This document shows positions 1 through 64,000 of a stretch of 64,000 nt of DNA, in pieces. This stretch comes from an uncultured Taibaiella sp. (GTDB lineage: Bacteria; Bacteroidota; Bacteroidia; Chitinophagales; Chitinophagaceae). Positions within the stretch are counted from its first letter, which is position 1, and each line of letters begins with the position of its first letter. The position numbers and the translations under genes are program-made. The stretch spans positions 36,346 to 100,345 of the forward strand of contig CAYUXT010000004.1 in assembly GCA_964448955.1 (NCBI GenBank), read 5' to 3'. Under the pieces are notes generated by a model. It was not told where the DNA came from. It was given only the letters and a program-made list of their open reading frames with translations, and did not search any database.

Positions 1-813
1 ATTCCACGAGGTATCGGCAGTTAGCTTATTACCTCTGCCGCTTTTTACATCATTAATAAATACATCTACAAAAGTTGCTAAGTGGCTTTCTATTAGCGAC
101 ACATCGGGGTTTTCTGCATCAAATACATTGCGGTATTCGATATTTTTATTAGTAGATTGTGGAGCGTAGATTTGCCTTACATCTATCCCCTCTTTTTCAT
201 AGTATTTCTCAAAGCTTGCTAACGTAATAAATCCACCAATGCTACCTATGCCGTCGTGTTCCGTGCGTGTATATATAGCATTAGCTTGGCTCGCTATCCA
301 ATAAGCAGCCGAATACGCTCCTCCATCGGCTATATAAGCCATTACCGGTTTAGATTGCTTAGCTACCCTTACGGCATTAGCGAGTGCCGTAGCACCGGTA
401 CCCTCGCCGCCCGGACTGTCTATATCTAATAGTATAGCAGAAATATTAGCATTATCTACTGCCATAGATATAAACGATGATAACTGCATCGCTCCAAAGG
501 CACCACAATCGCCATTGTATTTAGTAATAGGTCCCGAAATAGGAATAACAGCAACGCTATTAGGGGTAATTTCTGAAGATGTAATAGTTCTATTAGCCCC
601 ACCCCAAGTACTATAATGGAAAAAATGACCTTTTTCGCCATTTTCGTTAATTACAAAAGGATGTTCTACACTTTCGTTACCACTTCTAAATACGCTTGCC
701 GCCTCTTTATTTCCTTTAAGCATACCAATAGCAAATGGGTAATGAGCTTTAGCCCATTCTCCTTCGAGAAACCATTGACCTTTTAGTATGCTTGAAATAA
801 GATTAAACGACAT
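1..813 (-). CDS. S49/ClpP-fold serine peptidase (phage prohead protease / SppA-like); C-terminus lies outside the window
   Basis: Not in the ORF track because it runs off the window edge. My translation from the ATG (revcomp of 811-813) reads MSFNLISSILKGQWFLEGEW...VAVIPISGPITKYNGDCG...ILLDIDSPGGEGTGATALANAV...MAYIADGGAYSAAYWIASQANAIY. The DSPGG and GGAYSAAYW contexts fit the S49 family as I remember it. Confidence 0.7.
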   Translation of the reverse strand, partial: MSFNLISSILKGQWFLEGEWAKAHYPFAIGMLKGNKEAASVFRSGNESVEHPFVINENGEKGHFFHYSTWGGANRTITSSEITPNSVAVIPISGPITKYNGDCGAFGAMQLSSFISMAVDNANISAILLDIDSPGGEGTGATALANAVRVAKQSKPVMAYIADGGAYSAAYWIASQANAIYTRTEHDGIGSIGGFITLASFEKYYEKEGIDVRQIYAPQSTNKNIEYRNVFDAENPDVSLIESHLATFVDVFINDVKSGRGNKLTADTSWN

Positions 814-878
814 TATTCGTGCTTTTTATTGCAAGTAGCAACGGAGCGTGTCGCAAAAAAAGGACGAAGTATGTGTGC

Positions 879-1388
879 CTACATAGAGAGGTTTACTATT
901 GCTGGCAATGATGCCATGGCTAAGCTGCCTGTAATCGTATATTGTGGCGGTTTAGAAGGCGTGTCTTGTCCATCTAAATTAACAGAAAAGCGCATACCCT
1001 TAGAGCTATCGCCAATTACTTTATAATCGTTGTCGGCAAAGGTGTTAGCGTGATATAAAACTATAAACTCTCTATATCTTAGAGAATTTAAAAGGCTAAT
1101 TTGTTCTGCACTAAAGTAAAGAGTGCAAGTAATATTTACATTCCAAAAAGGTTCTGATGTTTCTCTCTGTTCCTCTTCTTTATAGTGTAAGGAAAAAGGA
1201 GAAGGGTGCAGCATAATTACATTATCAAAAGCGGCATCGTAGGCTGCATTAAAGCCTATTATTTCGCCTGTAATTACATTTATATTGTAGCGCCAATCTA
1301 TTTCCTCAATCGGAATTAAACGCAAGTGATGTCCGCCCCCTGCATTAGCTTGGTTCTTGTTTATAATATTATTTAATTTGTAAATCAT
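879..1388 (-). CDS. hypothetical protein (phage-island associated)
   Basis: Track ORF 879..1406. Position 1406 is a TTG; the first ATG (MIYKLNN) is at 1388. Co-directional and closely spaced with the flanking genes. No motif recognised. Confidence 0.4.
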   Translation of the reverse strand: MIYKLNNIINKNQANAGGGHHLRLIPIEEIDWRYNINVITGEIIGFNAAYDAAFDNVIMLHPSPFSLHYKEEEQRETSEPFWNVNITCTLYFSAEQISLLNSLRYREFIVLYHANTFADNDYKVIGDSSKGMRFSVNLDGQDTPSKPPQYTITGSLAMASLPAIVNLSM

Positions 1389-1418
1389 AATTACAGAAAA
1401 GGACAATTTGCCTCTTAA

Positions 1419-1871
1419 TTATTTGTTATAGATATATATTTTACTATCGCTACGCTCTCGCCTGCGTTGAAAATCTTTAATTATAGTATCTGTAGCTAAG
1501 CAATCTTCGTTAATACCTGTTACTTGCCTGGCGTGCTCTATTGCATCTTTCAGGCTCTTATGAAACGAAAGATATGTACATATAATAAGCCAAAATTCTT
1601 TCATTATTATTTGTCGTATAAAATTATTAAGGCTCATCGTTTGCGCCTTATTAAGGCTCCCTCCCGTAGTTAATTTCTTGTGGTTGCTAATATATAGCGT
1701 TACCGTTTCTCTATAAGGTATGTCGTACATAGAGTTACGAGAGTTACCCTTGCGGGTAAGTATATTACTTATAAATATAGAAATAGGGTCGTTGCCCAAC
1801 TTACGGTCTGGCAGCTTACTCTCAATATATGTTTTTACGTGAGGATGAACCTTTACATTAACAGCAAACAT
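1419..1871 (-). CDS. hypothetical protein (phage-island associated)
   Basis: 150-aa track ORF in the same leftward gene string. No motif recognised. Confidence 0.4.
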   Translation of the reverse strand: MFAVNVKVHPHVKTYIESKLPDRKLGNDPISIFISNILTRKGNSRNSMYDIPYRETVTLYISNHKKLTTGGSLNKAQTMSLNNFIRQIIMKEFWLIICTYLSFHKSLKDAIEHARQVTGINEDCLATDTIIKDFQRRRERSDSKIYIYNK

Positions 1872-1917
1872 AATAGAAAAAATATTTTTACGGTTATATG
1901 CCGTAAAATTACGGCTT

Positions 1918-2124
1918 TTACTCGTAATATTCCGTACTATTCATATAATTTTCATCTAATTTTTGCACAGCCTTTTTGTGCAAAAACGCTCCAATAGTAC
2001 TAAAGGTTAAGAGGCAGGTGCTAAAGCCAACTACAATGCCAAATAGCAGGTTAGCCCCTACTAAATAGTAAGTAGCCATACAGATAGTACATAATAACAA
2101 TGTTCTGATTAATACTTTTTTCAT
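1918..2124 (-). CDS. small two-TM membrane protein (holin-sized)
   Basis: Track ORF 1918..2166. The internal ATG at 2124 gives MKKVLIRTLLLCTICMATYYLVGANLLFGIVVGFSTCLLTFSTIGAFL, which has two hydrophobic segments. Function is inferred only from size and topology. Confidence 0.35.
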   Translation of the reverse strand: MKKVLIRTLLLCTICMATYYLVGANLLFGIVVGFSTCLLTFSTIGAFLHKKAVQKLDENYMNSTEYYE

Positions 2125-2233
2125 TATAAATCTTTTATCAAAAGTAAGCGAACCGATTGCTTGCAAAAAGGACTACATCTCGTCCTTTTTTAGAAAGAAA
2201 AACCTACTCACATTGCAAAAAATAGCAATAATT

Positions 2234-5200
2234 ATGAGCGTACGTACAGACATTGTTAATCTGCAAGTAAACATCAATGGCGATAAATCTAAAAACGAGC
2301 TAAACCAACTCCGCAAGCGAGCAGCAGACCTAAGCTCCGAAATGAAAGGGCTTAAAAAAAATACAGACGAGTACAAGCGAAAAGCCAACGAACTCAAAGC
2401 GGTAAGGGACCGTATGGCTGAGCTGCATAAGCAAATAGGGCTTACCTCTATGTCTCAAAGAGAATTGGTAAATGAGCTAAAAAAGCTGCAAATGCAGAAA
2501 AATATGCTTACACCACAAACTAAAGAATTTAACGAACTCCAAAAAAGAATAGATGCAGTAAACAAGCGACTTAAAGAAGTGCGTACAGGTGCATTTGGCT
2601 TTAAGCAAGCAATGGCGGGCATTAAAACCGAAGTAAAGCAATTCGGTATGTTAGCCGCAGGCTATCTCGGATTCGAGTTTATTACAGGGCAGTTTCGCAA
2701 CCTTATTAATGTACAGATGAAGTACGCCGATAGCCTTGCCGACATTCGCAAAGTTACCGGAATGACAGAGCAAGAAACCAAAGCCCTTGCAGGAGCATTA
2801 AAGCAGATAGATACCCGTACCAGCAATAGCAACCTAAGAGAAATGGCAGTAGCAGCAGGTAAGCTCGGTATTGCCAAAAACGAAATACTCGGGTTTGTAG
2901 AAGCAGTAGATAAAATAAATGTAGCACTCGGCGACGACCTTACTGGTGGCACTGAGGAGATAATGAAAAAGCTGGGTAAGATAGTACAAGTATATGGAGT
3001 AGATAAGATGGAGGGGCTATCCGAAGGATTACTCAAGGTAGGTAGTGCTATTAACGAACTGTCAGCGTCGAGTTCTGCATCTGCCGATTATATGGTAGAG
3101 TTCTCTAAGCGTATGGGAGGTATATCGCCATTGGTAGGTATGAGCATACAAGAAATATTAGGGCTTGGTGCTACATTGGACCAGTTGGGGCAAACGAGCG
3201 AGGTAAGCAGCACCGCATTAAGCAAGATGTTTGTAAAGTTTGCAAAAGATGCAGATGTATATGCAAAAATGGCGGGCATTCCGGTAAAAGAATTTAGAGA
3301 AATGCTCGAAAAAGACTTTACCGGAGCATTTATTACCGTATTAGAAACGGTAGGCAAAACTTCTAATGGCATTAACCAGTTAGCTGCCACACTTGGCGAC
3401 TTGGGTATGGACGGCGGCAGAGTTATAGGTGTGCTCGGTTCGTTAGCAAATAATACAGAAATATTAATAGAGCAGATAGAGATAGCCAACGATGCTTACG
3501 AAGAAGGTACAAGCATTACCGATGAGTTTATGATAAAGAACCAAAACTTTGCTGCCGTAGTAGATAAGCTCGGCAAGGAGTTTAATAAGTTCTTTACCTC
3601 CGATACTATTAATAAAGGAGTGCGCAAATTGGTTATGCTTATGGTCGATTTCCTTAATGGACTTAAAGCTACTGCCGAATGGATAGGGAATAATAAGACG
3701 GTAATTACATTATGGAGTGCTGCCATAGTAGTACAAACAGGGGTTATAAAAAAGGCGTATTTAGCTATATTAGCTTATGCTTCTGGCATTAAAGGAGCAA
3801 CTGTAGCACAAGCACTTAATACATTAGCAAGCAAGGCAGATATAGTTGCTACAACTGCATTAGGAGTAGCTAAAGCACTATTGACTTTAAATATTACTAA
3901 ATTAAGGCAAGAATTTAGGTTGCTAACTTTAGCAATGGGCACTAACCCATTAACTGCCACCCTTGTAGTTGTGGGCGCATTAATACTTGCTTTCAAAGCA
4001 TTAAGTAAAGAAACCGACAAAATAAATATTAAACGCGCAGAAACTCTTGGCATAGAAAGAGAAGCTGCAAGGCAAATGTCCGAAATTATTAATAAGCAAA
4101 ACGTAAATATAGCTCTGCTCAAAGATGAAACAATAAGCGTTGGCTCAAAGGCTAAAGCATTAAAAGCATTAATTGACCTTGATCCGCAATACCTTTCAGG
4201 CTTAACGGAAGCTAATATTAAAACAGGGCAAGGGATAAAGCTGCTCGCTAAATATAATGAGCAGTTAAAGCTAAAGTTGCAAATAGAAGCCACAGGCAAT
4301 AGGGCAACTAAAAAAAGAGAGGAAGCATTAAATTATACAGAACTATACGAAGATTTAGAATATGCAATAACAAGTGGAGAGGGTTTTGACTATTCTCGAA
4401 TTTCTAAAGAGATATACGATAAAGCGTCTAAGAATTTAGGCATTAGCCTTGTTGGCTCTAAAGATGCTGAAAAGCACAAAAAAGAAATGGTTAAAATCAT
4501 TAAAGATTATGCAGATAAATCTATGAAAGAGTTTCAAGAAATTGGAGAGCAACAAGCCGCTAAAATAGAAGAAGAAACAAAAATGCAAATTGATAGAGTT
4601 AAAGAAAATATTGACGCATTAGAAAACCAATTAAAAGCACAAGAGGAAGGCACAAAAGAATACAGAGAAATAAAATCGAAAATAAACAAAGCAAATAAAG
4701 AATTAACAAGATTAACTACAGGAGTAATAGATGATGATAATAAAAATTACGGTGGTAGTTCCGGTGATGACGATAAAGCCAAGAAACTTAAAGAAAAACA
4801 AGATACCATAAAAGAAAAAATTGCATCGCTTTTAAGAGAAGTAGAAGCTATGGAATCCGATGCCGAGCGCAACGATGGCAGAAGAGACGAAAGAGAAATA
4901 GCTCGTGTAAAAGAAAAGTATGCTAAGCTAATACAAGAAGCCGTAAAGTACGGTATAAGCGCAGCAGAGCTCACAGATGCACAAGAGCGAGAACTCGCCA
5001 TACTCCTTGCTAAGCAATTTAAAGAGCAAGGAAATAAAGAATACAAAGAATCGCTACAAAATTTAGACGACTATCTCGCCAAAGAGAAAGATACCGTAAT
5101 GCAGCAATACGCCGACGGTATTATTAATAAGCAAGAGTTTGAAGATGCGTTAGAAACACTCGAAAGGCAAGGTATAGAAGCAAGAATAAACATTGCCAAC

Positions 5201-6484
5201 GATTATATAGATACCGCAGCACAAGCCGAAACAGACCTCCAAAAAGCTAAAACAGATGCAGTACAGAAAGGTATTGCAGATAGAGAAAAAGCCGAAGCCG
5301 AAGCACAAAAAGCAGAAGAAAGACGGCAAAAAAATAAGTTGGCAGGCTTAGAACTGAATGTATTAACAGCCAAGCCCGGTAGCAAAAACAGGTTAAATGC
5401 CGAAAAGGCTCTCCTCAAATCGCAGATGGAGCAGGAGCTTGAAAATATAGAGCTTACTGAAAACGAAAAAGAACTTATCCGCGAAAAGTACCGACAAAAG
5501 GCGGCAGAAGCAGACGACAACCACGTAAAAGCACAAGCCGAAAAGATACAGCAGGTAATGCAGGTATTGAGCAATGTAGCCAATGCCTATTCTTCTTTCG
5601 TTAATATGCAAAACACCAAAGACGAAAACGAATTAAACCAATATAAGGCACGCAACAACGAAAAAAGAGAAGCACTTCGCAAAAGATTAGACGACGGTAA
5701 GATAAGCCAACAGCAGTACGATAAAGCATTATCACAAATAGACGCCGAGGAAGATAGAAGAAATAAAGACTTTGAGGCTAAGAGACTAAAAAGAGAAAAA
5801 GCAGCCGCTACATTTAGTGCTACTATTAATACTATAGCAGGGGTAGCACGTGCATTTGCTGATTACGAGTGGCCATATTCTTTAATAGTAGGAGCAATAG
5901 TAGGAGCGGCAGGAGCTATCGAAATTGCTAATATTAATGCCAAAGAGGTACCACAAGGACGTAGGGGCTTAGTAGTTCAAGGACCATCGCACGAGCAGAA
6001 AGGTATAGATATGGTAAATAACCAAACAGGAGAGCGAATAGCCAATATAGAAGGTGGAGAGCCTGTAATGGTGCTCAGTAAAAATACATACGGCAACAAC
6101 AAAGATGTAATAGATGAGTTGCTGTACAACAGTATGCACCGCAATGGAGCGCGTATTAAAGCGGCTAATTGGTACGGCGCAGCGGTACCACATGTTAATG
6201 CCAATGCCTTAGTTCCGGTAATGCGCAATGGCGGTATGGTAACACAGCAGCATACAAATACTACTGCCACAGCAGAGCAGACAGCAAGTGCAGCGCAAGC
6301 CTACCAAAGCAACGAGCTACTTAAAGAAATGATTAATGCACAATATGCCCAGATAGACGAAATGCGCAAAAAACAAGATAAGATACAGGCTTATGTAAGT
6401 TTGCAGCACTTCTACGACCAGCAAAGCCTACTCAATAAAGGAAAAAGCCTTTCGGGTATCAACCAAAAACAAAAAAGAGCTTAG
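2234..6484 (+). CDS. phage tail tape-measure-like protein (TP901-type core region plus long Lys/Glu/Ala coiled coil)
   Basis: 1423-aa track ORF. Position 2213 is a TTG; the first ATG (MSVRTDIV) is at 2234. The N-terminal third (ADIRKVTGMTEQE...AVAAGKLGI...FVEAVDKINVALGDDL...MVEFSKRMGG) resembles the tape-measure core. Hydrophobic segments follow, then about 600 aa of coiled-coil-like sequence, and the C-terminus carries GPSHEQKGID. Confidence 0.75.
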   Translation: MSVRTDIVNLQVNINGDKSKNELNQLRKRAADLSSEMKGLKKNTDEYKRKANELKAVRDRMAELHKQIGLTSMSQRELVNELKKLQMQKNMLTPQTKEFNELQKRIDAVNKRLKEVRTGAFGFKQAMAGIKTEVKQFGMLAAGYLGFEFITGQFRNLINVQMKYADSLADIRKVTGMTEQETKALAGALKQIDTRTSNSNLREMAVAAGKLGIAKNEILGFVEAVDKINVALGDDLTGGTEEIMKKLGKIVQVYGVDKMEGLSEGLLKVGSAINELSASSSASADYMVEFSKRMGGISPLVGMSIQEILGLGATLDQLGQTSEVSSTALSKMFVKFAKDADVYAKMAGIPVKEFREMLEKDFTGAFITVLETVGKTSNGINQLAATLGDLGMDGGRVIGVLGSLANNTEILIEQIEIANDAYEEGTSITDEFMIKNQNFAAVVDKLGKEFNKFFTSDTINKGVRKLVMLMVDFLNGLKATAEWIGNNKTVITLWSAAIVVQTGVIKKAYLAILAYASGIKGATVAQALNTLASKADIVATTALGVAKALLTLNITKLRQEFRLLTLAMGTNPLTATLVVVGALILAFKALSKETDKINIKRAETLGIEREAARQMSEIINKQNVNIALLKDETISVGSKAKALKALIDLDPQYLSGLTEANIKTGQGIKLLAKYNEQLKLKLQIEATGNRATKKREEALNYTELYEDLEYAITSGEGFDYSRISKEIYDKASKNLGISLVGSKDAEKHKKEMVKIIKDYADKSMKEFQEIGEQQAAKIEEETKMQIDRVKENIDALENQLKAQEEGTKEYREIKSKINKANKELTRLTTGVIDDDNKNYGGSSGDDDKAKKLKEKQDTIKEKIASLLREVEAMESDAERNDGRRDEREIARVKEKYAKLIQEAVKYGISAAELTDAQERELAILLAKQFKEQGNKEYKESLQNLDDYLAKEKDTVMQQYADGIINKQEFEDALETLERQGIEARINIANDYIDTAAQAETDLQKAKTDAVQKGIADREKAEAEAQKAEERRQKNKLAGLELNVLTAKPGSKNRLNAEKALLKSQMEQELENIELTENEKELIREKYRQKAAEADDNHVKAQAEKIQQVMQVLSNVANAYSSFVNMQNTKDENELNQYKARNNEKREALRKRLDDGKISQQQYDKALSQIDAEEDRRNKDFEAKRLKREKAAATFSATINTIAGVARAFADYEWPYSLIVGAIVGAAGAIEIANINAKEVPQGRRGLVVQGPSHEQKGIDMVNNQTGERIANIEGGEPVMVLSKNTYGNNKDVIDELLYNSMHRNGARIKAANWYGAAVPHVNANALVPVMRNGGMVTQQHTNTTATAEQTASAAQAYQSNELLKEMINAQYAQIDEMRKKQDKIQAYVSLQHFYDQQSLLNKGKSLSGINQKQKRA

Positions 6485-6500
6485 TACTAAGCTCTTTTTT
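6471..6500. terminator. bidirectional intrinsic terminator between convergent genes
   Basis: AAAAAAGAGCTTAG-TA-CTAAGCTCTTTTTT: a perfect 14-bp stem flanked by an A-run and a T-run. It overlaps the tape-measure TAG stop. Confidence 0.6.
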
Positions 6501-6523
6501 ATGACATAACTGCTTTTAAAATA

Positions 6524-7087
6524 TTAACAGAATTGATGATGATTAGAATTATAATCGGAATTGTGATTTTTAATATGATAGAAAGACCCCTCAGCCCTTT
6601 TAAATACGATAAGTATATTACCTGCTTTTTTAATGCCAATTCTCATTAACAGATGCAATATTTTTTTACACAAAAGAAGTAAAAGTCTAAATTTACCAAA
6701 AGGAACTGCTTTAAAAGCATTAAGTAAAGTTAAATTAGTAGTTTGGTAATAATTTTTCATATTCTCTGAATGTTCCGGTTTAGATGCTTCATCTATATTA
6801 ATACTATCTATAATTTTAACTACAAAATCAAACATTCCTCGTAAAGTCATAAATTGCTTTTCTACAATAGGAGTGAAGTTGTTAATAATAGCATTAGTAT
6901 AATCAATAAAATATCTTTTATCAGCTTCATCTTCTCTATTATCGATATAGTCTAATATTGCTTTATGTCTTATTGCCCTTAATTTATATAAAGTATTAAA
7001 CGTATAGTATTGTTTTCTGTATGTATAGTTAATGTATAATACAAGAATACTTATAATTAGTGTAAATACAATTAATGCTGTCATCAT
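6524..7087 (-). CDS. hypothetical protein with N-terminal TM helix
   Basis: 187-aa track ORF. The N-terminus MMTALIVFTLIISILVLYINY is hydrophobic. No motif recognised. Confidence 0.4.
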   Translation of the reverse strand: MMTALIVFTLIISILVLYINYTYRKQYYTFNTLYKLRAIRHKAILDYIDNREDEADKRYFIDYTNAIINNFTPIVEKQFMTLRGMFDFVVKIIDSINIDEASKPEHSENMKNYYQTTNLTLLNAFKAVPFGKFRLLLLLCKKILHLLMRIGIKKAGNILIVFKRAEGSFYHIKNHNSDYNSNHHQFC

Positions 7088-7106
7088 AAGAAAATTTTTT
7101 AAAAGG

Positions 7107-7377
7107 TTATTTTTTAGAGGTCGCTTGTTTTTCTTTATAACGTAGGTTTTTATCTACATATTGCAAAAGGCGTTCTCTTAACTCTGTATTTGCATTCTCT
7201 AATCGGGCTATTTCTTTGTCTTTTGATTTAAGTAAATCTTCTTGCCCATTTATATTGAATAATGCAAATTAAAATAGTAGCAAATAATATTACTGTTAAA
7301 AATGGTCCGTACTTAGTATAAACTTCTTGCCAATCAGGTATATTATCAGTTATAGAGTTTAAAAAAAGAGGAATCAT
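7107..7377 (-). pseudogene. possible frameshifted small TM + coiled-coil gene
   Basis: My translation from the ATG (revcomp of 7375-7377) gives MIPLFLNSITDNIPDWQEVYTKYGPFLTVILFATILICIIQYKWARRFT and then a stop. A shifted frame continues NGQEDLLKSKDKEIARLENANTELRERLLQYVDKNLRYKEKQATSKK to a stop at 7107. Neither piece reaches 60 aa, so neither is in the track. Confidence 0.25.
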
Positions 7378-7506
7378 TTATAATGTATAATTGGATTACA
7401 ATAATGCAAATATTGTCATTGCTTTTGAAATATCATAATTTTTAAGTCATTTTTTTGTCATAAACTAAAAAATATCCCCAACATCAAGCCTATTTACATC
7501 GCTATC

Positions 7507-7549
7507 CCTCCCCTTTGGGGAGGTTAGGTTGGTTAACACAATACCTAAC
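7507..7549 (-). terminator. two adjacent hairpins downstream of the 7572-8643 operon
   Basis: CCTCCCC-TTT-GGGGAGG (7507-7523) followed by GTTAGGT...ACCTAAC (7523-7549). They sit 23 nt past the stop of the 182-aa ORF. There is no clear U-tract. Confidence 0.35.
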
Positions 7550-7571
7550 GTCCCCAAAAGTAAAGGTGCTG

Positions 7572-8120
7572 TTATTTAGTTTTATCTTCCGGATATGATA
7601 CTTCTGTATTAACTTTATCCTTATATTGTTCATAGAACGTTTTTACCATATTTATGTTTTGATGGTCTATTGGAGTTAAAATTTGAATGTTAAGTTTCAT
7701 TTCGCCATAAACTATATAATGAGTATCAAAGTTATCTAAATTGCTGCTTAAAAATTTACTATAAGCAGAATACCTTTTATTATCTTCTTCGTTTTTTTTA
7801 TCAATATCGTTAGACGCATGAAAAGCTAAAGCACAAATACAATTATTTTCATTTTGGTAAATTTTGTACACGTACAAACAAGCTCTGAAAATATGTAAAA
7901 CATGCTGCCCAGAATAATTATATCTTAAATTAAACTTAACTTTGTCGTTGCCACTATCTTTAGTAAAAAAAGATATATTGCATATATCGTAATCAAAAAT
8001 ATCAAGATATATAATAGTAGAAACTTTTGGTTTTACATAATCATACCTATAAATAAGCCTTGATTTAAAATACTCTTTATCCTTAGGCTTTTCCTTCATA
8101 ATGAATGTAAGTCCATCCAT
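7572..8120 (-). CDS. hypothetical 182-aa protein; candidate toxin partner of the upstream Panacea-domain protein
   Basis: Track ORF starting 4 nt downstream of the DUF4065 gene, on the same strand. Lys/Asn/Tyr-rich (MDGLTFIMKEKPKDKEYFKSRLIYRYDYVKPK...). No motif I can place. Confidence 0.5.
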   Translation of the reverse strand: MDGLTFIMKEKPKDKEYFKSRLIYRYDYVKPKVSTIIYLDIFDYDICNISFFTKDSGNDKVKFNLRYNYSGQHVLHIFRACLYVYKIYQNENNCICALAFHASNDIDKKNEEDNKRYSAYSKFLSSNLDNFDTHYIVYGEMKLNIQILTPIDHQNINMVKTFYEQYKDKVNTEVSYPEDKTK

Positions 8121-8124
8121 TTAT

Positions 8125-8643
8125 TTAATGATATGATTGATAGTGCCCAAAAGAATTAAGCGAATTTGCCCTTGGTATGGTGCCAAAATATGTGAGTTTA
8201 AAATCTGAAGTGGTATCAGAGTTTATTTCAATAACATTATCACTTGGCTCATTTGTTAAGCAACCTAATCGACTGTTAATCCAAGGTAATTCATTATGCG
8301 TTAAATCTACTAAATCTGCTCCGCTTAGATGCCCATAGGCATTCCATACTTCATTTAAATGATTTTGAACATGTGAAGGTAGATGAGCACTGTATATAGA
8401 GTTAAGAATTCTTTTCGGAATTATATCGCTACGCCGCATATATCTAAAGTAATTCCAAACATCTTTAATAACAGGTCCATAAATCCAAGCTTGGATTTCA
8501 TTGTTAAAAAGAGTATGTCTATGTTTAACAAAGTACCAAACCTGTGTATAGTAGAGTAATTTATGTAGCTGCAAAGGTGTTACTCCCTTATTAATAAAGA
8601 AGGGAGCAATACTAAGAGCGTTGTATTTATGAAAGATAGACAT
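8125..8643 (-). CDS. DUF4065 / Panacea-domain protein (SocA/GepA-like, putative PanA antitoxin)
   Basis: 172 aa. The core LQLHKLLYYTQVWYFVKHRHTLFNNEIQAWIYGPVIKDVWNYF matches the remembered DUF4065 pattern (KLQKLLYY..gw.l......lf.e.feAW..GPV....Y). Confidence 0.7.
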   Translation of the reverse strand: MSIFHKYNALSIAPFFINKGVTPLQLHKLLYYTQVWYFVKHRHTLFNNEIQAWIYGPVIKDVWNYFRYMRRSDIIPKRILNSIYSAHLPSHVQNHLNEVWNAYGHLSGADLVDLTHNELPWINSRLGCLTNEPSDNVIEINSDTTSDFKLTYFGTIPRANSLNSFGHYQSYH

Positions 8644-8798
8644 AGGTAAGCATTTTAGGCAACAACGAATAATAATGTGTATTATTGTATTATTAATGAC
8701 TAATAATTGAATTACTATTGACTAATATTTAGCGACAAAGTTAAATTATAATTCAAATTATGCAAGTTAAAGCGAAATTAATTATCTTTTTAACTAAA

Positions 8799-8829
8799 AA
8801 AATATCCCTTAAATCATAAGGGATATTTT
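8799..8829. terminator. hairpin separating the 8869-9120 gene from the Panacea cassette
   Basis: AAAATATCCCTTA-AATCA-TAAGGGATATTTT: a perfect 13-bp stem with A/T runs on both sides. A second hairpin TTGTTGGTG-TTAT-CACCAACAA lies at 8844-8865. Confidence 0.5.
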
Positions 8830-8868
8830 AATTTCAAACGCCTTTGTTGGTGTTATCACCAACAACCC

Positions 8869-9120
8869 CTATTCCGTCCTTATCATTAGCCACTCCAAAG
8901 TTAGCGGTCTTATTTCTACATAAGCATATTTTTTTTCGTGTAGATACTCTATAATATCTACTTGGTTATAATCTGCCGACGGAAACTCTAATTGTAATTT
9001 TTCGAAAAGCTCTAAAGAAGCAAACCTTACTACACCATCTCCCATAGTATATGCAGGCTTATAGTGTTTATCTAAAAATTGAAATGCCCTATTGCGCATT
9101 GTAATTGTATGTTCTGCCAT
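8869..9120 (-). CDS. hypothetical protein
   Basis: 83-aa track ORF, 12 nt downstream of the AntA-like gene. No motif recognised. Confidence 0.4.
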   Translation of the reverse strand: MAEHTITMRNRAFQFLDKHYKPAYTMGDGVVRFASLELFEKLQLEFPSADYNQVDIIEYLHEKKYAYVEIRPLTLEWLMIRTE

Positions 9121-9132
9121 AGTATCCGATTT

Positions 9133-9672
9133 TTAAATGTGAATAGTACCTTTAAAAGCCCTACGGATTTCGTCAAGCATCGAAATCTTACGCTCTACCA
9201 ATTCTTTATTAATAGCACCGGTGTTAAGCTCATAATAAATATGGTCTATGGTTATATCGTGTATAGTTTCGGCTATAAGCTCCACGCTGCCAAAGCGTTC
9301 TATCATTTCGGTTACTATATCTGCATCGGTTTTGTGCATTAGTATATTATTTACGGTATTGTTTACCGTAAAAGATATTATACGCTCCGATGTATCGGTA
9401 GTAATAAGAAAATCGGAGGGCAGAGGCTTTTGTATGGTTATTACCTTGTTTGTATTAGCACCTTTGGCGTATATGTAATCTATATTACGCACTAAGCCAA
9501 GCTCTGCAATAGCGAGGTATATCCAATCTTCAAAGGGCTGTGCTACATTTAAGCTGCGGTGCAGTAGCTGTGCAGATACTAATACCGTTTTGCCCGGTAC
9601 TATTTGCGGCTGCTCGTCGGAGCCGACCAAGTTCCTTTCGGTCGCTTGGATTTGTGCTTTTTGTTGTGTCAT
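9133..9672 (-). CDS. phage antirepressor-like protein (AntA-type N-terminal region, tentative)
   Basis: Track ORF 9133..9759. The more plausible start is M30 (MTQQKAQIQ, ATG at 9672). VLVSAQLLHRSLNVAQPFEDWIYLAIAELGLVRNIDYI resembles the AntA/AntB motif (ar.Lh..L.v...f..Wi...i...g.....Df). Confidence 0.4.
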   Translation of the reverse strand: MTQQKAQIQATERNLVGSDEQPQIVPGKTVLVSAQLLHRSLNVAQPFEDWIYLAIAELGLVRNIDYIYAKGANTNKVITIQKPLPSDFLITTDTSERIISFTVNNTVNNILMHKTDADIVTEMIERFGSVELIAETIHDITIDHIYYELNTGAINKELVERKISMLDEIRRAFKGTIHI

Positions 9673-9853
9673 TAAAAAATAAAATAGTAGGCAGGTCGCT
9701 GACACAACATTTATGTGAAACATAAAGAAGCTCGGGACTTTCACCCGTACGCCTGCCATAGTTTAAAATTAATATTTGGGAATGTTTCATTTACAATAAA
9801 CGCTGTGTCTGTTGCAAATATATAAAGAACTTTTTAAAAAGCAAATCAATTAG

Positions 9854-10774
9854 TTAATAATTTATACTTTTCAAAAAATCTTCTTCCGATAATATTTCAA
9901 TTTCAATGCCCTGTTCTTTAAGTTGTAGTGCTCTTTCTTGCTTATTACTCATCCCATCATCACCTACTATCCTATAGTCTTGCTGTCCAACAATTAAGAA
10001 ATTAGTTTTTTTGCTTACCGAATTAGAATTAATACCACCAATGTCTGCTATAATTTTCTGTGCTTCCGGTCTGCTCATCGAGCTTAATAATCCTGTAAAT
10101 ACAATAGATTGTTGATAAAATATACTTTCGCTATCAAATTTTGTAGGGTCGCCTTCAGGTGGCAATAGCTTTTCATAATTTCTTTTTCTTTTTGTAGTAG
10201 CTGGAGTGTATCCATTGGAGTATAATTTGCCTATTGTTGTTTCTAATTTGGCAGGTATATCTTCTTTACAATTTACCCCCATTTTATCAAAAGCAATTAA
10301 GCAAAGCTGTGCTAAAACTTCTGAATCTGGGGCTGCTCTATGTACTCTTCTCGGTAAATTATTAGCTTTGCAAAGTGTTTGCAAATCAAATGAAGCGGAA
10401 TTAGTCCATATTTTTTTAGAGAAAATATAACTGCAAGTATAATCCAATTCGGGATATGGCAAACTATATGTATTTAGTGTATGCCGTAATACACTAAAAT
10501 CGAAGGCAGCATTATGAGCTATTAATAGATTGCCCTCTATTAATTCTTTTACTTCGTCCCATATTTCAGAAAATTCTGGTTTATTAGCAACGTGAGTAGC
10601 GGTAATGCCGTGCAGTAAAGAATTAAAGTAATCAAAGTCGTTAATGTATGGTTTTATTAACCAAGATTTTGTTTCAATAATCTTGTTATTATCAACAAAA
10701 GTTAAGCCTAATTCGCAGGCAGAATTGCGCCGATGCTGACTTGCTGTTTCAAAGTCAATTGTAATAAATTTCAT
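9854..10774 (-). CDS. DnaQ/DEDDh-type 3'-5' exonuclease fused to a C-terminal BRCT domain
   Basis: 306 aa. Exo motifs: FITIDFETAS (Exo I), LIAHNAAFDFSVL (Exo II), HRAAPDSEVLA (Exo III, DEDDh). The C-terminus SIVFTGLLSSMSRPEAQKIIADIGGINSNSVSKKTNFLIVG is BRCT-like. Confidence 0.75.
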   Translation of the reverse strand: MKFITIDFETASQHRRNSACELGLTFVDNNKIIETKSWLIKPYINDFDYFNSLLHGITATHVANKPEFSEIWDEVKELIEGNLLIAHNAAFDFSVLRHTLNTYSLPYPELDYTCSYIFSKKIWTNSASFDLQTLCKANNLPRRVHRAAPDSEVLAQLCLIAFDKMGVNCKEDIPAKLETTIGKLYSNGYTPATTKRKRNYEKLLPPEGDPTKFDSESIFYQQSIVFTGLLSSMSRPEAQKIIADIGGINSNSVSKKTNFLIVGQQDYRIVGDDGMSNKQERALQLKEQGIEIEILSEEDFLKSINY

Positions 10775-10782
10775 CGGGGTAT

Positions 10783-11292
10783 TTATTTTAAAAGATTAAG
10801 CATTTCTTTAAACTTTCTGTCTGCCTTTTGGTTAATGTTATCGTCGTGGTATTTACCGCTACCGTATATGCGTATTTTATCAATTTCGTTTTCTAATAAG
10901 GCTTTGTATTGCTCGGCAGTTAATTCGTATTGTACGTTTACGCCTTGCACATTACTACCTTGTAATTTTCCGTGTTCCAATCCACCTCTAATAGATACAG
11001 CAGAATTTAAAGCAGTAATGGTTATTACACTACCGTTTTTAAGTTTAAACATTAATTCGTTGCCCTCAAAAATAGAAAATTTAACCGTAGGTGCAAGGTT
11101 AATTAAGTATCTGTCATCTACCTTTCTTCCTTTAAGGTAAACATTAATGCTACCAGTCCAGTACCACATAAAGTAATCGGTTTCTATTACTTTATTACCG
11201 GTAAATTCGTCTGTTTCGTTTCTTACTACTTTTTGCGAGTAAGCAGTTGCAGCAGCTATTATCAATAATAGCATAAGAGTAATCTTCTTCAT
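10783..11292 (-). CDS. secreted hypothetical protein
   Basis: 169 aa with signal peptide MKKITLMLLLIIAAATAYSQ. Lies 8 nt downstream of the exonuclease gene. Confidence 0.5.
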   Translation of the reverse strand: MKKITLMLLLIIAAATAYSQKVVRNETDEFTGNKVIETDYFMWYWTGSINVYLKGRKVDDRYLINLAPTVKFSIFEGNELMFKLKNGSVITITALNSAVSIRGGLEHGKLQGSNVQGVNVQYELTAEQYKALLENEIDKIRIYGSGKYHDDNINQKADRKFKEMLNLLK

Positions 11293-11312
11293 AAATTATT
11301 ATTTAAGTAACG

Positions 11313-11480
11313 TTATTTATTCTGCGAAAATAAGCCTTTCAGCCATAACTTAAATTTAGCCCATAGTGTAGGCTCTCCCCACTTACCGCAATCTTCGCAA
11401 AATTCGGTTTCGTGCAAAACGTATAAATGTGGCTGTGGGCAACCCCACTTTCTGGCACAATCGCTACAAAATTCAGCCAT
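11313..11480 (-). CDS. small Cys-rich protein (55 aa, two CxxC pairs)
   Basis: Below the track size cutoff. My translation: MAEFCSDCARKWGCPQPHLYVLHETEFCEDCGKWGEPTLWAKFKLWLKGLFSQNK. The CxxC...CxxC spacing suggests a zinc ribbon. Confidence 0.3.
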   Translation of the reverse strand: MAEFCSDCARKWGCPQPHLYVLHETEFCEDCGKWGEPTLWAKFKLWLKGLFSQNK

Positions 11481-11781
11481 AAAAAGATACATATTTATAA
11501 TTAAAATAAATGCAAAAAAAATAAATTTCCATATTTGGGAATAAATCTAAATACTTTTTTTAAATATTTATAAAAAAGATTATCTTTGCTACATAGAAAA
11601 AGCCCCGTTAGGAAAGAACGAGGCAAGATAAATAAAACAAGGTTGTTTTGAATTGTAGTGCAAAAGTACACCTTTTCACTAATTATCCAAATATCTCTCC
11701 TCCTTTTAACAATTTTGCATATTTATCTTGTAATAGTTCTTCCCGATAGGGATATTATTAACAGCATAAAATAATATAAAT

Positions 11782-12546
11782 ATGCAAGCAGTTCAACTGG
11801 TTATGAATTATAACCGAAAAGTAACAACTACATCAAAGCTAATAGCAGATGCTTTTGAAAAAAGACATGATAATGTCTTGAGGGATATTCAAAATTTGGA
11901 ATGTTCCGATGAATTTAGACTCCTCAATTTTGAGGAGTCCTCCTATATAAATAGTCAAGGGAAAAAAATGCCATTTTATTTCATTACAAGAGATGGATTT
12001 ACTTTATTGGTAATGTCCTTTACTGGTACAAAGGCTACAAAATTTAAAGAAGCTTTCATTAAGCAGTTTAATTTAATGGAAGAAGCCTTACGAAATCAAG
12101 AAAAGGAAAGAACGCCTAATCTTATCCCAACTTATCAGCAACGCATATTAAGCGAGCCTACCAAATCGTGTCCGGACGATAGATGGAATATATTCGACCA
12201 ATCGCACGAAATTATGCTATTTGTAGAAAAGCATATAGGGAGCGTAAATAAATTCGACTTAGTTGATGGAAGCATCGGCAGGCTCTGGAGTATTTATAGA
12301 AGAGACAAAAAGTGGGCGACAGTTGTTACCCAATATTACCATCACTATAAAGATAAAAGAGGTAAGCAATTGTCTAATTGTTATGATTATTCAGAATTAA
12401 AGTATTTTAAAATTTGGCTTAAAAACGATTATAAATTATATCATTTAGGAGATTATCTAATTAATAAATTTAAAAAAGAAAAAAACACAAGGCTGTTAGA
12501 AAAAGCTAATAATCTAATGCCAACAATGCATAAAAAAGCAAGTTAA
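11782..12546 (+). CDS. Rha-family phage regulatory protein
   Basis: 254 aa. The N-terminus VTTTSKLIADAFEKRHDNVLRDIQNL...FYFITRDGFTLLVMSFTGTKATKFKEAFIKQFNLME matches the Phage_pRha pattern from memory. Confidence 0.7.
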   Translation: MQAVQLVMNYNRKVTTTSKLIADAFEKRHDNVLRDIQNLECSDEFRLLNFEESSYINSQGKKMPFYFITRDGFTLLVMSFTGTKATKFKEAFIKQFNLMEEALRNQEKERTPNLIPTYQQRILSEPTKSCPDDRWNIFDQSHEIMLFVEKHIGSVNKFDLVDGSIGRLWSIYRRDKKWATVVTQYYHHYKDKRGKQLSNCYDYSELKYFKIWLKNDYKLYHLGDYLINKFKKEKNTRLLEKANNLMPTMHKKAS

Positions 12547-12570
12547 AAGTAAAGGGAGATAATTGGATGA

Positions 12571-12605
12571 AAAAATAGGGTTGCATTATATGTAACCCTA
12601 TTTTT
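12571..12605. terminator. bidirectional terminator between convergent genes
   Basis: AAAAATAGGGTT-(11 nt)-AACCCTATTTTT: a 12-bp stem with A- and T-runs, between the Rha gene (+) and the 94-aa gene (-). Confidence 0.55.
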
Positions 12606-12889
12606 TAATTAGGCTCCCAATATTCAATTTCATTAGTATCTAAAAATAGTTTTTCACTTAAAGCATTAACCATATCATTTAATTTTTTATCCTCTTCAGC
12701 CTTAATTTCTGGTGGTGTTTCCGGTAAATCTTCACCTATATTTCCTTCAAAATTATCAGGTTGCCAAAAATTAATAGTGTGTAGTCCTTCATAATAATCA
12801 TCTGGTAATAATTCTTCCAGAATAAAACATTTATTATCAAATTCGAGTTTATTAAAATCTTCTTTAGTTATTCTCTTTTTTGTAGCCAT
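12605..12889 (-). CDS. hypothetical acidic protein
   Basis: 94-aa track ORF, Asp/Glu-rich. No motif recognised. Confidence 0.4.
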   Translation of the reverse strand: MATKKRITKEDFNKLEFDNKCFILEELLPDDYYEGLHTINFWQPDNFEGNIGEDLPETPPEIKAEEDKKLNDMVNALSEKLFLDTNEIEYWEPN

Positions 12890-13158
12890 AAAAGTATATT
12901 AATTTAAATTAACACTACGAAAGTAAATAAATATTCAATAATTAGTATATACACTCCATTGTTGATGTTATATTTCAACTTAATATTTCAAACAATTATA
13001 AATACTTTATTTATAAATAAATTTCACTTTTTTATATAAATCAGCTAAAAGTCATTGTTTTGGCACAAAACAAATAAATAAAACAATAATGACTACACTA
13101 AAAAAACAGCAAAAAAAATTTTCTTCGAAGTCAAAATCCTGAAATTAAAGATTCGTCT

Positions 13159-13468
13159 ATGGAACAAATGGAACAACGGCAACAAAACAAGTATTTAATA
13201 TATAAGATACTTATTTTCAATGATAAATATTTTATATAATTATAGTATAAACAAAAAAAGCCGTTGTTTTTTGTTCCATTCTGTTGCCATAAACCAACAT
13301 TAGCTAAAAACATATTATAAATAAAAATAACGATTTTGGAACAAATAGCAACAGAAAGCAACGGATTTTTAGCTTTTTTTCTATTATTTTTTATTATTAT
13401 AATATAGTATTATCAATACTTTTGTATATATCCTTAATAGTCTGTTGCCATTGTTCCATTTGTTCCAT
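13159..13468. repeat. 26-bp inverted repeats bounding an AT-rich segment with GGAACAA / GCAACA iteron-like motifs
   Basis: ATGGAACAAATGGAACAACGGCAACA (13159-13184) matches the revcomp of TGTTGCCATTGTTCCATTTGTTCCAT (13443-13468) at 25 of 26 positions. GGAACAA or its complement occurs at 13161, 13170, 13271, 13338, 13451 and 13460. GCAACA/TGTTGC occurs at 13179, 13282, 13348 and 13443. Confidence 0.75.
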
Positions 13469-13565
13469 AGCCAAAAACGAAATTTGGAAAAAAAATAGGG
13501 TTCTTTAAAAAAAAACGAAAAAATGTAAATTTATCATAAGTAAATAAAGAATAATAATAAAATAT

Positions 13566-13595
13566 AAAAAGCACAGAAATTTTTCTGTGCTTTTT
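13566..13595. terminator. intrinsic terminator downstream of the replication operon
   Basis: AAAAAGCACAGAAA-TT-TTTCTGTGCTTTTT hairpin flanked by A/T runs, 81 nt past the stop of the 60-aa ORF on the minus strand. Confidence 0.55.
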
Positions 13596-13675
13596 ATTAG
13601 TTATAAATAGTGAAATAGCAAATGTATTGATTTCAAAATTTAGCTATATCGTTAAACAGCAAATATGTTGTAATG

Positions 13676-13858
13676 TTAAATATACTCTATAACAACTGCC
13701 GAAGTAATCATATCATCTGTAATATTATCTATATCAGTTAAATCTTTTGCCTTAACGGTAGCAACTACCACATAGTCATATTCTTCACCCTGCTGAATCA
13801 TAACTTCACTTTCAGGATCTTGCTTTTTTAGTAGTTCTATTAATTCTTTTACTTTCAT
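13676..13858 (-). CDS. hypothetical small protein
   Basis: 60-aa track ORF, 24 nt downstream of the 778-aa gene, same strand. Confidence 0.35.
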   Translation of the reverse strand: MKVKELIELLKKQDPESEVMIQQGEEYDYVVVATVKAKDLTDIDNITDDMITSAVVIEYI

Positions 13859-13882
13859 AAAAATTTATATTTAGTATATTAT

Positions 13883-16219
13883 TTAAAAAGGAGTAGGTTT
13901 ATTATCCCCTTTAATATTTTGACCCGATTTCCATTCATTATTATCTACTTCATTATTCATATCGCTATTAAATATCTCAATCTTATAGCGCTCTTGTATT
14001 ACCTTGTAATTAAATTCAGTAGTCCAATAAGAAGCATTCCCCATTCTTTGCTTGCTTTCGCCTACATATACTTGTTTATCATTTTGTAAGTATTGTATTA
14101 AAGTAGATCTGCTTAATACATTATTATCGTTGCGCATTCTAAGCTCTTTAAGGTAGAGTGGGTAAATGTCTTGTATCTTAATATATATATTGTCCGGATT
14201 GCTATTATTATACCTGTATGCTGTACCAGGTGCAATAAGTCTAAGGCTTGCAAGGTTCTCCACCACTTGCCAGAACTTACCAAGGTCATCATTACCTTCC
14301 ATAATATTAAATTGAGCATCAAGGTTTTCAATTAATATTCTGTCAAATAAAATCTCTTTAAAATAGTCGTTATTAGGGTTAAGCAATGGAGATAATAATT
14401 TATTGGTAGTACTGAGTATAGCTATGTTCATTATAAATCTATCATCTATTTCTTTTCGAGTTTTTTTAAAAAAATCAGATAGCTTATTCTCAAACAAGGA
14501 TTTAAACTCCTTAGTCATTACATTTCTTAGCTGTAATATTTCGGAAGTAATATTACTGATGTTGTTATCTTCAAGGCTTTTAAGTTTTTGGAAATTCTTT
14601 TTATCTGTGTCGCTACGGTCCTTACCCGGTTTAAAACTGAGCATTATGCACCGAGAAAAAAGAGCGGGTTCTATCGTTGGCATTTCCTGTCCCGAAAGCA
14701 TACAAGCACTATTTACCGGAATGGTTTGTGTTTGCAAATCGTTTGTCATTTTAGCTCTGGTGTAAGCCTTACCGTCATAAATCTCTTTTAAAGCAGCTAT
14801 AAAAACCTGTTTAATATTATTTTTATATTCGTTAAGCCACACCACGCCATTACGGTATTGTGCAAACTTTCTCTGAAACCCTTTCGGGGTAGAAGTACTT
14901 TCAAGCCCTACGCCTTTTTGCGGTTGTCCAAATAAAGAAATTAAGGAGTTTGCAAAAGCATCTTTACCCGAACCCCTTTGTCCTTCAAGATTAAGGATAG
15001 GCGTTGCTCTAATATTTGGCATACTATATATAATATCTCTAAACATTGCTGCAAGAGTCCATATAATACCAATCGAACCATTTTGTGCCCCATACACTTT
15101 AAGGAATAGGTCGGACCACTCATTATATTTAATGGTACCGTCGTAGTTATATAAATATCTCTTTTCGTCTTCGTATAGAGCATCTTTATCGGCGAACATT
15201 TTACTGTATGCAGGAATGAAGTAATTTTTATCTTTAAATTCTACAATACCGTATTCGTCAATGGGATAAAATGTATTACCGGTTTTCTTTTCTGTATCGA
15301 TTAATCCGTTAGCCCAAGCCCAAAATTTATATCTTGGGCTATATCCGAGTGTATCAATAAGTGTGGTAGGCTTTTCGTTTTTTTGCAAAAATTCCAATAA
15401 TCTGGAAAGATCTGCATCATTTCCTTTAAAAATAAAGTACCCTTGACGTTGCAGTATTTTTTTAAAATTTGCAACGCTAGTCATTTCGTCTGTGTTTACG
15501 TTAATGGTTCTTTCTATCCCTTCTGTATTTTTAATTACAATAAGTCGATAAGCAGCAATATCCGATGTATCGACGTGGAAAAGTATCCGCATTGTAAAAT
15601 TACTGATGTCATCATATACGCCTTTATTATTACGCGAGTAGTATCTGCCTTTATAGGCATAGATACCATAATTAAGCACATCAGAAGTATCGCCGTCGAA
15701 GTCGCCAGGAAGTCCTAAATCTTCATTACGAAGTTTATTCATTTTACCGGTTCGTTCCATTTCCTTTTTTGCAGCAGCTTCTTTTTTATCTATATCTTCT
15801 TTGATATAGTTTTTCAACTCAGCAGCCGAAAGTTTAGGCAGGCAAAGAGCGTTGAGTTCAAGGAGCAGAGAATATTCTCTATCATATAGTTTTTTTTGCG
15901 CCAGGTATTCGGTAGATTGGAGCTTACCTTTATCTTTTATTTTATTGAGTATAGCTTCAATGGCATCAATTTTCTTTTGTTGCGCCTTAACGTTGTTTTC
16001 AGCTTTTTTAGCATCGGCAGTAAAAGTTTCTGCGATGCGGTTTATGTAGCTATCTTTTTTAATATTATTACCTATGCAGTTGAGCATAAGTAATAATTTT
16101 TCGACACAAAATATTTGGTCGTCAGGAGTTTTCGCTTCGTTCCATATACGTTGCGCTTTCCACATTACTGCATCTTGGTGCAGCGATTTAAAATGTTCTT
16201 TAATATTAATCATCATCAA
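13883..16219 (-). CDS. phage/plasmid replication protein, SF3-like P-loop NTPase (primase-helicase class, tentative)
   Basis: 778 aa. Walker A-like NLEGQRGSGKDAFANSL, Walker B-like GVVWLNEY, and then SACMLSGQEMP...PALFSRCIML. The N-terminal ~170 aa are coiled-coil-like. No primase motif was identified by eye. Confidence 0.55.
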   Translation of the reverse strand: MMMINIKEHFKSLHQDAVMWKAQRIWNEAKTPDDQIFCVEKLLLMLNCIGNNIKKDSYINRIAETFTADAKKAENNVKAQQKKIDAIEAILNKIKDKGKLQSTEYLAQKKLYDREYSLLLELNALCLPKLSAAELKNYIKEDIDKKEAAAKKEMERTGKMNKLRNEDLGLPGDFDGDTSDVLNYGIYAYKGRYYSRNNKGVYDDISNFTMRILFHVDTSDIAAYRLIVIKNTEGIERTINVNTDEMTSVANFKKILQRQGYFIFKGNDADLSRLLEFLQKNEKPTTLIDTLGYSPRYKFWAWANGLIDTEKKTGNTFYPIDEYGIVEFKDKNYFIPAYSKMFADKDALYEDEKRYLYNYDGTIKYNEWSDLFLKVYGAQNGSIGIIWTLAAMFRDIIYSMPNIRATPILNLEGQRGSGKDAFANSLISLFGQPQKGVGLESTSTPKGFQRKFAQYRNGVVWLNEYKNNIKQVFIAALKEIYDGKAYTRAKMTNDLQTQTIPVNSACMLSGQEMPTIEPALFSRCIMLSFKPGKDRSDTDKKNFQKLKSLEDNNISNITSEILQLRNVMTKEFKSLFENKLSDFFKKTRKEIDDRFIMNIAILSTTNKLLSPLLNPNNDYFKEILFDRILIENLDAQFNIMEGNDDLGKFWQVVENLASLRLIAPGTAYRYNNSNPDNIYIKIQDIYPLYLKELRMRNDNNVLSRSTLIQYLQNDKQVYVGESKQRMGNASYWTTEFNYKVIQERYKIEIFNSDMNNEVDNNEWKSGQNIKGDNKPTPF

Positions 16220-16312
16220 AAAAGAATTTTATGCTACTTTTGCTAACTTAATCCATTCAAGTAATTTAATGCTCAAAAGTTCGGTAGCTTTCCCGTGAGG
16301 GGTACAAAAACT

Positions 16313-16353
16313 AAAAGCTACAATTCAATGCTTAATTGACTTGTAGCTTTTTT
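16313..16353 (+). terminator. orphan terminator-like hairpin at the island/dusB junction
   Basis: AAAAGCTACAA-(17 nt)-TTGTAGCTTTTTT. No plus-strand gene lies upstream of it. Confidence 0.3.
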
Positions 16354-16388
16354 CTATTATTTCGGCATATTTATTGCTTTTTATACAA

Positions 16389-17378
16389 ATGGTTACAATT
16401 GGCAAAATAGAATTAGGAGACTTTCCGCTATTGCTTGCACCAATGGAAGATGTAAGCGACCCTCCTTTTCGTGCCGTATGTAAAGAACAAGGAGTGGACT
16501 TAATGTACACCGAATTTATCTCTTCCGAAGGATTAATCAGAGATGCTATAAAAAGCAAACAAAAATTAGACATTTTCGACTACGAACGCCCCATAGGTAT
16601 TCAGATATTTGGTGGAGACGAAGATGCAATGGCTCTTTCTGCAAAAATTGTTGATGCTACGCAACCCGATTTGATTGATATAAATTATGGCTGTCCGGTT
16701 AAAAAAGTAGTGTGTAAAGGAGCCGGAGCTGGCATTTTAAAAGATATACCCAAAATGGTAACTCTTACGAAAGCAGTAATAAAATCTACCAATTTACCCG
16801 TTACCGTTAAAACCAGGCTCGGCTGGGACGAAGATACCAAAAACATAGAAGAAGTAGCAGAACGATTACAAGACATCGGCGTACAAGCATTATCCATACA
16901 CGGAAGAACAAGAGTACAAATGTATAAAGGCAATGCCGATTGGACACTTATTGCAAAAGTAAAAGAAAATCCACGGATACACATGCCTATTTTTGGCAAT
17001 GGAGATATAGATACTCCTCAGCGTGCATTGGAATATAAAAACAAATATGGCGTAGATGGTATAATGATAGGGAGAGCCGCAATCGGTTATCCTTGGATAT
17101 TTAGGGAAATAAAATATTACCTCCAAACCGGAAAAACGCTACCTCCCCCTACCCTACAAGAACGAATAAATGTTTGCAAAAAACATTTAGACTTTGCCGT
17201 AAAATGGAAAGGAGAAAAATTAGGCATCTTAGAAATGCGCAGACATTATGCACCTTATCTCAAAGGTATTGCCAATGTAAAAGAATATAGGACAAGATTA
17301 GTCAATACGCTTTCTCTCTCCGAAATCAACGATACGCTTGATGAGTGTTTGGAAAATTTGATAGATAGCATTTGCTAA
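16389..17378 (+). CDS. dusB: tRNA-dihydrouridine synthase
   Basis: Track ORF from a TTG at 16374; the first ATG is at 16389 (MVTIGKIELGDFPLLLAPMEDVSDPPFR). INYGCPVKKV, TVKTRLGWD and LSIHGRT are typical Dus family motifs. Confidence 0.85.
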   Translation: MVTIGKIELGDFPLLLAPMEDVSDPPFRAVCKEQGVDLMYTEFISSEGLIRDAIKSKQKLDIFDYERPIGIQIFGGDEDAMALSAKIVDATQPDLIDINYGCPVKKVVCKGAGAGILKDIPKMVTLTKAVIKSTNLPVTVKTRLGWDEDTKNIEEVAERLQDIGVQALSIHGRTRVQMYKGNADWTLIAKVKENPRIHMPIFGNGDIDTPQRALEYKNKYGVDGIMIGRAAIGYPWIFREIKYYLQTGKTLPPPTLQERINVCKKHLDFAVKWKGEKLGILEMRRHYAPYLKGIANVKEYRTRLVNTLSLSEINDTLDECLENLIDSIC

Positions 17379-17415
17379 AAAAAGAGTGTAAACGAAAATT
17401 CATTTACACTCTTTT
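17378..17415. terminator. bidirectional terminator between dusB and the T9SS substrate gene
   Basis: AAAGAGTGTAAA-(10 nt)-TTTACACTCTTT: a 12-bp stem with A- and T-runs. Confidence 0.6.
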
Positions 17416-17435
17416 GTCATAATTACTTCTTACCG

Positions 17436-19076
17436 CTATTTTACAACTTCTATTTTTCTTACTATAATACCTTCGTTGGTTAATATGTGCAATTGATACA
17501 TACCATTTGAAAGCATATCAACAGAAATTTGTGTTTTATTGCTGTTAATATTTTCTCTCAAATATACTTTTTGACCTATTATATTATATAAAGCTATTCC
17601 GTTTATTTGAATATTATCAGCTTGGATTACCAACGACTCTTTTGCCGGGTTTGGAATAATTTTAATATCTACATCATTATTAAGGCTTTTTAAGTTTAAT
17701 CCGGAGGCAAAAACATTACCATATCTGTATATAGTATCACACTCATTAGCCAAAGTTGCTTTTACAATGTAAGAGCCATTTTGTGTATAGGTATGTGAAA
17801 TAGGGGCAGAACCTTGTACTAATGGTGAATTATCTCCAAAATTCCATTCATAAAATGTTACATTTTTTAAAGATGAAATATTAAAAGTAAATTCACCCAA
17901 TCCATTGTCAATCATACTTACATAAGGTCCGGCTTCGACGGAGGGGAAATGCATAACTTCAAATGTATCAAAAGCCTGACATCCTAATGGATTATATGCC
18001 CAAACCCAATACGTTCCGGCTGAATAAATAATGTTTACTTGTGCTTGCGTTCCATTGCTCCAAGTGTAGTCTGTATTAGCGTTAAATCCTGCATCTAATA
18101 CTATAGCTTCGTTATCACATATATACATCGTATCATTAAATGCAGTTAAAGTTATTCCCGGTGTATTTGCAGTAACTATAAGAGTAGAAGTATCATTGCC
18201 AAATTCCGTATCTACAACACCATTTGGCAGCGAAGTCCATACTTTAATTTCAGCAGATTGAGGAAATGGTATATTTGCCCAGCCTAAATCTACTATTGTA
18301 AAATCACCAATTACAGGTAATGGTGTATTTACATAAACGGTAGGCTGTGGTGTACCATCGACACTCCAACCCACTCTCACACTATCTATTTGATTACTAC
18401 CAAAATTTTTTACTCTTGCCTTAACAAAATAAGGACCGGAACACTCTACTACATTGGGTAATAATATACTGTCCACACCGGCATTATCTGGTGTTAATGG
18501 ATCTCCAAATGTTACTGAACCTTGAAAAAACCTTGGGTTGAATGACATTATTACTACATCTCCACTCCAACCATCGCTTATCGGATTATCTCCTACATAT
18601 AACGAAACACCATTTTGGGTAAACGAGTTTGGAGCACATCCTGCACCACCATAATCCATATTAGGATCATTTTTAGATAAGGCAAACCTATATGTTGTAC
18701 TCGCTGGTATGGAAAATCCTACACTGGTTAATACCGTAGTAATTCCGGCAGCAGTACTTGTAGCGACCTGAGTTGTAACTACAGTCCACCCATTAGCTAC
18801 AGTTATATTACCAGGATTACCATTTAATGGAGTAGTTTTATACCACAAAGTCCAAGTTTGTGTACTATTTGCAGGCATTATATAGGCTACCTCTTCTATT
18901 TGAATAGGGGAAGGATTACTATTATTAACACCAAATGTAATACAAGCATCTGTTACTGCTAATAATCCTGATTGCACTAATGTAGTGTATGTTGGTGTTA
19001 TAGTAAACATCTGTGCATTACTAACACTACTAAATATGCAACAAAACAAGAAAGTTAATTTGGACAATTTAATCAT
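17436..19076 (-). CDS. secreted protein with PKD domain and T9SS C-terminal sorting domain
   Basis: 546 aa. Signal peptide MIKLSKLTFLFCCIFSSVSNAQ. PKD-like YEWNFGDNSPLVQGSAPISHTYTQNGSYIVKATLANECDT. C-terminus IIPNPAKESLVIQ...YNIIGQKVY...LSNGMYQLHILT is typical of a type A T9SS CTD. Confidence 0.7.
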   Translation of the reverse strand: MIKLSKLTFLFCCIFSSVSNAQMFTITPTYTTLVQSGLLAVTDACITFGVNNSNPSPIQIEEVAYIMPANSTQTWTLWYKTTPLNGNPGNITVANGWTVVTTQVATSTAAGITTVLTSVGFSIPASTTYRFALSKNDPNMDYGGAGCAPNSFTQNGVSLYVGDNPISDGWSGDVVIMSFNPRFFQGSVTFGDPLTPDNAGVDSILLPNVVECSGPYFVKARVKNFGSNQIDSVRVGWSVDGTPQPTVYVNTPLPVIGDFTIVDLGWANIPFPQSAEIKVWTSLPNGVVDTEFGNDTSTLIVTANTPGITLTAFNDTMYICDNEAIVLDAGFNANTDYTWSNGTQAQVNIIYSAGTYWVWAYNPLGCQAFDTFEVMHFPSVEAGPYVSMIDNGLGEFTFNISSLKNVTFYEWNFGDNSPLVQGSAPISHTYTQNGSYIVKATLANECDTIYRYGNVFASGLNLKSLNNDVDIKIIPNPAKESLVIQADNIQINGIALYNIIGQKVYLRENINSNKTQISVDMLSNGMYQLHILTNEGIIVRKIEVVK

Positions 19077-19294
19077 AATGCAAAAAATTTAATTCACAAA
19101 TATAATAATATATTTTTCAAATAAAAAAACAATTAATGCTTTATTGAGTATTTATATGTATAAACTAACTTTTTAAAACATTTAAGGTTAATTTCATAAA
19201 TTCTACTTACTAAAGCACCACTTTAAAATAAGACATAACAAAATAAAAAAAAGTTTGTGCATTAATAAAATTATTATTCATCTTATGGAAATTA

Positions 19295-19348
19295 CTTAGG
19301 GCTTGCTAAAAACACAATTGCAATATTGTGTTTTTAGCAAGCCCTAAG
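19295..19348. terminator. 24-bp perfect palindrome downstream of the E1 gene
   Basis: CTTAGGGCTTGCTAAAAACACAAT-TGCAAT-ATTGTGTTTTTAGCAAGCCCTAAG, 33 nt past the stop at 19381. No U-tract, so it could equally be a REP-like element. Confidence 0.45.
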
Positions 19349-19380
19349 CAATAATTTGTTTAAAACAAATTAATCTCTGA

Positions 19381-21780
19381 CTATTCTCTCACCACTTCAA
19401 ATACTGCATCTGCAATATCTTCTGCATTGGGTTTGGAAAAATAATCGCCATCGGTAGCGTACGCCGGACGATGCGCTTTTGCAGATAGGGTTTTAGGTGT
19501 AGCATCTAACCATTTATACCCTCCTTGTATTTCCATTACTTGCTGATACATATATGCAGTAGCTCCTCCCGGTACATCTTCATCTATGAAAATAATACGA
19601 TTAGTCTTTTCGAGTGATGCTACTATTTTGTGTTCGGTATCGAAAGGTAATAATGTCTGCACATCTATAATCTCACAACTAACTCCCGCAGGTGCTAAAT
19701 ATAAATCTACTGCTTCTTGAATTACGCGTAATGTAGAGCCATAAGAAACAATAGTTATATCATCTCCTTTTTGTATAATTTCCGGTATGCCAAAGGGCAC
19801 AGTAAATGTGGCAAGATTGTCAGGCATTTTTTCTTTAAGTCGGTATCCGTTAAGACATTCTATAACCAATCCCGGTTCATCGCTATGCAATAGTGTATTG
19901 TACATTCCGGCTGCTTGCACCATATTCCGTGGCACACATACATTAATTCCTCTTAAAGCATTTATAATTACTCCCATCGGCGAACCACTATGCCAAATGC
20001 CTTCTAATCTGTGTCCGCGTGTACGAATAATTAATGGACATTTTTGTCCTCCTTTGGTACGATAAGTAAGTGTTGCCACATCATCGCTCAAGGTTTGTAA
20101 TCCGTATAATAAATAGTCTAAATATTGTATTTCGGCAATGGGGCGCAATCCACGCAAAGCCATACCTATAGCTTGTCCTACAATGGTAGCTTCTCTTATT
20201 CCGGTATCCGAAATTCTAATCTCACCGTATTTTTCTTGTAAGCCGGCAAACGCCTGATTTACATCTCCTATTTTGCCTACATCTTCTCCAAATGCAAAAA
20301 CTGCAGGATTGTTGCCAAATGTTTGGTCAAAAAATTTATTTAAAATCTCAAAACCATTTATTACGGGGCTATTATCAGAATAAACAGGATTAATAACCGG
20401 AGCGTTTTTCACAGATTTTTCGGACTGTGAATGTAAGTGTGAGTTAAACTTATCTTCCGCTTCTGATTTAAGTTTATTGTAATAGTTCTGTACTGCTCGT
20501 GCTGCTACGCTATTGCCTCCGGCAAGCGATACTATGCGTTTTGCTGTACGCAATACATCTTTTCTAATTGGCTCTTTAATGCCATTTAATTCTTGTAGCA
20601 TAGAAGCTATTAAAGTTGCATTGTCGCCTCCTTCAAACACAACCTGATTAGCTATTGTGGTAAGTTGTTGGATTTGGTCTTTTATAGGATTTAAGAAATT
20701 ATTCCAAGCTGCTTGTTTGGCTTCTCGTGCTGCTTGTTTTGCGCTTTCTTCTATTGCATTTAGTTCTTCTTCGTTAGCCACAGCATTTTCTAATAAAAAC
20801 TCTTTTAGCTTTTTTACGCAATCCCATTCTTTTTCCCACTCTAATCTTTCTTTGCTTTTATATCTTTCGTGAGAGCCGGAAGTAGAGTGCCCTTGCGGTT
20901 GTGTTACGTCTTGTACGTGAAAAAGTACAGGTATATGTTCTTTTCTGGCTAATGCCACACCTTCTTGAAAAGTAGCTACCAATGAGGCATAATCCCAACC
21001 TTTTACTTTAAAAATACGCATCCCACCTACTTTTTCATCATACTGAAAACCTGCAAGTGCTTCTGAAATAGAATTTTTGGTAGTTTGGTATGCACGTGGT
21101 ACAGAGATACCATAACCATCGTCCCAAACGCAAACCACCAATGGTACTTTAAGCACACTCGCCGCATTGAGCGTTTCCCAAAAATGCCCTTCGGAAGTAG
21201 AGGCATCGCCTATGGTACAAAAACTAACTTCGTTACCATTATTAGTAAATGTCTCAAATCCTGATTTTAAGCTATCTGCATTTCTGTATAGCTTTGAGGC
21301 AAATGCCAAACCTAAGGCTCTTACCATTTGACCCGCAGTAGGAGAAATATCGGAAGAAGAATTAGGTTGCTGCATTAGGTCTTTCCAATTGCCGTTTGCA
21401 TCGAGCCAACGGGAGCTATAATGCCCATTCATCATTCTGCCGGCAGATGATGGCTCTTGGTCGGGGTCGGGATTAGCGTATAATTGTGCAAAGAATTTTT
21501 CTACATCGCTCATTCCTGTTGCAAACATTAAAGTTTGATCTCTATAATAACCTGAGCGTATATCGCCGGGCTGAAAACATTTTGCTAAAGCTATCTGTGC
21601 CAATTCTTTACCATCACCGAAAATGCCAAATTTTGCTTTTCCGGTAAGCACTTCTTTTCTACCAATCAGACTTGCCTCTCTGCTGACTACTGCTAATTCG
21701 TAATCTTTTAAAGCTTCTGCTTTAAATTCTTCAAAGGATAATTTCGTGTCTTTAGTTTTTGTACCGTTTTTTCCTGCCAT
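19381..21780 (-). CDS. 2-oxoacid (branched-chain type) dehydrogenase E1 component, fused alpha/beta subunits
   Basis: 799 aa. The N-terminal half has a TPP-binding alpha-subunit pattern (IGDASTSEGHFWETLN). The C-terminal half is transketolase-like beta (ISDTGIREATIVGQAIGMA). This fusion is common in Bacteroidota. Confidence 0.8.
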   Translation of the reverse strand: MAGKNGTKTKDTKLSFEEFKAEALKDYELAVVSREASLIGRKEVLTGKAKFGIFGDGKELAQIALAKCFQPGDIRSGYYRDQTLMFATGMSDVEKFFAQLYANPDPDQEPSSAGRMMNGHYSSRWLDANGNWKDLMQQPNSSSDISPTAGQMVRALGLAFASKLYRNADSLKSGFETFTNNGNEVSFCTIGDASTSEGHFWETLNAASVLKVPLVVCVWDDGYGISVPRAYQTTKNSISEALAGFQYDEKVGGMRIFKVKGWDYASLVATFQEGVALARKEHIPVLFHVQDVTQPQGHSTSGSHERYKSKERLEWEKEWDCVKKLKEFLLENAVANEEELNAIEESAKQAAREAKQAAWNNFLNPIKDQIQQLTTIANQVVFEGGDNATLIASMLQELNGIKEPIRKDVLRTAKRIVSLAGGNSVAARAVQNYYNKLKSEAEDKFNSHLHSQSEKSVKNAPVINPVYSDNSPVINGFEILNKFFDQTFGNNPAVFAFGEDVGKIGDVNQAFAGLQEKYGEIRISDTGIREATIVGQAIGMALRGLRPIAEIQYLDYLLYGLQTLSDDVATLTYRTKGGQKCPLIIRTRGHRLEGIWHSGSPMGVIINALRGINVCVPRNMVQAAGMYNTLLHSDEPGLVIECLNGYRLKEKMPDNLATFTVPFGIPEIIQKGDDITIVSYGSTLRVIQEAVDLYLAPAGVSCEIIDVQTLLPFDTEHKIVASLEKTNRIIFIDEDVPGGATAYMYQQVMEIQGGYKWLDATPKTLSAKAHRPAYATDGDYFSKPNAEDIADAVFEVVRE

Positions 21781-21798
21781 AAATTGTGTGATTTGCTA

Positions 21799-21806
21799 CA
21801 AAGATA
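21799..21806 (-). promoter_or_regulatory. candidate Bacteroidota -7 box (TATCTTTG) for the E1 gene
   Basis: The revcomp of CAAAGATA matches TAnnTTTG, 19 nt upstream of the ATG. Confidence 0.3.
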
Positions 21807-22053
21807 ATTTATAATTGGCAATTCCATAATTCGATAATTTTGTAATGCAACAATTTGACTTGTGCTTGCCTAAAATAGGCTGACACATTTTGTATATTCT
21901 CAAAATATTCTTTTACTATTTACTTCTTTGATACCTCCGAAAATATTCTTCGCTCTCGGATTGCTAAATTTTCTTAATTTTAACCGTAATAAATAACCAT
22001 TTTTGTCAACTTATTTTAGGCATAGACAAATTTTGAATTTTTACTTTTTAATA

Positions 22054-22815
22054 ATGAATATCGTTTTTATTGGTTCCGGAAATGTTGCTACATATTATGC
22101 TGTGGCTTTACATAAAAAGCAACATAATATTTTACAAATCTATAGCCCTACAATAGCAAATGCACAATTATTAGCCGATAAGGTTAATGCTGCTGCTACA
22201 AATAATATTAACAATATAGTACCTAATGCCGATGCATATTTCATAGCAGTTAAAGATGATGTGTTACAAAATATTTCATTACCCGATAATCTGCAAAATG
22301 CAGTATTGATACATTGTTCCGGAACTTCTTCTGTTCAATCTTTGCAAAAATCTTCGCAACATTTGGGTGTAATTTGGACTCTATATTCTATTAAAAAAGA
22401 AAACGCAACGCAACTAAACAATATTCCACTTATTACGGACAACACTACAGATATTGCGCAAAAAACTATCGCTCAATTAACCAAAGACATTTCGGAGTAC
22501 CCTGCAATGCAACTCAGTGATGAAAAAAGAAAAATAATGCACCTCAATGCAGTTTTGGTCAATAATTTTACCAATCATTTATTAGATATAGCAGCAAAAA
22601 TATCGGAAGAAAACCAATTGCCTTTCGAGATGCTCTACCCTATTATCGAACAAACTTTTACACAAATAAAAGACCAATCACCCGCAAAATTACAAACCGG
22701 TCCGGCTATACGCGGCGATAATACAACCATTCAAGAACATTTAGAATTTTTAAAATCTAATAAAGAATGGCAAGAAGTATATAGTGCTATTACGGAATCG
22801 ATAAGGAAAGGGTAA
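22054..22815 (+). CDS. Rossmann-fold oxidoreductase-like protein with DUF2520-type C-terminus
   Basis: Track ORF from 22003; the likely ATG at 22054 gives MNIVFIGSGNVATYYAVAL (GxGxxA dinucleotide fold). The C-terminal TGPAIRGD motif is typical of DUF2520. Confidence 0.55.
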   Translation: MNIVFIGSGNVATYYAVALHKKQHNILQIYSPTIANAQLLADKVNAAATNNINNIVPNADAYFIAVKDDVLQNISLPDNLQNAVLIHCSGTSSVQSLQKSSQHLGVIWTLYSIKKENATQLNNIPLITDNTTDIAQKTIAQLTKDISEYPAMQLSDEKRKIMHLNAVLVNNFTNHLLDIAAKISEENQLPFEMLYPIIEQTFTQIKDQSPAKLQTGPAIRGDNTTIQEHLEFLKSNKEWQEVYSAITESIRKG

Positions 22816-22818
22816 GAA

Positions 22819-23784
22819 TTATTCAAGGACTTTAAAAACTATCAAATCTTTAGTATAGAAAACGATTTTCAATTTAGCTTTTTCAAATACCAGTTCTTTG
22901 TCATCTGTTAATTGCCATTTACCTAATTGAACTATTTTTCCACTATGTGCAGCTATATTTCTTCTTGTTACAGTACCATTATCAAGAAATTCCAAAGTAC
23001 TATAAAATTTCCAATTAGGATATTTACGCATACTTGCTCTATCGCTAACTGCTATATTTACATTTTCTATTCCTATTTTACTATTTAATAAATACCATAA
23101 TCCATTTAATGCTGCTTTTATACTTTCAATACTATCCGAAAGGTCAAACAAAGTGCTGCCAATAAGTTGATTGTTATTATAAATGCGTTCTTCGTAAATA
23201 AAATCCAATCCAATTTCTTCATTTATTCTTAACCACTTAGCCGACTTATTACCCAAATCGTAATTGCCTACCCAATATTGCTTTTCTTTAATTTTATATT
23301 TCCACGTTTCTACTGGAAGTAAAGAGTAGATAGTGTCATAAATTACAATTTCATTTTCTTCAAGAGTTTCGGGGTCAATAGCATAAGTTTTTATTGGTTT
23401 TGTTTGAAACTTAGACTTATCGTAAGTTAGTTTTCCTTCGTTTAAAATTGCACTTGTAGTAACATCTATTTCTTTATAGTGATAATTAGAATTAAAATAA
23501 ACAGTGATAAATGCTTGTCTATCTTCACTTAAATTATAGCGATAGGTGGCAATTATATGTTCTTTTGCAATAGTATCACCACTACATATTCGATATTTTG
23601 TTTCAGACATTGAGTCAATAAAATCTCCCATTAAGGTATCAATAGTTATAAAATCCTTTGAATGCAACTTAATATCAGAGCTAAACTCCTGTCCCATACA
23701 TTGGTTATTATTTATCATAAAACCAAACACGAACAAAATTGCAATGTTTTTATATTGAAATGTTTTGCTTATCAAGATTAACAA
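22819..23784 (-). CDS. hypothetical secreted protein
   Basis: 321-aa track ORF with a hydrophobic N-terminus. No motif recognised. Confidence 0.45.
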   Translation of the reverse strand: MLILISKTFQYKNIAILFVFGFMINNNQCMGQEFSSDIKLHSKDFITIDTLMGDFIDSMSETKYRICSGDTIAKEHIIATYRYNLSEDRQAFITVYFNSNYHYKEIDVTTSAILNEGKLTYDKSKFQTKPIKTYAIDPETLEENEIVIYDTIYSLLPVETWKYKIKEKQYWVGNYDLGNKSAKWLRINEEIGLDFIYEERIYNNNQLIGSTLFDLSDSIESIKAALNGLWYLLNSKIGIENVNIAVSDRASMRKYPNWKFYSTLEFLDNGTVTRRNIAAHSGKIVQLGKWQLTDDKELVFEKAKLKIVFYTKDLIVFKVLE

Positions 23785-23950
23785 TTATAGTATTATGAGA
23801 TTTACAGAGATAACGCAAATATAATAAACTTATTCCCCCTAACTAATTTTCCATTTTATTTAGAATATTCAAAACGAAAAACTATATTTACACTTAAACT
23901 ACTTTTGTAGAAATAAAACCAATAAATGTTGATTAATAAAACTATCTATT

Positions 23951-24796
23951 ATGTACACGCTTATAGCCGATAGCGGCTCTACTAAAACAGACTGGTGCAT
24001 ACTTACGGGAAATAAATTATCTCCAATTCTCAAAACCGCAGGTATGAACCCTTTTATTTGTACAGAAGAAGATTGTTACAACATTTTAAACAGCGAAAAA
24101 AAACTCACTACAATAGCAGGGCAAGTCGATAAAGTGCTTTTTTATGGAGCAGGTCAAAAAGGAATTGCCAATAAAAAATTAATTGAAAAAGTTCTTAAAA
24201 ATCATTTTAAAACTAAAAGTACCGAAGTACACTCTGATATGCTCGGCGCAGCAATAGCTCTCTGTGGCAACGAAAAAGGCGTATGCTGCATTTTAGGGAC
24301 AGGCAGTAACTCCGGATTTTATAATGGTAAAAAAATTACCGTACAAACTCCATCGCTTGGTTATATTGCCGGAGATGAAGGCAGCGGAGCTTTTCTCGGA
24401 AAAAAAGTATTGCAATACTATTTTTATAACACTTTCGACGACGAATTAGCCGAAGCGTTCTTAGATAAATACAAAGCCAACCTCGACGAAGTTTTAGACA
24501 ATATTTACAACAAACCTTTTGGTAATAGATATTTAGCCTCGTTCGCTTTGTTCCTTTCCGAACACAGAGGGCATTATATGGTAGAAAACATTTTGGAAGA
24601 TTCTTTTTTGGAATTTCATCAAAAGCATGTGCTTAAATACAGAGAAAGTTGGAAATACCCCATACACTTTGTAGGCAGTATCGCTTATGCGTTTAAAGAT
24701 GTTATCCAACACGTCCATAGTTTATACGGCTTAGAAACCGGAAAAATAATAAAATCGCCTATTAAAGATTTGGCAACTTTTTTTGCTGAAAATTAG
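23951..24796 (+). CDS. BadF/BadG/BcrA/BcrD-type ATPase (N-acetylglucosamine kinase-like)
   Basis: 281 aa. MYTLIADSGSTKTDWC phosphate-1 motif, CILGTGSNS and GYIAGDEGSGAFLG. Confidence 0.65.
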   Translation: MYTLIADSGSTKTDWCILTGNKLSPILKTAGMNPFICTEEDCYNILNSEKKLTTIAGQVDKVLFYGAGQKGIANKKLIEKVLKNHFKTKSTEVHSDMLGAAIALCGNEKGVCCILGTGSNSGFYNGKKITVQTPSLGYIAGDEGSGAFLGKKVLQYYFYNTFDDELAEAFLDKYKANLDEVLDNIYNKPFGNRYLASFALFLSEHRGHYMVENILEDSFLEFHQKHVLKYRESWKYPIHFVGSIAYAFKDVIQHVHSLYGLETGKIIKSPIKDLATFFAEN

Positions 24797-24848
24797 TAGT
24801 ACTCAATAAAGCCGAGTATATATACCATTATGTTTTTGGTATGAGCGC

Positions 24849-25184
24849 TTAATACATCAAATGCTTTTTGGAAGCGTTACGCCACCCTGCTTGGCTCTCG
24901 TATTTTACAAAATAGATTTTTACATCTGCTTGGCTTTCGTATTCTACAAAAAATATTTTCTTTTCTGCTTGGCTGGCATAATTTGTAAAAAACCATTTAC
25001 CATCGTTTTTACCGGCTTGGCTTTCATAATTTACTTTATACACTTTTAAGTCGGCTTGGCTTTCGTAATCTACCACATATACTTTTACATCTGCCTGACT
25101 TTGGTAATCGACAGAAAAAACTTTTTGGGCAAAAAGAAAACCAGATAAGCAACACGCTATTGCTGTAAGAATAAATTTAATCAT
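24849..25184 (-). CDS. secreted protein built from six ~13-aa [FV]x[DNEK]Y[EQA]SQA[DGE] repeats
   Basis: 111 aa. Signal peptide followed by VDYQSQADVKVY, VDYESQADLKVY, VNYESQAGKNDGKWF, TNYASQAEKKIF, VEYESQADVKIY, VKYESQAGW. The DNA shows the matching ~39-nt periodicity (GCTTGGCTTTCGTA units). Confidence 0.55.
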   Translation of the reverse strand: MIKFILTAIACCLSGFLFAQKVFSVDYQSQADVKVYVVDYESQADLKVYKVNYESQAGKNDGKWFFTNYASQAEKKIFFVEYESQADVKIYFVKYESQAGWRNASKKHLMY

Positions 25185-25230
25185 AGCTCTAAGACAATAA
25201 GCATTGTAATAAGTTTAACCATTTCTACAT

Positions 25231-25346
25231 TAGACCTCTACCATAATTCCTTTTTCTTATTACCTCTCCTTTATTTTTCCTCTCCATATTTCGACTTCGC
25301 TCAAATAACCCAAAGAGAGGAAATGGATAGTTATGTTAGAGGTCTA
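25231..25346. repeat. nested long hairpin immediately 3' of the FAH-family gene
   Basis: Outer arms: TAGACCTCTAccATAA (25231-25246) pairs with TTATgtTAGAGGTCTA (25331-25346). Inner arms: TTTCCTCTC (25276-25284) pairs with GAGAGGAAA (25315-25323). Confidence 0.45.
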
Positions 25347-25961
25347 TTATCTTAAATACAAATCCAAAAGTAGTTCGTTGTTAAGATAGCCCTCTAATTT
25401 ATTGCCCGGATATATTGTATCGCCATACGGAATGGGAGTGCCTGTAAATATTAAATCTCCTATTTGTAATGTAAAATACTCAGAAATGTAAGCGATTAAA
25501 TTTTCAAATTTTAAAATCAAATTTGAGGTGTTGCCTTCTTGTACTTTATCGCCATTACAAAACATAGAAAATGAAGCATCTTTTGTTTGGCTATATTTCT
25601 CTAAAGGTCTAAAATCTCCTACAGCAGATGAGTTGTCAAATGCTCTTGCAAGCTCCCAGGGCAAGCCTTTGGATTGTAATGTAGCAAACAAATTGGCATC
25701 TGTAAAATTAACGCCTACAGTCCATTGGTCTATAAACTGAAAGGCATTGCGAGGTCTAATACGCTTGCCATTCTTGCTCACTCGTAATACTATTTCGGTA
25801 TTATATCGAAGTTCTTCTATTGTTTCCGGATAAGGCATTGTAACGCCTTTTCGGATTAATGCTGTACTCGGTTTGTGGTATATGATTGGTACTTTTGCTG
25901 TCGGTATGTCCGGAGTAATTTCATCATTAAAATAATTTTTCTCTACACAAATAATTTTCAT
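25347..25961 (-). CDS. fumarylacetoacetate hydrolase (FAH) family protein
   Basis: 204 aa. IICVEKNY, YNTEIVLRV and the C-terminal GDLIFTGTPIPYG are typical of small FAH-family hydratases/isomerases. Confidence 0.7.
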   Translation of the reverse strand: MKIICVEKNYFNDEITPDIPTAKVPIIYHKPSTALIRKGVTMPYPETIEELRYNTEIVLRVSKNGKRIRPRNAFQFIDQWTVGVNFTDANLFATLQSKGLPWELARAFDNSSAVGDFRPLEKYSQTKDASFSMFCNGDKVQEGNTSNLILKFENLIAYISEYFTLQIGDLIFTGTPIPYGDTIYPGNKLEGYLNNELLLDLYLR

Positions 25962-26053
25962 TTTCTATTACATCTTTTTATTCATTAATTGTCAATCTGT
26001 TGGTTATAATTACTTACAAATTTACATCTTATTCTTTAAAATTAACACTTAGA

Positions 26054-29000
26054 TTAAATTGCTTTACTAATTCCTACAACCCACCTTGCACCCCAATACT
26101 GTGGTTCTGTATATGTAGGACGATTTATAAATAATGGCAAATCTAATCTTATGGTCAATGGATTTGCTTTTTCAAAAGCACCCCATTTTTTAATCGTAAA
26201 TGCAAAACCCAATCCTGCGTCCATTCTAAAATCTGAAACGAATTTAGTATGACTTACAAAATTAAATCCTCCGGAAGTAAATTCAGACAACTCTACAATG
26301 CCGGCATCTGCAAATAAATATACATTGGCTTTTAACCAATTGCGTGTAAAAGATGGTCTAATGTTTATATAATTTGTAAAATCCAATTCTGTATTCAATG
26401 CGGCACCACTTCTGCTTTTATAGGATAAAAACTGTATTCCATTGCGTGTATCATAAGCATAATAACCGGCATAGCCTCGAAGATTTAATCCGCCACCATA
26501 ATGAAAATGATTGGTAGTATTAGGTGAATATCCTAACCAAGATTGCGGAACAAAAGCCATACTGCGTACATATTTATTCTCCATCATTTCTTCAGGATTA
26601 GCGCCTGCTAAATACAAAGCACTTTCGTAAGGTATATTATTACCCATTCCTATTCTGCCAAATAATCGTGTGTGTAATACCATTTTGTGTAGTACCTGTA
26701 TGTGCTTTAACTCCCCCTGAAGATAACTGTAATCGAAATTTCGGGTAAGCAATGGTGTTCTTAATCCAATAGTATAATACCCTGCACCCTTAAATGTGTT
26801 GTAGTTTTTAGTATAATTTAAATTGAAAGAAGTATTCTTATTTTGCTGCGTACTGCTCCATTCTTGAGGGTATAAAAGGTAATCTCTATTGCTACCGGAA
26901 CGATGCATAGATTTAACATAAGCGGTAACTTTATTTTTATCGTTAATAGCCCAATTAAAACCTAATTGATGACTCCATAGACCATCTAAAAATCTGCTGT
27001 TACCATTTAGTGTAAGGTTAGGAATATTTAATGTAAGTGGTGTGGTTACATTTATCCGATAATTTACTGGTGCATAATGTTGGTAAATACCTTCGTTGTA
27101 TTCGGGATAATACTGAAACCACCTGCCAATGGTGGTATTATACCATACATTGCCATTAATATTGAGTATTCTGTTAAGGTAATTTCCTTCAAAATGAGCG
27201 CCCAATTTTATTCCATCAATAGCGTTGTACCATATATCTGGACGAAAGTATAATTTATACTTTTTCCATTCCTGCGCGCCGTAAATTCCACCATCTAATT
27301 TGGTTAGTATTTTGTTTTTATTCCAAAGGCTACCAACAGTTTTGGTATTATTAAGCATAAATCTGTCGGCTAATCGGAGCGATGTATCTATGGTTACAGA
27401 TTTAATGCCATCGGGTATGTTAACATAAGCAGTATATTTTTGATTGAGTTTTCCCCATCCTGTCCAGCGTGGTAAAATTTGAGCATCTGTTTTTTTCTCG
27501 TACCAAGTATTAGGAATATGATAGTTGTGCTGTACCCCTTTTTTATCGATTATAGATAAGTCTATCGGCATTTGCATACTTGTTTTTCTTCTTTTTAAAA
27601 CAATGGCATAAGTATTTTGTTCTTTCGCTTTTTTGACATTTCCTATGGCATAATCAATAGGTTTTGTAGTTTCTAACCATTGGTCGAAAAACCAGTTTAA
27701 ATCAACCTTGGTATATTGGATTATAGAGTTTCTAAAATCTTCGAAATAAGGGTGTGCAAATTTCCATTGATTAAAATAATGCAGCATAGCATTTGCAAAC
27801 AATTCGTCGCCTAAAACATACTGTAGATTATAAAGCATTGTTGCTGCTTTATAATACACATTACCATAACCACCTCCATGCCCTAATGCGCTGCCAAAAT
27901 CATCGGAATGAGTATTGAGCTGATGGTCGCCACCACTACCCGCATAGTAAATATAAGAATAATAAACTCTTGCATCTATGGCAAGTCTTGGTTCTGCAAA
28001 TTTGGCTCTCCAGCCTTTAGATTTGGCTTGTAGCAATGTATCGCCATCTATCATTCGTAAACCCTCTGCGGTAAGAAATTGCGTAAAGCCTTCATCTAAA
28101 GCAGCACGATAAGTTTCGTTACTGCCTACCATACCATAAAACCAATTGTGCCCGATTTCGTGAACTAATAAGCCTCGATAACCCGGGTCTGCACCACCAT
28201 CTAAAGTTAGCATTGGATATTCCATACCATCGGCAGCATCGGCAGCTACCATTTTAGGATAATGGTACATTCCATAATTTTCGGAAAATGTCTGTATTAT
28301 TTGTGCAACTAATTTAGCAGAATTTTGCCAACCGGAAGCGTGTGGTTCTTGAGCAATACCAACACATTCTATGCCATTCCAATATTCGGTAGCAATACGA
28401 TATGATGGGTCTGCGGTAAATGCAAAATCGTGTACGTGATGCGCTACAAAATGCCATTTCTTTCTTTCTCCAAACTTGTATGGGATTATCTCCGAAGGGG
28501 CTTCGTTCCAAGGCTTTTTCTCGAAATTTTTAAGGTCTAATTTTTCTCTTAAATCTTTTGGTAATACTTCTTCTCTGTTTTGTAATGCGCCTGTAGCTTC
28601 TACTATATAATTAGAGGCGAAATCTAAAGTAACATCGTAAATGCCAAAATCTCCATAAAATTCTTTGCCTAAATGCTGATAGGTATCCCAACCAAATTTG
28701 GCATCATACACACATATTTTAGGAAACCACTGACAGCCATTGTAGTGCATAAATCCCCAAGCAGGGTACATTTTCATTCTCCTGCGCGTGCTACCCATAT
28801 CGAAATAGGAAACAAAATCCATACTAATGGTAATATTATTTCCGGGTAAGAGTGGTTGTGGCAAAAATATTTTGAGGATAGTAAAATCTAATTCCGTTTT
28901 AACAGGAGCGACCCCATTTATTTTAATGTTATCCACTGTTGTTCCCAAACCGTTTTCTTCGTATCTGCCAAAGATTGGTTTTACTTTATTAGCTTCTTGT

Positions 29001-29296
29001 AAAGAGTGTGTGTAGCCCCCTTTAATAAATGCATTTTGGTGTAAATGAAAATATACAAAATGTAATGTATCGGGCGAGTTGTTCCAATACTCCAAATCTT
29101 GATGTGCTGTAATGGTATGGTTGGTTTCATCTACAACCGCATCTATTTTATATTGTACATCTTGCTGCCAATAATTATTATGCGGTTTTCTGTTCTGCCA
29201 ATATAAGCCATCATCACTCAAGGGAAACTTATTCTGTGCAAAATGCGTTAAGTGCATTGCAAGTATTAGTGTAACGAAAAGTATTTTTTTTATCAT
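26054..29296 (-). CDS. M1-family zinc metallopeptidase with a long C-terminal beta-rich extension
   Basis: 1080 aa with a signal peptide. HEIGHNWFYG...(18 aa)...E gluzincin motif; HEIGH is encoded at 28148-28162. The last ~400 aa are rich in alternating aromatic/polar strands (YLFADAGIVEL, DAGLGFAFTI). Confidence 0.75.
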   Translation of the reverse strand: MIKKILFVTLILAMHLTHFAQNKFPLSDDGLYWQNRKPHNNYWQQDVQYKIDAVVDETNHTITAHQDLEYWNNSPDTLHFVYFHLHQNAFIKGGYTHSLQEANKVKPIFGRYEENGLGTTVDNIKINGVAPVKTELDFTILKIFLPQPLLPGNNITISMDFVSYFDMGSTRRRMKMYPAWGFMHYNGCQWFPKICVYDAKFGWDTYQHLGKEFYGDFGIYDVTLDFASNYIVEATGALQNREEVLPKDLREKLDLKNFEKKPWNEAPSEIIPYKFGERKKWHFVAHHVHDFAFTADPSYRIATEYWNGIECVGIAQEPHASGWQNSAKLVAQIIQTFSENYGMYHYPKMVAADAADGMEYPMLTLDGGADPGYRGLLVHEIGHNWFYGMVGSNETYRAALDEGFTQFLTAEGLRMIDGDTLLQAKSKGWRAKFAEPRLAIDARVYYSYIYYAGSGGDHQLNTHSDDFGSALGHGGGYGNVYYKAATMLYNLQYVLGDELFANAMLHYFNQWKFAHPYFEDFRNSIIQYTKVDLNWFFDQWLETTKPIDYAIGNVKKAKEQNTYAIVLKRRKTSMQMPIDLSIIDKKGVQHNYHIPNTWYEKKTDAQILPRWTGWGKLNQKYTAYVNIPDGIKSVTIDTSLRLADRFMLNNTKTVGSLWNKNKILTKLDGGIYGAQEWKKYKLYFRPDIWYNAIDGIKLGAHFEGNYLNRILNINGNVWYNTTIGRWFQYYPEYNEGIYQHYAPVNYRINVTTPLTLNIPNLTLNGNSRFLDGLWSHQLGFNWAINDKNKVTAYVKSMHRSGSNRDYLLYPQEWSSTQQNKNTSFNLNYTKNYNTFKGAGYYTIGLRTPLLTRNFDYSYLQGELKHIQVLHKMVLHTRLFGRIGMGNNIPYESALYLAGANPEEMMENKYVRSMAFVPQSWLGYSPNTTNHFHYGGGLNLRGYAGYYAYDTRNGIQFLSYKSRSGAALNTELDFTNYINIRPSFTRNWLKANVYLFADAGIVELSEFTSGGFNFVSHTKFVSDFRMDAGLGFAFTIKKWGAFEKANPLTIRLDLPLFINRPTYTEPQYWGARWVVGISKAI

Positions 29297-29388
29297 TTAT
29301 CAACCTAAACATTTGAAACGCAAATATAATAAAGGTAAATTATGCTTTTATGAATTATACTACAATAATAATAAAAAACATCTTGGAC

Positions 29389-30537
29389 TTACCTTCTCAG
29401 AATTATTCTAAATGTAGTGCCCTTCCCTATTTCAGATTTTTTCACATACAAGCTACCGTTATGAAAATCATTAATAATGCGCTTTGCAAGCGATAAACCT
29501 AAGCCCCACCCTCTCGTTTTGGTAGAGTATCCGGGTGTAAATACTTTTTTAAAATTCTTTTTAGGAATACCTTTTCCTGTATCGGAAATGTCGATGGTTA
29601 CTTCGCGAGGAGTATTACATAATTCAATATGAATATTTCCTTGACCTTCCATTGCATCTAAAGCATTGCGTATAAGATTTTCTAATACCCAATCGAATAG
29701 CGGTGCGCTTAGGTTGGCAAAAACATTCGGAACTTTTTCGGTATCTATACTAATATTTACTTTTACAGGAGCGCGCTTTTGCATATACGCTACCATATTG
29801 TGTAAGCGTTGGGTTACATTTTCTTCGTATAGTTGTGGTACGCTACCTATTTTAGAAAAACGGTCGGCGATGAGTTGAAGTCGTTCTATATCTTTTTCCA
29901 TTTCATCTACCCACTCTCTGTTGGCTTCGTTTTCCCGTAATAACTCCATCCAAGCAACAATAGAAGTAAGCGGCGTACCCAACTGATGTGCCGTTTCTTT
30001 AGACATTCCCACCCAAAGCTGATTTTGAATGCTTTTTTGTGAATTAGTTACAATAGCAATTAAAACTATTACCAGAAAAGCAAGTACACCGATTAAAATA
30101 AAAGGATAATATCGTAATCTATTGAGCAAATGAGAATCGCCATAATATATATGATTGATTACACCATAATTTTGGATAAATATGGGTTGGTGCTGTTTTT
30201 TAAATTCTTCTAACTTTTTTTCTAAATATTGTGGATTGGTAGCTACTCGTAGGGAGTCTAAATTTCTATAATCTACTATTTGACCATTATCTCCAATAAT
30301 AATTAAAGGTATGCTCGTATTGCTCGAAACAACTTTAGCCGCATAAGTAATATCTGAAGTGCCATTGTTAATTTCGACATTATTAATGGTTTGAATACCT
30401 TCTACCAAAAGCTCCATACGTTTGGATTCTTCTGCTTCTATCTCTTCTACTAAATTACTAAAATAGTATAGGGCAATGCCCGCAATTACAAATGCGACAA
30501 AGAGCACAAAAGTTTTCCAGGTAAGATAATACCGCAT
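29389..30537 (-). CDS. sensor histidine kinase (no adjacent response regulator)
   Basis: Track ORF to 30573 (TTG); the ATG at 30537 gives MRYYLTWKTFVLFV. H-box SKETAHQLGTPLTS, N-box LIRNALDA, G-boxes DTGKGI and GWGLGLS. Confidence 0.75.
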   Translation of the reverse strand: MRYYLTWKTFVLFVAFVIAGIALYYFSNLVEEIEAEESKRMELLVEGIQTINNVEINNGTSDITYAAKVVSSNTSIPLIIIGDNGQIVDYRNLDSLRVATNPQYLEKKLEEFKKQHQPIFIQNYGVINHIYYGDSHLLNRLRYYPFILIGVLAFLVIVLIAIVTNSQKSIQNQLWVGMSKETAHQLGTPLTSIVAWMELLRENEANREWVDEMEKDIERLQLIADRFSKIGSVPQLYEENVTQRLHNMVAYMQKRAPVKVNISIDTEKVPNVFANLSAPLFDWVLENLIRNALDAMEGQGNIHIELCNTPREVTIDISDTGKGIPKKNFKKVFTPGYSTKTRGWGLGLSLAKRIINDFHNGSLYVKKSEIGKGTTFRIILRR

Positions 30538-30681
30538 ACGGTTCAAAAGTAAGCTATTGGCTTGTAATCCCAAAAAATAAGAGAAATAATACTAATTTTG
30601 CAAATACATCATTTATTGTTTGTTAAAATTTGTTTGGTATGATATTAATTGTGTTATCACTATCGACAAACTCAAGTAAAA

Positions 30682-31140
30682 ATGAAAAAAATCGTATGTA
30701 AACTAAAATTCAAGATAACTTCCAAAAGCAAAATTGGAATTAGTATTATTATTGCTTTATTATTGTTAAATATATTTTCAGAACAGGTTGTTGCTAATCA
30801 AAAAGATTCAGTATTTGTAACTTTTAAAAAGAATTCCAAATCACTTACTTCCAAATCCAAAAAAACAATCAAGGAGTTTATAGAACTTAAAATAGCCGAC
30901 TCCAATTACATTGTTTCTATTTCATATTCTCAACCTTTGAGTTGCGTTAAAAGTTTCAAAGCTTTCGATAAACTTCAATCTATTTCCAAAATATTAGTCA
31001 ATCAAGGAATTAATAAGGATAATATTGAATTTCAATATTATAATCAAGCACCACAATTAATTATAATTCTTATTTGGAAAGAAAAAGAAGTAAAAGACAC
31101 ATCAATAATACCGCCACCCCCTTTTTATCATAAAGAATAA
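30682..31140 (+). CDS. hypothetical membrane-anchored protein
   Basis: Track ORF from a TTG at 30649; the first ATG is at 30682 (MKKIVCKLKF...). One hydrophobic segment. No motif recognised. Confidence 0.35.
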   Translation: MKKIVCKLKFKITSKSKIGISIIIALLLLNIFSEQVVANQKDSVFVTFKKNSKSLTSKSKKTIKEFIELKIADSNYIVSISYSQPLSCVKSFKAFDKLQSISKILVNQGINKDNIEFQYYNQAPQLIIILIWKEKEVKDTSIIPPPPFYHKE

Positions 31141-31171
31141 TTACAAAATAGCACAACACAATACAAACAAT

Positions 31172-32311
31172 ATGAGTAACCCTAAACGCCTTAAAATTGG
31201 AGATGGAATTATTAGTGGATATGTATCTATATTCCTTGCTATACTTGCATTAGTAGGTATGTTATGTTTTCGATTTCCAGAAAGATTAACAACGCCGGAG
31301 TTTAGAGAAGTATATACCGGAGAAAGTATGTCGATACTTATGTTTGGTGTTATTATAGGTTCATTTTTCTTCTCTTTATTAAGTTTGATTTTAAGCAAGC
31401 GTTATCGGCTGGCACTTATTGGCAGTGCCATTGCGGGCATTGCTGTATTATTAGGAGCATTTAGCGTAGAGGGGCGTTCGGTAGAAAAAGTAAGTTGGCA
31501 TATTGGCTTAGATTGGTTATTACTCGACTTATTGTTGATGGTAGCCATATTTGTTCCCTTAGAATTATTTTATCCGAAACGAAATAACCAAACAAAATTT
31601 CACGCAGAATGGCGTACCGATTTAATCTATTTTGCAATGAGCCACTTATTTATACAATTTTTTGGAGTTGTTACGCAAAAGCCTGCTATGTTATTTTTTG
31701 GTTGGATAGGATTAGATGCAGTACATAAATGGGTAGGAAATCTACCATTTATCGCAGGGTTGTTTTTAGCATTTTTTACTACAGATTTATTTCAATATTG
31801 GGCGCATCGTATCTTCCACAATCATGTGTATTTATGGCGTTTTCATTCGGTGCATCATTCTACCAAAAATATGGATTGGCTTGCCGGAAGTCGTACACAT
31901 TTTATGGATATATTTTTTACAAGAGCAATGACTTTTATACCCTTATACATTTTAGGATTTTCCCCGTCAGTTTTTAGCGCATACATCATATTTATAGCTA
32001 TCCACGCTGTTTTAATACATTCTAATACTCGAATAAATTTTGGATTTATAAAATACATCTTCACTACGCCACAATATCATCATTGGCATCATTGCGATGA
32101 CCCACGATATTATGGTAAAAATTTTGCCGCTATTTTTCCTTTTATCGACCGGATTTTTGGCACCTACTATTTACCCGGTAAGGAGTGGCCCAATGGTACA
32201 GGATTATTAGAAGCCGAATACCCAAAAGGGTTTATAAAGCAAAGCGTATATCCATTTACTAAAAGTCCTTTTGATAAAGACTTGAATATGGACGAAAAAA
32301 GCGAACGATAA
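31172..32311 (+). CDS. fatty acid hydroxylase / sterol desaturase superfamily membrane protein
   Basis: 379 aa, multi-TM. Histidine boxes HRIFHNH, HSVHH and HHWHH. Confidence 0.7.
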   Translation: MSNPKRLKIGDGIISGYVSIFLAILALVGMLCFRFPERLTTPEFREVYTGESMSILMFGVIIGSFFFSLLSLILSKRYRLALIGSAIAGIAVLLGAFSVEGRSVEKVSWHIGLDWLLLDLLLMVAIFVPLELFYPKRNNQTKFHAEWRTDLIYFAMSHLFIQFFGVVTQKPAMLFFGWIGLDAVHKWVGNLPFIAGLFLAFFTTDLFQYWAHRIFHNHVYLWRFHSVHHSTKNMDWLAGSRTHFMDIFFTRAMTFIPLYILGFSPSVFSAYIIFIAIHAVLIHSNTRINFGFIKYIFTTPQYHHWHHCDDPRYYGKNFAAIFPFIDRIFGTYYLPGKEWPNGTGLLEAEYPKGFIKQSVYPFTKSPFDKDLNMDEKSER

Positions 32312-32315
32312 TTTA

Positions 32316-32323
32316 TACCTTTG
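32316..32323 (+). promoter_or_regulatory. candidate -7 box (TACCTTTG) opening the icmF upstream region
   Basis: Matches TAnnTTTG. The extended context TACCTTTGCCcTCCG resembles the rpsF promoter context TACCTTTGCCgTCCG at 63195. Confidence 0.3.
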
Positions 32324-32571
32324 CCCTCCGTTAAAACCATTACAGAAAAATTTGCATATTTAAAATAGCTTTTGCTAATGTGAATTACAAATTAGACTAA
32401 AGTAGTGCATTACTTTTTGATTTTGCAATGATAAAAATATTTGCATAGTCCATACTACGGAAATATCTTTTGAAGAAGAAAAATCGAAAAAGAACAAGCA
32501 TATTGGGCTAATTTATTTTTCATATTGGTATTATGTGCTGTTTGGGCTAAATATTTTGTATGTTTGTAGAG

Positions 32572-32604
32572 AAAAATCTTCGGCAATAAAACGAAGATTT
32601 TTTT
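32572..32604 (+). terminator. intrinsic terminator 35 nt upstream of the icmF start
   Basis: AAAAATCTTCG-GCAATAAAA-CGAAGATTTTTTT: an 11-bp stem plus a T-run. Confidence 0.6.
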
Positions 32605-32638
32605 AAAGTTTATCAATAATTTAATCATAAAGAAATAT

Positions 32639-35600
32639 ATGTCATTCCAACCCCAACACAAAATCAGAATCGTTACAGCCGCTTCCCTATTTGATGGTCA
32701 TGATGCCGCTATTAATATTATGCGTCGTGTGATGCAGTCCAATGGTACGGAAGTGATTCACTTAGGTCACGACCGCTCGGTGCAAGATGTCGTGGACTGT
32801 GCCATTCAAGAAGATGCCAATGCGATTGCGATGACTTCCTACCAAGGTGGTCATGTGGAGTATCTAAAATACATGTACGACTTGCTTCGTGAAAAAGGTG
32901 CGGGACATATCAAAATATTTGCTGGCGGCGGTGGCGTAATCCTACCAGAAGAAATCAAAGAATTGGAAGATTATGGTATCGATAAAATCTACTCTCCGGA
33001 TGATGGTCGTGCGATGGGTTTAGAGGGAATGATTATCGATTTGATGACAAAATCTGACTTCGCTACAGGCAATCAATTGAATGGCGAAGTGGGTCATATC
33101 ACCGACAGAAATCCTAAAGATATTGGTCGCTTAATCTCTGCTGCTGAAAACTATGGCGAATTACCTGAAACACAAGCTATGCTCAAGAAAGTAGCCGAAT
33201 TAGCCAAAGAAAGTAAAACCCCAGTTTTGGGTATAACGGGTACAGGTGGTTCTGGCAAATCTTCTTCTGTAGACGAAATAGTAAGAAGATATTTATTGGA
33301 TTTTCCAGAAAAAACAATCGGTATTATTTCTGTAGATCCGTCTAAACGTAAAACAGGCGGCGCTTTGTTGGGCGATAGAATTCGTATGAATGCCATCCGC
33401 AGCGAAAGAGTGTATATGCGCTCTATGGCTACCCGTCAGAGCAATTTGGCAGTGTCTAAATATATCGAAGATGCAGTAAACATCTTGAAAGCGGCGCAAT
33501 ACGATTTAGTGGTTTTAGAAACTTCAGGTATTGGTCAGAGCGATACGCAAATAACAGATTATTGTGATGTGAGTATGTACATCATGACGCCTGAATACGG
33601 TGCTGCTACACAACTTGAGAAGATTGACATGTTGGATTTTGCGGATATTGTAGTGGTTAATAAGTTTGACAAACGAGGCGCTGCTGATGCTTTGCGTGAT
33701 GTAAAAAAACAATACCAACGCAACCATAAATTATGGGATGTTGATACAGAGCTCATGCCAATTTTTGGAACAATCGCATCGCAATTTAACGATCCAGGAA
33801 CGAACACGATGTATCGTGCATTGATGGATAAAATCGTTGAAAAAACAGGCGCGAATTTGAAATCTGATTTCAAAGCTACAGATGAATTGAGTGAAAAAAT
33901 CTTCATCATTCCACCGTCTCGCACACGTTATCTTTCTGAAATTTCGGAGAACAATCGAGGCTACGACAAACGTTCAAAAGAGCAAGCTGATGTGGCGCAA
34001 AGATTGTTTGGTATTCATAAAACGATTGATACTTTACAAAACTCTAACATTGAAGATAAAGACCGCTTGATTAAGGAATTGCAAGAGGTGTATCATAAAG
34101 TGAGCTTAGATTTAGATCCTAAAAATTTAGAAACACTCAAAAATTGGGAAGCTAAAAAAGCGAATTATCAAAACGAATATTACGAATTTAAAGTGCGTGA
34201 TAAAGTTTTAAAAATTAAAACACATTCCGAATCTTTATCGCATTCTCAAATTGCAAAAGTGGCGGTGCCTAAATTTGAAGCTTGGGGCGAAATTTTGAAA
34301 TGGACTTTATTGGAAAATTTCCCAGGCGAGTTTCCGTATGCTGCAGGTATCTATCCTTTCAAACGTGAAGGAGAAGATCCAACGCGTATGTTTGCCGGAG
34401 AAGGTGGTCCAGAAAGAACCAACAAGCGTTTTCACTATGTATCCAAAGGCTTGCCAGCAGCGCGTTTGAGTACCGCTTTTGACTCTGTAACTTTATACGG
34501 ACAGGATCCAGATCATCGTCCAGATATCTATGGTAAAATTGGTAACTCGGGAGTATCTGTTCCGACTTTGGATGATGCCAAAAAATTATATTCTGGTTTC
34601 AACTTAGCCGATCCTACGACTTCCGTTTCTATGACGATCAATGGTCCAGCGCCTACGATTACTGCTTTCTTTATGAATGCTGCAATCGATCAGCAATGTG
34701 AATTGTACATCAAAGAAAATGGTTTGGAAGATGAAGTGAATGCTAAGATTGATGCTATTTATAAAGACAAAGGCGTAACGCGTCCTTATTATTCTGCAAA
34801 TGTAGGTTCTGGCAAAGAAGCCGAAGGACAACAAGGCACTTTACCAGAAGGTAACAATGGTTTAGGTTTGATGCTTTTGGGTGTTACCGGCGATCAAGTT
34901 TTACCAGCTGATGTGTATGCAGCAATCAAAGAAAAAACCTTGAAATCTGTTCGTGGTACGGTTCAAGCAGATATTTTGAAAGAAGATCAAGCGCAAAATA
35001 CTTGTATTTTCTCTACAGAATTTTCTTTGCGTGTAATGGGCGATGTGCAGCAATATTTTATTGACAAAGGTGTTCGTAATTTTTATTCTGTATCTATTTC
35101 TGGTTATCATATTGCAGAAGCGGGCGCCAATCCAATTTCGCAATTGGCATTCACGATTTCTAATGGTTTCACTTTTGTAGAATACTATTTGAGTCGTGGT
35201 ATGCATATTGATGAATTCGCACCAAACTTATCATTCTTCTTCTCTAATGGTATCGATCCAGAATATTCTGTAATCGGTCGTGTGGCGCGTAGAATTTGGT
35301 CTAAAGCCATGAAGTTGAAATATGGTGGTAACGAGCGTTCGCAAATGTTGAAATATCATATTCAAACATCGGGTCGTTCTTTGCATGCGCAAGAAATCGA
35401 CTTCAATGATATTCGTACGACGCTTCAAGCCTTGTATGCGATTTATGACAACTGTAATTCATTACATACAAACGCTTATGACGAAGCGATTACAACGCCA
35501 ACAGAAGAATCTGTGCGTCGTGCCATGGCCATTCAATTGATCATCAACCGTGAATTAGGTTTGGCGAAAAACGAAAATCCATTACAAGGTTCTTTCATCA

Positions 35601-36052
35601 TCGAAGAATTGACTGATTTGGTGGAAGAAGCGGTGTATGCTGAGTTTGATAAAATCACAGAACGTGGTGGTGTATTGGGTGCGATGGAAACGATGTATCA
35701 ACGTGGCAAAATCCAAGAAGAGTCATTGTATTACGAAACATTGAAACATACGGGCGAATTCCCAATCATTGGTGTAAATACATTCTTGAGTTCTAAAGGT
35801 TCGCCAACGGTGGTGCCTGCAGAGGTTATTCGTTCTACAACAGAAGAGAAAGAATTCCAAATCAAAAACATCAACAATCTTTGGGAACGCAGTGGTGATG
35901 CTGGTCAACAAGCTTTGAAAAGATTACAAGAAGTAGCTATTCGCAATGGCAACATTTTTGAAGAATTGATGACCACGGTTAAATATTGTTCTTTGGGTCA
36001 GATCACCAAAGCCTTGTTTGAAGTGGGCGGGCAATATAGAAGGAATATGTAA
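32639..36052 (+). CDS. icmF: fused isobutyryl-CoA mutase (B12-binding domain + MeaB-like G-protein + mutase substrate domain)
   Basis: 1137 aa. N-terminus [21 protein letters not shown] (B12-binding). [13 protein letters not shown]-loop with VVNKFD (NKxD). The C-terminal ~550 aa are a methylmalonyl-CoA-mutase-type TIM barrel. This domain order is diagnostic of IcmF. Confidence 0.85.
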
Positions 36053-36060
36053 TTGTCCAA

Positions 36061-36103
36061 CATCCAACATTGCCAATCTTTAAAAGATTGGCAATGTTGG
36101 ATG
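36061..36103. repeat. perfect 19-bp palindrome (REP-like hairpin) between icmF and the RAYT gene
   Basis: CATCCAACATTGCCAATCT-TTAAA-AGATTGGCAATGTTGGATG. There is no T-run on either side. Confidence 0.65.
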
Positions 36104-36118
36104 TCAAAAAACATCATC

Positions 36119-36742
36119 ATGGCAAAAGAAGAACATTATTTCACCAAATTTGACTATGATTGTTTCTATCATGTGTACAATCGTGCTATTGATTTGAAGC
36201 CCATGTTCAAAAGCCGTGATAATTATTTGTTCTTTTTAAAACGATACAATGATTTCCTATCTGAAGTTGTAGACACTTATGCTTACAACCTGTTAGGGAA
36301 TCATTTTCATTTATGTATAAAAGTCAAATCAAAAAGTGACATTGATTTATTTGTTTCAGAAAATCCAGTTTATAAAGACAAGCCCATTCATTTAATCATA
36401 AGTGCACAATTCAAAAGACTTTTTCAATCTTACACTTTAGCTTTCAATAAACAACATAAACGTGTTGGAAGTTTATTTCAAAAACCTTTCAAAAGAGCAT
36501 TTATTGACAATCAAAAATATCTTCAAAATACCATAACCTATATTCATCAAAATGCACAACACCACAACATGGTGGAGGATTTTCGAGATTGGGAATGGAG
36601 TTCATATAATAGTATAATTTCCGACAAAGAAACCAAATTGAAAAGAGAAGAAACAAATCAATATTTTGGCAACAACAATCAATTTGAAAATTCGCATCGT
36701 AGCGTAGTTCAAGATATTGTATTTGTGGAAATTGAAGAGTAA
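36119..36742 (+). CDS. IS200-like Y1 (HUH) transposase domain protein, REP-associated tyrosine transposase (RAYT) type
   Basis: Track ORF from 36053 reads through the palindrome; the ATG at 36119 gives MAKEEHYF. HUH motif GNHFHLCIKV, catalytic Tyr context TITYIHQNAQHHNMV, then WEWSSY. Confidence 0.75.
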   Translation: MAKEEHYFTKFDYDCFYHVYNRAIDLKPMFKSRDNYLFFLKRYNDFLSEVVDTYAYNLLGNHFHLCIKVKSKSDIDLFVSENPVYKDKPIHLIISAQFKRLFQSYTLAFNKQHKRVGSLFQKPFKRAFIDNQKYLQNTITYIHQNAQHHNMVEDFRDWEWSSYNSIISDKETKLKREETNQYFGNNNQFENSHRSVVQDIVFVEIEE

Positions 36743-36820
36743 AATAATCAATAGTTTTAAAATGATATTTTACTTGCAATATGTTGAATACCTTTATGAT
36801 TTGAATATCAAATAAAAAAA

Positions 36821-37680
36821 ATGAAAACCTATATAGTTTGCTTATTGACAAGTCTAAATTGTGTTTGCTGCAATGCAAATCAACATCATGAGAAATACAA
36901 TCAGTTAAAAGAAGCGCACTCAATGGTAAAATCAAAACGGTGTCAAGGTATTATCTCAACACTAACACGGAAATATTAGATATCAATTCTTTTGTTTTGA
37001 GGTATAATTATGAAAACAGTATTGATGGGTCTTTAATACAAATTAACGTTAGGAATAAAAATCTGCCATATTTTAATATTGAAAGGAATATGGTATTCTC
37101 TGTAAAATCATATGATATTTCTTACGAAGAAATTAACCCACATTGCGCATAAAAACGCTCAAATTAGCTATGGCATTGGGTTTTATTTTTAGAAATTGTG
37201 CTTTGTGTACTACAAATTTTTATGTTTTGCTAAATTGGAAATACATATCGGCTACAAAGGTATAGCCTAGACACCCTAAGTGTCACACCCCCCTGTGTAC
37301 TACAAACCACATAAACTGCCTGAGAACGGAATATTTAAAAATTACCCGTACCCTCCTACAATATTTTGAGCCAAAGTTTTTTTAAATTTTTTTAAAAATG
37401 CCACTTTTGCGCAATGTGGGTTAAAAGTAATTATTTGGATACGCCTACATCTTCATCTAATAAAAAATATAAATATCAATGGTTTAATGATTATTCTTAC
37501 ATTTTTAAAAATGATGAGAAGAAATACACAGAAATTCTATTTGAAATGGTTGAGCAATCTGAAATCATTTCAATTGAAAACAATAAAATTGTGAATGTTA
37601 CAAAATCAACAAATCAATTTGTTGAATTCGACGCAAACAATAACCCTGTAAATTCGATACTTACTGAAAGCATCAACTAA
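36821..37680 (+). pseudogene. disrupted lipoprotein-like gene (miniature-element insertion, possibly also a frameshift)
   Basis: The 52-aa ORF 36821-36979 (MKTYIVCLLTSLNCVCC...) is out of frame with track ORF 36940-37152. That ORF and track ORF 37414-37680 become one continuous frame when 37137-37424 is removed (197 + 256 nt = 151 codons). Confidence 0.45.
37133..37424. mobile_element. miniature TIR element (~284 bp) with flanking TTAA duplication
   Basis: The 13-bp perfect TIR CCCACATTGCGCA (37137-37149) pairs with TGCGCAATGTGGG (37408-37420). Each is flanked by TTAA (37133-37136 and 37421-37424). No ORF inside. Internal direct repeat TGTGTACTACAAA at 37204 and 37294. Confidence 0.6.
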
Positions 37681-37740
37681 ATTACAACTAATTGAAAATC
37701 AATAACTAAATTTGTTGTTAGTCAGAATAAATTTTACACT

Positions 37741-38307
37741 ATGCTAAAACTAATAATACCAAGTTCTATTATCATTCTTTTAGCCTGCAACTTTGACAAA
37801 AAGAATGAGCAGACAATCCATTTGCAAAACTCAAATAATGTAATTTCTGACACAACAAATCTAGAAATAAGACTTACAGCAAAATTTAATTCATTTGATA
37901 CAACTATTGAAGTATTATTTACAGACACTAAAAAAACTATTGGTGATAAACAAAAGGAAAATTTTGAAAATTTCGTTTTAAAGCAAGACTTGTTGACTAC
38001 TGAAATTCTTCAAATAATATTTGACTTTTACAAAAGGTCTTATGCTGACTATAAAACCGGTTGGACATTGATTGGACAAATAAGCGATGAAGAACTTGAA
38101 AAACACTTACCAACGCCAACGACACCTGAAAATCTAAAACCTTATATAACCCCAGTAATTATTCATATTCAAAATGAAAAAGAATGCAAGGATGGTACCT
38201 TGGGAATTGAATTTGACTGCACTTGGGATATAGAAAATGGACTAGGAGTTTTAATTAAAGACTGGAAAGTGGTTGAGGCAAGTGTCGCAGAAATTTCATA
38301 CTTCTAA
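37741..38307 (+). CDS. hypothetical lipoprotein
   Basis: 188 aa. MLKLIIPSSIIILLAC has a lipobox-like LLAC. No other motif recognised. Confidence 0.5.
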   Translation: MLKLIIPSSIIILLACNFDKKNEQTIHLQNSNNVISDTTNLEIRLTAKFNSFDTTIEVLFTDTKKTIGDKQKENFENFVLKQDLLTTEILQIIFDFYKRSYADYKTGWTLIGQISDEELEKHLPTPTTPENLKPYITPVIIHIQNEKECKDGTLGIEFDCTWDIENGLGVLIKDWKVVEASVAEISYF

Positions 38308-38616
38308 ATTTGAATAACCATTACTTGCCAACAACATCGTTTCCTTTATAAAACACAATTCCTCTATAGAAGGTAAATAAATAATTTTATATGTCTCCCA
38401 GTTTGGAGGGTGGTAGATTTTTCCAATATTTTTTTTAACTGAAAAAAGCCCCTAAAAGTTTTTTTCTTACTTTTATTATGGACATCTATTCCGATATATA
38501 ATTTATTGAAGTATGTTTTTTTGTATAATCACATTACCATTCTTTACATTCACAAATTGATTGCTAAAATGTTTTAAAAACTTAGTAACTTCGTAAGCAA
38601 ATTAAATTTTTAAAAA

Positions 38617-39351
38617 ATGGACATCAGACAATATGATAACAATAACAACACCACATCAGAAGATGTGTTTGTTAATTATACCGAAGTAAGCGAATCTTAC
38701 ATTGCACGCTATGTATCTAAAGTGTATGGTTGGATGGTTTTAGGACTATCCATTACTGCTGTTATTGCTTTCTTTACGGCTAATTCTTACGCTATTTTAA
38801 ATATGTTTTTTGAAAACAGATTTATGCTTATTGGTTTATTTTTAGTGCAATTATTCTTAGTGGGCTATCTTTCTTTTCGGATTAATAAAATGTCGTTTAT
38901 TGCTGCTCTTTCTGTATTTATACTTTATGCATCACTAAATGGATTAACTTTCGGAGCTATTTTAGCAGTTTACACAGCATCATCTATAGCCGCAGTATTT
39001 GGTATTACCGCAGGTACCTTTGCAGTGATGAGTGCAGTAGGATATTTTACCAAACAAGACCTAACCTCTTTCGGTAAAATAATGATAATGGGTTTAATCG
39101 GTATCGTTATTGCTTCAGTAGTTAATATGTTTTTGGGTAGTTCTACACTATATTGGATTATTTCTTATGTGGGTGTAGGTGTATTTGTAGGGCTTATAGC
39201 TTACGATACCCAAAAAATAAAATCTTATGCCTTAATTGCAGATGAAGAAACAAGAAAAAAAGCAGGTATAATGGGAGCACTTTCTCTTTATTTAGATTTT
39301 GTAAACTTATTCTTAATGTTACTTCGTTTATTTGGCTCCAGTAGAAGCTAA
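38617..39351 (+). CDS. Bax inhibitor-1 / YccA family membrane protein
   Basis: 244 aa, about 7 TM segments. VGVFVGLIAYDTQKIK is typical of the family. Confidence 0.8.
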   Translation: MDIRQYDNNNNTTSEDVFVNYTEVSESYIARYVSKVYGWMVLGLSITAVIAFFTANSYAILNMFFENRFMLIGLFLVQLFLVGYLSFRINKMSFIAALSVFILYASLNGLTFGAILAVYTASSIAAVFGITAGTFAVMSAVGYFTKQDLTSFGKIMIMGLIGIVIASVVNMFLGSSTLYWIISYVGVGVFVGLIAYDTQKIKSYALIADEETRKKAGIMGALSLYLDFVNLFLMLLRLFGSSRS

Positions 39352-39373
39352 ATGATGATTTTAATAAATAAAA

Positions 39374-39410
39374 ATCAGGTAGTAAATTTAAAAATACTAC
39401 CTGATTTTTT
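39374..39410 (+). terminator. intrinsic terminator of the BI-1 family gene
   Basis: ATCAGGTAGTA-(10 nt)-TACTACCTGATTTTTT. Confidence 0.7.
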
Positions 39411-39501
39411 CTTTTACAATAAATCACTAAATTTGTAACCACTAAAGCAATAGCTTTACGCTATTTATTTTTTTTAATAGTAAAACCATAATTAAATATT
39501 A

Positions 39502-40218
39502 ATGAAGAGATGGAAAATCACTGTTGGGGTTGTTCTAACCATATTATTAGCAAGCTCAATAGTGCTTATTGCACAAAATAAGACTACTAAAAAAGAAACC
39601 GACGTTGCAGAAGTGCAGGACTTAAAAGTAATTAAAGAAACCAAAGACAGCAGAGGTTACACAATTAGGGAAGTACAATACAAAGAAGGTGGATTTTTGG
39701 TTACTAAGACCATAGTATTACCTCCTTTTCCCGGATTAGACGAAAGGATACCCGTAAAAGCAGACACACTCATCCAAGATTCTTTAATGATATTAGTGGA
39801 TAAAACCAATTATTTACTTGCAGTAGTGTATCGTCGTAAGCGTATTAGACAATATCGTGCAGGTTTTGGTCCCGATAGACTTCAAGATAAAATGATGATG
39901 GGAGATAGATGTACTCCCGAAGGTTGGTTTAAAGTAGTAAGCAAACGTAACCACAATGTGTGGCAAAAGTTTATATTATTAGATTATCCAAACAATGCAT
40001 CGTACAAAAAATTTAATGAAAGAAAAGCCAAAAAAGAAATTCCATCTGATGCGGCAATAGGCTATGCAATTGGCATCCATGGTACATTTACCGGAGGGGA
40101 AAAATTAATAGATACCGGCATCGGTTGGACAGACGGCTGTGTGGCATTAAAACCCAAAGACATTGTAGATTTATATAAATTTATAGAACCTGGTACAAGA
40201 GTTTATGTAAGAAGATAA
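39502..40218 (+). CDS. L,D-transpeptidase (YkuD) family protein
   Basis: 238 aa with an N-terminal anchor. Catalytic motif IGIHGT...GWTDGCVAL. Confidence 0.75.
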   Translation: MKRWKITVGVVLTILLASSIVLIAQNKTTKKETDVAEVQDLKVIKETKDSRGYTIREVQYKEGGFLVTKTIVLPPFPGLDERIPVKADTLIQDSLMILVDKTNYLLAVVYRRKRIRQYRAGFGPDRLQDKMMMGDRCTPEGWFKVVSKRNHNVWQKFILLDYPNNASYKKFNERKAKKEIPSDAAIGYAIGIHGTFTGGEKLIDTGIGWTDGCVALKPKDIVDLYKFIEPGTRVYVRR

Positions 40219-40307
40219 TAACTAATGCCAAACTACATTTTTATTACTTTTGTGGGTAGTGTAATTCCCTAATTTTGTAACATTATTCATCAAAATATTA
40301 TTTCTTC

Positions 40308-41633
40308 TTGTTACATACTTTTAAAAAAATATTAGAACAAAAAGGTTGGCAAAACAGTAAGATTATCGTTGCTGTTAGTGGTGGAGCAGATAGTATGGCT
40401 TTAGCTTTATTATTGCATCAATCTAATGTACAAATTACCATTGCACATTGTAATTTTGGATTAAGAAATAAAGAGTCTGATGACGATGAAGTATTTGTAA
40501 CCAATTGGGCAAAAGTGCAAAACATTCCTTGTTTTGTCAATCGATTTGAACTCCAAAAATATTTAAGCCAAAATCCGGAAAACATTCAGCTATTAGCTCG
40601 CAATCTTAGATATGAATGGTTCGAAAAATTAAGAACAGAATTGCAATACGATTTAATAGCAGTAGCGCATCATAAATTAGATTCTGTAGAAACCTTATTG
40701 TATAATTTCCTAAAAGGTACGGGCATAGCCGGATTACATGGTATTAAACAACAAAATGATGTTATAATACGCCCTTTATTAGATTTTAGTAAGGAGGAAA
40801 TAATTACTTTTTGTTCAATAAATAATATTGCCTGGCGCAAAGACAGCAGTAATAAAAAAGACACCTATACTCGAAATAATATCCGACATAATTTAATTCC
40901 CTTGCTCAACCAAATAGTACCCAATGCTACCGAAAACCTTTTTAAAAATACCAAAAGATTAGAGGAGGTAGAAATAATTTACAACCAAAGAATAGAACAA
41001 TTAAAAAAGAAATTAATCGAAAATCGAAATAACGATTATTATATTTCTATTAGGAAAATTAAAAATTACCAACCACTATATACTATATTATACGAATTGC
41101 TTAAACCATTCTCTTTTACTGCTGCAAGTATAACAGATGTAGTACAATTATTAAATGCAGAGAGTGGTAAGCAAGTAATTGCAAGCACACACAGAATTAT
41201 TAAAGACCGAGCATTCTTGATAATAACACCTAAAAGCACAGAAGACAGTACCCATATTAATTTAGAAATACTGCAAACGGGTAAATCCGTAATAAAATTT
41301 GGCGATAAAATCTTAGCATTGCAAGTTGTGCCTTCTGTTAAGGATTTAAATACTTCCTCAAATGAAGTGTACGTTAATTTATCCAAAATGGAGCAACCCA
41401 TAATATTACGCCCCAAAAAGACCGGCGATTATTTTTATCCTTTCGGAATGGGTATGAAAAAGAAAAAAGTTAGTCGTTACTTGATTGACCAAAAAGTACC
41501 AATCCACGAAAAGGAAAATGTTTGGGTAATAGAGAGCAATAAAAGAATAGTGTGGGTAATAGGTATGCGGTTAGATGAAAGGTTTAAGATTAAAGATAAT
41601 AATGCAGATGTTGTACATTTTTGCGTAAGTTAA
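40308..41633 (+). CDS. tilS: tRNA(Ile)-lysidine synthetase
   Basis: 441 aa. PP-loop IIVAVSGGADSMAL, AHHKLDSVETLL. The start as given is a TTG, and no in-frame ATG lies upstream of the PP-loop. Confidence 0.85.
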   Translation: MLHTFKKILEQKGWQNSKIIVAVSGGADSMALALLLHQSNVQITIAHCNFGLRNKESDDDEVFVTNWAKVQNIPCFVNRFELQKYLSQNPENIQLLARNLRYEWFEKLRTELQYDLIAVAHHKLDSVETLLYNFLKGTGIAGLHGIKQQNDVIIRPLLDFSKEEIITFCSINNIAWRKDSSNKKDTYTRNNIRHNLIPLLNQIVPNATENLFKNTKRLEEVEIIYNQRIEQLKKKLIENRNNDYYISIRKIKNYQPLYTILYELLKPFSFTAASITDVVQLLNAESGKQVIASTHRIIKDRAFLIITPKSTEDSTHINLEILQTGKSVIKFGDKILALQVVPSVKDLNTSSNEVYVNLSKMEQPIILRPKKTGDYFYPFGMGMKKKKVSRYLIDQKVPIHEKENVWVIESNKRIVWVIGMRLDERFKIKDNNADVVHFCVS

Positions 41634-41696
41634 TTTTTAAAAAAAACCAATAATAGACTTTCAATTTGTTGCATCACACAAAACAATGCTGAAATA

Positions 41697-41728
41697 AATA
41701 ATCCTCGAAAAAAATTTCGAGGATTATT
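41697..41728. terminator. bidirectional terminator between tilS and tsf
   Basis: AATAATCCTCGAAA-AAAA-TTTCGAGGATTATT: a perfect 14-bp stem. Confidence 0.65.
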
Positions 41729-41754
41729 TATAATTTGTAGAATTCTACCTATAA

Positions 41755-42594
41755 TTACCCAATCGCTAAGCGGTGGAATGTATTTACCGTTAAACCGGAA
41801 GATACGCTGTTAAGGTATTCTGCAATAGTTTTGCTATTGTCTTTTACAAACGCTTGTGGTAATAATGTGTTCTCTTTAAAGAATTTATTTAATTTACCAG
41901 CAGCAATTTTTTCTGCCATATCAGCAGGTTTTCCTTCTGCTACTATTTGCTCTATTGCTATTGCTTTTTCGCGCTCTACTACATCAGGAGCAATATTGTC
42001 TGCGCTTATGCCTAATGGATTCATAGCAGCAATTTGCATAGCTACATCTCTACCGGCAGCAGTAATGCTATCGTTATTAGTTTGGTTAAGTCCTACCAAA
42101 ACGCCTATTCTGTAATTACCGTGAATATAAGGAACGACTGCATCTGCGTTTACTTTTTCGTAACGAACGATGTCTATTTTTTCTCCGATTTTAGCAACCA
42201 TTTCAAGTAATTTGTCGCTAACGGTAGCATCGCCCATTGGTAATGCTTTAAGAGCATCTATATCCGCAGGTTGATTGTTCAATGCTATATTGGCAACGTC
42301 GTTAGAAAAGTCAATAAATTCTTGATTTTTAGAAACGAAATCTGTTTCTGCAGAAATTTGTATTACTACACCAAAATTACCTGCGTTGTTTGCAACTGCA
42401 ATTGCTACGCCTTCTTTAGCATCTCTATCGCTACGGTTAGCAGCTACTTTTTGACCTTTTTTACGAAGATAATCAATCGCTTTTTCGAAATCGCCTTCAC
42501 TTTCTGCTAATGCTTTACGACAATCCATCATACCGGCTCCGGTAGCTTGGCGTAATTTGTTTACATCTGAAGCGCTTATGCTTACTGTACTCAT
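41755..42594 (-). CDS. tsf: translation elongation factor Ts
   Basis: 279 aa. VNKLRQATGAGMMDCRKALAESEGDFEKAIDYLRKKG is the canonical EF-Ts N-terminal UBA-like domain. Confidence 0.9.
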   Translation of the reverse strand: MSTVSISASDVNKLRQATGAGMMDCRKALAESEGDFEKAIDYLRKKGQKVAANRSDRDAKEGVAIAVANNAGNFGVVIQISAETDFVSKNQEFIDFSNDVANIALNNQPADIDALKALPMGDATVSDKLLEMVAKIGEKIDIVRYEKVNADAVVPYIHGNYRIGVLVGLNQTNNDSITAAGRDVAMQIAAMNPLGISADNIAPDVVEREKAIAIEQIVAEGKPADMAEKIAAGKLNKFFKENTLLPQAFVKDNSKTIAEYLNSVSSGLTVNTFHRLAIG

Positions 42595-42647
42595 CTTTTT
42601 TGATTTAAGATATGTTTGAAAAAATATAATTGTTTAAAAATAGTTTG

Positions 42648-42655
42648 CAAAGGTA
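42648..42655 (-). promoter_or_regulatory. candidate -7 box (TACCTTTG) for tsf
   Basis: The revcomp of CAAAGGTA matches TAnnTTTG, about 54 nt upstream of the tsf ATG. Confidence 0.35.
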
Positions 42656-42845
42656 AGAAAATAATATGAAATATTAAAAAGTCCAATACACAACAAGTAT
42701 GTGAATTTTACAAATACAAATAGACGTTTAGGAACAAAATGTTAATGTATGGCTTACAAATTAACTAAATGGTAATATTCTATCATTTTACACAGTGTAA
42801 TATAGTTTTATTAATCGTTTTATTTTTACGCAAATAATAATTAAT

Positions 42846-42883
42846 GCCACGAATGCACTAATAGATATTCGTGCATTCGTGGC
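42846..42883 (-). terminator. hairpin downstream of the 42992-44933 operon
   Basis: GCCACGAATGCAC-(12 nt)-GTGCATTCGTGGC: a perfect 13-bp stem, with a T-rich tail on the minus strand. Confidence 0.5.
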
Positions 42884-42991
42884 TATTTATTTATCAAAAT
42901 ATGCTTATTTCATATTAGGTGTCCAAAAATTATTATTACAGTCATTAGTACTCCAAGCTTTTTTGGGTATTATTTTCAATTTCTTATTCTA

Positions 42992-43852
42992 TTATTTTTC
43001 CTTAATGCCATACTCAAATTGTACCACTTTTGAATTCCAAAGCGATAATGTTTGTAACGCTTTTATTTCTTTCTTTTCATTAGTACCGATGATTAATTTG
43101 TCTCGAAACGAACGAATATATTGCGCCCAATAGTTTCCTTTTGCATCGTTTAGTAAAAAATAAAAACCGGCATCTCCGAAATTTTTACCCGAGGAATTTA
43201 AAATTAACGCTCCATTTTGGGTTACTTCGGGTGTCATAATTACGGTGGCATTGCCTTTGGGTAAAGGAAATACGGCTTTTATACAAGTTTTGCCGGAGGC
43301 TAATGTGCAAGTACTGTAAATACCGGAATATATTACTTGTCCGGTAGCAGCAAAAGTTCTGAGCCAAAAGGTATATTTTACTGTATTGTCGTTGGGGGTT
43401 AAGAGTGTAATTATTTCGCTTGTAACAGCTTCGGCATTGTCTGTATTCTTTGTAGGGATATTTAATTGGTTTATTCTTTTGCTAAATAATCTATTGACTA
43501 ATATCCCGAACAATTTAAAAATTGGATTCCACTTTACATTTAAAGCTAAATTATATTGTGTTGTGTGTTCGTAAAAATGAATTATTTCTTTGGATAAATT
43601 TATATACTCTTTTGCTGAAAAATTTAGGTTTTCCATAGAAGGAATTAAACCATTGCTAAGACTGTTTTTTTGAATAATTAGATTTTCCTTTTCCGACAAT
43701 TGTTTAATAAAATCTGTACCAATTCCCCCTAAATTACCAAATGGTCCCATTAGCCAAGGATATGCTTTAGGATTTATTTTTTTACCCCAAAGAATTACCC
43801 ATTGTTGGGTAAACCAATCTTGGAATTTTTGCATTGGGTAAGCTATATCCAT
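42992..43852 (-). CDS. hypothetical protein (possibly DUF4166-like)
   Basis: 286-aa track ORF, 1 nt downstream of the preceding gene. The family guess is from weak memory only. Confidence 0.45.
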   Translation of the reverse strand: MDIAYPMQKFQDWFTQQWVILWGKKINPKAYPWLMGPFGNLGGIGTDFIKQLSEKENLIIQKNSLSNGLIPSMENLNFSAKEYINLSKEIIHFYEHTTQYNLALNVKWNPIFKLFGILVNRLFSKRINQLNIPTKNTDNAEAVTSEIITLLTPNDNTVKYTFWLRTFAATGQVIYSGIYSTCTLASGKTCIKAVFPLPKGNATVIMTPEVTQNGALILNSSGKNFGDAGFYFLLNDAKGNYWAQYIRSFRDKLIIGTNEKKEIKALQTLSLWNSKVVQFEYGIKEK

Positions 43853-43853
43853 T

Positions 43854-44567
43854 CTAATGGTTTTGGTTGAGGTTTGGAATTAAGTTTTTTTGCTCTTTCC
43901 ATTCGCCATATTCTCCAATTGCTCTAAAACGTAAGGTGGTAAATTCAAAATGAAAATCTTTTCTATATCTTTCTTTCATTGCGTCTATATGTCTTTTGGG
44001 GCGTGGTACTGTGCTGTGTCCGTGTACCATATCAGTCATTTCTTTTACCGATTTCCAGATAGAAAAAGTGGAAACAGTGCGCGGCAATCTAATAGAGGCT
44101 AAAGATAGTGTAGTGCCCGGGTGGTCGCGTACTAACATCTCTACAGGTCTGCCCCATTTTATAAAACGAGGTACTTCCGGTAATTTCATTCGGGCTATTG
44201 TTACTGCTACTACAGGAGTATTTTCGCCACTTATTTCTATATTCTCTTTGGGAATGTCGAAAACAGAAATTTTACCCCATTGTCGTAAAAATGTTAATCG
44301 TGTATGCCAACCTTTTGCAAGTGTTTTCCCAAGTTTATTGTTTTCTAAAAAATTGTTTATAGCTTCTTCGTTTTCCCATTGTGCAAAAACAGCTACTTGT
44401 CTCAATAATATTCGTTTTAAAGAAAATACTCCTGCGCCCAAAGTCATTGCCGACATACATTCTGCGTGAATTAATCCGGGAGTATTATTGGCTTTTGGAG
44501 GAAACAATAAAGCCCTTAATGTGTTTAAATAAGACGTTTTTACTAAATGATACGAAAAGATGCTCAT
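43854..44567 (-). CDS. hypothetical protein, weak resemblance to the CrtA (spheroidene monooxygenase) family
   Basis: 237 aa. Segments VVAVTIARMKLPEVPRFIKWGRPVE and TFSIWKSVKEMTDMV recall CrtA-like proteins. Unverified. Confidence 0.4.
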   Translation of the reverse strand: MSIFSYHLVKTSYLNTLRALLFPPKANNTPGLIHAECMSAMTLGAGVFSLKRILLRQVAVFAQWENEEAINNFLENNKLGKTLAKGWHTRLTFLRQWGKISVFDIPKENIEISGENTPVVAVTIARMKLPEVPRFIKWGRPVEMLVRDHPGTTLSLASIRLPRTVSTFSIWKSVKEMTDMVHGHSTVPRPKRHIDAMKERYRKDFHFEFTTLRFRAIGEYGEWKEQKNLIPNLNQNH

Positions 44568-44591
44568 TGTGTAAATTTACTCTATTTTGCT

Positions 44592-44933
44592 TTAGAGGCG
44601 GTTTTTATTTTTATTTAATCTTCTACTGTAAACGTAGTGTAGCTTATTTTGATTTTTAATTTTTTGCCTTTTGAAAAATAAATAAATGATGTGCACCAAA
44701 ATAATTAAAGAATGTGTCCAAAGAAATAGTAAAAGAAAAAACCACCAAACTAATCCGGATCCACCTTCTGACTTATAGTGTAGACCGTACGAAAAGTATA
44801 AACTATAAACTAGGTGAATAGATAGATTAATGATAGCTACCAAAAATTTGTTTTTGCTTTTAAGGAGCAGAATAGTGAACAATAACCAGAAAAGCAGAAA
44901 GCTAAAGAACAGAATTATTTCATCTTCGTTCAT
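44592..44933 (-). CDS. small integral membrane protein
   Basis: 113 aa, 3-4 hydrophobic segments. First gene of the leftward three-gene string. Confidence 0.45.
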   Translation of the reverse strand: MNEDEIILFFSFLLFWLLFTILLLKSKNKFLVAIINLSIHLVYSLYFSYGLHYKSEGGSGLVWWFFLLLFLWTHSLIILVHIIYLFFKRQKIKNQNKLHYVYSRRLNKNKNRL

Positions 44934-45104
44934 TTGTTTATTTCATTTTTTAAACTCAATTGTATGGCTTTTACGTAAAAACTATTGCAATTAAATCAAC
45001 AATTTCAAAGATAACCTAACATAATTATATTTAGTGATTTTGGCTATTTCATATTGCTATAAGTTGAGTCAGTTATATCATTGCAACTATTCTATTCTAA
45101 AGCT

Positions 45105-45638
45105 TTACTTTTGAGTTACCGGAACGGTTAGTTGTATTTTTACTACATCGGGAGTACCACTTTTAGTAATATTATACTCTTTGGTAATTACAGAAAATTC
45201 GCCTTGAAATACACCTTGTTTTCCGTTGTTACTAAATGTAAAAGGAAGCACAATGTCTTTGGTAACGCCTTTAAGCGTTAGTTTTCCTTTCGCTTCATAA
45301 GAATTTCCTTTTTTAGTTATATTGGTGGATTCAAACTTTATGGTTGGGTGCTTATCTGCACCCAAACCCTGACGTGCGTGTTTGTTTTTTAATCCGTTGC
45401 CTGTATTTACGCTGTTGGCATCAATGCTTGCTGATATTTTCGCATTAGCTAAGTCTGCCTCGTTTAATTCGATGTTTGCTTTTAAATTATTAAAAGTACC
45501 ATTTACTCTACCTCCGGAAAACTTAACGGAATATTCAGTCTCTTTTACATGCCAACTTACGGAATTAATAAATGTAAAGGCAGATAGCGTTACTGCCACA
45601 GTTGCTACGATTAGCGTAGAAAATAATTTGTTTATCAT
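45105..45638 (-). CDS. YceI-family periplasmic protein
   Basis: 177 aa with a signal peptide. KGKLTLKGVTKDIVLPFTF is typical of the YceI-like domain. Confidence 0.8.
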   Translation of the reverse strand: MINKLFSTLIVATVAVTLSAFTFINSVSWHVKETEYSVKFSGGRVNGTFNNLKANIELNEADLANAKISASIDANSVNTGNGLKNKHARQGLGADKHPTIKFESTNITKKGNSYEAKGKLTLKGVTKDIVLPFTFSNNGKQGVFQGEFSVITKEYNITKSGTPDVVKIQLTVPVTQK

Positions 45639-45717
45639 TTTGAAGTAATTTTAAAACACAAAGGTCTATCTATTAATGCAAACAAAAATTAAGGTACTTT
45701 AAGATTTGCTTTAGTAG

Positions 45718-46236
45718 TTATTTCCCTGCAATTTTCCGTCTAATTTCACTCAGGTATTCGGGGGTAATGCCTATGTAAGACGCAATTAGTTTTAACGGAA
45801 GTCGCTGTACAAGTGTTGGGTAAGTTTGTGTAAAATCAATATATCTTTCTTCGGCTGATGTGCTTAACAATGCTATTAATCGTTTATTAGTAGCAATAAG
45901 GTTATTACGGAGTTTTATTAAGGCATCTACCAAAATGCTTTTATCCATTTCTGGTACAAAGGAAAATTGATTGACGGGGAGAACCAAGATTTCACTATCT
46001 TCAATAGCTTCAATATAAATAACAGAAGGCTCTTGATTTATGGCACTGTTCATATCCGAAACAATCCAATTTTCGGGAGCAAATTGAATTACATGTTCTT
46101 TTCCTGCTTTATCAACTACATAACTTTTCAGACAACCTTTTTGTACTGCATATCCCGATTTACATATTTCGCCCGAACGCAATAATAAAGTGCCTTTGGT
46201 AACTATTTTTGTTTTAGAGTCTGTAAAATTAACCAT
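45718..46236 (-). CDS. Crp/Fnr-family transcriptional regulator
   Basis: 172 aa. N-terminal cNMP-binding beta-roll pattern and C-terminal HTH LKLIASYIGITPEYLSEIRRK. Confidence 0.75.
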   Translation of the reverse strand: MVNFTDSKTKIVTKGTLLLRSGEICKSGYAVQKGCLKSYVVDKAGKEHVIQFAPENWIVSDMNSAINQEPSVIYIEAIEDSEILVLPVNQFSFVPEMDKSILVDALIKLRNNLIATNKRLIALLSTSAEERYIDFTQTYPTLVQRLPLKLIASYIGITPEYLSEIRRKIAGK

Positions 46237-46437
46237 AATCGAAGGTAAGTCATTATCTGTTGTTCTAAGCTGAAAATTATGGCATATTTCATATTGGTAT
46301 AGCCGATAAAATAGTTTCCGTTTAGTATGATAATTTTACATTTGCTGGTAATCACTTTTTACCATTCAACATAAGTGGAGTAATGCAAAGCTATTGTAAG
46401 TGAGGGCTTCGCTGTACTTTATTCAAAATTAATAAAG

Positions 46438-46509
46438 TAGCCTTGCTAAGAATCGAACTTAGATCTAAAGTTTAGGAAACTTCTATTCTATCCATTGAAC
46501 TACAAGGCC
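46438..46509 (-). tRNA. tRNA-Arg (anticodon CCT)
   Basis: Hand-folded 72 nt: GGCCTTG TA GTTC AATGGATA GAAT A GAAGT TTCCTAA ACTTT AGAT CTAAG TTCGATT CTTAG CAAGGCT A. All four stems pair, the T-loop is TTCGATT, and the anticodon loop is TT-CCT-AA. CCA is not encoded. Confidence 0.85.
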
Positions 46510-46527
46510 GAAAAATCTGAAACGGTG

Positions 46528-46535
46528 CAAAGGTA
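46528..46535 (-). promoter_or_regulatory. candidate -7 box (TACCTTTG) for tRNA-Arg
   Basis: The revcomp of CAAAGGTA lies 19 nt upstream of the mature tRNA 5' end. Confidence 0.35.
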
Positions 46536-46544
46536 AAAAAACAC

Positions 46545-47138
46545 TTAGTTAAATTCTAAACTTTCTACCAAATGCTCTAAATCTTTTCTTAAAAATTCTG
46601 TTGCCGGCATTAAAGAGTCCGAGTTAGGAGCTACATTAAAATATAAAGCACCACGTATAAAGTTATGGGAAGAATCGGTTAGATAAAACTGATAGGCTGA
46701 TGCCGCATTACCGCCAACGTGATAGTATATACCGGTTAAGCCATTTTGCGTTTTAAAAGCAGGAGTTTTAATATAATCTGCTCGTATATCGTGCGAGTAA
46801 GATAATTTGTAAGATTCGTTTATGAGCTTTGCAATCGGTTCTTTTTGACTTATTGGTTTGTAGCTAAGATACACTGTTGCGTCCCAGTCGGGGAAGCTCA
46901 CATTTATCCAATAGGGGGCATTTTCTTGTAATACTAATCCAGTGTCTTGTGTAATTTTTCCATAAACGGGATACGCAAACGAAAAAGGAAAACCGGCTTT
47001 GGTAAATTGTTGGTATTTATGCTCTTCGGGTAATGCTATTTTAAAATATCCTTTGGGTTTGGGTACAGGGTCAGATGGGCGACAAGCTCCGAAAGAGAAA
47101 AGAATGATGATAATTATGTAGTGTATATTGTGTTTCAT
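46545..47138 (-). CDS. gldD: gliding-motility lipoprotein GldD-like
   Basis: Track ORF to 47231; the likely start is M32 (MKHNIHYIIIIILFSFGAC, lipobox). PKPKGYFKIALPE...VYLSYKPI...GNAASAYQFYLTDSSHNFIRGALYFNVAPNSDSL matches my memory of the GldD family. Confidence 0.55.
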   Translation of the reverse strand: MKHNIHYIIIIILFSFGACRPSDPVPKPKGYFKIALPEEHKYQQFTKAGFPFSFAYPVYGKITQDTGLVLQENAPYWINVSFPDWDATVYLSYKPISQKEPIAKLINESYKLSYSHDIRADYIKTPAFKTQNGLTGIYYHVGGNAASAYQFYLTDSSHNFIRGALYFNVAPNSDSLMPATEFLRKDLEHLVESLEFN

Positions 47139-47297
47139 TGTATGTTTTTTCTCGCAATGTGCGTAAAGTTTATTTATTTTTTTAACTATTAAGAAATGAA
47201 GAGTGGTTAAGATTACTCTCAATGAACGCAAAGATTATTTATAATTAAAAGTTGCAAAGAAAAACAATTACTCTGAAAGCCCTAATAATTAATTATC

Positions 47298-47342
47298 AAA
47301 TCATCTAATTGTAAAATCATCTAATTGTAAAATCATCTAATT
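47298..47342. repeat. 16-bp tandem repeat x2.8 (AAATCATCTAATTGTA)
   Basis: Copies at 47298-47313, 47314-47329 and 47330-47342 (partial). The last copy overlaps the stop codon of the 47337-47717 gene. Confidence 0.7.
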
Positions 47343-47717
47343 CTTCCTTGCCGAATCTTCTAATTGATACTGCTCTATTTTTTGTGCCACCAAAATGTAT
47401 ATACTGTCTAATATCTGCGGATGATGATGATACCATTCTAAAGTATTATTAAGCTCTTCGTAAGTGAGGTTGTGGTGTTTTAAAATGGAGTGGTAAAATA
47501 CTGCAAGGCTATCTTTGTTTTTGGTATAAGCATTACCGCCAATTGTCCCTAAACCCTGACTATGTGCATCTGCTAAGTGAATATCGGTAAGTATATCCGT
47601 CATTTTTTCGTAACTTACCGGAGGCTTACTATTCATTTTCTCGCTGCAAGAAAATATAAATACATTACCAATTAAAACTAAAATAAACAGGAAATGTTGT
47701 CTAATCCACATCATCAT
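47337..47717 (-). CDS. lipoprotein, DUF4296-like
   Basis: 126 aa. Signal/lipobox VFIFSC. MTDILTDIHLADAH resembles the DUF4296 signature. Confidence 0.5.
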   Translation of the reverse strand: MMMWIRQHFLFILVLIGNVFIFSCSEKMNSKPPVSYEKMTDILTDIHLADAHSQGLGTIGGNAYTKNKDSLAVFYHSILKHHNLTYEELNNTLEWYHHHPQILDSIYILVAQKIEQYQLEDSARKN

Positions 47718-47737
47718 TGAGTGTTATTTTTCTTTGT

Positions 47738-48664
47738 TTACGGTTTATTTAATAACTCTCTGTACTTATTGGCATTGGGTACATCTATTTTGCTAATCTG
47801 ATCTACATATTGCTTTCTTTCTTCGCGAGGAGCTAAGGCTATAATGTTAAGATATTCGTTGGATTTTGCAGTGAAGTAAAATTGCAATAAAAAAGAAGTT
47901 GGATTGTCGTTATTAATTTTTACAAGTATGGGAATAAGGCTGAGAATTTGTGCCCTTGCATCTTCCGGGCTGCTTTGCATTACATCTAATCCGCTTCTGT
48001 GAAAAGTGTACCAAGCAGTTCTAAACCCATCGAATCGAGGACTGAGTAATTGCTCTATAAGCCAATATCTGTTTCTGGTACTCCCTGTTGTTTTCCAGCC
48101 TTTTATTAATCCATCTTCGGGAGCATTTTGTACTATATATTGTGCTTTTTTAAGGTATTCTAATCCGCCATTTTGACTATAAGAATCGTAATCTAAACCT
48201 AATATTATATACACATAATATGCAAAAATAGCTGCTAAATTTCCGGAAAGAGGTTCGTTGCCTGCTACTCTGTTATCATCGTAAATAATATTTTGGCTTT
48301 CTTCAAATCTAAAAGTAAAATCGCTTTCTTGTTCTCTATGGTTTATCATAGGAGTAGAATAATTGGTGCCAAATACCGGTCTGTTGGCACTTATATTGAG
48401 TGTAGCAGAATAAACATTTTCGCTTATTCTTCTGGTAATATTTATCATAAAGTTGCACTCAATCTTTTCGTGTGGTTTGTAGTTATCGGTAGTCCAAATT
48501 TTGTTTTGTAGAAAATCATTTAATGCTTTTTCTAAGCTTTTAAAAACCTTAGCATCAACATTTTGTACATTTCTGTGCATTACCGTTACCTTACAGTCTA
48601 ACTCTTGAGCAAAAAAAGCAGTATGAAATAAGAGCGATAAAATTAATAACAAAAAGTAACGCAT
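47738..48664 (-). CDS. DUF4835-family protein (PorD-like T9SS-associated protein)
   Basis: 308 aa. Signal peptide, then AQELDCKVTVMHRNVQNVDAKVFKSLEKALNDFLQNKIWT, the typical DUF4835 N-terminus. The position next to coaBC is also typical. Confidence 0.65.
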   Translation of the reverse strand: MRYFLLLILSLLFHTAFFAQELDCKVTVMHRNVQNVDAKVFKSLEKALNDFLQNKIWTTDNYKPHEKIECNFMINITRRISENVYSATLNISANRPVFGTNYSTPMINHREQESDFTFRFEESQNIIYDDNRVAGNEPLSGNLAAIFAYYVYIILGLDYDSYSQNGGLEYLKKAQYIVQNAPEDGLIKGWKTTGSTRNRYWLIEQLLSPRFDGFRTAWYTFHRSGLDVMQSSPEDARAQILSLIPILVKINNDNPTSFLLQFYFTAKSNEYLNIIALAPREERKQYVDQISKIDVPNANKYRELLNKP

Positions 48665-48750
48665 TATTTTTTAAATTTTTGTGTTAAATAGTATGATAAA
48701 AAACTTACGAAATCTAATATTTATTGTATGGCAACAGTTTTCTTTTTTTA

Positions 48751-49953
48751 TTACTTAGTAGAGGTGTTTCCCAATACGCAAGCTACGATTTTTTTTGCAA
48801 TTTCGGTTTTAGTTGCAAGCGGTAATTCCGCAACTATTCCTTTTTGATTAATAATAGTAACCTTATTAGTATCGAAACCAAAACCTGCCCCTTTATCGTT
48901 GAGCGAATTGAGCACTATAAAATCGGCATTTTTATGGAGCAATTTTTTTTGTGCATTTTCTAATTCGTTATTGGTTTCAAGTGCAAATCCCACAACGGTT
49001 TGGTGGCTTTTTTTGTTGTTACCAATATGTGCCAAAATATCTTGTGTGCGTTCTAATTCTATACTTAAAGATTTTAGGTCTTCTTTTTTTATTTTTTGGT
49101 CTGCTTTGTTTTTGGGTTTATAATCTGCAACTGCTGCTGCCATTATAGCTATTTCGCAATCCACAAATTCACTTACGCTTACATCAAACATTTCTTGTGC
49201 AGACTGTACTGTTATAAGTTTAATATTATGATGATTCACTTGTTCTGTACTTGCTCCTAATACCAAACTTACTTCAAAGCCTTCGTCGGCTAAAGATTGG
49301 GCTAAGGCAATGCCCATTTTTCCGGTAGCATAATTGCCTATAAATCTTACTGGGTCTATGGCTTCGCGTGTAGAGCCGGCGGTTACCAAGGCTTTTTTAC
49401 CATTGTTTTTTTTTTCGGTAAAAAAATCAAAAACATATTGCATAATGTTTTCGATTTCTGCCATTCTGCCCATTCCAATAATACCACTTGCTAACTGTCC
49501 GTGTTCGGGAGCGATAATGAGGTTATTATATGATTTTACTTTTGTAAGATTGGCTTGTGTGGCAGGGTGCAGCCACATATCTTCGTCCATAGCCGGAGCA
49601 ATAGCCACAGGGCAAGTAGCAGAAAGATAAACAGCCATTAATATATTATCACAAGCTCCATTAGCTATTTTAGAAAGTGTATTAGCACTACAAGGCACTA
49701 CAAGCATAAGATCTGCCCAACGACCAAGGTGTACGTGGTTATGCCATTGGTTATTACTAAATATTTGGGTATATACCTCTTTTTGAGAAACAGTAGAAAG
49801 AGCTAATGTAGATACAAATTCTGTAGCTGAGGGCGTGGCTATTACTTGCACTTCTGCACCAGATTTTACAAGCTGCCTTACTAATTCCGGGGTTTTATAT
49901 GCTGCAATGCTCCCAGAGATACCCAAAACTATTTTTTTACCTTTTAGCTGCAT
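48751..49953 (-). CDS. coaBC: bifunctional phosphopantothenoylcysteine decarboxylase / phosphopantothenate-cysteine ligase
   Basis: 400 aa. KKIVLGISGSIAAYK flavoprotein N-terminus, PAMDEDMW, and TAGSTREAIDPVRFIGNYATGKMG (CoaB). Confidence 0.9.
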   Translation of the reverse strand: MQLKGKKIVLGISGSIAAYKTPELVRQLVKSGAEVQVIATPSATEFVSTLALSTVSQKEVYTQIFSNNQWHNHVHLGRWADLMLVVPCSANTLSKIANGACDNILMAVYLSATCPVAIAPAMDEDMWLHPATQANLTKVKSYNNLIIAPEHGQLASGIIGMGRMAEIENIMQYVFDFFTEKKNNGKKALVTAGSTREAIDPVRFIGNYATGKMGIALAQSLADEGFEVSLVLGASTEQVNHHNIKLITVQSAQEMFDVSVSEFVDCEIAIMAAAVADYKPKNKADQKIKKEDLKSLSIELERTQDILAHIGNNKKSHQTVVGFALETNNELENAQKKLLHKNADFIVLNSLNDKGAGFGFDTNKVTIINQKGIVAELPLATKTEIAKKIVACVLGNTSTK

Positions 49954-50073
49954 TTTTACTGTATTGAGATGTGTAAAAAATGTATTAGTCTAATATACCA
50001 CAAAGTTGCATACCCAATTATTTTTTTGTTGGATATGCAACTATTATATGTTCCAAAACAGAATAATATTTAA

Positions 50074-50403
50074 TTATTCTTCACCTTTTTTGCGGTGGTA
50101 AATTTTGTCGTGGTTAAACTCTCCAATTGACTGAATTGCAGGGTTTGCCATTCTTTCATAAAAACGAGAGATTTCGATTTGCTCTTTGTTTTCGTGTATT
50201 TCTTCTAAAGAGTCGTTGTGGCTGGCAAAGTCTTCTAATTTTCTGTGCAACTCTTCTTTTAAAGTTACATTGATTTGGTTAGCACGCTTAGCCATTATTA
50301 CGATAGACTCGTAAAGGTTGCCTGTTCTTTGTTTGATGTCCACAACATCTCTGGTTTCGATCATTGGATTTAATGATGCAACCAATTTTCTATTTATTGC
50401 CAT
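50074..50403 (-). CDS. rpoZ: DNA-directed RNA polymerase subunit omega (Bacteroidota long form)
   Basis: 109 aa. GNLYESIVIMAKRANQIN...LEDFASHNDSLEEIHENKEQIEISRFYE. Sits between bamD and coaBC, as in other Bacteroidota. Confidence 0.75.
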   Translation of the reverse strand: MAINRKLVASLNPMIETRDVVDIKQRTGNLYESIVIMAKRANQINVTLKEELHRKLEDFASHNDSLEEIHENKEQIEISRFYERMANPAIQSIGEFNHDKIYHRKKGEE

Positions 50404-51199
50404 TTTCTCTTATTTTGCTAATTTTTGATTTTGCAATATTATGAATTTTTTCCGCATCTTTTAAATATTTAGAAGTCGGAAAATAATCTTTTAATTCTTT
50501 GTAACTTTCAATTGTTTCGTTGTAACGCTCTTCTTGCTTCTCCTCTAAGCTACCTTTTGCATACAAATAGTTAGAACGCACTATCATATATTGGAAGTAG
50601 TCTATGTCTTTAGAGTCGGGATATTTTTCGATTAAGTTTTTAAATGTAACCTTCGATGCTTTGTATTCTTCCATGTGATAATAAAGCTCTGCTGCCGACT
50701 TATCGCGTTTTTCTAATTTTTGGGTACAAACATCTACATAAGTCTTAACTACAGAAATATGCGGAGACTGTGGGTGGTTTAATGCAAAATTATTGAGTGC
50801 ATCTCTTGCGTGTATGGTATTAGTAGGGTCTAATGACCAATTGCGAGAATCCTTGAATAAACATACTCCATACATATATTCGCACTCTTCGGCTCTGGTA
50901 CTTGTAGGGAAAAACTCTATAAAATTTCTAAATTGATAAGATGCTCCCAAATATTGTTTTTGATTGTATAATGTATAGCAATATCTGTAATATAACTCTT
51001 CGTGGTTTTTCGTACCTCTAAATATAGGCAAAAGACCCTCGTACAATTCTTTGGCACGATACCATTTACCTTGCTCGTAATATTCGTTAGCTTTAGTAAG
51101 TCTTAGATTTACATCGTTACTTTTTCGTAGCTTATCGAAACTATTACAAGACGAAAAACCTATTAATGCAATTAATGCTGTTATGATTATTTTTTGCAT
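50390..51199 (-). CDS. bamD: outer membrane protein assembly factor BamD (TPR lipoprotein)
   Basis: 269 aa. Lipobox GFSSC. TPR-like repeats (ANEYYEQGKWYRAKELYE...). Overlaps rpoZ by 14 nt. Confidence 0.75.
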   Translation of the reverse strand: MQKIIITALIALIGFSSCNSFDKLRKSNDVNLRLTKANEYYEQGKWYRAKELYEGLLPIFRGTKNHEELYYRYCYTLYNQKQYLGASYQFRNFIEFFPTSTRAEECEYMYGVCLFKDSRNWSLDPTNTIHARDALNNFALNHPQSPHISVVKTYVDVCTQKLEKRDKSAAELYYHMEEYKASKVTFKNLIEKYPDSKDIDYFQYMIVRSNYLYAKGSLEEKQEERYNETIESYKELKDYFPTSKYLKDAEKIHNIAKSKISKIRENGNK

Positions 51200-51540
51200 A
51201 CGGAGCGCAAAGGTATGTATTTTAATTATTTTTTTGTTGATTTTTTTATATATAACATAAATCCGAATTTCTGCTACAAACAGCTAAAAACGTAATTGTT
51301 GGATAAAATATTTTATTCCCCTCTAAATAACTTTTTCAATTTCTTGCTTTTTCTTTTGCATAATAAATAAAATCTATATATTTAGGCGGTTTGTTGTTAG
51401 ATTTTTTTGTGATGTGTAATGAGCGTGGGCTAAGGTTTTAATCAACATTTTGACTGAAGCGTAATATATTTTATTCGTCCAAATTTTGTGATAGTAAACA
51501 TTATTGCGAAATTTGGGCAAATTAAATTTCTTTTTAGGTT

Positions 51541-53688
51541 ATGAACAAACAAATATGGTTAATGTCGTTTGCGAGCATTTGTATTTTTGCTGCTTGTAAT
51601 AATGGACAAAAAAATTCTGAAGAAAATATGAGCAATCCTCTATTACAGGCTTATAGCACTCCCTTCGAAGTGCCTCCTTTTCACCTAATCCAAAACGAAC
51701 ATTTTGTTCCTGCATTCGATGAAGCCATTAAAATAGCTGAAAAAGAAGTATTGGAAATTGCAGAAAATAACGACGAGCCTACATTCTCTAATACTATTGA
51801 GGCATTAGAAAAAAGTGGTAGCTTGTTAGATAATGTTTCTACCGTTTTCTTTAATCTAAGTGGAGCACATACTAACAATACCATTAAGGAAATTGCTAAA
51901 GATATTGCCCCTAAATTATCGAAACACAAAGACGATATTTATCTTAACGAAAAGCTATTTGCAAGAGTGCAAAAGCTTTGGGAAAACAAAGAAGCATTGC
52001 ACTTAAATACAGAGCAGTCTATGCTTTTAGAAAAAATTTACAAAGCGTTTGTGCGTAGTGGAGCTAATCTTTCTATTGCCAACAAAACAAAGCTTCGTAA
52101 AATTAACGAAGAGCTTTCGGTGCTTACCGTAAAATTTGGAGACAATATCCTAACCGAAACCAATGCTTACGAATTAGTGCTGGATAATCAAGAACAATTA
52201 GCCGGATTACCCGAAAGTTTAATTTCTGCTGCAGCATCAGACGCTAAAGCAAAAGGCAAAGAAGGTAAATTCGTGTTTACTCTTCAAAACCCAAGTGTAA
52301 TGCCATTTTTACAATATGCTTCTAACAGAGATTTACGTAAACAAATTTGGGAAGCATACCAATCTCGAGGTAATAATGGAAATGCTAACGACAACAAAGA
52401 GATTGTATTGCAATTAGCTAATCTTCGTATGGAAAAAGCGCAGCTTTTGGGTTACGAATCGCACGCACATTATACCTTAGAAGAAACGATGTCTAAAAAT
52501 CCCGAAACTGTTTCTGGGTTACTCAATAAACTTTGGGAACCGGCTTTGGAAAAAGCTAAAATAGAAGCAGCAGATATTAAAAAAATGATGATAGCAGATG
52601 GTATCAACGATGAGGTACAACCTTATGATTGGCGGTATTATGCAGAAAAAATTCGCAAACAAAGATTCGATTTAGACGAACAAGAGTTAAAGCCATATTT
52701 TAGTTTAGAAAATGTTCGTAATGGTATTTTTGATGTTACCGAAAAATTATTTGGTCTGCAATTTACCGAATTGCAAGATGTACCCAAGTACCACGAAGAA
52801 GTAAGTGTATGGGAAGTAAAAGAAGCCGATGGTAGCCACGTAGGTATTTTATATATGGACTTTTTTCCGAGAGAGTCTAAGCGAGGTGGAGCGTGGATGA
52901 CCTCTTATAGAAAACAATCAACTGTTGATGGCAAACGCGTTAATCCTGTAATATCAATCGTTTGTAATTTTACAAAACCCGTAGGCGATATGCCGGCATT
53001 GCTTACTTTCGACGAAACCACTACTTTTTTCCACGAATTTGGGCACGCCTTACACGGATTATTGTCTAATGTGCAATACAGAATGTTATCGGGTACAAGT
53101 GTGCCACGTGATTTTGTAGAATTACCTTCGCAAGTAATGGAAAATTGGGCGGCAGAACCAGAAGTAATGAAAGAGTATGCCAAACATTACAAAACCAACC
53201 AACCTATCCCCGATGCTTTAATTAAGAAAATACAAAAAGCCGGAACCTTTGATCAGGGATTTGCAACGGTAGAATATTTGGCAGCATCATATCTCGATTT
53301 AAATTATCATACTGCTAAAGAAGAAATAAAAGAACTTAACGATTACGAACAAAAATCTATGGAAAAATTAGGCTTAATTTCTTCTATCATTCCACGATAC
53401 AGAAGCACCTATTTTAGCCATATATTTTCGGGAGGATACTCTGCCGGGTATTATAGCTATATATGGTCGGGAGTATTAGATACAGATGCTTTCGAAGCAT
53501 TTAAAACTACTAATTTGTTCAACAAAGAAAAAGCAAATGCTTTCCGTAAAAATGTATTAGAAAAAGGTGGTACCGAAGACCCTGCAGTTTTGTACCGTAA
53601 ATTCAGAGGTCAAGACCCCGATATTCAACCATTGCTACGCAAAAGAGGTTTAGATACAAAGAGTAAAGTAGAAATGGGGAAGAGTTAA
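51541..53688 (+). CDS. dcp: M3-family peptidyl-dipeptidase
   Basis: 715 aa with a signal/lipobox. HEFGH is encoded at 53032-53046, with a downstream E. Length and overall pattern fit Dcp/oligopeptidase A. Confidence 0.85.
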   Translation: MNKQIWLMSFASICIFAACNNGQKNSEENMSNPLLQAYSTPFEVPPFHLIQNEHFVPAFDEAIKIAEKEVLEIAENNDEPTFSNTIEALEKSGSLLDNVSTVFFNLSGAHTNNTIKEIAKDIAPKLSKHKDDIYLNEKLFARVQKLWENKEALHLNTEQSMLLEKIYKAFVRSGANLSIANKTKLRKINEELSVLTVKFGDNILTETNAYELVLDNQEQLAGLPESLISAAASDAKAKGKEGKFVFTLQNPSVMPFLQYASNRDLRKQIWEAYQSRGNNGNANDNKEIVLQLANLRMEKAQLLGYESHAHYTLEETMSKNPETVSGLLNKLWEPALEKAKIEAADIKKMMIADGINDEVQPYDWRYYAEKIRKQRFDLDEQELKPYFSLENVRNGIFDVTEKLFGLQFTELQDVPKYHEEVSVWEVKEADGSHVGILYMDFFPRESKRGGAWMTSYRKQSTVDGKRVNPVISIVCNFTKPVGDMPALLTFDETTTFFHEFGHALHGLLSNVQYRMLSGTSVPRDFVELPSQVMENWAAEPEVMKEYAKHYKTNQPIPDALIKKIQKAGTFDQGFATVEYLAASYLDLNYHTAKEEIKELNDYEQKSMEKLGLISSIIPRYRSTYFSHIFSGGYSAGYYSYIWSGVLDTDAFEAFKTTNLFNKEKANAFRKNVLEKGGTEDPAVLYRKFRGQDPDIQPLLRKRGLDTKSKVEMGKS

Positions 53689-53819
53689 TATTTCATTACG
53701 TTGTAATGCTATATTGCATCGTTAAATGCTACAAAATAGAACAAAGAAGTTACATTGGACTTGTTAAATAACCCCCAAAAAGTCCTTGTCATTTTTTACA
53801 CAAAGCAACGCTAAGATTT

Positions 53820-53871
53820 CACAGGGTTGCACAGAGTTTATTTGCTTTGCAATTCTTTGTGCAACCCTGTG
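53820..53871. repeat. 14-bp perfect inverted repeat with a 24-nt spacer
   Basis: CACAGGGTTGCACA (53820-53833) pairs with TGTGCAACCCTGTG (53858-53871), inside the 513-bp non-coding gap between dcp and the alpha-2-macroglobulin gene. Confidence 0.45.
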
Positions 53872-54201
53872 TTATTAGTCGTTGTTTATTATCATAGATG
53901 CAAACATTTATGGTCATTTATATACACATCTTTATAGATAATAGCACCTCTAACCACTTGAAATACTTTTAAATAAAGTGGTTTGGGTTATTTAGCAAGC
54001 CCTATGTAGTCCCAAAAGTATCCAAAGCTATATATAACTGTATCACCATATAGATTTTATCATTTCTGTTGATATTTCATTAATGGTTTCTGTAAAGAAA
54101 GAACTGACTTCTTGCCAATGTTTATAAATACTTGTTACTGAATTTTCGTTTAATGTATTGCCATATCTATCAAGTTGTCGAATTGACAAAATAAAAATCC
54201 C

Positions 54202-57200
54202 CTACTCTACTTTTAATATCTCACCGCTACTATGTGCTGTAAACTCCGGTGCATACATACATTGAATATTGGCTATGCCGCTGCTATAAGTTCCTTTTGC
54301 ATTTGCATATACTACATACTCCAATACATAAGTCCCTTTGCTCAAATTATCCACAAAGAAATTGGTACTTATATCTTTAGTGGACTGATAATACCCTAAA
54401 GCACCTTTGTAGTGATATTGGCTCAAAACATCTTTGGGTTCAAAACAAGCTGCACGCGTATCCTTAATATGTACATACTCTAAATCTCTATCTGATGTTA
54501 CCGTAATTCTAACCACAACTTTATCGCCAATATGGATTGGTGTTTTGGAAGTAATAGCATTTAGTACTTCGCCTTTGGTAGTATTGGTAGCTTTAAATAT
54601 TTCTTTTTGAATTTTTAAGGAAGTATTGGCATTGGTAATTTTATCGTATTGCTCAAAATACTGCCAATACACTGCTCCCCAAGATGGCAATGCTGCATTA
54701 TTATCTGTTACTGTTACTTTAATATTACCCATTTGAGTATTTACTGCTTTTCCTTCGATATTGGCAATAAAATATCCTGTACCGGCTTGTTGTTTTATGT
54801 TTTCAGATGCAATGTTTTTATCGCCAATCTGTATATTCACTTTTGCTTGTTGGTCTAAAATATTAGTATTATCTGCCAATAAAGCATAGCAGGCTTCTAC
54901 TGTAGCTTTGGTACTGTGCCATCTGTTGGTTTGTTTGTTTTTGATGAGCCAAGTTTGCATTTGTGCTATTTCATTAGCTTTTTTATCTATTTTCTTAAAT
55001 GCCTGAATGAGTATTGCTTGTGTTTCTATCGGTGCTTCGTACCAGCCATAATAACCCGATTGGTATTTCCAATACATTCCCATTTCTTCGTTTATTATGG
55101 CTCTTTGGCGCAAACTTTCGATAATAGTTTTGGCGGTAGTTTCTTGTTGATTGGCGTACAAAATTTCTGCGATATAAGCCTGCATCATTAATCCTTGTGT
55201 GTTCCAATATTGTTTTACTTGCGAGAGATAATATTCGTATTCCTTCTTGTGCTTTGTGGGTATATTTTGCTTGCTTAAACTAAATGCGTAAAGATATTGT
55301 ATGGTTGATGGCGACAAATTATTTTGGTCTAATTTTATTTTACGATTTATCAAATTTTGATAATCATCTACCATTTTGGACTCTAAATATTGCATTGCTT
55401 TTTGGATAATGCTTTGCGCCTCCGTTTCTTTGGCAATGGCAATATTTTTGTCTTGCATTTTTAATAAACCCAACGCTATGGTTTGCGTAATATACCTGTT
55501 CGGGTACATACCTTCGAACCAAGAGAATGCACCATTAGACAATTGTTTTTTCTCTAATTGTTTTAGCGTTTTATTTACATCTCTGCTTAGTTTTTGGGTT
55601 TCAAACAAGGCTGCAATGCGTTGCTTTTGTGCGGTTTCGTCTTGTGCTTCCAATACCCAAGGTGTTTCTTCTAAAAGAGCAGATTTTAACTGTTCGTTTT
55701 TTTGTAGATTAGATATTAACGCAGCCATATCTTTCGTCTGCCATTCGTTGAAAATCTTTTCTATTTTGGGTGTTTTCTTTACTATATCTGCGGCTATGGC
55801 ATTACCATAAAATCTGCTAAATACTTGCTCTGCACAATCGTAAGGATAAGACGCTAAATAAGGCAATGCCTGCACCACATACCAAGTAGGATTAGCGGTA
55901 TATTCTACGGTTAGTCCTTTGTGCAAAAGTGTTTTGCTATTGGCATTTAATAATTTGTTGAAAGTAAAATCTTTGTTGCCGTTACCGAGCATCGGCAAGG
56001 GCAACGTTTCTGTAACCAACATACGATTAGTAATAACAGGAATGTAATGCTCTTCACCATCGGTATGATTGCCTGCTTGCGCCATAATACGCAGTATTAC
56101 CGGCTCGTAGATACTTTCGGGAATGTGGATATTCCAACTTACTTCTTTGCTTTGTCCGGCAGGGATAGATATGAGTTGTTTGGTATTTTGTAGTCTGAAA
56201 GGCAATGCCAAAGACTGTAATGTTTTTGCATTTAGTATTTCTACCCAAGTTTCGGCTTGAATGTTTTCGTTGGTAAGATTTACTATTTTAGAGCTTAATG
56301 TTACATCGTCCATTTGGCGGAACACTCGCGGAATATTAGGCTGCACCATAAGGTCTTTTTGGGTTTTTACCTCGCCTTCGAGATAGCCTATTTTCCAATC
56401 TTTGGTATGGGCAAAAGTTCGCCAACGCCAAGAAGTAAGTGCTTCGGGCATCGTAAATTCAAAGCTCACATCGCCATTAGCATTGGTACGTAATTGTGGG
56501 TAGAAATATGCCGTTTCATTGAAATTGGTACGCGGCGAAAAGGAAGTGTTTTCTGCTTTGTCATTTTCTCCTTCAACAGTAGGTTCAAGGAGCGTCATGT
56601 GTCTTGGGCTAAGGCTAACATCGGCAACTTTCTCTTTTCTAACGAATTCATTTCCACTCATTGGTGCAAAACCACTTGTATTTCTATCAGAAACTGCTTT
56701 ATTAGCAAGTATAGATTTAGCTCTTTTCTTATAATATTCAGTTACCTCTGGAGACCCGTCGCTATATCTATAAATATCTTCATCATAATTAATTCTAAGT
56801 TTAGGAATAGCATAAATATCATAATAAGGAGTATTAAATTCGGCAATTGAAAATAACTTTTCGTCTTTATATACATTAATCCAAGTTCTACCCCATTTGC
56901 AATCATTAAAATTACTCTTTATATATACGCCCAAAACTCCAGTCATTAGATTGTTAAAATCCCAATTGCTTTTGTACAATGCATCTAAAGAAGCATCGTA
57001 CATACCGGCTAAAAATTCCGTTTGAAATATCTTACTTTTTTCTCCTGTAATATTATAAGACCATTTTTCCTTGCTACCTGGTAGTAATTTACTACGTTCT
57101 GTCAATAATTTAATTTGCAAATCTTTATTGTTAAATGGAATTTTTACAAATTTTTTCGTTTCGTAAATACGATTATCTTTAATGAAATAACTGACATAAT

Positions 57201-60200
57201 GTATTCCTCCTCTTTGTCCTTCAGTTACTGTAAAATTCATCATATCTTTTACCGAACCCTCTTCCAGAGCTTTAAAAACAGTATGCACTTTTGCATCATT
57301 AGCTTTTGTTAATACTTTAGTTTTAAGTTGGTCGCCGGTGTATGCTATTTCTCTGTTGGTAACAATGGCAATATCTTTTTCTATTTTGCTGTTCCAATCT
57401 ATAATAGCGTGTGTATAGTATTTTTGAATTACTTCTTGTCCTTTGGCATCTTTGGTTTTGATATTTACCAAATACCAACCATTTTGTGGAAATGCTTTAA
57501 GCGCCATTAAATCCAAAGCCTGTTTACCACTATATGTTTTAGTAAAAGTGGTGTGCAATTCTTTCCAAACTTCTTTATCGTTTTCGTTTTTATAGACATC
57601 GTTTGGAAAGTATGTTTTAAAAGTAGGTTCATCATAAAGAAATTGGTCTGGAGTTTCCCAAAGTCTTGATTTTAGTAATTGTTTGGGAGCATCTAATTTT
57701 ACTACGCTAAAAGTATATTCGTTTGGAATTTCAATATTATTTACGTTGGTAACTTTTACGGTTATATTCTTTAAATCTTCGGTAGTAATATCTTCGCGTA
57801 TATTGGCATCAACTAAAGCATCTCTGTATGCAGCACTTACCGATTGAGTAAATTCGTGAGTTTCGCCATTTTGGTCTGTAATTTTTACATTAATGGTGTA
57901 TGTAAACACAGGAAATAATTCGGGATTAGTATTGTCGGGAATGGCATTAAAAGAGATAGTATATTTGCCTTGTTCATCTGTAATTGTGCTACCTACATTT
58001 ATTGTTTCGCTACTATTATTCAACATTGGATACCAATAACATCGCCAAGGGAAAGGAAACCTAACATTTCTTACTATCGAATATTCAACTTTAGCGGCAT
58101 CAATATTATTACCTGCAGAAGACTTTACTTGCCCTTTTACATTTACTAAATCATTTACAAAAAAATCGCCTTTTAGGGTATCAAATTCATTAAAGAATTT
58201 AGGTCGTTTGTACTCTTCTATTTGAATGGATTTAGACTCATTGCCATTAATTTTAACTAAATAATTTCCTGTAAAACCATTTTCGGGAGCAATAAAGCTG
58301 CCTTGTACACTGCCAAATTCATTAGTGGTTAATTCTATACTTGTTTCGGGAGTGCCTCCATAACTATACCTCGTCAAGATTACTTTCACTTTTTTGTTAG
58401 CAACAACTTCTGTAACATTATTAGGTTTTTTGTTTACTACAATACCTTTAAAATAAATGGTTTGACCAGGTCGGTAAATATCTCTATCGGTAAATATAAA
58501 AGCATTGCGCTTTTCTGAATTTTCAATTTCTTTATAAAAAGACAAATTAGCCTGTTCGGTTAATTTATCATCTTTAAAACTGATTAACATTTTATCAAAA
58601 CTATAATTGATGGACTCATCTAATTTAATTTCACCTTTATCATTAGTAGTAAAGGATTTATTTATATTGTCTTTATAAAAAGAAGAAAATTTAATTGTTG
58701 CATTAGGTAAGGGTGTTCCTATTGTTCTGTCTAAAATTTTAATGGTGTTTCCTGCTCTAAGATAAGCTATGTTAGAAACTTGAAATTCTAAATCTACCCA
58801 ATTGTAATAATCTATTACCTCTTGCTGTGGTGATAGAGATATTATGAAATACCTGCCCATTGGTAAGGCATCAATTTTAAATTCTACTCTATGATGCATT
58901 AAATCTTCTGTGCCGGGTAAATCAATAGAATATTGTTTAATTGCCTTTTGATTCGAAACTCTTTTCTTGTAATTTTCATAGCTTTCATTTTTATTTTGTT
59001 CTAAATAAGGTACTATTGCTAACTCACAATGTTTTATATTTTGATATTCTAAAAGTATTTTAAATGGAGTTTCCGGTAATACTACATTTTCTCCTTTAAT
59101 ACTAAAATATTCAGCTTTTAAGTTAGCAATAGATTCATACAAATCGTTACTTTCTTTGGTATTCGGAAATTTATATATCAACTCTTCGTATTCTTTTACC
59201 GCATCAATCAGTTGAATGGTTTTATCTTGTAATTCTTGAGCAATATTGTAATGTCTTGCTTTAGCTGAAATGGATAAATGTGCATAGTGGAGAGCTAAGT
59301 TATTTACGATTGTGGCTATTGTCTTTTTTCCAAACACAAAATTATCCTTAAAAAACATAATTCTATTCCAATCTGTTTCGGCTAATTTTTCGGTGTTTTT
59401 ATTATTTAGATAATACTCTGTAAGTAACTGAAATGCTTGTATGGTTTGCTTTTTAATGTCTATATTGTTTTCATCTGATGCAAACTTTTTATCTATAAAT
59501 ATTTTATGCTGTAGCGTAAGCCAAGAAGTATCAACGGTTCTGTATTGCTTAAAATCTTGAGAAAAATAATCAATATTTTGTTGGTTAAATTGTAGGTATT
59601 GCTTTAATATAAACTCGTATAAATTACTATAGTCCGTTTTTCCGGTTTGGTTAATTTCTAATAAAAGGGAATTGTATTGTTCTATTGGCGTTTTAAGCAA
59701 TTCGGCTTTATAGCTCAGTGTTTTGTCGAACAGTTTATAAATAGTATCTACAAATTGGGTTTCTGTCCAGGCGGTAGGTTTTAATGTTTCGTTGGCTGTG
59801 CTAACTTTGGTTCTTTGTATTATGTTCCATCTATCTTGCCCAAAATACTGTGTATAAGAAACCGCTTTAATAGCAGTTACCAATGCTTTATCGGTATTAT
59901 TGTACGCAACTGCATCTAACGATTCTAATAATTCAAAAGCATCTTCTTGGTTTTCTGTTTTATTGATTTTTAGTTGTATTTGACGAACAGATGCGTTCAG
60001 GTATTCTGCATTGTTTTTTTCTTTTTTGGCAAAATCTAAAATTTGCTGAACAGTCTTTGCTGCTTGTTGTTCCAAGCCATTATCCATAAGGCTGTCGTAT
60101 TGCTCCCAGAGTTGTTTGTATAGTTGATTTTGTGCCATAGATGTTATAGAGTTAAAACTTGCAATAAAAATCAAGATTGCAATTCGTATTTGGGTTGTGT

Positions 60201-60204
60201 TCAT
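54202..60204 (-). CDS. bacterial alpha-2-macroglobulin family protein with intact thioester motif
   Basis: 2000 aa with a signal peptide. Thioester CAEQ in LASYPYDCAEQVFSRF, encoded at 55825-55836. Multiple MG-like repeats. The C-terminal region is typical of A2M receptor-binding-like ends. Confidence 0.85.
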   Translation of the reverse strand: MNTTQIRIAILIFIASFNSITSMAQNQLYKQLWEQYDSLMDNGLEQQAAKTVQQILDFAKKEKNNAEYLNASVRQIQLKINKTENQEDAFELLESLDAVAYNNTDKALVTAIKAVSYTQYFGQDRWNIIQRTKVSTANETLKPTAWTETQFVDTIYKLFDKTLSYKAELLKTPIEQYNSLLLEINQTGKTDYSNLYEFILKQYLQFNQQNIDYFSQDFKQYRTVDTSWLTLQHKIFIDKKFASDENNIDIKKQTIQAFQLLTEYYLNNKNTEKLAETDWNRIMFFKDNFVFGKKTIATIVNNLALHYAHLSISAKARHYNIAQELQDKTIQLIDAVKEYEELIYKFPNTKESNDLYESIANLKAEYFSIKGENVVLPETPFKILLEYQNIKHCELAIVPYLEQNKNESYENYKKRVSNQKAIKQYSIDLPGTEDLMHHRVEFKIDALPMGRYFIISLSPQQEVIDYYNWVDLEFQVSNIAYLRAGNTIKILDRTIGTPLPNATIKFSSFYKDNINKSFTTNDKGEIKLDESINYSFDKMLISFKDDKLTEQANLSFYKEIENSEKRNAFIFTDRDIYRPGQTIYFKGIVVNKKPNNVTEVVANKKVKVILTRYSYGGTPETSIELTTNEFGSVQGSFIAPENGFTGNYLVKINGNESKSIQIEEYKRPKFFNEFDTLKGDFFVNDLVNVKGQVKSSAGNNIDAAKVEYSIVRNVRFPFPWRCYWYPMLNNSSETINVGSTITDEQGKYTISFNAIPDNTNPELFPVFTYTINVKITDQNGETHEFTQSVSAAYRDALVDANIREDITTEDLKNITVKVTNVNNIEIPNEYTFSVVKLDAPKQLLKSRLWETPDQFLYDEPTFKTYFPNDVYKNENDKEVWKELHTTFTKTYSGKQALDLMALKAFPQNGWYLVNIKTKDAKGQEVIQKYYTHAIIDWNSKIEKDIAIVTNREIAYTGDQLKTKVLTKANDAKVHTVFKALEEGSVKDMMNFTVTEGQRGGIHYVSYFIKDNRIYETKKFVKIPFNNKDLQIKLLTERSKLLPGSKEKWSYNITGEKSKIFQTEFLAGMYDASLDALYKSNWDFNNLMTGVLGVYIKSNFNDCKWGRTWINVYKDEKLFSIAEFNTPYYDIYAIPKLRINYDEDIYRYSDGSPEVTEYYKKRAKSILANKAVSDRNTSGFAPMSGNEFVRKEKVADVSLSPRHMTLLEPTVEGENDKAENTSFSPRTNFNETAYFYPQLRTNANGDVSFEFTMPEALTSWRWRTFAHTKDWKIGYLEGEVKTQKDLMVQPNIPRVFRQMDDVTLSSKIVNLTNENIQAETWVEILNAKTLQSLALPFRLQNTKQLISIPAGQSKEVSWNIHIPESIYEPVILRIMAQAGNHTDGEEHYIPVITNRMLVTETLPLPMLGNGNKDFTFNKLLNANSKTLLHKGLTVEYTANPTWYVVQALPYLASYPYDCAEQVFSRFYGNAIAADIVKKTPKIEKIFNEWQTKDMAALISNLQKNEQLKSALLEETPWVLEAQDETAQKQRIAALFETQKLSRDVNKTLKQLEKKQLSNGAFSWFEGMYPNRYITQTIALGLLKMQDKNIAIAKETEAQSIIQKAMQYLESKMVDDYQNLINRKIKLDQNNLSPSTIQYLYAFSLSKQNIPTKHKKEYEYYLSQVKQYWNTQGLMMQAYIAEILYANQQETTAKTIIESLRQRAIINEEMGMYWKYQSGYYGWYEAPIETQAILIQAFKKIDKKANEIAQMQTWLIKNKQTNRWHSTKATVEACYALLADNTNILDQQAKVNIQIGDKNIASENIKQQAGTGYFIANIEGKAVNTQMGNIKVTVTDNNAALPSWGAVYWQYFEQYDKITNANTSLKIQKEIFKATNTTKGEVLNAITSKTPIHIGDKVVVRITVTSDRDLEYVHIKDTRAACFEPKDVLSQYHYKGALGYYQSTKDISTNFFVDNLSKGTYVLEYVVYANAKGTYSSGIANIQCMYAPEFTAHSSGEILKVE

Positions 60205-60514
60205 AAATGAATGAATTTATAGTTTAAAGGTATAAAAAACGGATAAATACCAATGTAAAAAGCGAAATTATTGGTATTGTATTCAATTATCGCTTTTGTA
60301 ATATTTAAAAAATTTAAAATCATTGTTGGTATTGTTAAACTCGTATAGATTTTATGTAAACTTGACGATTTGTAGAAAGTTGTACAAACTTGTAATCAAT
60401 ACATTTAGACAAATAAAACCAACAATGATAAAACCTCAATAACTGATTATTAATTTTTAATAAATTAGCACTATTACATTTTTATTTAACTTTACCATCT
60501 AAATATAAAATTGG

Positions 60515-61330
60515 ATGTCGGTATATGGGAGCGTAAAGCGTGTTACTACCCACACTTTGCAACAAATGAAACAAAACGGCGAAAAAATTTCGATGATTAC
60601 GGCGTACGATTATGCCTTTGCCGGCATCTTCGACGAAGCCGGAATGGATATAATACTTGTAGGTGATAGCGCTTCTAATGTAATGTTAGGGCACGAAACC
60701 ACCTTACCCATTACATTAGACCAAATGATATATATGGCAGGAAGTGTGGTAAGAGCAGCACAAAGAAGTTTTGTAGTTTGTGATTTGCCTTTTGGTACTT
60801 ATCAGGGCAATAGCAAAGAAGCCTTAAACTCTTCAATACGAATAATGAAAGAATCGGGAGCACACGCTGTAAAATTAGAAGGTGGTAGAGAGGTAAAAGA
60901 TTCGGTGGAGCGTATAGTAAGTTCGGGCATTCCGGTTATGGGTCATTTAGGACTTACCCCACAATCTATATACAAATTTGGTACTTATACCGTTAGGGCA
61001 AAAGAAGAAGCAGAAGCAGAAGCCTTAGTACAAAACGCACACCTGCTACAAGAAGCAGGCGCATTTGCTATAGTGTTAGAAAAAATTCCGGCACAATTAG
61101 GCAAAAGAGTTTCAGAAGAATTAACGATACCTATAATTGGTATAGGTGCGGGTAAATATACAGACGGACAAGTTTTGGTAATGCACGATGTATTGGGGAT
61201 TACTAAAGATTTTTCCCCACGATTTTTGAGAAGATATGCCGACTTGCGCAATACTATTAAAGATGCTACTACACAATATATAAATGATGTAAGAAGCTTA
61301 GATTTTCCTAACGAAAAAGAACAATATTAA
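60515..61330 (+). CDS. panB: 3-methyl-2-oxobutanoate hydroxymethyltransferase
   Basis: 271 aa. [39 protein letters not shown] and GHLGLTPQS. Confidence 0.9.
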
Positions 61331-61426
61331 TTTAGTGGAGAGTGGACAGTTTATAGTGGATTATGAATTTATTGTTACTATTATATAAATACTATTACTT
61401 TTTTTTAACTTTTTAATTTTTAATTT

Positions 61427-62047
61427 ATGAAAAACATACTTTTTGTCTCTATTTTGGCATTTTCAGCAACAAATTTATTTGCTCAAGAAGGGATCGTTAA
61501 ACCTAATATTCAGTCTGCTCCAATAGGCTATACCCTACCCGATTACAATGCTGTAGATGTACTCACCGGAAGGTCTTTAACTGTCAATCAACAAGTAAAT
61601 GACAAAGGATTATTGGTAATATTTTCTTGTAATACCTGCCCGTATGTAATTAAAAACATTAAACGTACCAACGAAGTATTGGCAAAAGCCAAATCCTTAA
61701 ATATACCTGTAGTAATCGTAAATTCTAACGAAGCACAAAGAGACGAAGCCGACAGTAAAAATGCTATGTTGGCTTATGGTAAAGAACATAAATACCCTAA
61801 TTACCTTTACGATGAAGCATCTAATTTTGCCAATAACTTAGGAGCTACCAAAACGCCCGAAATTTTCTTATTCGATAAAAACAGCAAATTAGTTTATAAA
61901 GGGGCTATGGACGATAATCCTGGCAAACCCGACGAAGCAGAAGTAATGTATTTAGCCAATGCAATGGAAAATTTGGTGGCTAACCAACCAATAGAACCAA
62001 AAGAAACAAAATCTGTTGGTTGCACTATTAAGAGAGCAAAGAAATAA
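61427..62047 (+). CDS. thioredoxin-fold (redoxin/TlpA-like) protein
   Basis: 206 aa with a signal peptide. The CNTC active-site-like CxxC sits in VIFSCNTCPYV. Confidence 0.7.
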   Translation: MKNILFVSILAFSATNLFAQEGIVKPNIQSAPIGYTLPDYNAVDVLTGRSLTVNQQVNDKGLLVIFSCNTCPYVIKNIKRTNEVLAKAKSLNIPVVIVNSNEAQRDEADSKNAMLAYGKEHKYPNYLYDEASNFANNLGATKTPEIFLFDKNSKLVYKGAMDDNPGKPDEAEVMYLANAMENLVANQPIEPKETKSVGCTIKRAKK

Positions 62048-62183
62048 AAAAAAATTCAGTAATAATAGCCTTAGCTTTTTGTGATTAATTTCCAAAATGC
62101 TAAGGCCTTTTTTATGTATTTAGGCAAGTAATTTAGATTTTTAGTAATTTTCGTCAAAAATCAGATAAACTAACCGTTAACTT

Positions 62184-62372
62184 ATGGAAATTATAATAGT
62201 AATAATTTTAATTATCATAGGATTAGTAATATATTTTCTTCCAACTATTATTGCGTCCGGCAGAAATGCAACCGCAACATTTTTAATTTTTCTCGTCAAT
62301 CTATTTGGCGGCTGGACGGTTGCTTTATGGGTTTTCGTGTTTATTAGGGCATTTTGTTCTAAGAAAAAATAA
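62184..62372 (+). CDS. superinfection immunity (Imm_superinfect) family small membrane protein
   Basis: 62 aa, two TM segments. YFLPTIIASGRNA...LVNLFGGWTVALWV matches the remembered pattern (FLPsiiA..r.h...i.llNl.lGWT.iGW). Confidence 0.6.
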   Translation: MEIIIVIILIIIGLVIYFLPTIIASGRNATATFLIFLVNLFGGWTVALWVFVFIRAFCSKKK

Positions 62373-62390
62373 AAAACTTTATACCATCAA

Positions 62391-63098
62391 ATGAATATCA
62401 TCGTTCTTGGCACATTAATTCTGATAATTTTTATAGCTTATTTGTTTATTCAATACTCAATTAAAGAAAAAAATAAAAAGCTCATAGAATCTGTTACACA
62501 ATTAAATAGGGGAACGAAATCAGAAATAGATTTAGTGTTGAAATTATTAAAATATGGCATTCCGAATCAAAACATTTTTCACGACTTATACGTTAAGCGG
62601 TATAATAATACTTATTCACAGATAGACTTAGTTGTGCTTACAAATATAGGTATTATTGCATTTGAAGTAAAAGACTACAGTGGTTGGATCTTCGGCACCG
62701 GATATAAACATCAATGGACTAAAGTACTCGCATATGGAAAACGAAAATATAAATTTTACAATCCTATATTGCAAAACAATCAGCATATAAAAGAGCTTAA
62801 AAGACTATCACCACAATTTACCAAAGTGCCATATTTTTCCATAATAGTTTTTTATGGAGATTGCCAATTAAAAGACATCACTTTTATTCCGGAAGGAACA
62901 TTTATCGTAAAACACAATAGAATTTTAGATGTATTAAATTTGATTTTAAAAACTAATAATCCAATAAATTATATAGACAAACCCGAAATAATTAGCTTAC
63001 TTAAAACTGCCGTACAAAATGGCAGTAATACTGCAATAGTCCAAAAACATACCGAAAATATAAATGATAGTTTAGGAAGGAGTAAAATTTTCGATTAG
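62391..63098 (+). CDS. NERD (nuclease-related) domain protein with N-terminal TM anchor
   Basis: 235 aa. QIDLVVLTNIGIIAFEVKDYSGWIFG...W fits the NERD core (D..vl...gi.viEvKn.sG). Confidence 0.7.
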   Translation: MNIIVLGTLILIIFIAYLFIQYSIKEKNKKLIESVTQLNRGTKSEIDLVLKLLKYGIPNQNIFHDLYVKRYNNTYSQIDLVVLTNIGIIAFEVKDYSGWIFGTGYKHQWTKVLAYGKRKYKFYNPILQNNQHIKELKRLSPQFTKVPYFSIIVFYGDCQLKDITFIPEGTFIVKHNRILDVLNLILKTNNPINYIDKPEIISLLKTAVQNGSNTAIVQKHTENINDSLGRSKIFD

Positions 63099-63194
63099 TA
63101 ATATGCTTTGGAATTGCCACGTTTGGATATGAACTATAATGCTTGTATTCAATCTACATTAAAAATCTTATTTTGTAAAACAAAAATATGTTTT

Positions 63195-63202
63195 TACCTT
63201 TG
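63195..63202 (+). promoter_or_regulatory. candidate -7 box (TACCTTTG) for the rpsF-rpsR operon
   Basis: Matches TAnnTTTG, 98 nt upstream of the rpsF ATG. Confidence 0.35.
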
Positions 63203-63207
63203 CCGTC

Positions 63208-63269
63208 CGAAAAATCAACCCTCTTGTAAATACCTTTTGCAAGAAGACCAAAGTTGCAGTTGATTTTCG
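63208..63269 (+). promoter_or_regulatory. structured rpsF 5' leader (possible S6:S18 autoregulatory element)
   Basis: CGAAAAATCAAC (63208-63219) pairs with GTTGATTTTCG (63259-63269), leaving one bulged A. An inner imperfect stem CTTGTAAA/TTTGCAAG is enclosed. Confidence 0.3.
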
Positions 63270-63299
63270 ATTTATTAATTAACCAAATTTATTTAACAA

Positions 63300-63689
63300 A
63301 TGGCAACAGTAAATGTTCAAAACTATGAGCTAATGGTCATTTTCACTCCGATTTTAGCGGAAGATGAATTTAAAAATGCTCAGAAAAAAATCACTTCTCT
63401 TGTAGAAGAAAACGCGGGAACTATTGTTCATTCTAATCCTTGGGGACTACGCACGCTTGCTTACCCTATCGAAAAGAAAACTACCGGTATCTATTATGTA
63501 CTCGAGTTTAATGCTCCTACCGAAGTAATTGCAAAATTAGAAGTGCAACTTAACCGCGACGAAAACGTTATGAGACACATGGTTAATCGTCTTGACAAAT
63601 TTGCAATAGCATACAACGAGCGCAAAAGAAACGCTCCTGCTAAAGCAAAAGAAACTAAAGAAGAAACACCTGCCGAAAACGAAGCATAA
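63300..63689 (+). CDS. rpsF: 30S ribosomal protein S6
   Basis: 129 aa. YELMVIFTP...WGLRTLAYPIEKKTTGIYYVLEF, with an acidic/Lys-rich tail. Confidence 0.9.
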   Translation: MATVNVQNYELMVIFTPILAEDEFKNAQKKITSLVEENAGTIVHSNPWGLRTLAYPIEKKTTGIYYVLEFNAPTEVIAKLEVQLNRDENVMRHMVNRLDKFAIAYNERKRNAPAKAKETKEETPAENEA

Positions 63690-63738
63690 TTCATTTCTAT
63701 CAAAACATTTATTTCAAAAAAAATTAAACAACATTTAA

Positions 63739-64000
63739 AATGGCAAGAGCAAACGATATAAAATATCTAAGTGCTGCACGCATCGAGAAACGCCCTAAAA
63801 AGTATTGTCGTTTCAAAAAATTAGGTATTAAATACATTGATTACAAAGACGGTGAATTCTTGAAAAAATTCTTGAACGAGCAAGGTAAAATGTTACCACG
63901 CCGTATTACCGGAACTTCCTTAAAATATCAACGTAAACTCGGTCACGCAATTAAAAAAGCGCGCCAAATGGCAATATTGCCTTATGTAACTGACCTTTTA
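63739..64000 (+). CDS. rpsR: 30S ribosomal protein S18 (3' end outside the window)
   Basis: Not in the track because it has no stop in the window. My translation: [87 protein letters not shown]. Confidence 0.9.

What the first reader, a model, noticed from the sequence alone, without database searches (positions are those of the whole stretch)
7507..8829. Self-contained Panacea (DUF4065) two-gene cassette whose partner is an unrecognisable 182-aa protein: candidate new toxin family
Seen: a 172-aa protein with a clear DUF4065/Panacea core (KLLYYTQVWYF...AWIYGPVIKDVW) is followed 4 nt later, on the same strand, by a 182-aa Lys/Asn/Tyr-rich ORF. That ORF has no TM segment and no catalytic motif I can name. 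Hairpins upstream (8799-8829, 8844-8865) and downstream (7507-7549) isolate the pair as one unit inside a phage-derived island. Established: Panacea-domain antitoxins (PanA) pair with many unrelated toxin domains (PanT) in bacteria and phages, and the partner is often novel. Inference: the 182-aa protein is the cognate toxin or effector, possibly of an undescribed fold.
Basis: partly seen in the sequence, partly recalled or inferred. Interest (0 to 1): 0.7.

Follow-up and report, generated by a model that had tools for sequence, protein, structure and literature searches.

The report
Prophage PanA antitoxin with T77 partner
A prophage in a Bacteroidota genome carries a self-contained two-gene Panacea (PanA) cassette whose 182-aa partner is not a new family: it belongs to a small, untested, functionally dark family already listed as predicted toxin cluster T77 in the 2022 PanAT catalogue.

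Summary
On the minus strand, a 172-aa Panacea/DUF4065 protein (8125-8643; Pfam E 3.9e-19) is followed 4 nt later by a 182-aa ORF (7572-8120), and stable hairpins bracket the pair.

The partner is not an orphan. Full HMMER finds about 29 cluster representatives, all in Bacteroidota. In 21 of 21 species-representative genomes with a close PanA (at least 48% identity), the partner lies immediately downstream on the same strand. The two proteins co-diverge (Mantel r 0.96), and the flanking genes are unrelated in 209 of 210 locus pairs. Neighbours elsewhere include AbiJ/Abi_C, TIR-TPR, Fic, IS elements and prophage genes. Isolated Riemerella phages carry a divergent copy.

"New toxin family" does not hold. 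Kurata et al. 2022 (Dataset S1) list this family as predicted PanT cluster T77 (F. segetis WP_072992154.1, S. spiritivorum WP_002992951.1; HHpred NoHit; not tested). The window protein matches them at E 3e-33 and 7e-25.

What remains open is function. A confident AlphaFold model (pLDDT 94) has no Foldseek PDB match at E <= 1e-3 (best TM about 0.35). It matches only uncharacterised phage proteins (TM about 0.5).

Best reading: a PanAT-type toxin-antitoxin or abortive-infection moron. Toxicity is inferred, not shown.

The parts
8125..8643 (-). panA: a 172-aa standalone Panacea/DUF4065 protein. The Pfam domain covers residues 26-121. It is followed by a conserved, clade-specific C-terminal extension of about 50 aa.
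   Evidence: ORF. PF13274 at E 3.9e-19. phrog_1281 at E 1.5e-31. The NCBIfam SocA equivalog scores only 51 bits against a cut-off of 190. Homologues in Bacteroidota are 50-60% identical. Distant PanAs match the clade profile only up to positions 118-143 of 166.
7572..8120 (-). panT candidate: a 182-aa soluble alpha/beta protein of the T77 family. It starts 4 nt after the panA stop codon.
   Evidence: ORF. Family of 29 representatives. BLASTP E 3e-33 and 7e-25 to the two T77 members of Kurata et al.. AlphaFold2 pLDDT 94.2, pTM 0.89. It retains all family-conserved polar residues: R66, C81, D105, E112, N114, R116, Y120, N144.
8736..8743 (-). Candidate Bacteroidota-type -7 promoter box, TAACTTTG (consensus TAnnTTTG), 100 nt upstream of the panA ATG.
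   Evidence: Read from the sequence and found by the motif scan. In 12 of 16 related loci the same motif sits 39-44 nt upstream of panA. The position in the window differs, so this assignment is tentative.
8689..8726 (-). Two 16-nt imperfect direct repeats in the 5' leader, ATTAGTCAATAGTAAT and ATTAGTCATTAATAAT, with starts 22 nt apart. They are a possible operator, or chance in AT-rich DNA.
   Evidence: Read from the sequence. Not tested statistically and not seen in other loci.
7514..7558 (-). A 16-bp-arm hairpin beginning 14 nt after the panT stop codon; a likely transcript end or stabiliser. It has no T tract.
   Evidence: I1, 94% complementary. (-33.4 kcal/mol, z -4.5). Its core is unique in the window.
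8799..8865 (-). Two hairpins (8844-8865 and 8799-8829, the latter followed by a T run) that terminate the upstream gene 8869-9120 and insulate the cassette.
   Evidence: terminator-like, 13 pairs plus T tract. (I2, I17). (z -5.0).

Best explanation
This is a PanAT-type, type II-like toxin-antitoxin or abortive-infection module, carried as a 'moron' by a Bacteroidota prophage. The two genes are co-transcribed. The transcript probably starts at the cassette's own promoter in the 225-nt spacer after the upstream terminator and ends at the 7514-7558 hairpin. PanA (standalone Panacea plus a clade-specific C-terminal tail) is made first, and the 182-aa T77-family protein starts 4 nt later. PanA binds the partner directly and keeps it inactive. 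When PanA is lost or triggered (for example by phage infection, loss of the element, or proteolysis), the partner acts on an intracellular target and arrests growth. The partner is a soluble alpha/beta protein whose conserved polar residues (R66, D105, E112, N114, R116, Y120, N144) lie mainly in the loops before helices 1 and 2. Its target is most plausibly a nucleotide-bearing or nucleic-acid substrate. SHOWN here: the domain identity of PanA; the operon-like geometry; strict co-occurrence and co-divergence of the two families; independence from flanking genes; residence in prophages, phages and defence-type neighbourhoods; membership of published predicted cluster T77; a confident fold model with no solved counterpart. 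INFERRED: physical binding, toxicity, the nature of the target, the trigger, and the defence role.
For: PanA identity.
Geometry: 4-nt gap on the same strand, bracketed by hairpins.
Co-conservation: 21/21 GTDB species-representative loci with PanA at least 48% identical have the partner immediately downstream, with gaps of -1 to 42 nt; four distant PanAs do not.
Co-divergence: Mantel r 0.96, 0/5000 permutations.
Mobility as a two-gene unit: only 1 of 210 locus pairs shares any flanking homologue within 3 kb.
Context elsewhere: AbiJ and Abi_C on both sides, TIR-TPR, Fic, AAA_14, KilA-N, an integrase with an S24 repressor, IS elements, and a second PanA pair. A copy lies in an IMG/VR prophage of S. 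spiritivorum. A divergent copy (hhalign probability 97.7%) lies between endolysin and integrase in isolated Riemerella phages.
Asymmetric decay: the partner is frameshifted in two loci and truncated by an insertion-sequence (IS) insertion in one, while PanA is intact in all three.
Own promoter: a TAnnTTTG box at -39 to -44 in 12/16 loci.
Literature: Kurata et al. 2022 (PMC8832971) list this family as predicted PanT T77, order A|T, not flagged as a false positive. Of their 25 tested predictions, 9 were validated TAs, 5 more were toxic, and 3 could not be cloned. Standalone Panacea can neutralise directly, and appended C-terminal elements can also neutralise (Ernits et al. 2023, PMC10440598).
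Against: No experiment exists for any member of this family (LabReport 'notest').
Eight of the 25 predicted PanTs tested by Kurata et al. were not toxic in E. coli.
The charge pattern is the reverse of classic type II pairs: PanA is basic (pI about 7-9.6) and the partner mostly acidic to neutral (pI 5.0-9.1). This also weakens the idea of an RNA-binding toxin.
No catalytic motif of any known toxin is recognisable. There are no hits in Pfam, PADLOC, PHROGs, NCBIfam or PDB sequence profiles.
One IMG/VR contig has a close PanA with no partner.
Co-divergence proves co-inheritance, not binding.
The window's candidate promoter sits at -100, not at about -40 as in the other loci.
Confidence: 0.55

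Rival explanations
1. The pair is a conserved two-gene module, but the partner is not a growth-arresting toxin. It could be a PanA-regulated phage or host-interaction factor, for example for superinfection exclusion, anti-defence, or a regulator or modifier of a phage process, with PanA acting as its sensor or chaperone.
For: 8 of 25 predicted PanTs were non-toxic in E. coli. The partner is acidic to neutral and has no recognisable toxin motif. Structural neighbours are uncharacterised phage proteins, including domains inside larger phage proteins annotated ParB/Srx and Zeta-toxin. A phage-like contig keeps PanA alone. Ernits et al. propose that Panacea is primarily a sensor.
Against: The tight two-gene geometry, antitoxin-first order, scatter among unrelated loci and defence-type neighbours, and partner-only pseudogenisation are the hallmarks on which PanAT predictions rest. 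The cluster passed Kurata's reciprocity filter.
Confidence: 0.27
2. The partner is a highly derived GNAT-like acetyltransferase toxin of the TacT/AtaT/ItaT kind. It would acetylate aminoacyl-tRNA or another amine and be neutralised by PanA.
For: The order of secondary-structure elements from beta2 onward (three antiparallel strands, long helix, strand, helix, beta hairpin) parallels the GNAT beta2-beta3-beta4-alpha3-beta5-alpha4-beta6-beta7 core (the GNAT topology is from my own knowledge). GNATs (SpeG, PseH, RimL-like) recur among weak Foldseek hits in both libraries. The conserved N114-x-R-x-S-A-Y120-x-x-F-L at the start of helix 2 resembles the GNAT motif N-x-x-A-x-x-x-Y. The size, about 180 aa, is similar.
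Against: The Foldseek GNAT matches are poor: E 0.26-2, TM 0.27-0.35, rmsd 5-9 A. No acetyltransferase Pfam hit appears for any of 29 members even at E 10. No PDB sequence-profile hit at E 10. HHpred 'NoHit' in Kurata et al.. There is no Q/R-x-x-G-x-G/A CoA pyrophosphate loop. The N-to-Y spacing is off by one from the GNAT motif. GNAT beta1-alpha1-alpha2 is missing.
Confidence: 0.08
3. The partner is a metal-dependent nuclease or phosphotransferase built on a half-DNase-I-like (RNase E catalytic subdomain-like) alpha/beta sandwich, with D105/E112/N114 as the metal site.
For: The best PDB match is the DNase-I-like subdomain of RNase E: 6x2d_A, E 0.012, probability 0.97, TM 0.49 normalised to the 108-aa target. 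Several other RNase E chains follow, and weak hits to the endonuclease/exonuclease/phosphatase (EEP) family (Tdp2, INPP5B, a viral EEP protein) recur. D105 (93%), E112 (84%, plus 9% D) and N114 (95%) are conserved, with conserved R66 and R116 nearby in sequence. Many validated PanTs target translation or RNA.
Against: TM normalised to the query is only 0.33 and no match reaches E 1e-3. I could not inspect residue-level superposition. The partner's acidic pI argues against a nucleic-acid binder. There is no sequence-level signal.
Confidence: 0.1

Closest known systems
Predicted PanT cluster T77 (pT99) of the PanAT catalogue, Kurata et al. 2022 PNAS (PMC8832971, Dataset S1): S. spiritivorum ATCC 33861 WP_002992953.1/WP_002992951.1 and F. 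segetis DSM 19741 WP_072992157.1/WP_072992154.1
   Same: The partner family is the same: full-length BLASTP at 39% and 32% identity, E 3e-33 and 7e-25. The PanA clade is the same (54% and 49% identity). Both have antitoxin-first order and gaps of a few nt (3 and 8 nt there, 4 nt here). PanA has no N-terminal domain.
   Different: The window copy is a divergent member sitting in a prophage of an unnamed Bacteroidota genome. The catalogue knew 2 members. The catalogue gives no structure or function (HHpred NoHit, not tested).
Experimentally validated PanAT systems (e.g. Burkholderia prophage phi52237 PanAT; B. choladocola PanT:PanA), Kurata 2022 and Ernits 2023
   Same: A Panacea-domain antitoxin gene is directly upstream of an unrelated small protein. 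The pair is prophage-borne. PanA is standalone, the architecture for which direct neutralisation by the Panacea domain was shown.
   Different: The partner shares no detectable sequence or fold with any validated PanT (membrane peptides, MazF-like RNases, toxSAS, Fic/Doc, cyclase). Neither toxicity nor complex formation is shown for it.
SocAB (Caulobacter), the founding Panacea system (type VI: SocA is a ClpXP adaptor for the toxin SocB)
   Same: Both have a Panacea domain in the upstream gene.
   Different: The NCBIfam SocA equivalog model scores 51 bits against a cut-off of 190. The partner belongs to a different Kurata cluster (SocB is T10). Nothing here points to a proteolytic-adaptor mechanism.
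Uncharacterised phage proteins in BFVD (A0A6J5NQJ2, H9NC91, A0A6J5LVT8, A0A7S5R4A6; domains in Agrobacterium phage Atu_ph07 proteins)
   Same: They are the closest predicted structures: Foldseek E 7.5e-5 to 1e-3, TM about 0.46-0.57.
   Different: Sequence identity is 10-16%, the TM scores are borderline, and none has a known function. Whether they are neighbours of Panacea genes was not examined.

Membership tests
PanAT (Panacea-antitoxin two-gene loci, criteria of Kurata et al. 2022) | One gene encodes a Panacea/DUF4065 domain protein | tested here: met
   PF13274 at E 3.9e-19, 70.1 bits against a cut-off of 25.7.
PanAT (Panacea-antitoxin two-gene loci, criteria of Kurata et al. 2022) | The partner gene is within 100 nt on the same strand | tested here: met
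   4-nt gap, both genes on the minus strand. Gaps of -1 to 42 nt in 21 unique loci.
PanAT (Panacea-antitoxin two-gene loci, criteria of Kurata et al. 2022) | [quoted passage not shown] | tested here: met
   21/21 species-representative genomes with a close PanA, plus Riemerella phages and an IMG/VR prophage.
PanAT (Panacea-antitoxin two-gene loci, criteria of Kurata et al. 2022) | The pair is not part of a longer conserved operon (at most 3 genes) | tested here: met
   Flanking ORFs within 3 kb share homologues in only 1 of 210 locus pairs.
PanAT (Panacea-antitoxin two-gene loci, criteria of Kurata et al. 2022) | The partner is toxic and PanA neutralises it, as required for a bona fide TA | not testable with these tools
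   This needs expression assays. No family member has been tested in the literature.
PanAT (Panacea-antitoxin two-gene loci, criteria of Kurata et al. 2022) | PanA and PanT form a complex (type II) | not testable with these tools
   No complex-prediction tool was available. Co-divergence (r 0.96) is compatible with binding but not specific to it.
PanT cluster T77 | Sequence homology to the listed members WP_072992154.1 and WP_002992951.1 | tested here: met
   The accessions of the L015 and L029 proteins were confirmed. BLASTP E 3e-33 (39% identity, full length) and 7e-25 (32% identity).
SocAB type VI system | PanA reaches the SocA equivalog score | tested here: not met
   NF047745 scores 51 bits against a cut-off of 190.
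GNAT acetyltransferase toxins (TacT/AtaT-like) | Acetyltransferase-family profile match, or a confident GNAT fold match with a CoA-binding motif | tested here: not met
   No Acetyltransf Pfam hit in 29 members at E up to 10. Foldseek TM to GNATs is at most 0.35 with E at least 0.26. HHpred NoHit in the literature.
RNase E/G DNase-I-like catalytic subdomain | Fold match with a superposable acidic metal site | tested here: inconclusive
   Best PDB hit 6x2d_A: E 0.012, TM 0.33 (query-normalised) and 0.49 (target-normalised). Residue-level superposition was not available.
Known anti-phage defence systems (PADLOC-DB v2) | A match of either protein to a defence-system model | tested here: not met
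   0 families for both proteins at E up to 1.

The most novel reading that the evidence does not exclude
The T77 partner is a genuine growth-arresting effector built on a fold with no solved representative and a biochemical activity not yet seen among TA toxins. With its dedicated PanA clade it would form a Bacteroidota- and phage-specific abortive-infection module that temperate phages (Riemerella phages and this prophage) use against competing phages. Orphan PanA copies in other phages (L037) would act as counter-defence antitoxin mimics.
Probability: 0.25. Interest if true: 0.65.

Novelty: new member of a known kind. Interest (0 to 1): 0.4.

Why it matters
PanAT systems are the textbook case of one antitoxin domain pairing with dozens of unrelated toxins. 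Most predicted partners, T77 included, remain black boxes.

This work turns a two-member catalogue entry into a defined family. The family has about 29 representatives, a conserved residue signature, a confident 3D model with no solved counterpart, strict linkage to one PanA clade with a distinctive C-terminal tail, and copies in cultivable Riemerella phages and in F. psychrophilum.

That makes the family experimentally tractable, in a phylum (Bacteroidota) where TA and defence biology is little studied. If the partner is toxic, it would add a new effector fold. If it is not, it would be a useful counter-example to the assumption that every gene next to a Panacea gene is a toxin.

For the window itself the result is incremental: one more member of an already predicted cluster.

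Tried and rejected
1. The word-indexed protein search returned only the query itself. This would have suggested an ORFan. The exhaustive HMMER search showed that was a sensitivity artefact. Re-searching the indexed database with the family alignment still returned only 4 proteins.
2. The single-sequence AlphaFold model was unusable (pLDDT 40). Only the MSA-based model was interpreted.
3. The search for related loci with the partner alignments failed because no stretch was conserved enough. I used the PanA alignment instead and located partners with my own HMM.
5. The following found nothing for the partner family: Pfam, PADLOC, PHROGs and NCBIfam; the PDB sequence profile; tblastn of two family members against 50,697 phage records.
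6. The supplement of the NetFlax paper (Ernits 2023), as held, contains none of the T77 accessions or taxa. A full-text search for the four accessions found no other paper. A search for post-2022 Panacea literature found nothing new.
7. The Myroides locus has 187-aa and 49-aa ORFs next to the pair, the same lengths as window ORFs 6524-7087 and 7228-7377. This looked like extended synteny, but the proteins are unrelated. Rejected as coincidence.
8. A sigma-70 consensus scan gave no enrichment (28 sites against 20.5 expected) and is not appropriate for Bacteroidota. I scanned for the TAnnTTTG -7 box instead.
Full report
**1. The observation**

On the minus strand, a 172-aa ORF (8125-8643) is followed after 4 nt by a 182-aa ORF (7572-8120).

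- The first protein is a clear Panacea/DUF4065 protein: PF13274, residues 26-121, E 3.9e-19, 70 bits against a cut-off of 25.7. It also matches phrog_1281 at E 1.5e-31.
- The second protein has no hit in Pfam, PADLOC, PHROGs or NCBIfam. It has no transmembrane-like segment (maximum 19-residue hydropathy 1.04).
They are far more stable than shuffled sequence: downstream stretch -33.4 kcal/mol, z -4.5; upstream stretch -26.8 kcal/mol, z -5.0; 0 of 200 shuffles in both cases.
- The 8799-8829 hairpin carries a T tract. It is the terminator of the preceding gene, 8869-9120.
- The surroundings are a prophage: PhageMin_Tail tape measure, AntA, an RNase_T-BRCT protein, Rha, and a DUF927-like 778-aa protein. 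Host genes (Dus, a T9SS-sorted PKD protein, 2-oxoacid dehydrogenase E1) start near 16.4 kb, so the host is a member of Bacteroidota.

**2. The partner is a family, not an orphan**

The word-indexed search found only the query itself. An exhaustive HMMER scan of 1.84 billion representatives found 29 proteins at E <= 1e-3, 19 of them at E <= 1e-10. Nearly all are 170-200 aa and match full length at 29-43% identity.

Independently, I looked up four named Bacteroidota genomes that hold close homologues (about 55-60% identical) of the window's PanA. Each has a gene of about 175 aa with no Pfam hit directly downstream of PanA. These genes align with the window protein over their whole length.

**3.

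I scanned one genome per GTDB species with the PanA alignment and recovered 25 loci. An HMM of the partner family then gave these results:

- All 21 loci whose PanA is at least 48% identical have the partner immediately downstream on the same strand.
- The four distant PanAs (29-42% identity) do not.

In 21 non-redundant pairs the intergenic gap is -1 to 42 nt, and most often 3 nt. Pairwise identities of PanA and of the partner are tightly correlated (Mantel r 0.96, 0 of 5000 permutations as high), so the two genes travel and diverge together.

The flanks do not travel with them. Among 21 loci, only 1 of 210 locus pairs shares any flanking homologue within 3 kb. The pair is therefore a self-contained, mobile, two-gene unit.

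Where flanking genes could be named, they are typical of mobile or defence neighbourhoods:

- AbiJ and Abi_C proteins on both sides (Sphingobacterium corticibacter)
- a TIR-TPR protein
- a Fic protein
- an AAA_14 ATPase
- a KilA-N protein (F. psychrophilum)
- an integrase with an S24 repressor and an excisionase-type HTH (Myroides)
- IS transposases
- a second, different PanA pair (Marinilabilia)

The S. spiritivorum copy lies in an IMG/VR-predicted prophage.

Isolated Riemerella phages (vB_RanS_PT33 and relatives) carry a PanA 48% identical to the window's. It is followed by an overlapping 200-aa protein that profile-profile comparison identifies as a divergent family member (hhalign probability 97.7%, E 1.9e-12). 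The pair sits between the endolysin and the integrase, a classic moron site.

In three loci the partner is damaged while PanA is intact. Two have single-base frameshifts, and one is truncated next to IS-type genes. This asymmetry is what one expects when the downstream gene is the harmful one. However, two of the three are short-read MAGs, and sequencing error cannot be excluded.

One exception to the linkage exists. A 91.8-kb IMG/VR contig has a close PanA but only an unrelated 76-aa ORF downstream.

**4. Transcription signals**

A Bacteroidota-type -7 box (TAnnTTTG) lies 39-44 nt upstream of the PanA start codon in 12 of 16 loci examined. These include loci whose upstream DNA is otherwise unrelated: Marinilabilia, Ornithobacterium, Myroides and the Riemerella phage. 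The module therefore generally brings its own promoter.

In the window, the only such box (TAACTTTG, 8743-8736) is 100 nt upstream. It is followed by two imperfect 16-nt direct repeats (8726-8711 and 8704-8689). I treat both as tentative.

**5. It is already catalogued**

Dataset S1 of Kurata et al. 2022 (PMC8832971), sheet 'Predicted PanAT pairs (1268)', lists cluster pT99/T77 with exactly two members:

| Genome | PanA | Predicted PanT | Predicted domain | Order | Gap | False positive | LabReport |
|---|---|---|---|---|---|---|---|
| S. spiritivorum ATCC 33861 | WP_002992953.1 | WP_002992951.1 | NoHit (HHpred) | A\|T | 8 | No | notest |
| F. segetis DSM 19741 | WP_072992157.1 | WP_072992154.1 | NoTest (HHpred not run) | A\|T | 3 | No | notest |

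My loci L029 and L015 come from these same genomes. They have gaps of 8 and 3 nt, and exact look-up returns those four accession numbers.

The window protein aligns full length with both PanT entries: 39% identity at E 3e-33, and 32% identity at E 7e-25. So the 182-aa protein is a new, divergent member of predicted toxin cluster T77. It is not a new family.

I found no later paper mentioning these accessions, and no further work on this cluster.

**6. What the partner looks like**

With a 29-sequence alignment, AlphaFold2 gives a confident model: mean pLDDT 94.2, pTM 0.89, and all five models at or above 90. It has four N-terminal antiparallel strands (4-10, 20-28, 33-42, 46-53), a 17-residue loop, a long helix (71-92), a strand (97-101), a loop, a helix (115-127), a beta hairpin (135-140, 145-150) and a C-terminal helix (156-175).

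Across 43 family sequences the most conserved polar residues are:

| Residue | Conservation |
|---|---|
| R116 | 100% |
| Y120 | 98% |
| N114 | 95% |
| C81 | 95% |
| D105 | 93% |
| N144 | 93% |
| R66 | 91% |
| E112 | 84% |

Most of these lie in the two loops that precede helices 1 and 2, which suggests a ligand or catalytic site. The window protein retains all of them.

Foldseek against 350,542 PDB chains finds nothing at E <= 1e-3. The best match is the DNase-I-like subdomain of RNase E (E 0.012; TM 0.33 on the query, 0.49 on the 108-aa target). It is followed by SpeG-type GNATs at TM about 0.3. A PDB sequence-profile search gives nothing even at E 10.

Against predicted viral structures there are six matches at E <= 1e-3, with query-normalised TM 0.41-0.50. 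Five are uncharacterised and one is annotated ParB/Sulfiredoxin; weaker matches (E 2e-3 to 5e-3) include three Agrobacterium phage Atu_ph07 proteins, one annotated as having a Zeta toxin domain.

**7. Mechanism**

The best-supported reading is a PanAT-type module:

- PanA and the partner are co-translated from one transcript.
- PanA holds the partner inactive by direct binding.
- Release or activation of the partner arrests growth.
- The biological role is phage exclusion and/or stabilisation of the element that carries the module.

The genetics listed above are shown. Binding, toxicity, target and trigger are inferred from the properties of validated PanATs.

This PanA has no N-terminal domain. 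It does have a conserved tail of about 50 aa beyond the Pfam domain that distant PanAs lack. By analogy with the Phd-C case in Ernits et al., the tail may be the neutralising element. This is speculation.

For calibration: of 25 predicted pairs tested by Kurata et al., 9 were validated, 5 more were toxic without rescue, 3 could not be cloned, and 8 were non-toxic.

Points against the reading:

- The charge pattern is reversed. PanA is basic, and the partner is mostly acidic to neutral.
- No toxin motif is recognisable.
- One PanA has no partner.

I put the TA/Abi reading at about 0.55 and a non-toxic functional partner at about 0.27. Two sub-hypotheses about the chemistry, GNAT-like acetyltransferase and half-DNase-I-like metal enzyme, each stand at about 0.1 or less.

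**8. Verdict**

The cassette is real, and the partner is its fixed cognate. The 'new family' claim fails, because this is a new member of a published, predicted, untested PanT cluster.

- the true size and host range of the family
- its presence in cultivable phages
- a residue signature
- a promoter signal
- a confident structure model with no solved homologue

Interest is moderate (0.4). A specialist would not be surprised by the cassette itself, but the family is now a well-defined and tractable candidate for a new effector fold.

Noticed in passing
window 11782-12546 (+): A 254-aa prophage protein has a Phage_pRha domain (E 3.8e-31). The precomputed annotation of the identical gene on contig L002 also gives it a BstA_C domain. 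BstA-family proteins are prophage-encoded abortive-infection factors, so the same prophage may carry a second defence gene about 3 kb from the PanA pair.
   Followed up: partly
L037 2989-3489 (IMG/VR contig IMGVR_UViG_3300004881_000001, 91.8 kb): A PanA 55% identical to the window's has no T77 partner. An unrelated 76-aa ORF follows it instead. An orphan antitoxin in a viral contig could be a decayed module or a phage counter-defence 'antitoxin mimic'.
   Followed up: partly
L036 2498-3590 (Riemerella phage vB_RanS_PT33, ON922917.1 3293-4385); also PT03, PT15, CRP12 and a record named 'Shigella phage Henu10' (OQ791282.1): Isolated temperate Riemerella phages carry the PanA plus a divergent T77 pair between the endolysin and the integrase. 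Both genes are annotated 'hypothetical'. The record labelled Shigella phage Henu10 has the same PanA at the same coordinates as Riemerella phage PT15, so its name looks like a mislabel.
   Followed up: partly
L011-L015, L020, L021, L027, about 35 to 15 nt upstream of panA: In the Flavobacteriia subgroup, a small hairpin AGCAA-GNRA-TTGCT lies directly after the -7 box, in the 5' leader. L011 has AGCGA...TCGCT, a change on both sides that keeps the pairing. It could be an operator or an RNA element. It is absent from the window copy.
   Followed up: no
L005 5944-6998 (Marinilabilia salmonicolor): A second, different Panacea pair (186-aa PanA followed by a 163-aa protein with no Pfam hit) lies convergent to the T77 pair and about 0.9 kb from it. 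This gives two PanA modules in one small island.
   Followed up: no
L030 1793-4955 (Sphingobacterium corticibacter); L014 4408-5637; L011 4638-6131: In L030 the pair is sandwiched between an AbiJ (AbiJ_NTD3 + Abi_C) gene and a second Abi_C gene. Elsewhere it sits next to a TIR-TPR protein (L014) and a Fic protein (L011). These are defence-island-like neighbourhoods.
   Followed up: partly
L017 about 3250; L025 about 3815; L023 about 3875: The partner gene is disrupted while panA is intact. L017 has a frameshift in a T run, L025 has a 1-nt indel, and L023 is truncated and followed by an IS-type HTH gene, with an IS1595 transposase upstream. Assembly error is not excluded for the two frameshifts.
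   Followed up: partly
window 6524-7087 (-) and 7228-7377 (-): Two further small ORFs lie downstream of the pair, between it and the tape-measure gene. They are 187 aa and 49 aa, both with a hydrophobic N-terminal stretch by eye. The 187-aa one has no Pfam or NCBIfam hit, and it is present on the other contigs that carry this prophage. They may be additional morons or lysis-related genes.
   Followed up: partly
window 9854-10774 (-): A prophage gene fuses an RNase_T (DnaQ-like 3'-5' exonuclease) domain to a C-terminal BRCT domain.
   Followed up: no
window 54202-60204 (-): A 2000-aa ORF lies in the host part of the window. It was not examined.
   Followed up: no
21 PanA/partner pairs (window pair included, read from L002): The charge pattern is the reverse of classic type II TA pairs. 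PanA is basic (pI 6.9-9.6, mostly above 8.5) and the presumed toxin is mostly acidic to neutral (pI 5.0-9.1).
   Followed up: yes

Follow-up and report, generated by a model that had tools for sequence, protein, structure and literature searches.

We think it quite likely, from sequence, a predicted structure and analogy, that positions 13152-13475 of the window (the whole stretch of DNA analysed, 64 kb in length) are the replication origin of a prophage and that the 778-aa protein of the adjoining operon is its initiator-helicase. We read the two in this way because they match the published SaPI paradigm point by point; binding, melting and origin activity at the array would follow by analogy with SaPI Rep/ori. 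The first-pass annotation of this DNA had offered an iteron-type origin lying 3' of the initiator gene as one of two hypotheses. That proposal is now supported by arrays at 21 of 27 loci and by the fold relationship of the protein to SaPIbov1 Rep and Cch. We document here the anatomy and statistical significance of the array, its conservation beside helicase genes, its element-specific iterons and the fold of the helicase.

Window positions 1 to about 16305 form one arm of a tailed prophage of about 49 kb overall. Among the matches listed, two public contigs, from the samples SRR16798008 and SRR16797981, match the window with 100% identity over 3.8 kb, and one of the two is 48.9 kb long. Both stop exactly at window position 16305, 86 bp upstream of the first codon of the helicase gene (16219), and we therefore place the prophage end there. 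The first-pass annotation had spoken of an island, which is imprecise for a tailed prophage of about 49 kb with its end at 16305. Host genes lie beyond that end, namely dus at 16374, genes for T9SS-sorted proteins, gldD and others. The features on the prophage side are as follows.

2213-6484: tape-measure gene.
Between the tape-measure and Rha/BstA-like genes: a SocA/Panacea-domain gene, an AntA-like gene and a DEDDh exonuclease-BRCT gene.
11782-12546: Rha/BstA-like gene.
12605-12889: 94-aa acidic ORF, between the Rha/BstA-like gene and the array.
13056-13074, no strand assigned: perfect 8-bp palindrome TTGTTTTG-GCA-CAAAACAA, a feature of the sequence only, 85 bp outside the array.
13564-13597, minus strand: intrinsic-terminator-like hairpin, a 15-pair stem and then a T-rich tail, directly after the 60-aa ORF.
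13676-13858, minus strand: 60-aa ORF, after the helicase gene and before the terminator.
13883-16219, minus strand: gene for the 778-aa DUF927 AAA+ helicase, the putative initiator-helicase (Rep); 777 aa if counted from the ATG at 16216.

The array lies 208 bp beyond the last ORF of the helicase operon and just after the operon terminator. This agrees with the earlier placement of the block past the terminator of the replication operon, the hairpin reading 13597 to 13564 on the minus strand. Since this hairpin would terminate the helicase operon, read-through into the array should be limited. The 60-aa ORF has no homologue among the ORFs of related loci. The array's neighbours in the window are accessory and regulatory genes, with no terminase or head gene adjoining, and no primase gene stands next to the helicase in this window. 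A related palindrome reported to the left of the block is present at 13056-13074 and might serve as an operator of the 94-aa gene or represent a weak pair of iteron-like sites.

The 26-bp inverted repeats and the motif counts on which the first-pass annotation was built both held on recount. The outer arm ATGGAACAAATGGAACAACGGCAACA at 13159-13184 and the reverse complement of 13443-13468 agree at 25 of 26 positions. GGAACAA occurs six times in the block, three times on each strand, and GCAACA four times, together with one GCAACG. In a repeat search the arms grew to 33 nt (13152-13184 and 13443-13475, 91% complementary, with 258 nt between them), and a second, inner inverted pair of 31 nt and 77% was found at 13255-13285 and 13340-13370. 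The true unit is four clusters of three G(G/C)AAC(A/G) iterons at a phasing of 9-10 bp, which makes 12 copies in four triplets, one copy being degenerate. The outer inverted repeats are the outer two of these four clusters. The clusters run forward, reverse, forward, reverse, and clusters 1-2 and clusters 3-4 each bracket a spacer of 70-74 bp that is 86-89% A+T.

13159-13187, plus strand: iteron cluster 1, the outer left arm; ATGGAACAA ATGGAACAA CGGCAACAA, spacing 9 bp.
13188-13257, no strand: AT-rich spacer 1, a putative unwinding element; 89% A+T, with a degenerate box TTTTCAATGATAA.
13258-13290, minus strand: iteron cluster 2, inner; ATGGCAACAG AATGGAACAA AAAACAACGG, spacing 10 bp, third copy degenerate.
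13291-13334, no strand: central spacer; 44 bp, 82% A+T, with the dyad centre of the 324-bp palindrome near 13313.
13335-13366, plus strand: iteron cluster 3, inner; TTTGGAACAA ATAGCAACAG AAAGCAACGG, spacing 10 bp.
13367-13440, no strand: AT-rich spacer 2, a putative unwinding element; 86% A+T, with the ATCAAT box at 13411-13416.
13441-13468, minus strand: iteron cluster 4, the outer right arm; ATGGAACAA ATGGAACAA TGGCAACAG, spacing 9 bp.

The region 13152-13475 is an imperfect 324-bp palindrome, because its halves (13152-13313 and 13314-13475) align as reverse complements with a score of 54 and much less well directly (score 23.5). Shuffled controls for this half-against-half alignment had a mean of 5 and a maximum of 20.5. 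The clusters of the window's array are equal triplets, and GGAACA and GCAACA variants stand side by side in it.

The repeat array is far beyond chance. The motif TGGAACAA occurs nine times in the whole 64-kb window against 2.5 expected, and six of the nine copies fall within 13160-13467. Ten G[GC]AACA sites lie within 320 bp, where the maximum in 300 Markov simulations was six, and the best inverted repeat was longer than in all 300 of 300 simulations of the intergenic region. By nearest-neighbour energy, spacer 1 (from 13189) is the least stable 70-bp stretch in the 64 kb and spacer 2 (from 13369) the fourth least stable. No DnaA box with one mismatch or fewer was found within 12890-13675. 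An Rfam scan gave no match close to any gathering score, and matches to sigma-70-type promoters were not above chance.

Single-protein searches of genome and viral contigs returned no related loci, and an alignment of homologues was needed; it gave 19 genome loci, to which look-ups with exact proteins added more, for a total of 27 including the window. The helicase homologues of this set have 29-54% identity. An array of the same design is found downstream of the helicase gene, in the same direction of transcription, at 21 of the 27 loci, with the window counted. This corresponds to 21 of the 25 informative loci, two being cut by contig ends. The presence of the repeat architecture in homologous elements, which the first-pass annotation had named as a test, is therefore borne out at these 21 of 27 loci. 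Five of the loci were fetched as a test once the pattern was known, and the array is present in every one of them. No array was found within 5 kb at L003 (the closest relative, 54%), L010, L016 or L018.

The usual design consists of three forward iterons at 9-bp intervals, 30-60 bp of AT-rich spacer and five or six reverse iterons at intervals of 8-10 bp; multi-cluster arrays resembling that of the window occur at L022, L023 and L021. The distance from the stop codon to the array ranges from 17 bp (L150, where the gene order is DnaG primase, helicase, array) to about 3.9 kb (L021), and in some relatives with long gaps of 2-4 kb, methyltransferase, ParB-N or HNH genes intervene. When all ORFs of 22 loci were compared, the only family common to nearly all loci was the helicase. 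Beyond the array, gene content differs between loci. In eight relatives a small hydrophobic protein follows the array. We considered this ORF as an iteron binder and rejected it; it shows no relationship to the 94-aa protein of the window. Nor are the 169-aa ORFs found in the window and in L004 related to each other.

Arrays of this kind extend beyond the close relatives. At least three isolated phages with distant helicase homologues also have them: Flavobacterium phage vB_FspS_laban6-1 carries a TCTCAAC array, with the spacer box, in the 276-bp gap right after its primase-helicase gene, gp52, at record positions of about 38200-38355, a Porphyromonas gingivalis phage has a CCTACAA array of 12 copies, and Microcystis phage Mea-Yong924-1 has a TCGGACA array of 9 copies. 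In viral contig L094 a TGGAACA array begins at the 3' end of the helicase gene of an unrelated PrimPol and D5-type helicase pair. Two unrelated viral contigs (L035 and L130) have TGGAACA arrays at a distance of 2-3 kb from large-terminase genes, and the flanks fetched around these arrays contain no homologue of the helicase. The 18-mer ATGGAACAAATGGAACAA matched more than 120 viral contigs, mostly unrelated, and no helicase homologue was found in the fetched contigs that matched it.

The architecture is constant and the iteron core varies by element, with at least eight different cores. The cores of the loci in the set include the following.

TGGAACA: the window, L005, L007-L009, L011, L012, L148 and L150-L152.
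TAGAACA: L006 and L013.
TCGAACA: L004.
TGGACA: L014, L019 and L149.
TAGTC: L015 and L021.
GTCAGAA: L022.
GGTTTAC: L023.

There are signs in the protein sequences of partial covariation between helicase and iteron. L015 and L021, which share the TAGTC core, also share the putative recognition helix EKYLESD (LDKATLEKYLESD). In the first set of loci a single column, W732 in the beta-hairpin 'wing', separated TGGAACA from TAGAACA elements: position 732 was W in seven of seven of the former and Y in two of two of the latter. Both TAGAACA elements have a TGGAACA element as their closest match (82.9% and 74.9% identity), and this implies that the change occurred twice independently. The later loci had H, M and Q at this position with TGGAACA, and G with TGGACA. 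A one-residue recognition rule is refuted, because H, M and Q all go with TGGAACA. Tyrosine at 732 occurs in two of two TAGAACA elements and in none of the 11 TGGAACA elements, an association in the aligned proteins that is suggestive and no more.

In Pfam the 778-aa protein has a weak DUF927 match only, and its PHROG matches are to 'DNA primase' families, by way of the helicase part of the protein. No primase domain was found in the protein itself; more distant homologues have an N-terminal fusion to a DnaG-type primase. When PDB sequences were searched with a profile, the matches were at P-loop level only. We undertook structure prediction with AlphaFold, and the model built on 29 homologues (pLDDT 83.9) has helices at the N-terminus, a beta domain, an AAA+ core that carries Walker A at G412-K418 and, towards the C-terminus, a winged-helix-like domain (about 660-745). 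The best Foldseek match of this model is the SCCmec Cch helicase (5dgk, E 2e-12) and the second is SaPIbov1 Rep (8tch, 'initiation of replication protein with helicase activity', E 1e-10), with a TMt of about 0.6 over about 600 columns. Poxvirus D5/E5, SaPI5 PriRep and papillomavirus E1 helicases follow lower down. This is a strong fold match, by which the predicted protein appears as a structural relative of SaPIbov1 Rep and Cch. The 'SF3-like' label that the gene had been given is approximate: a helicase is found, with the DUF927 self-loading helicases Cch and SaPIbov1 Rep at the top of the matches and SF3/D5-type helicases further down.

The C-terminal 180 residues, modelled alone, form a helix-helix-beta-hairpin unit (pLDDT 83). 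Foldseek matches of this domain, all from the predicted model, were weak (E 0.03-0.3, TM 0.5-0.6): TcpK bound to oriT, Cdc6/ORC winged-helix domains, SaPIbov1 Rep, the PU.1 ETS domain and RTP. They hint at a weak resemblance to winged-helix DNA binders. The domain has no similarity to the D5-type helicase of L094, which is accompanied by the same iteron.

The AT-rich spacers have a motif of their own. ATCAAT is the 6-mer found in the largest number of spacers (13 of 18, against a shuffle mean of 1.5 and maximum of 6), and it is also present in four of the five loci fetched later and in phage vB_FspS_laban6-1. The consensus of the box is aAaaATCAATnatTTatA, and eight of its 13 copies fit the IHF consensus, WATCAANNNNTTR. 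The window's copy, TTATCAATACTTTTG at 13409-13423, overlaps most of TACTTTTG at 13417-13424. The sequence ATCAATACTTTT recurs in L005 and L148, and its counterpart in L004 is ATCAATACTTTC. We speculate that the spacer box could be a site for a host architectural protein or could define where the DNA is melted or primed. Its conservation suggests an extra, shared component of origin firing.

The other hypothesis of the first-pass annotation was an inverton, in which the 26-33-bp repeats would be recombinase sites and the 258-bp segment would flip a promoter toward or away from the 94-aa gene. Its inverted repeats do have a suitable length and spacing (33 nt, 91%, 258 bp), there is one TAnnTTTG box inside the segment (TACTTTTG at 13417-13424), and the stretch from the array to the start of the 94-aa gene has no TAnnTTTG on the minus strand. 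However, while the sequence of that box is present as described, the motif is not enriched (119 copies in the window against 108 expected by chance), and the cited copy belongs to the ATCAAT spacer box ATCAATACTTTT, which is conserved in relatives; a flip would leave it at a distance of about 310 bp from the start codon. The arms consist of iterons of which further copies lie within the segment, and relatives have unequal clusters (3 against 5-6 copies) with spacers of just 30-60 bp. Flipping would barely alter the layout of the block in any case, because the block is a near-palindrome. A Phage_integrase or Resolvase domain was found in none of the 40 window ORFs scanned, and the two contigs from different samples compared among the matches listed both have the window's orientation. 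A search of JGI metagenome contigs for the flipped junction gave no matches and was uninformative, because the control with the native junction gave none either. With no recombinase in 40 ORFs, one orientation in two of two contigs and a box that is a conserved spacer box, we give an inverton almost no credence.

Two further explanations accept the array as a protein-binding site. It might be an autoregulatory or copy-control ('handcuffing') site for the helicase, a group of operators for a different phage regulator, such as the Rha/BstA-like protein, or a centromere-like partition site, rather than an origin. Oriented repeats in clusters are a generic form of protein-binding array, the gene for a Rha/BstA-like DNA-binding protein lies 600 bp off, and in L148 and L149 genes for ParB-N/HTH_ParB proteins separate the helicase gene from the array. 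Yet among the proteins compared it is the helicase alone that co-occurs with arrays across loci, the Rha/BstA and ParB-N genes being missing from most array-bearing loci. For the same reason, that arrays occur in elements without BstA, we dropped the idea of a BstA 'aba'-type self-immunity site. Extremely AT-rich DNA is always bracketed, for which a mere operator would have no need, and the array sits at the 3' end of the helicase operon, behind the terminator and not at a promoter. A partition site sits poorly with an integrated prophage in which no ParA gene was seen. The array might instead be a packaging signal, a pac or cos-like array read by the small terminase subunit, given that it lies at the junction of replication and head genes in several relatives (L004) and that the TGGAACA arrays of L035 and L130 are 2-3 kb from large-terminase genes. 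Against this, no terminase or head gene lies beside the window's array, arrays track the helicase gene across varied contexts, and the L094 array directly follows a PrimPol and D5-helicase pair. Both explanations are weakened because neither accounts for the constant link to the helicase or for the extremely AT-rich cores. We regard a binding array other than an origin as unlikely and a packaging signal as highly unlikely.

If the array is the origin, as we prefer, replication could proceed as follows. After induction, the helicase would be expressed from its operon, which begins close to the prophage end, and the protein's C-terminal winged-helix domain would bind the G(G/C)AACA iterons. Because the iterons of each triplet are spaced by one helical turn, all copies of a group would be on the same face of the DNA. 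Two oppositely oriented groups flank each AT-rich spacer, so arranged that helicase rings might assemble on either side of the spacer, melt it and load themselves. Priming would fall to host DnaG or to a phage primase encoded beyond the window, no primase having been identified in the visible part of the prophage. The two iteron/AT modules of this prophage are an inverted duplication, which accounts for the long outer inverted repeat.

Taken jointly, the loci may, tentatively, represent a widespread and undescribed class of origins of Bacteroidota tailed phages that is also present in a Microcystis phage. Such an origin would combine convergent, helically phased 7-mer iterons with the winged-helix tail of a DUF927 or primase-fused helicase. 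An iteron-independent, IHF-consensus-like ATCAAT(N4)TTR box would recruit a host architectural protein or set the point of priming or melting, and in the present prophage the module would have been duplicated in inverted orientation into a 324-bp palindromic double origin. Our literature search found no description of origins for this Flavobacteriia/Bacteroidota phage group.

The proposal provides a concrete, testable pair of origin and initiator for temperate phages of Flavobacteriia/Bacteroidota. Genetic tools for Bacteroidota are limited, and rep and ori modules of such a kind are raw material for small replicons and shuttle vectors. The natural iteron variants, TGGAACA and TAGAACA at 75-83% protein identity, offer a ready-made means of investigating site recognition by a winged helix. 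It also follows that an inverted-repeat signature in inverton-type scans can stem from a replication origin.

Among known systems, the closest parallels are in staphylococcal elements. Ubeda et al. reportedly described in 2007 the replication origin of SaPIbov1 and SaPI1 with its Rep initiator-helicase. According to two sources, SaPI origins lie immediately downstream of rep and have 6-12 iterons around an AT-rich centre, at least two per side and in opposite orientation; the origin is recognised by the C-terminal winged helix of Rep, a self-loading helicase that probably loads in the form of two hexamers (PMC9371898, PMC7581432). The window's array is similarly 3' of the helicase operon with 12 iterons, holds two modules in which opposed iterons flank an AT-rich centre and, like the arrays of its relatives, has element-specific iterons. 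The second-best structural match of the predicted protein model is SaPIbov1 Rep (8tch). The two proteins are alike only in fold, with no detectable sequence similarity. The setting also differs: the element is a tailed prophage of about 49 kb of a Bacteroidota (Flavobacteriia-like) bacterium and not a Staphylococcus satellite, and the window has no adjacent primase gene. Its iterons are 7-mers at a 9-10-bp phase in triplets, and its two iteron/AT modules form a 324-bp palindrome and come with a conserved ATCAAT box.

The SCCmec helicases Cch and Cch2 have a putative origin downstream. The intergenic region that directly follows the Cch2 gene is described as containing direct repeats to which Cch2 binds; the available text of this source reports only three iterons, and inverted clusters around an AT-rich centre do not figure in it (PMC7581432). 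Cch (DUF927, MCM-like) gave the best structural match to the predicted model (5dgk) and has DUF927 in common with the window's protein, although SCCmec is another type of element in another host phylum than the prophage. The alpha protein of satellite phage P4 is a replication protein of several domains, among them a helicase and, at the C-terminus, a winged-helix domain for origin binding, and it reads short type I iterons (TGTTCACC) in both orientations at two sites, ori and crr. Unlike the window's protein, alpha has a primase domain and an SF3 helicase, and ori and crr are kilobases apart.

More remote parallels are the origins of SV40 large T antigen and papillomavirus E1, which one source mentions (PMC7581432). 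There, too, a viral helicase is its own initiator, inverted short sites lie beside AT-rich DNA that melts easily, and a double hexamer is proposed. The origin-binding domain of those proteins is, however, N-terminal to the helicase, and they are SF3 helicases of eukaryotic viruses, so that the likeness is one of analogy only. Iteron plasmids and lambda O/ori share with the window repeated initiator sites beside an AT-rich unwinding region, but their repeats, about 17-22 bp long, are direct and in tandem, their initiator is a separate protein that is not a helicase, and DnaA boxes are often present, whereas the window has 9-10-bp repeats in inverted clusters and DnaA boxes were not found in 12890-13675. 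We considered this origin class for the array and set it aside on its 9-10-bp units and inverted clusters. Self-loading initiator-helicases with iteron origins (SaPI, SCCmec, P4-like) are thus already a known kind, and what is new here is their documentation in a Bacteroidota phage/prophage family, the palindromic double module and the shared spacer box.

The AT-rich spacers of the arrays share a conserved ATCAAT box (consensus aAaaATCAATnatTTatA), regardless of the iteron type that surrounds them. The copy in the window lies at 13409-13423, and copies were found at comparison loci L004, L005, L007-L009, L011, L012, L014, L015, L019, L021, L023, L144, L148, L149, L151 and L152. The consensus for IHF binding is WATCAANNNNTTR, and 8 of 13 copies of the box match it.

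Single iterons also occur outside the arrays. In several elements of the TGGAACA type, a conserved helix of the helicase, TLEHYL, is encoded with the codons TTG GAA CAT, which contain the iteron itself. As a result, the helicase gene holds a lone copy within its 3' end (L005 at 7122, L007 at 6493 and L008 at 7103), which is probably a coincidence.

Viral contigs with no homologue of the window helicase in the flanks compared also bear multi-cluster TGGAACA arrays:

L094, 8576-8810
L128, 4870-5180
L035, 1450-1850 (equivalent to L039)
L130, 7170-7540
L085, 12020-12400

In L094, a PrimPol gene is followed by a D5-type SF3 helicase gene, at whose 3' end the array begins; the arrays of L035 and L130 have large-terminase genes 2-3 kb away. 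No iteron array was found within 5 kb at L003, the locus of the nearest homologue of the window helicase (54%). Downstream, L003 8918-9102 holds a perfect 13-bp stem (GTAGTCCCCGTTA / TAACGGGGACTAC, arms 68 nt apart) and three copies of TGACTTACA; this region may be a structured RNA or another kind of site.

In eight relatives, the gene directly after the array encodes a conserved, strongly hydrophobic small protein of 69-107 aa:

L004, 3046-3294
L009, 3771-4019
L011, 9211-9453
L012, 3829-4152
L013, 7815-8036
L148, 10474-10686
L149, 5442-5657
L152, 4756-4965

In the window this protein is missing, and the ORF found in its place is an unrelated, acidic one of 94 aa. A perfect palindrome, TTGTTTTG-GCA-CAAAACAA, lies between that gene and the array at 13056-13074.

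This prophage arm also carries the following genes:

7572-8120, - strand, 182-aa ORF, 4 bp after the SocA/Panacea gene
8125-8643, - strand, SocA/Panacea antitoxin-domain protein
9854-10774, - strand, DEDDh (RNase T-type) exonuclease-BRCT domain fusion
11782-12546, + strand, 254-aa protein with an N-terminal Rha domain and a C-terminal BstA-like part (PADLOC, PHROG)

The last of these is likely a prophage-encoded abortive-infection gene. Its product matches PADLOC BstA (E 1.4e-12) and a PHROG annotated 'BstA abortive infection system, replication inhibitor', and the gene lies 600 bp from the putative origin. The SocA/Panacea gene and the 182-aa ORF, for which we found no family match, may form a toxin-antitoxin pair (7572-8643). 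The exonuclease-BRCT protein also matches PDC-S48, a PADLOC candidate defence family. Two public contigs from different samples stop exactly at 16305. This position, which lies past 16219 and before the dus gene (16374), marks the end (att junction) of the prophage, adjoining the dihydrouridine synthase gene. The remainder of the ~49-kb prophage lies past the left edge of the window.

At L150 (3901-7297), a separate DnaG-type primase gene is followed by the DUF927 helicase gene and then by the array, which starts 17 bp past the helicase stop codon. This primase-helicase-array order is the same as the pri-rep-ori order of SaPIs.

Follow-up and report, generated by a model that had tools for sequence, protein, structure and literature searches.

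Positions 37137-37420 of the window, by which we mean the whole 64-kb stretch of DNA analysed here, are best explained as a MITE of 284 bp, a non-autonomous element derived by deletion from an insertion sequence (IS) of the IS1634 family; we propose that it was mobilised in trans and inserted at a TTAA site, splitting an orphan ORF. We assign this reading a probability of roughly 0.92. The preliminary description, made from the letters of the window, had already seen here a transposed non-autonomous element with terminal inverted repeats (TIRs) that splits one ORF, and this view is now supported by further copies, a partner IS, a target duplication and a restored reading frame. The window is part of contig C4 of a metagenome-derived assembly of 117 contigs and 3.3 Mb, with 34.6% G+C overall.

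The element and its copies

The element is bounded by perfect 13-bp TIRs, CCCACATTGCGCA at 37137-37149 and its exact reverse complement at 37408-37420, and each TIR is abutted by TTAA (37133-37136 and 37421-37424), as initially reported. TTAA followed by the 13-bp end, with at most two mismatches, occurs at exactly two sites in the 64-kb window against 0.02 expected, and two such matches were reached in none of 100 shuffles. The internal features that had been listed were also recovered: a 13-bp direct repeat TGTGTACTACAAA at 37204-37216 and 37294-37306, and a leftward TACCTTTG box at 37262-37255 on the minus strand, the sole TAnnTTTG within the element. The earlier statement that the element lacks an ORF holds for ORFs of at least 60 aa; its coding content is an eight-codon relic of a transposase start. 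A search of 36700-37800 against Rfam at E values up to 1 gave no RNA family match. The features of the locus are as follows.

36821-36979, plus strand: upstream ORF of 52 aa with a signal-peptide-like N-terminus, in a frame that differs from that of the target ORF (ORF list; Logan contigs of four runs)
36892-37136, plus strand: 5' part of the interrupted orphan ORF; frame open from 36892, first start codon GTG at 36940
37133-37136, no strand: left TTAA of the target-site duplication (sequence scan; duplication shown on other copies)
37137-37420, minus strand (sense of the parental transposase): 284-bp MITE (copy comparison, depth)
37137-37149, plus strand: TIR matching the 3' end of the parental IS, CCCACATTGCGCA
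37150-37235, minus strand: homologue of the final ~95 nt of the IS, where the transposase gene ends (71% identity to the contig C50 IS copy); includes the motif copy at 37204-37216
37220-37246, minus strand: transposase-start relic, ATG at 37246, MYFQFSKT, stop (alignment with related ISs)
37247-37407, minus strand: non-coding 5' end of the parental IS (alignment with full-length related ISs, at their 5' ends); includes the motif copy at 37294-37306
37255-37262, minus strand: TACCTTTG box of the TAnnTTTG type, 8 nt upstream of the relic ATG; putative promoter
37408-37420, minus strand: TIR matching the 5' end of the parental IS, with an outward-reading ATG at 37414 (sequence scan)
37421-37424, no strand: right TTAA of the target-site duplication (sequence scan)
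37425-37680, plus strand: 3' part of the interrupted orphan ORF, annotatable at present as an 88-aa ORF from the ATG in the inverted end

Other copies of the TIR, for which the preliminary description had proposed a search, do exist: the genome holds two further copies of the MITE, three in total. The second copy (contig C1:105771-106054) is 100% identical to that of the window over all 284 bp. Similarity between the two sites ends exactly at the TTAA flanks and the loci are unrelated, the contig C1 copy being intergenic, between an OmpA-like gene and another gene. The third copy is split between two contig ends, with its left 50 nt at the end of contig C54 and its right 50 nt at the end of contig C6. 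Both complete copies are flanked by TTAA on either side, and each assembled end of the third adjoins a TTAA. In Logan contigs from four runs of one study, the element together with both TTAAs forms a contig of its own of 292-293 bp, the depth of which is 2.8-3.3 times that of the flanking contigs in the four runs; this roughly threefold depth agrees with three MITE copies per genome. Outside this genome, the MITE was absent from 40 relatives, three congeners and the JGI metagenomes (left 32 nt as query).

TTAA is a 4-bp target-site duplication

An uninterrupted site had been named as the means to confirm the duplication. Such sites were found as paralogous sequences for the contig C1 copy of the MITE and for a copy of the IS, while the part of the proposal that concerned an empty allele of the window's own target gene yielded none. 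The refutation foreseen in the preliminary description, by a lack of any other copy and of any empty site, does not apply. The contig C1 MITE sits in a member of another repeat family, of ~120 bp. Once the MITE and one TTAA are removed, contig C1 can be aligned over the site, without gaps, to eight or more paralogous copies of this repeat. The closest of them, on contigs C9 and C41, read ...GGACTAA(A/T)TTTAATTTGTAA... with a single TTAA, and the more divergent ones carry a variant at the site, such as TATAA or TTTTA. These paralogous repeats are DNA-level empty sites for the MITE itself.

A comparable result was obtained for the IS. One IS copy splits a gene for a protein of about 1200 aa, whose two interrupted parts lie next to the IS ends found where contig C91 starts and contig C3 ends. 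When these two flanks are joined with one TTAA kept, an ORF of at least 1125 aa results; with two TTAAs or none, the frame is broken within 19 codons of the junction. The joined protein has a C-terminal T9SS type B sorting domain (TIGR04131, E 3e-15) and aligns straight over the junction (residue 794) with four homologues of ~1200 aa, namely an intact paralogue on contig C28 and intact homologues in all three congeners. Finally, ten related IS copies in two other genomes have matched 4-bp flanks: six are TTAA/TTAA, and TGAA/TGAA, TTAG/TTAG, CTAA/CTAA and TTGA/TTGA occur once each. Since flanks other than TTAA are also matched, the four bases stem from the target and not from the element. By these three independent lines, TTAA is the 4-bp target-site duplication. 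Among 21 flanks, no target preference was visible beyond the four bases.

The partner IS

A transposase with matching ends is absent from the window, as had been stated, and the partner IS lies in other parts of the genome. In total the assembly contains 21 exact matches to the 13-bp end, of which 20 are preceded by TTAA and one by TTAG. These ends fall into the classes MITE-left, MITE-right, IS-3' and IS-5'; six are MITE ends and 15 are IS ends, the latter in two interior-sequence classes of eight and seven; the copy number of the IS is 7-8. Nearly all the IS ends lie within ~50 nt of a contig end, the expected look of a collapsed multi-copy repeat, and some fifteen contig breaks of the assembly are accounted for by this one IS family.

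The best-assembled IS copy is contig C50:15475-17205 (1731 bp). Its transposase frame begins 23 nt inside the end and is open for 569 codons to the end of the contig. The protein matches NF033559, the NCBIfam model of the IS1634 family, with an E value of 2.2e-73 and 248 bits (cutoff 100), and DDE_Tnp_1 is its only Pfam match. D170, D250 and E438 do not vary when the protein is aligned with six relatives, and the DDE triad is intact in the contig C50 copy. The YREK-type motif has a non-canonical spacing, Y431-(3)-R435-(2)-E438-(6)-K445 versus the canonical Y-(2)-R-(3)-E-(6)-K. The IS end CCCACATT fits the IS1634 consensus C-----YT, with C at position 1 and TT at positions 7-8. An AlphaFold model of the transposase, built from a shallow alignment (pLDDT 72, pTM 0.68), was used for a fold search, in which the Tn5 transposase ranked best (1MUH, E 9e-8) and piggyBac second (6X67, E 8e-4), with modest TM-scores of 0.33-0.46 and a sequence identity to Tn5 of only ~10%. 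The fold search alone gave such matches; a sequence search of the PDB with the transposase gave no match.

In this genome, the 5' ~350 nt of the IS are known as 50-nt contig ends and, indirectly, through the depth of Logan contigs. By comparison with its relatives, the genome's IS would be about 2.1 kb long. Walking over contig-end overlaps toward the full IS produced no overlaps, and pairing of the remaining IS ends by frame continuity was ambiguous, as homologues were not found. Full-length relatives of the IS are present in 12 of 200 other sampled genomes of the family, with 40-59% protein identity and lengths of 2.07-2.24 kb; their ends read CCCACATTGCAG... or CCCAACTTG... An exact scan for TTAA plus the end in 185,579 species genomes returned the same end in one Marinilabiliaceae MAG and one Saprospiraceae MAG, along with three further matches (Cyanobacteria, Amylibacter) that are probably due to chance.

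Several observations were made on the side. Contig C109 (1232 bp) holds a second interior variant of the IS, 92.6% identical to the contig C50 copy, with two insertions, one of 1 nt that causes a frameshift in the transposase near residue 300 and one of 6 nt that leaves the frame unchanged; the frameshift may reflect a real pseudogene or an artefact of assembly or repeat collapse. Contig C47 (19526 bp) begins with an IS 5' end and finishes with an IS 3' end, so that two IS copies enclose a segment of 19.5 kb, possibly in the manner of a composite transposon. In the Saprospiraceae MAG, CBDFMR010000003.1 carries a 2756-bp element whose 13-bp ends match these without a difference and which has TTAA on either side; its transposase similarity is weak and fragmentary, and it is ~670 bp longer than the related ISs.

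Derivation of the MITE from the IS

Read in the transposase sense, the MITE begins with ~174 nt that can be aligned to the non-coding 5' end of full-length related ISs, with GGTACGG and GGTTTGTAGTACACAGGGG as conserved blocks. At nt 175 (window 37246, minus strand) the MITE has ATG TAT TTC, to be compared with the MYFK, MFLK or MYLK starts of the relatives at nt 183-204. After MYFQFSKT and a stop codon, what follows corresponds to the final ~95 nt of the IS. The junction left by the deletion is at ~37234-37240, and CCA(A)TTTA is common to both sides. Both arms are thus IS ends with the interior missing, which makes the element an internal-deletion derivative. Logan contigs of 144 and 112 nt, with ~6.5-8.5 times the flank depth, match 37238-37424 with few differences (~92%) and then diverge, and between the right arm of the MITE and the resident IS, at its 5' end, identity is probably ~90%. 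The left arm is 71% identical to the assembled IS, which suggests that the direct parent may be a lost or unassembled IS variant.

The 13-bp direct repeat of the MITE corresponds to a subterminal motif, (T/C)TGTAGTACAC, that is common to the MITE and three related ISs. In all of them its two copies share one orientation, the first at a distance of 116-140 nt from the 5' end and the second 68-70 nt from the 3' end; the genome's own IS reads CCGTAGTACAC at the 3' motif position. From its placement we would guess that the motif is a subterminal binding site of the transposase. In related ISs, TTTG occurs at the place of the MITE's TACCTTTG box. The -7 element of Bacteroidota promoters is TAnnTTTG, and because the box is of this type and lies 8 nt upstream of the relic ATG, it can be read as a promoter. 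We infer from sequence that it is a relic of the promoter region of the transposase itself; it points leftward, antisense to the 5' half of the target ORF.

In the mechanism that we propose, the IS transposase, with its Tn5-like predicted fold and, in the contig C50 copy, an intact triad, would act in trans by binding the shared ends, and it may bind the subterminal (T/C)TGTAGTACAC motif too. It would then move the element, presumably by cut-and-paste chemistry, and a 4-bp staggered cut at TTAA on insertion would leave TTAA duplicated. The landing of the MITE would have split the orphan ORF, with the upstream half stopping just inside the element and the downstream half being able to start at the ATG within the inverted end. 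We infer mobilisation in trans because the ends are identical to those of the IS and the MITE copies are identical to each other; the system may well be active at present.

The interrupted ORF and alternative explanations

Removal of 37137-37424 joins 36940-37136 to 37425-37680 in frame, exactly as first calculated, giving 453 nt or 151 codons including the stop, and the sequence across the junction reads ...SYEEIKSNYLDTP... The restored frame is in fact longer than had been noted, as it is open back to 36892 and comprises 166 codons. On the same strand, 81 and 85 stop-free codons abut the element on its two sides. The related claim that the insertion created the stop of the first half and the ATG of the second, both within the inverted repeats, stands for ATG 37414, which is inside the right TIR; TAA 37150-37152 is inside the element but follows directly after the 13-bp end and is not part of the TIR. 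For annotation, this means that the 70-aa ORF 36940-37152 and the 88-aa ORF 37414-37680 are halves of one interrupted orphan gene. The upstream ORF 36821-36979 is out of frame with the target ORF, in line with the preliminary description. The letters are identical in Logan contigs of four runs, and this frame offset is consequently not an error private to the assembly. If the upstream ORF and the target ORF were once a single gene, the shift would sit in 36892-36979.

The target ORF appears to be confined to this genome in all collections that were searched. A phmmer search against 1.84 billion protein representatives returned the ORF itself as the sole match, and an exact cluster look-up has it recorded from this assembly only. 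Its C-terminal half, as a protein query, had no match in 200 genomes of the family. In Pfam, the two halves and the upstream ORF gave nothing above the curated cutoff, the upstream ORF having one match below it. DNA searches for the target gene in 40 relatives returned no empty allele, the predicted joined pattern of the empty site was absent from JGI metagenome contigs, and none of the Logan contigs of the four runs, which drop rare variants, joins the flanks across the element.

On another reading, the flanking ORFs are two separate small genes, or no genes at all, with the element lying in a spacer. Frame restoration would then be a coincidence with odds of one in three. In favour of this, neither half has a homologue or a Pfam family, and the upstream ORF is already out of frame. 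Against it, the 81 and 85 stop-free codons join to 166 in DNA of 26% G+C, an open frame of at least 160 codons was reached in none of 20000 shuffles of the joined 501 nt, and the stop of one ORF and the ATG of the other are both contained in the element. We therefore regard two separate ORFs as quite improbable. A different history, in which a full-length IS inserted at this site and lost its interior later in place, so that the short element never moved as a MITE, fits the evident origin of the element by internal deletion from an IS, and the CCA(A)TTTA shared across the deletion junction. It has to account, however, for the identical junction and the identical 284 bp (100%) at another locus, unrelated to the first and flanked by TTAA in its own right, for the ends of a third copy on two further contigs, and for a depth of about three copies. 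Identical deletions arising independently are very unlikely, and we consider loss in place still less probable than a fortuitous joining of two ORFs.

The neighbourhood of the element raises one more candidate, since a RAYT-like gene, encoding a Y1/HUH transposase, lies with a nearby palindrome ~400 bp upstream (36053-36742), and the element could in principle be a REP/REPIN-type repeat of this RAYT. Y1 enzymes of the IS200/IS605 type act on hairpins and produce no target duplication, whereas the element shares its ends exactly with a DDE-type IS and is flanked by a 4-bp target duplication. It also shows no sequence relationship to the palindrome near the RAYT gene, and the probability that we would grant to a RAYT origin is close to negligible. 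The insertion of an IS-derived MITE into one ORF thus remains our preferred reading.

Relation to known elements

MITEs derived from ISs are known in bacteria, such as the ISCca4-derived MITE of Cardinium (PMC9769881) and the ISL3-related MITE of Microcystis (PMC11448079). Like IS-derived MITEs in general, the element described here is small and non-coding, has the ends of a resident IS and a target duplication, is present in several identical copies, and has arms homologous to the IS ends. It differs from the MITEs of Cardinium and Microcystis in that its parent belongs to the IS1634 family and that the start codon of the transposase and a promoter-like box are retained. A literature search found no description of an IS1634-derived MITE and no paper linking IS1634 with TTAA; the clade may already be catalogued. 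With every structural hallmark of a MITE present, and with the movement in trans proposed above, this is a textbook pair of a MITE and its parent IS. The event is an ordinary mobile-element insertion of a well-known kind, and opens no new question.

The IS1634 family is described as having AT-rich duplications of 5-6 bp, or long and variable ones in the case of IS1634 and IS1549, a variant YREK motif and the terminal consensus C-----YT (De Palmenaer et al. 2008, PMC2266710). The parent IS resembles the family in its above-cutoff match to NF033559, its long DDE transposase, its non-canonical YREK-type motif and its C-----YT end, and differs from the description in its 4-bp duplication and strong preference for TTAA. 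On transposase homology and terminal consensus we place it in the IS1634 family, with a duplication trait that departs from the family description. The locus thus documents a Bacteroidota clade of the IS1634 family that targets TTAA with a 4-bp duplication, and the natural miniature derivative would mark the end portions that are sufficient for mobility. These data are of use in annotating ISs and might serve as the basis of a bacterial transposon tool with TTAA specificity.

Two other groups of transposases invite comparison. The best match to the predicted fold is Tn5/IS50 of the IS4 family, with which the IS shares a catalytic core built on a DDE triad. Tn5 makes a 9-bp duplication without sequence specificity, whereas the element here has a 4-bp TTAA. 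The other group is that of the eukaryotic piggyBac transposons and IS1380, to which the element is similar in its TTAA target duplication and in having piggyBac (6X67) as the second-best fold match. The termini of piggyBac have the form CCC...GGG, as do those of the MITE and IS here. IS1380 is the prokaryotic outgroup of piggyBac (PMC10813416). Membership in piggyBac/IS1380 was considered and rejected, as the score with the IS1380 model was 21.8 bits (cutoff 180) and a piggyBac Pfam domain (DDE_Tnp_1_7) was not detected at E values up to 0.01. Nor is piggyBac the nearest fold, since Tn5 ranks higher. The likeness to piggyBac is one of behaviour and not of membership.

One may go further and speculate that this Bacteroidota IS1634 clade is a prokaryotic functional counterpart of piggyBac, on account of its CCC...GGG termini, strict 4-bp TTAA and Tn5-like fold, but we find this unlikely. 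If it were so, the clade would be TTAA-specific and would excise precisely, so that gene disruptions like the present one would be reversible. The MITE would then define the minimal requirements in cis: ~95 nt from one end and ~175 nt from the other, with the direct repeat of (T/C)TGTAGTACAC included.

Other repeats and neighbouring genes

Besides the MITE and the IS, the genome contains other repeats that adjoin the sequences discussed here. The ~120-bp repeat family that hosts the contig C1 MITE (contig C1:105611-105790) has an internal hairpin, TGTTGTTGGTCAAAAGACACAACAACGG, and at least ten copies, on contigs C9, C26, C41, C22, C21, C35, C20, C3, C37 and C1. It has no sequence relation to the palindrome beside the RAYT gene. 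That palindrome, CCAACATCCAACATTGCCAATCTTTAAAAGATTGGCAATGTTGGATG, is near-perfect and is located at 36060-36104, at the start of the RAYT-like gene 36053-36742.

Directly after the stop codon of the target ORF, 37682-37728 is one end of another multi-copy repeat. Copies of 90-95% identity are found at eight contig ends (C74, C43, C10, C99, C82, C37, C97 and C78), two same-strand pairs lie ~0.9-1.0 kb apart (contigs C20 and C14), and the depth in Logan contigs is ~14 times that of the flanks. The next gene, 37741-38307, encodes a 188-aa protein with a lipoprotein signal and a DUF6985 domain (E 6e-21). The repeat carries a TAAATTTG box (37707-37714) 27 nt upstream of the ATG of this gene (37741), which suggests that the promoter of the gene may derive from a mobile-element relic.
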